Source: Methanobacterium sp. (GTDB lineage Archaea > Methanobacteriota > Methanobacteria > Methanobacteriales > Methanobacteriaceae). Taken from it: a DNA stretch of 12,437 bases. Each line of letters opens with the position of its first letter. The first letter of the stretch is position 1. Positions 1-12,437 of the stretch are shown in pieces. The notes beneath the pieces were generated by a model. The model saw nothing but the letters and a program-made list of their open reading frames with translations, was not told where the DNA came from and did no database searches. The position numbers and the translations under genes are program-made. The stretch is from positions 1 through 12,437 of the forward strand of contig PMWA01000016.1 in assembly GCA_003166335.1 (NCBI GenBank), in the 5' to 3' direction.

Positions 1-193
1 GCGGAATCAACAACCCCACGGTTATGAAGAACCCTCCAAACGCCAGGGTTCGTATTTCATGGAATCGAGTCTCGACTCCTAACGGAGTCAACAGAAAGCC
101 CACAATAAAGCCAAACCCAAACAAGACTGCCAATACTTTCTCTGCACTCGTGATGGGCCGAGCTTTTATTGATTGAGAATCGTTTTTTTTCAT
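1..193 (-). CDS. Hypothetical membrane protein, 5' portion (runs off the left edge of the window)
   Basis: Hand translation from the ATG at 193: MKKNDSQSIKARPITSAEKVLAVLFGFGFIVGFLLTPLGVETRFHEIRTLAFGGFFITVGLLIP..., open to the window edge with two hydrophobic segments. Strong SD GGAGGT (rc of 200-205) 6 nt upstream. Absent from the ORF track, presumably because it has no stop in the window. Confidence 0.8.
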   Translation of the reverse strand, partial: MKKNDSQSIKARPITSAEKVLAVLFGFGFIVGFLLTPLGVETRFHEIRTLAFGGFFITVGLLIP

Positions 194-299
194 AGAATTA
201 CCTCCTAATTATTCTTCATTTTATATTTATACAGCTAAGAGATTAGTAATTTACCGATTTAAAGATTTTTGACCTTGAGAAAAGTTCAAATTGTTTGAT

Positions 300-629
300 T
301 TAGGATCTACTTGAGAATCTATGGCTTAAAGAATCTTCCCATTCTCGGAATTCTTTAATATGGGGAGTAGAGCTATTCTATGTTCAGTTAAAGAATATTC
401 AACTCTTGGGGGAACTTCCAGATACACAACCCTGTTTATAAACTATTGTACTCTTCAAGGATTCTGAGGTGTTTTGTAATGGTTTTGGGGTTAATATTAG
501 TCATTCTTTTTTTGAAGCTCAGTAAATCTTAAGGTCCGATAACTTAGATTCCAACAATGATCATGTTCCATTTGTTTCCTATTAATTCTAATGCAATAAT
601 GCCTCGTCTACGTTTATTTTCAGATTCAT
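300..629 (-). pseudogene. HxlR-family winged-helix transcriptional regulator, degraded (about 5 frameshifts)
   Basis: Minus-strand fragments in different frames: ALELIGNKWNMIIV (ALELIGNKW = 568-594), NLSYRTLRFTELQK, MTNINPKTITKHLRILEEY, FINRVVYLEVPPRVEYSLTEHRIALLPILK (EVPPRVEYSLTE = 383-418) and FREWEDSL. LIGxKW, RFxEL, LxxLE and EVPPRVEYSLT are the hallmark HxlR motifs, in the right order and spacing. ATG at 627-629; the 3' end is approximate. Confidence 0.88.
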
Positions 630-852
630 ATCACTTTACCTATTACTTACTTTTTAGAACATAATGTTACGTTTATTCACATGAGGTATTTAAATATGTA
701 ATGGCTCAATGTACGATATAATCCTAAACGAAAGTTCAAGAAAGTTCTTCCCGGACATCTGAAACACTACATACTTTCTCCATCTTATCGACCAGCATTA
801 TTTTAGTACCTAAATTATTCGCATGCTGATTGAATTTATTAAGAGCCTTCAC

Positions 853-900
853 TTTTATATATTTTGTAACTAACATTAGGTAATGTGTAACAAGTGGTGA
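853..900 (+). promoter_or_regulatory. Putative promoter of the trmB-like gene: TATA box, palindrome over the expected start site, and SD
   Basis: TTTTATATA at 853-861; inverted repeat ACATTA-gg-TAATGT at 873-886; TGTAAC direct repeat at 865-870 and 886-891; GGTGA at 896-900 before the ATG at 908. Confidence 0.55.
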
Positions 901-907
901 ATTAATT

Positions 908-1703
908 ATGAATCGTGAAATAAACATGGCTTTAAGAAATATGGGACTCACAAATTACGAGATACAAGCTTATGTAGCTTTAACTTCCATTATATCAGGA
1001 ACTGCTTCAGAAATTAGCGTTGCAGCTAATCTTCCCCGACCAAAAATATATGAAACCCTGAAAACATTAGAAAAGAAGGGTTTCATAGAAATTAATAGGA
1101 CTAAACCCTTAAAATTTACAGTTATACCACCAAATGATGTTTTTAAAGAGTACAGGAAAAAATTAAAATCGAATTTAGATAAAGCAGAAACAGAATTGAG
1201 CATGATCTATGAAAATCAGATTCCCAAGGTTCCTGCCCCATTATGGATATTACACGGCTCTGAAAAATTAGTAAAAAAAGAATTGGAGATAATCTCACGA
1301 ACGGAAAAAAATCTAATTTTAATGGGAGGCTTTATGTTCGATAATGAAATATCAGATTTGAAGAAATCCCTTAAAAGTGTCATTAAAAAAGGAATAGACA
1401 CAAGAATTATTACTCCTCCTTATTATACCATTGATAATAATAAAATAAATATAACTCATGAATTTGTTGAACTCAATTGTCCAAGTAAAGTTCTTCAAGT
1501 TCCCATTTATAAAATTGGTGGTAAGGGACAATAAAGAAATGTTGCTAACTTTATCTAAATTCTCTGGCGAAAATGTATTAGAGGAAACCGCTATAGGCAT
1601 ATGGAATCAGTATCCAGAATTCATAGAAACAATATCAGGTTTATATGACATTATATGGAATACTAGCCTGTTTAACCAACTTAAAGATCATGAAAATAAA
1701 TAA
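908..1703 (+). pseudogene. TrmB-family transcriptional regulator interrupted by a +1 frameshift at about 1502-1504 (pseudogene or sequencing error)
   Basis: The N-terminal ORF 908..1534 has the TrmB HTH pattern (GLTNYEIQAYVAL...TASEISVAANLPRPKIYETLKTLEKKGFI...P.KF). The C-terminal domain continues in another frame (PFIKLVVRDNKEMLL...AIGIWNQYPEF...LYDIIWN, stop at 1703). Removing one C from GTT CCC A (1499-1505) fuses them into a 264-aa ORF. Confidence 0.85.
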
Positions 1704-1814
1704 TTCTACACTTTATTATTAAAAAAAATATACAAAAAGAAATTTTTTAAATAGAAGAAATTTAGAGTCTAATAAAAAGAATATGAGAACCCAAAAAAAA
1801 TTAAAGGTGATTTA

Positions 1815-2870
1815 TTGAAGGCATTATTAGTAGTTACTGGAAGAGGGATGGGAGGGGATACTGTAACCGCTCTTAACATTGCCCGAGCGTTATCTAAACA
1901 GGGTGTAGATTGTGAATTTGCATTGGATCGCACTGCTACAGGTATATTATTTAAAAAAAATGGTTTAGAATGGTATACAACAAGCATACCCCAAGCAGGA
2001 GGTCATGCTGCAACTAAAGCTTCACTGGCTAAAGCTGCTTTTAAAACATTTAAAGCTGCTTGGGAAACTAGTCGATTATGCAAGAAAATCAAGCCAGATG
2101 TAGTGGTGGGTATTATTGGAGGTGGAGCTGTAGTCGGATGTGTAGGTGCTCTAATCGCAGGGATACCCTCAGTAGGCATTCTAATTACCCCGGCTGATGC
2201 ACAGGTATGCACTAGAATAACCACTACTATTGCTCTTCCTGAATCAAACTTATTCCAAATGGATTTAACTAATACGAATATTCATAAAGCTTATTCACCC
2301 GTTAATCCTGAAATCATAGTGGGTAGTAAAGAAAAAGCACTTGAAATGATGCCACCTGAATTTAAAGAAGATCGTCCATCTATACTATTCTCATCGGGTT
2401 CATGGCTTTTCGGGAAAATGGCTTTAGGTGTTAAAAACCTCGCTAAAAGCGGGTTAAATGCTAATATCCTAGTAGTTGGTGAACCCTTAAAAGAAGATAA
2501 AAAAGATATTCAAGAGTACCTAAAAGAAGATAATATTATTTATTTAGGATATGTTGACTGGATGCAGGATTTATATAAAATTGTTGATCTTGCTGTTTTA
2601 ACTGATGATGGGATGATGATTCATGAAGCTATAGCTTGTCAATTACCAGTTGTAGCGCTTTTAGGGGTGAAATGGGGTCGATATCATAATTTAGCTGCTG
2701 TTTTTGAAGGTGCCGTATTAGAGAGTGAATTAGAGGATCTAGAGGAAGTTATTCGAAGAGGATTCGATGAACTAGATGAAATGAAAGATAATGCCCTAAA
2801 ATATGGTAATGATGTTTTAGAATCCTCAGATAAGATTGCTGAAATAATTTATAATCAAATAAAAAAATAA
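1815..2870 (+). CDS. MurG-like (GT28 / GT-B fold) glycosyltransferase
   Basis: 351 aa with a TTG start and SD AGGTGA (1805-1810). N-terminal glycine loop VTGRGMGGD resembles the MurG GGGTGGH loop; also KIKPDVVVGIIGGG, a C-terminal SSGS loop and YVDWMQDLYKIVDLAV...MIHEAIACQLPVV, which matches the GT28 C-terminal pattern. Confidence 0.8.
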   Translation: MKALLVVTGRGMGGDTVTALNIARALSKQGVDCEFALDRTATGILFKKNGLEWYTTSIPQAGGHAATKASLAKAAFKTFKAAWETSRLCKKIKPDVVVGIIGGGAVVGCVGALIAGIPSVGILITPADAQVCTRITTTIALPESNLFQMDLTNTNIHKAYSPVNPEIIVGSKEKALEMMPPEFKEDRPSILFSSGSWLFGKMALGVKNLAKSGLNANILVVGEPLKEDKKDIQEYLKEDNIIYLGYVDWMQDLYKIVDLAVLTDDGMMIHEAIACQLPVVALLGVKWGRYHNLAAVFEGAVLESELEDLEEVIRRGFDELDEMKDNALKYGNDVLESSDKIAEIIYNQIKK

Positions 2871-2889
2871 AATTTAGAAACTTTTTTTT
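2861..2889. terminator. Likely oligo(T) terminators shared by the convergent glycosyltransferase and oxidoreductase genes
   Basis: T8 on + at 2882-2889 just after the glycosyltransferase stop; A7 at 2861-2867 (T7 on -) just after the oxidoreductase stop. Oligo(T) tracts are known archaeal terminators. Confidence 0.4.
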
Positions 2890-4198
2890 ATCCATATCTA
2901 GCGAAGAATCTCATTAATTTATATAAAGGATCTGTTGAAGGGTGGGCTTCCATAAAATCATCAAAATCATAAGTTTTATAATCATCCCTCATCATTTTAG
3001 AGATATAAGCCATACTAGTGCGTGCTGATGGTGATATACTAGTAACATCACGTATTTCGCCAGATTCCTGGTTTACTTTCACCTTTGTGAATCCTGTATT
3101 ACGATCAAGTACTCTCCAAAAGGCACCTGGACCGGCAAATCCTGGTATGGAGCCTTCAATAATATTCGTATCCACCACAGTGCTGTTCTGGTTAAAGAAT
3201 GTAATGTCATAATAGAGAGACATGGAATTTGGTATAAATCTGTAATCAGCCTCAGTAATTATCCCGCATGCATTTCTAGCAGCTACAACTCCCTCCATTC
3301 TAGCAACTGGCGTGGTTCCAACTCCACCAACTAAATCTCCAGCAGCATAGATATCTCTCGCACTGGTTTCCATCCTCTGATTTACAAGGACTTCACCATT
3401 ATTACCTATATCAACTATTCCATTTAATATTTCAGAATTAGGAGTCATTCCTGTTGCTAAAAGCACGTCTCCATGCATGAAACCCTTATCTGATGTGAGG
3501 CCATTCTGTTTTATCTCATTAACTTTAAGATTTTCATGTATTTCGACTTCGTCTAAAAGTTTTTTTATCACATACTTTTTAACATCCTCTTCCAGAACTC
3601 TCAGGAAACTATTTCTACATAAAACATGTACTTTTGAACCTAATGCAGAGAATACTCCTGCATATTCTGCTGCTATAACTCCACTTCCCACTATAATAAG
3701 TTTTTCAGGTACATCTTTAAATTCTAGAACATCTGTATATGTTTTAGCATTCTCTGAACCTTTTATTGGTGGAATATAACCCCTTGAACCGGTGGCCATT
3801 ATCAATTTGTCAAATTGATACGTTTCATCATTTACTATGACTTCTTTATTTTTTTGGTTAATGATTTCAACCGTGTTATTTAAAATTTCTACACCTGCAT
3901 CTTTAGTTTCAGCTTCTTCAACTCTTCTTATTTTAGCTATAATATTTTTAATACCCTTAGATAAGTTTTGAAAATTAATGTCGTCTATTTTAGTAGTAAT
4001 ATTCATTTCATTGAATTTCTGAGAGTCTTTTATAAATCTAGCCACATCATTCAATCCAGAAGTAACCATACAACCATGATTAAGGCATTTACCACCTAAA
4101 TACTCTTTTTCAAAAAGTGTAACTTCTTCTCCAATTTGCGCTGCTTCTATTGCTGCTATTCTGCCAGCAGGACCCCCACCAACAACTAATATCTTCAT
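2888..4198 (-). CDS. Class-I pyridine nucleotide-disulfide oxidoreductase (dihydrolipoamide dehydrogenase / glutathione reductase-like)
   Basis: FAD motif ILVVGGGPAG, redox disulfide GGKCLNHGC, LIMATGS, second Rossmann motif IVGSGVIAAE, ETSARDIYAAGD and C-terminal HPS. Start re-assigned to the ATG at 4198 (MKILVV..., 436 aa), which is preceded by a GGGGGT SD, instead of the ORF-track start at 4252. Confidence 0.9.
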   Translation of the reverse strand: MKILVVGGGPAGRIAAIEAAQIGEEVTLFEKEYLGGKCLNHGCMVTSGLNDVARFIKDSQKFNEMNITTKIDDINFQNLSKGIKNIIAKIRRVEEAETKDAGVEILNNTVEIINQKNKEVIVNDETYQFDKLIMATGSRGYIPPIKGSENAKTYTDVLEFKDVPEKLIIVGSGVIAAEYAGVFSALGSKVHVLCRNSFLRVLEEDVKKYVIKKLLDEVEIHENLKVNEIKQNGLTSDKGFMHGDVLLATGMTPNSEILNGIVDIGNNGEVLVNQRMETSARDIYAAGDLVGGVGTTPVARMEGVVAARNACGIITEADYRFIPNSMSLYYDITFFNQNSTVVDTNIIEGSIPGFAGPGAFWRVLDRNTGFTKVKVNQESGEIRDVTSISPSARTSMAYISKMMRDDYKTYDFDDFMEAHPSTDPLYKLMRFFARYG

Positions 4199-4420
4199 AA
4201 TATTCAATACCCCCAATAATTTATATGAATATAAGAAAATGCTAAATCTCAATAAGTAAATATTTTTAAATCGGTATTAAATAATTATTTAAATATTTTC
4301 TAAATATTTCTTTTTATTTTGCCAATAATTCTGAGTATTATGAATAATTTAAAAGTCCATGTTATTTAAATAAACTTAAGTAAGATCTTTATTTTGTTTT
4401 AATGTCCCAAAAAAAATTTA

Positions 4421-4428
4421 TTTATATA
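4421..4428 (+). promoter_or_regulatory. Candidate TATA box upstream of hypC
   Basis: TTTATATA downstream of an A-rich stretch. The region is very AT-rich, so the assignment is tentative. Confidence 0.3.
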
Positions 4429-4563
4429 ATAAATGTAACATAATAAAAATATTAAAAGATTATTTTTAATTTCAATTCAATTCAAAAAAGATTTAATACA
4501 ATCGAACAACAGTTAAAATAGATTATAAGAATCAAATTAGAATAAAAAAAGGGGATAAAATTT

Positions 4564-4794
4564 ATGTGTATTGCAGCACCAGCACAGATACTAGAGATCA
4601 AAGATAATGTGGCTACCGTGGATTTTGGAGGGGTAAGACAGCAAGCCAAATTAGATTTAGTAGGAGATTTAGAAATAGGCAGATACGTCCTAGTCCATTC
4701 CGGATATGCCATTGAAGTTTTAAGTGACCGAGAAGCTAAAGAGTCTCTAGAAGCATGGGATGAACTCCTGAAAGCTCTAGATGAAGAGGAATGA
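4564..4794 (+). CDS. hypC: [NiFe]-hydrogenase maturation chaperone HypC/HupF
   Basis: 76 aa: MCIAAPAQI (conserved Cys2), ATVDFGGV and GRYVLVHSGYAI. GGGGA SD at 4551-4555; T8 tract at 4797-4804 after the stop. Confidence 0.95.
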   Translation: MCIAAPAQILEIKDNVATVDFGGVRQQAKLDLVGDLEIGRYVLVHSGYAIEVLSDREAKESLEAWDELLKALDEEE

Positions 4795-4894
4795 AATTTT
4801 TTTTAATTACAAAATTTTAAAATATGTTATTAAAAAAAGTTAAGTCTTATTTTTTTTATTACCATACATGGTTAGAACAATTTTTTTATTTTTT

Positions 4895-5398
4895 TTAATA
4901 GATTGAAACTCTTTTAACTCCTTTGATCTTTAAAAATTCATTTATTAATTCACCTTTAACCTGTTTTTCCGTTATTATGGTGAGTAGGGGATTTTCTTCA
5001 AGTTCAGGGTCACCAGCATGGGCTTGTCTAATGCTAATATTTTCATGTGAGATGAGTTCCGTCGCCTGGGCTAATATGCCAGGATTATTAGCATGGGCTT
5101 CTATTTCAACTACACCAAATCCTAGATTGCCTGCTACGTTTTTTAGGAGTGTTCCCGCAGGATGTATATTCTCGAATATTTCTCTTAGTTGATGGTCTTT
5201 AAGTATAACATTGACTGTGGTTTTAATTGTTCTCCGGTCTACCCCTACTGATCTTGCTATGGCAACGTCTGTTATTTCAACGTCTCCACAGTATATTTTA
5301 CCATTTTCGGTAATGTGCAAACCGAGTTCCACTATTTTTCTGGCTATGCGCATTCTGGCGGGGTATTTATCGAATTTATGTTTTATTTTATTCCACAT
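4895..5398 (-). CDS. trpY: Tryptophan-sensing transcriptional regulator TrpY (HTH + ACT domain)
   Basis: 167 aa, divergent from trpE. Begins Met-Trp with W2 as the only Trp. HTH-like DVAIARSVGVDRRTI and ACT-like NPGILAQATELISHENISIRQ. SD GGTGA (rc 5406-5410). Same arrangement as Methanothermobacter thermautotrophicus trpY. Confidence 0.9.
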   Translation of the reverse strand: MWNKIKHKFDKYPARMRIARKIVELGLHITENGKIYCGDVEITDVAIARSVGVDRRTIKTTVNVILKDHQLREIFENIHPAGTLLKNVAGNLGFGVVEIEAHANNPGILAQATELISHENISIRQAHAGDPELEENPLLTIITEKQVKGELINEFLKIKGVKRVSIY

Positions 5399-5430
5399 AC
5401 AATTTTCACCATTCTAATTTAATTTCAAAA

Positions 5431-5460
5431 TGAACGTACATATACTTCTATAAAATTTTC
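5431..5460 (-). promoter_or_regulatory. Putative trpY promoter with TRP-box-like site(s) downstream of the TATA box
   Basis: The minus strand reads GAAAA-TTTTATAG (BRE/TATA-like, rc 5448-5460). CGTACA (5435-5440) is a 5/6 match to TGTACA. TGAACG (5431-5436) and TATACT (5441-5446) form a weaker 10-bp-period pair. Confidence 0.5.
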
Positions 5461-5510
5461 AATTTTATTTAATATTATTCTTATGGAAAAATTGACAAAC
5501 TTAAAATTAC

Positions 5511-5558
5511 TATGTATACTTATGTACACTAAAGCTTTAAATAATGCCATGATGTATA
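5511..5558 (+). promoter_or_regulatory. trpE operon promoter with TrpY operators (TRP boxes)
   Basis: A tandem 10-mer TATGTAYACT x2 (5511-5530) gives TGTATA-N4-TGTACA (5513-5518, 5523-5528). It lies just upstream of the TATA box TTTAAATA (5536-5543), with a third TGTATA at 5553-5558. The TRP-box consensus TGTACA is established for M. thermautotrophicus TrpY. Confidence 0.8.
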
Positions 5559-5646
5559 TAGCATTTAAGGTTTGAAATTTTTAATATCTTAAAATTTAGT
5601 GTTCTAAAAAAAATTTGATGAGAAAAAATTGTGATGGTGAATAATA

Positions 5647-5679
5647 ATGAAAGGCTGTGAATGTTTTTGGCGAATTTAA
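5647..5679 (+). other. Trp-codon-containing leader ORF MKGCECFWRI* overlapping the trpE 5' end; candidate +1 frameshift cassette (TTT TGG)
   Basis: SD GGTGA (5636-5640), 6 nt spacer, then ATG AAA GGC TGT GAA TGT TTT TGG CGA ATT TAA. A +1 shift from TTT (5665-5667) to TTT (5666-5668) continues GGC GAA TTT AAA in the TrpE frame. Confidence 0.6.
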
Positions 5680-7015
5680 AATTAAGATAAATGAACCTAA
5701 AACCACCGAACTAAATATTAACGCTCCATTCGAACTATTTAAAAAAATATATAATAACTATCCTTATGCATTCCTTTTAGAATCTATGGAAAGTGATAGT
5801 GGAATGGCCAGATTCTCAGTTCTGGGGTTTAAACCAGTTGTAACTTTAAAAGCGCATGTAAATGTGCTGGAAATAGAGAAAGATGGAGAAAAAGAAGAAA
5901 TTGATGTAGAAAATCCTTTTGATGAAATAAAAAAGGTTACGTCGTCAAGCAATGGAAAAAAAGGATTCCGGGGTGGATTAGTGGGGTACGTATCCTATGA
6001 GTCGGTGCGACACTTTGAACCAGTTGCAATAAAGGAAGGTTTTTATCCAGATTTTGAATTCGGATTATTCCTAGATGGAATAATATTCGACAGAATCCAA
6101 AACAAATGTGAATACGTAACCCTTAATGAAGATAGATCTGAAGAGATAAAAAATATTTCGAAAGAAGAATATGAGATAGATGGAATAAGCTTTAAGGAAA
6201 ATGGACATCATTTCTCGAAGGATAAATTTGAAGAAATGGTTCTTCAAGCAAAAGAGAAAATAAAAGAGGGAGAAATATTTCAAAGTGTCATTTCTAATGC
6301 CCGAGAATATACAATTAATGGTAACAAGCTATCTTTTTATGAAAGACTTCGGAGCATAAACCCATCACCCTACATGTATCATTTGAAACTGGATAACAGA
6401 GAAATAATAGGTTCCAGTCCAGAAATGCTGGTTAGAGTAGAAAACAGAATGATGGAAACATTTCCTATAGCTGGAACTATAAAACGTGGAGTTAACCAGC
6501 ATGAAGATGTATTACTAGAAAAAGAACTTTTAGCTGATGAAAAAGAAAAAGCTGAACATTTAATGCTAGTTGATCTGGCTAGAAATGATGTAGGAAAGGT
6601 AAGTAAATTTGGCTCAGTACAAGTTCATGATTACATGGGAATTAAAAAGTTTTCACATGTTCAACATATATTTTCCAGGGTTACTGGAGAGTTGAAAAAT
6701 GATAAAACTGCCGTGGACGCATTTAAGGCCATGTTTCCTGCTGGAACTCTTAGCGGAGCCCCTAAAATAAGGGCTATGGAAATAATAGATGAATTGGAAG
6801 AAATTCCCCGTGGACCTTATGGCGGTGCAGTGGGTTACTTCTCCCTCAATGGTAATGCAGATTTTGCAATAACCATACGAACCATGGTGTGTGACGGTAA
6901 TCAAGCAAAAATACAGGCCGGCGCTGGTATAGTTCACGATTCAATCCCAGAAAATGAATATTATGAATGCGAAAACAAAGCTAGTGCTCTTATAAATGCT
7001 CTTAGAGGGGACTAA
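5657..7015 (+). CDS. trpE: Anthranilate synthase component I
   Basis: Motifs FLLES, FRGGLVGYVSYE, GEIFQ, NPSPYM, GSSPEML, PIAGT, KEKAEHLMLVDLARND, FPAGTLSGAPKIRAM and QAGAGIV. The nominal GTG start lacks a well-spaced SD; true initiation may be at 5647 (see findings). Confidence 0.97.
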   Translation: MNVFGEFKIKINEPKTTELNINAPFELFKKIYNNYPYAFLLESMESDSGMARFSVLGFKPVVTLKAHVNVLEIEKDGEKEEIDVENPFDEIKKVTSSSNGKKGFRGGLVGYVSYESVRHFEPVAIKEGFYPDFEFGLFLDGIIFDRIQNKCEYVTLNEDRSEEIKNISKEEYEIDGISFKENGHHFSKDKFEEMVLQAKEKIKEGEIFQSVISNAREYTINGNKLSFYERLRSINPSPYMYHLKLDNREIIGSSPEMLVRVENRMMETFPIAGTIKRGVNQHEDVLLEKELLADEKEKAEHLMLVDLARNDVGKVSKFGSVQVHDYMGIKKFSHVQHIFSRVTGELKNDKTAVDAFKAMFPAGTLSGAPKIRAMEIIDELEEIPRGPYGGAVGYFSLNGNADFAITIRTMVCDGNQAKIQAGAGIVHDSIPENEYYECENKASALINALRGD

Positions 7016-7026
7016 GTGATTCGAAA

Positions 7027-7596
7027 ATGATTCTAATAATTGATAATTATGATTCATTCACCTACAACCTTTATCAGTTAATGGGAGAACTTCATGAAGA
7101 TATGATAATTAAACGCAACGATGAAATAAGCATTCAAGAGATAAAAAAAATTAATCCAGAGAATATAGTCATTTCTCCAGGTCCAGGTCGCCCGGAAAAT
7201 AAAAGAGATTTTGGAATCTGCACTCAAGTTATACAGAAATTTGGAAACGTAACACCGATTCTTGGAGTTTGTTTAGGACATCAAGGAATTTTCAATGCTT
7301 TTGGTGGTGAGATAATACGTACAGAACCTGTGCATGGTAAAACGAGCCAAATATTCCATACAGAAGACAGTGTGTTCAGAGGTGTTAAAAATCCTCTTTC
7401 TGCAGCAAGATATCATTCCTTACTTTGCAATGATGAAACAACACCGGAATGTATTGAAATCATTGCTCGAACCAGTGAAGGTAGGATAATGGCTATAAAA
7501 CATACTGATAATCCTATAATAGGACTTCAATTTCACCCGGAATCTGTGGGTACACCCGATGGAAGAAGGATACTAGAAAATTTCCTGGAGATGTAA
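7027..7596 (+). CDS. trpG: Anthranilate synthase component II (glutamine amidotransferase)
   Basis: IDNYDSFTYNL, ISPGPG, GVCLGHQ, RYHSL and QFHPES. Confidence 0.97.
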   Translation: MILIIDNYDSFTYNLYQLMGELHEDMIIKRNDEISIQEIKKINPENIVISPGPGRPENKRDFGICTQVIQKFGNVTPILGVCLGHQGIFNAFGGEIIRTEPVHGKTSQIFHTEDSVFRGVKNPLSAARYHSLLCNDETTPECIEIIARTSEGRIMAIKHTDNPIIGLQFHPESVGTPDGRRILENFLEM

Positions 7597-7601
7597 GTTC
7601 C

Positions 7602-8393
7602 ATGAAGTTCTCAGACATAATAAAGCAGCGAAGAGAAGTTTTAAATAAAGAGAAATTTTATAAACCTTTAAGTGAGTTAAAAGAGGATATTAAACGAATT
7701 AAAGTGCGAAAAAGCTTCAAAAATAGTCTTTTAAAAGAGGATGATGTATCCATAATATGTGAATACAAACCAGCTTCACCTTCAGCTGGTGATATATCAA
7801 ATTTAACAGTAGAGACGGTATTGCCATTATTTGAGAAGATGGGTGCCAGTGCAGCTTCAATTATAACTGAAGAGAAGTTTTTTAAAAGCAATGTTAATAA
7901 TTTGAAGATTGCTTGTAAAATAAGTGGTTTACCATTGCTTAGAAAAGACTTCATTTTAGATGAATATCAAATATATGAGTCAAGAGCCAATGGAGCTAAC
8001 GCAATTCTTTTAATGGCAGATCTTTACCCTAATTTATCAGAAGGAATTTTAATCACTCAATATTTAGGTATGGATGTTATGGTTGAGTGTAAAAATGAAG
8101 AAGAAATAAAGAAAGCCATAAATGCTGGCGCTGAAATAATAGGAATAAATAATCGGAGCTTTGAAGACTTCAGCATCAATTTTAACCGCACCCAGAAACT
8201 CTCAGCATTAGTACCCTCTGAAATAATTTTAGTATCTGAAAGTGGCGTAAAGAATCGTGATAATGTGAAGTTACTCTCTAGTTATGGTGCCGATGCACTG
8301 TTGGTTGGGACAAGTATAATGGAATCTAATGAAATGTCTCGAAAGATAGTTGAAATTATTAGTGCTGCTAAAAATTCTAGGCTGGAGCGATAA
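7602..8393 (+). CDS. trpC: Indole-3-glycerol phosphate synthase
   Basis: ICEYKPASPS, LLRKDFI, GINNR and VSESGV. The stop overlaps the trpF start (TAATG). Confidence 0.96.
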   Translation: MKFSDIIKQRREVLNKEKFYKPLSELKEDIKRIKVRKSFKNSLLKEDDVSIICEYKPASPSAGDISNLTVETVLPLFEKMGASAASIITEEKFFKSNVNNLKIACKISGLPLLRKDFILDEYQIYESRANGANAILLMADLYPNLSEGILITQYLGMDVMVECKNEEEIKKAINAGAEIIGINNRSFEDFSINFNRTQKLSALVPSEIILVSESGVKNRDNVKLLSSYGADALLVGTSIMESNEMSRKIVEIISAAKNSRLER

Positions 8394-9061
8394 TGAAAAT
8401 AAAGATTTGTGGAATAACTCGAGCTAAAGATATCATGGTATGCGAAGAAAATAATGCAGATCTTATAGGTTTCATAAATATTAGACGCTCCCAAAGATTT
8501 GTGGAACTAGATAAAATCAATGAACTCACCAGTAAGCTTAATAATAAAGATCACTCCGTTTTGGTAATTGAGCCGGATAATTTGGAAGACGCAAAAATAA
8601 TTTTAGAAAAATCTAATATAAAGTTAATACAACTTCATTCACTTTCAAGTGATGATATCATTAGATTAAAGGAAATAGGATCAATTCAAAGGCAATTGAA
8701 GATAATTAAAGCTATAGGAATTCCAAAAACAATTAATACTCGGAAAAAGGTTGAAATAGAAGATTTTGCCAGGGTTTGTGACTTTTTATTATTTGATTAT
8801 GAAAATGATGGAAAAAGCGGTGGCACAGGAAAACAAATTCCTCTTAAATTAGCTTTTGAAGCAGCTAAAATTGCGAAAAATACCAATGATGATATAAAAT
8901 TGTTTTTAGCTGGGGGATTGGATTTAAAACAGTTGAAAAATGAAGGAAAGGTTATAGGAGAAATATTTGATTTTATAGATGTCAATTCAGGTATTGAAGA
9001 TCAACCAGGATTTAAGAATGAGAAAAAAATTATAGAGCTTATAGAATTAGTAAAAGATTAA
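8393..9061 (+). CDS. trpF: Phosphoribosylanthranilate isomerase
   Basis: KIKICGIT, IQLH, SGGTGK, FLAGGL and IDVNSGIE. Confidence 0.95.
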   Translation: MKIKICGITRAKDIMVCEENNADLIGFINIRRSQRFVELDKINELTSKLNNKDHSVLVIEPDNLEDAKIILEKSNIKLIQLHSLSSDDIIRLKEIGSIQRQLKIIKAIGIPKTINTRKKVEIEDFARVCDFLLFDYENDGKSGGTGKQIPLKLAFEAAKIAKNTNDDIKLFLAGGLDLKQLKNEGKVIGEIFDFIDVNSGIEDQPGFKNEKKIIELIELVKD

Positions 9062-9107
9062 TTCCAATTTATAAAATTTATAAAATAAAATTTAAGGTGA
9101 TTTTTAG

Positions 9108-10289
9108 ATGATTGATAATGGTAAATTCGGGAAATATGGGGGTATTTTTGTTCCAGAGCTTCTCATACCTGCCTTAGAAGAACTGGAAAACGCCTTCATG
9201 AAATATAAAGATGATAAAGATTTTAATTCTGAACTGGATTATTACTTAAGAGAATTTGCTGGAAGACCCACTTCCTTATATTATGCTCGTAACCTTTCAG
9301 AGAAGCTGGGATGTAGAATTTACCTTAAAAGAGAGGATATGCTGCATACGGGTGCTCATAAAATAAATAATACATTAGGACAGGGGCTTCTAGCAAAGCA
9401 TATGGGTAAAAAAAGATTAATAGCAGAGACTGGTGCAGGGCAACATGGTATCGCTACTGCAGTAGTAGGTGCATTACTAAAAATGCCCACCGAAGTTTAT
9501 ATGGGCAGTGAAGATGTTGTAAGACAGAAATTAAATGTTTTTAGAATGGAACTTTCTGATGCAAAGGTTTTACCTGTAGATAGCGGTTCCCGTACTCTTA
9601 AGGATGCTATAAATGAAGCTTTAAGGGATTGGATTAGTAATTTAGATGACACTCACTACTTGATCGGCTCTACAATGGGACCTCATCCTTACCCCACCAT
9701 AGTGAAGCATTTTCAGAGTGTCATTGGAAGAGAAGTTAAAAAGCAAATCATGATGAAGGATGGTAAGCATCCTGATGTAATAATCGCTTGTGTTGGTGGT
9801 GGAAGTAATGCTATCGGCATCTTCTCCGAATTCATAAAGGATGAGGAAGTGAAGTTAGTTGGTGTTGAAGGGGGTGGAAATGGGGTAAACAGTGGACAAA
9901 CTGGGGCTACTCTCTCGGTTGGAACTGAAGGCGTATTGCATGGTTCTCTTTCATTTGTACTGCAAGATGATTATGGACAAATAAATGAAGCTCATTCTGT
10001 GTCTGCAGGACTTGATTACCCTGGTGTAGGTCCTGAACACGCTTATTTGAAAGTTACAGAACGTGCTAAATACGTAGCTATAACTGATAATGAAGCTATT
10101 CGTGGTTTTAAATTACTCTCCAAATATGAAGGGATAATACCGGCTCTTGAAAGCGCTCATGCCATTGCTTATCTAGAGAAATATGCTCAGTTGAGAGAAA
10201 ATAAGGGTAAAACTATAGTGGTAAATTTATCGGGGAGGGGAGATAAGGATATGTTCTTAGTTGCAGAGAAGATGGGTGAGGAAATATGA
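9108..10289 (+). CDS. trpB: Tryptophan synthase beta chain (TrpB1 type)
   Basis: [21 protein letters not shown] (PLP lysine), [30 protein letters not shown] and [17 protein letters not shown] at 9095-9100. Confidence 0.98.
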
Positions 10290-11101
10290 TGAATGAGAAT
10301 AATTCAGTAACTGAAAGTTACGATGATATGTTTAAGAGGGTTAAAGAGAAAGGTGAAGGAGCTTTTATACCATTTATTGTTGCCGGTGATCCTGATTTTG
10401 AAACTTCTCTCCGGATGGTAAAGATGATGGTGGATGGCGGTGCAGACGCATTGGAAATAGGTTTTCCTTTTAGCGATCCTTTAGCAGATGGTCCTACAGT
10501 ACAGACAGCAAATATTAGGGCTTTAAATTCTGGAATGAATACGGATATAGGTTTTGAATTTGTAAGAAGGATTCGGAAATTCACTAAAATTCCTATTGGA
10601 TTATTAGTGTATTATAACCTCATATTTAAAATGGGAGTAAATGAGTTTTATAGAAAAGCCCATATAAGTGGAGTTAACGGTGTTCTTGCAGCGGATATGC
10701 CTCTTGAAGAGGCTGATGTCGCCGTAGAGGCTGCAAGAAGTAATGGTGTAAATGAAATCTTCCTAGCTGCTCCAACTACAAGTAATGAGCGACTTGAGAA
10801 AATAATAGGGTTATGTTCTGGTTTTCTTTATGTGGTATCAGTTATGGGTGTAACAGGAGCTCGAAGTAAACTTAAAATCAGTACTATAGAATTGGTGGAG
10901 AGAATGCGTAATCATACTCAACTTCCTATTTGTGTGGGTTTTGGGATTTCTAAACCAGAGCATGTGTCAGAAGTTATAGCTGCTGGTGCAGATGGAGCTA
11001 TTGTAGGAAGCGCACTTATTGATGTTATAACAGATAACTTAATGAATCCTGAATTTAAAGTACGTGAATGTTGCCAGATTATGAAAAACGCCACCCAATA
11101 A
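10286..11101 (+). CDS. trpA: Tryptophan synthase alpha chain
   Basis: [32 protein letters not shown] and [12 protein letters not shown] overlap with the trpB stop (alternative start 10289). Confidence 0.97.
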
Positions 11102-11131
11102 AGAATTTTTATAATATTGAAGTGTTTTTTT

Positions 11132-12190
11132 ATGAAGATTAACGAATGTCTAAAGAAAATAGTGTCTGGTCAAGATTTAAGTGAAGATGAATCTTACCAG
11201 TGTATGATGAAAATAAAAAATGGTAATGCTAGTGAAGTGGAGATTGCAGCTTTGTTGACAGCTCTTTCAATGAAAGGTGAAACAGTGAATGAAATAACTG
11301 GTTTTGCAAAAGCTATGCGTGAAGCATCTATAAAAGTATCTCCCCCACATGGACGTATTTTAGTGGATAGCTGTGGAACAGGCGGTGATAAATTTAAAAC
11401 GTTTAATGTAAGCACATCTGCAGCTATTATAGCTGCCTCCTGTGGAGTTACCATTGCAAAACATGGAAATCGTAGTATTACAAGTAAATGTGGTGGTGCT
11501 GATATTCTAGAATCTTTGGGGGTTAACATTAATTGTGATGCTGAAGGTGTGGAGAAGTGTTTGGAGGAAATAGGATTAGGATTCATGTTCGCACCTCATT
11601 TTCATCCGGCTATGCAAAATGTGATGCCCATTAGGAGAATGCTGGGGATTAGAACTATTTTCAATATTTTAGGTCCTTTAACTTCACCGGCTAATGCAGA
11701 TATCCAGTTGTTGGGAGTTTTCGATCCAAGTTATGTGGAGTTAATGGCTAATGTTTTGAATAAGTTAGGTGTTAAACGGGCTTTAGTGGTGCATGGATTT
11801 GATAATGTTAATCAACCAGCTATGGATGAAATATCAACATTAGGTCGGAGTAAAGTAGCTTTTTTGAGTGATGGTGTGGTTAAGATTCAGGAATGGTATC
11901 CTGAAGATTTTGGTTTGGAATATAGTATTCCGGAATATGTTGAAGCTCCTGAAAGTCTTTATGAAAATTTAGAAGTTATTACTAGTGTTTTGAAGGGTAG
12001 AAAAAATAGTATTGATGATGAAGCCCGGTTGAACCTTTGTCTTGTAAATGCTGCGGCTATTTTATTTATCGCTGGAAAGGCGGGTAGTCTTAAGGCGGGA
12101 ATGAAGATGGTACGTGAATCTGTTGAAAATGGTGATGCTTTTAGTAAATTGAATGAATTCATTAGAATAAGTAATCAATATTGTAAATAA
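11132..12190 (+). CDS. trpD: Anthranilate phosphoribosyltransferase
   Basis: DSCGTGGD, FNVST, AKHGNRS, FAPHFHPAM and RTIFNILGPL. The ATG at 11132 (352 aa) is preferred over the TTG at 11117. Confidence 0.96.
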   Translation: MKINECLKKIVSGQDLSEDESYQCMMKIKNGNASEVEIAALLTALSMKGETVNEITGFAKAMREASIKVSPPHGRILVDSCGTGGDKFKTFNVSTSAAIIAASCGVTIAKHGNRSITSKCGGADILESLGVNINCDAEGVEKCLEEIGLGFMFAPHFHPAMQNVMPIRRMLGIRTIFNILGPLTSPANADIQLLGVFDPSYVELMANVLNKLGVKRALVVHGFDNVNQPAMDEISTLGRSKVAFLSDGVVKIQEWYPEDFGLEYSIPEYVEAPESLYENLEVITSVLKGRKNSIDDEARLNLCLVNAAAILFIAGKAGSLKAGMKMVRESVENGDAFSKLNEFIRISNQYCK

Positions 12191-12381
12191 GAATTTTTAA
12201 TCATTAATTTATTATATACATAAAAATTTAGAATCATTTTATGAGGTAAATTAAAAAAAGAAGGTAAAATTGAGGTAATTAATATACCTGAATTTACCAT
12301 TGCTCCGATTTATTATCTATTAATTATTCAAATATAAATCTTTTGAATCTAAAATCATTACTTAACACTAATAATTTAATA

Positions 12382-12437
<56 letters not shown>

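Follow-up and report, generated by a model that had tools for sequence, protein, structure and literature searches.

In which frame do ribosomes enter trpE, the first gene of the tryptophan operon of this Methanobacterium sp.? The stretch of DNA analysed here (12,437 nt, in the following called the window) represents contig C73 of a 2.49 Mb genome that is 99% complete, and the sequencing runs matching this genome are peat and permafrost metagenomes. The window carries trpY on the minus strand and trpEGCFBAD on the plus strand, with the following features:

4895–5398, minus strand: trpY, divergent Trp-responsive repressor (NF053754, TrpY_fam, above cut-off)
5513–5528, no strand assigned: two TRP-box-like hexamers, TGTATA and TGTACA (from the sequence)
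5536–5543, plus strand: TATA-box-like element TTTAAATA (from the sequence)
5666–7015, plus strand: body of trpE, anthranilate synthase component I (TIGR01820, above cut-off)
7027–12190, plus strand: remaining operon genes trpG, trpC, trpF, trpB, trpA and trpD, with two Trp codons in all (trpB and trpD)

TGTACA is reportedly the TRP-box consensus of Xie and Reeve (2005). Transcription of trpE is predicted to start near 5566, so that the mRNA would include a Shine-Dalgarno (SD) sequence and an ATG at 5647, both described below. A TTTA[AT]ATA motif was found 25–147 nt upstream of this ATG in 103 of 110 relatives. The body of trpE contains no Trp codon, and the seven enzymes together contain only two Trp residues. 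Around the start of the gene, four further features were identified:

5636–5640, plus strand: initiation SD GGTGA, 6 nt before an out-of-frame ATG (-7.7 kcal/mol)
5647–5679, plus strand: ORF0, encoding MKGCECFWRI followed by a stop, one base behind the TrpE frame
5652–5660, plus strand: internal SD-like element AGGnnGTGA, a predicted frameshift stimulator that includes the annotated start GTG 5657–5659
5665–5671, plus strand: predicted shift site with TTT 5665–5667 in the P site and TGG 5668–5670 in the A site

Anti-SD energies were computed against the 16S tail GATCACCTCCT, taken from three relatives; pairing before GTG 5657 amounted to -0.8 kcal/mol, compared with the value given above for ATG 5647. 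The initial annotation had placed GGTGA correctly as the SD serving this ATG, and the sequence likewise confirmed that the ATG frame ends at 5679, that the TrpE frame is closed by TAA/TAA/TGA at 5642–5650, and that GTG 5657 lies 16 nt from GGTGA and has no SD of its own. It had overlooked AGGnnGTGA, a second anti-SD match of -6.9 kcal/mol that ends 4 nt short of the TTT codon. A one-base skip at TTT-TGG, as had been suggested, computationally opened a 455-aa product from ATG 5647 without any Trp, in which TTT 5666–5668 is followed by GGC 5669–5671; started from the GTG, TrpE has 452 aa, which is the form present in public collections. Based on this layout and on the comparisons below, we consider it likely that the trpE cassette is a Trp-sensing programmed +1 frameshift entered from the SD-led out-of-frame ATG. 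That a real +1 shift takes place appears very likely from the sequences, and, given a shift, a response to Trp would be just as strongly expected.

Among the other genes of the operon, trpD (window positions 11098–11134) lacks a clear SD before TTG 11117 and ATG 11132 (-0.1 and -2.9 kcal/mol, respectively), while the remaining trp genes have clear SDs. The 5' region of trpB2 displays an ordinary in-frame ATG.

An out-of-frame start next to a run of five T's (5664–5668) could simply reflect an assembly error, and the initial annotation had singled out this run for confirmation. It was upheld by contigs from three DNA runs of three studies (X8, X9, and X13), which revealed no indel, and by an RNA-library contig (X16) that begins at 5630, spans 5630–5900 and likewise displays T5 without an indel; run X1 and the RNA runs X17 and X18, which did not bridge the site, were left out. 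As contigs and not raw reads were used, rare variants of the T run would be invisible in this comparison. The pattern across genomes agrees: a 24-nt pattern including the ATG had a single occurrence in each of 149 genomes, out of 329 searched in the phylum, the reversed control gave 0 matches, and this search, which is independent of the peptide anchor used below, was positive in 15 of 30 genera. An assembly error at the T run was thus ruled out by the DNA-run contigs, the RNA contig and the cross-genome matches, and the SD-led out-of-frame start of trpE is a genuine and deeply conserved feature. Within the 2.49 Mb genome the 14-mer core occurred a single time and the motif had no other copies. 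A scan of metagenomes with the pattern resulted in 84 stretches, 65 of which were followed by a TrpE-like frame; the other 19 were taken as chance matches. Scanning 1829 long frames of the whole genome for SD-led out-of-frame ATGs yielded about 50 candidates, of which trpE was, by eye, the only one with a Phe-Trp junction in this position. In the same genome (G000), SD-led ATGs out of frame with a long ORF were also seen at C16:25936, C64:16384, and C25:4889, all on the plus strand; their frames resemble, by eye, N-termini of a hydrolase, an aminotransferase and a histone, and these three are probably assembly frameshifts.

For comparison within the Methanobacteria, trpE 5' regions were anchored on the TrpE-frame peptide x-[NS]-x-F-G. 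The first batch, from which five duplicates and one non-methanogen had been dropped beforehand, gave 110 anchored regions out of 114, and the second gave 28 out of 30 close homologues and none out of 10 distant ones (about 45% identical). After merging of four identical regions, 134 anchored and 6 unanchored close regions were obtained. The cassette ATG-N7-GTGARTRYTTTTGG kept its core in 134 of these 140 distinct regions, covering three Methanobacteriales families, a count that overstates independence because of the kinship among the genomes. The proposed combination of SD, out-of-frame ATG and TTT-TGG is therefore kept across relatives. A start codon was located six codons upstream of the TTT in 133 of 134 regions (132 ATG, 1 GTG), so that the single exchange of ATG for GTG still leaves a start codon; in the remaining region (G217, L006 = L124) one base is missing and the ATG is thereby in frame. 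An SD of at most -4.5 kcal/mol preceded the ATG in 130 of 134 relatives, and pairing before the ATG was stronger than before the GTG in every one of them. The A-site codon was TGG throughout (134/134) and never a stop; ORF0 never ended before it, its stop floating 0–18 codons after the TGG. Directly after the shift, GGC was used in 122 of 134 regions, vs 9.5% of Gly codons genome-wide. In all 134 the P-site codon could re-pair in the +1 frame with three of three bases. Genes for tRNA-Phe and tRNA-Gly were not found among the 27 tRNAs of the assembled genome.

Genera with a distant-type trpE did not show the cassette pattern, and their loci displayed an ordinary in-frame ATG in nine of ten cases, the tenth being misanchored. 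The six close regions without a cassette (L097, L118–L120, and L127 of genus g6, and L121 of G201) carry a near-cognate codon behind the SD at normal spacing, namely ATT in g6 and ATC in G201, and no in-frame ATG, GTG or TTG at the start position. These codons are possibly non-canonical starts that hold translation low.

Which frame is under selection was assessed by parsimony on a tree of 132 regions. L040 and L041 were left out, as both have indels 7–12 codons 3' of an intact cassette (with N's in L040) that were taken as assembly errors. The TT and GG of the shift site are fixed by the Phe-Gly anchor and were given no weight. Four sites that are silent in the TrpE frame showed 0 changes, compared with medians of 17 for conserved downstream 2-fold codons (minimum 1) and 27 for 4/6-fold codons (minimum 14); one downstream control site, with 1 change, was also nearly invariant. 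Tolerated changes, in turn, leave the residue of the ATG frame the same or similar and replace that of the TrpE frame: GAA/GAG, TGT/TGC, and TAT/TAC are silent in the former and turn the N-V of the latter into S, A, I or T. As the pattern reverses 3' of the TGG, the substitutions indicate that selection acts on the ATG frame as far as the Trp codon and on the TrpE frame beyond it. The same data bear on the ideas that a DNA- or RNA-binding protein recognises the 14-mer, or that the layout is accidental. Its near-complete nucleotide invariance in Methanobacteria would suit a binding site, but the tolerated changes obey the code of the ATG frame, and a second archaeal phylum (see below) preserves frame, register and NTT-TGG in sequences that are otherwise quite different, so that we hold this reading to be very improbable. 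A search of Rfam returned no family at gathering score for the cassette region.

Within ORF0, GTGA of the internal element was invariant in 134 of 134 regions, and an internal anti-SD match of at most -4.5 kcal/mol was present in 118 of them vs 10% of control windows. The G at -8 is invariant in the Methanobacteria and in the second phylum. With the 7 nt before GTGA randomised, the null was -5.3 ± 0.4 and the observed value -6.7, which gives modest support for an extended SD, kinship being ignored in this estimate. The 3' end of the match is conserved 3–4 nt before the P codon, adjoining the E-site codon, and the gap of 4 nt between GTGA and TTT falls inside the range of 4–8 nt usual for initiation in this genome. 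The most fitting interpretation of GTGA is an internal SD placed four bases ahead of the P-site codon, similar to that of prfB, and the GTG start codon can be read as a by-product of it; basal initiation at the GTG may occur alongside the shift. The SD of prfB pairs with a different part of the 16S tail. As the spacing is that of ordinary initiation and the pairing involves another part of the tail, we infer the stimulatory role of GTGA rather than read it directly from the match.

As an outgroup we used the phylum of G329, which includes a Nitrososphaerota record; labels of similar proteins were Thaumarchaeota, Nitrososphaerota and Aigarchaeota. Ninety loci were taken, namely the best 30 of one search and every second new match of 121 listed, and 79 of them revealed a TrpE-frame Phe-Gly near the 5' end. 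All 79 have NTT-TGG one base back (CTT 49, GTT 18, ATT 10, TTT 2) with TGG in the A site, while TTT accounts for 237 of the 400 other Phe codons there. An out-of-frame start within 10 codons was likewise found in 79 of 79, being ATG in 74 and located at -4 codons in 59. Forty of these ATGs have no SD, and 28 of the 40 follow a TATA box at a distance of exactly 22 nt, where a leaderless start is expected. In L271, L274, L276, L277, L279, and L332, the ATG is only two codons before the slippery codon, and five of the six have a TTG five codons upstream as an alternative start. An internal SD of at most -4.5 kcal/mol was detected in 79 of 79 loci vs 17% of controls, in the same register as in the Methanobacteria. 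The sequences themselves are varied (55 distinct 18-mers), and the ORF0 peptides differ between the phyla, so that a nascent peptide common to both does not account for the signal. The preference for GGC is absent (GGA 33, GGC 31, GGT 8, GGG 7), and 17 of 24 full-length TrpE proteins carry one to five Trp residues downstream. Perfect re-pairing in the P site, as claimed initially, applies to the Methanobacteria; in the second phylum, 77 of 79 sites re-pair with two of three bases (CTT, GTT or ATT to TTT) and two with all three.

Eleven loci were without the motif, and five of the six of these placed on the TrpE tree sit among cassette-bearing ones. This tree was built with a quick method that leaves deep forks open, and it does not tell whether the cassette arose once. 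One locus, L296 of G683, has the same SD-led ATG and a site that is one base shorter, so that the frame is read through and Gly is replaced by Asp; unless this is an assembly error, it would be the predicted shift product fixed in the DNA. The one-base-shorter forms of G217 and L296 are either true revertants or assembly errors. Four TrpE proteins outside both groups (P0016, P0019, P0023, and P0032) also begin with the Phe-Gly motif, hinting at further cassette-bearing lineages.

The second phylum also helps to judge a shift during transcription, in which RNA polymerase slippage would drop one U and put part of the mRNA in frame. While the T5 run of all Methanobacteria regions would lend itself to this, there are merely three T's at 77 of the 79 second-phylum sites, the site-spanning RNA contig retained all five T's (contigs hide rare variants), and slippage leaves both the internal SD and the Trp codon unexplained. 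We rate it as extremely improbable.

A different possibility is that TrpE starts at the in-frame GTG or another codon, and that ORF0 is an overlapping leader which dampens or couples initiation by occlusion, by drop-off and restart, or by termination-reinitiation, with no frameshift at all. The GTG is the annotated start and, counting against a frameshift, has never been lost in the Methanobacteria (134/134); 45 of 79 second-phylum loci have it in the corresponding position, and in the cassette-less G201 the triplets ATC-AAC-GTA correspond to GTG-AAT-GTT of relatives, so that an ancestral start may have been here. On the other hand, this GTG is without an SD in all 134 regions and has never changed to ATG. 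In the second phylum, the remaining 34 loci have GGG, GGT, GGA, GCA, GCG or GTA in its place; 60 of 79 have some in-frame NTG before the conserved core, SD-led near the site in 11, and 19 have no in-frame ATG, GTG or TTG there. Coupling also fits poorly with the spacing: it works best at -4 to +3 nt and drops steeply with overlap, according to the accessible text of PMC12548453, and the variable stop of ORF0 lies well 3' of the GTG. Neither conserved structure nor a structural frameshift stimulator was found around the site, folding being no better than that of shuffled sequences (0 of 34 and 1 of 34 windows with z below -2). Moreover, the GTG would be hidden under any ribosome stalled at UGG, and a biosynthetic gene would be shut off when Trp is scarce, which is the wrong sign; only with a frameshift does the regulatory sign fit a biosynthetic operon. 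Taken together, a start within the TrpE frame is an improbable account of the cassette. Two further candidates at the site were rejected, namely a third-frame TTG with normal SD spacing, whose ORF length is unconserved (3–31 and 2–45 codons), and a -2 slip, which fits more poorly than +1.

Under the favoured +1 frameshift, a ribosome starting at the ATG would read six codons and then carry peptidyl-tRNA-Phe on UUU, its A site occupied by UGG and its 16S tail paired to GUGA. With ample Trp-tRNA, UGG would be read and translation would stop a few codons later (off). With scarce Trp-tRNA, the ribosome would wait, the P-site tRNA would re-pair one base forward, GGC would be read and TrpE would be made (on). 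Early termination may also reduce transcription of trpGCFBAD by polarity, which in archaea is attributed to FttA in the accessible part of PMC12548453. Such a switch would not act alone and would add a translational layer beneath repression by TrpY. TrpY itself has its sole Trp at residue 2, a possible second sensor of Trp-tRNA located opposite the cassette, on the other side of the shared promoter region; the idea of a sensor in the Trp residue of TrpY reportedly goes back to Xie and Reeve (2005).

The shift could also be real and constitutive, with slow decoding of UGG setting a low TrpE ratio and no sensing of Trp. Comparative data on the shift do not measure regulation, Trp control is already supplied by TrpY (PMC6737238, as far as accessible), and the near-cognate ATT or ATC at the start position of cassette-less trpE genes in the same clade may likewise keep translation low. 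A fixed ratio could be set just as well by a stop or another rare codon that pauses the ribosome, but the A site contains TGG in all 134 and all 79 loci; moreover, this UGG belongs to the first gene of an operon that is nearly devoid of Trp, and the Methanobacteria form occurs once per genome in the whole-genome pattern search. We therefore regard a constitutive shift as unlikely and Trp sensing as the preferred reading. With more reserve, we lean towards the wider view that in several archaeal phyla a single hungry UGG, a few codons past an out-of-frame start, gates TrpE and, via polarity, the operon, as a counterpart of attenuation and as starvation-induced frameshifting that was selected to sense an amino acid.

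Among known systems, the closest parallel is the autoregulatory +1 frameshift of prfB, encoding release factor 2 (accessible text of PMC5009743). Like prfB, the trpE cassette has a short zero-frame ORF0 with its own start (133/134 and 79/79) and a +1-frame product, a P-site codon with U as the next base (in the second phylum, CUU-U as such in 49 of 79 loci), a putative internal SD ending beside the E-site codon and, as the predicted sensor, slow decoding in the A site. Unlike prfB, where the A-site UGA is sensed by RF2, the cassette has UGG with Trp-tRNA supply as the predicted signal, and it would operate on an archaeal ribosome, control a biosynthetic operon and shift as early as 4–6 codons past the start, on mRNAs that are often leaderless. 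The cassette is thus best explained as working like prfB outside the prfB family.

The predicted slip in the P site while a scarce aminoacyl-tRNA is awaited also resembles the hungry-codon shifts of Gallant and those of Ty1, ABP140 and EST3 (PMC5009743 and PMC7026636, both in part), and the Ty1 site CUU_AGG_C has GGC as its first new-frame codon, as at trpE. In contrast to those hungry-codon shifts, the site is conserved across phyla and lies in a gene that would relieve the starvation. In bacterial trpL attenuation and E. coli pheL, a control codon in a leader reports the level of charged tRNA to a biosynthetic operon. The cassette would likewise be a short leader with a control codon, but ORF0 has a single Trp codon up to the site in place of a tandem and no detectable terminator/antiterminator structure. 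ORF0 overlaps trpE, and the leader is predicted to become the N-terminus of the enzyme. Frameshifting at pheL is described as incidental in the accessible text of PMC5009743.

Methanothermobacter thermautotrophicus has the same gene order trpEGCFBAD with a divergent trpY and TRP-box-like sites as in the window. There, TrpY acts on transcription initiation, while the cassette forms an element of its own within the mRNA and goes unmentioned in the accessible part of PMC6737238, from which both statements on this organism are taken. Frameshifting on archaeal ribosomes, as proposed here, has precedents in fucA1 (-1), a predicted case in magnesium chelatase, and the halovirus HSTV-2 (+1), which are listed in the recoding section of PMC8211752. 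No description of the cassette was found in the accessible full-text literature, and an older mention in subscription papers is possible.

If confirmed, the cassette would be a chromosomal +1 programmed frameshift in Archaea; the recoding section of PMC8211752 lists no such case and none sensing a metabolite. It would also represent hungry-codon frameshifting used as a nutrient sensor, a type of shift yielding proteins with starvation-specific functions for which the 2016 review (PMC5009743), in its accessible part, knows no example. Furthermore, it would mean that elongating archaeal ribosomes use internal SD pairing, like bacterial ones at prfB, and that the start codons of TrpE are misannotated in many genomes. 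The cassette occurs in Methanobacteriales families that include cultured methanogens.
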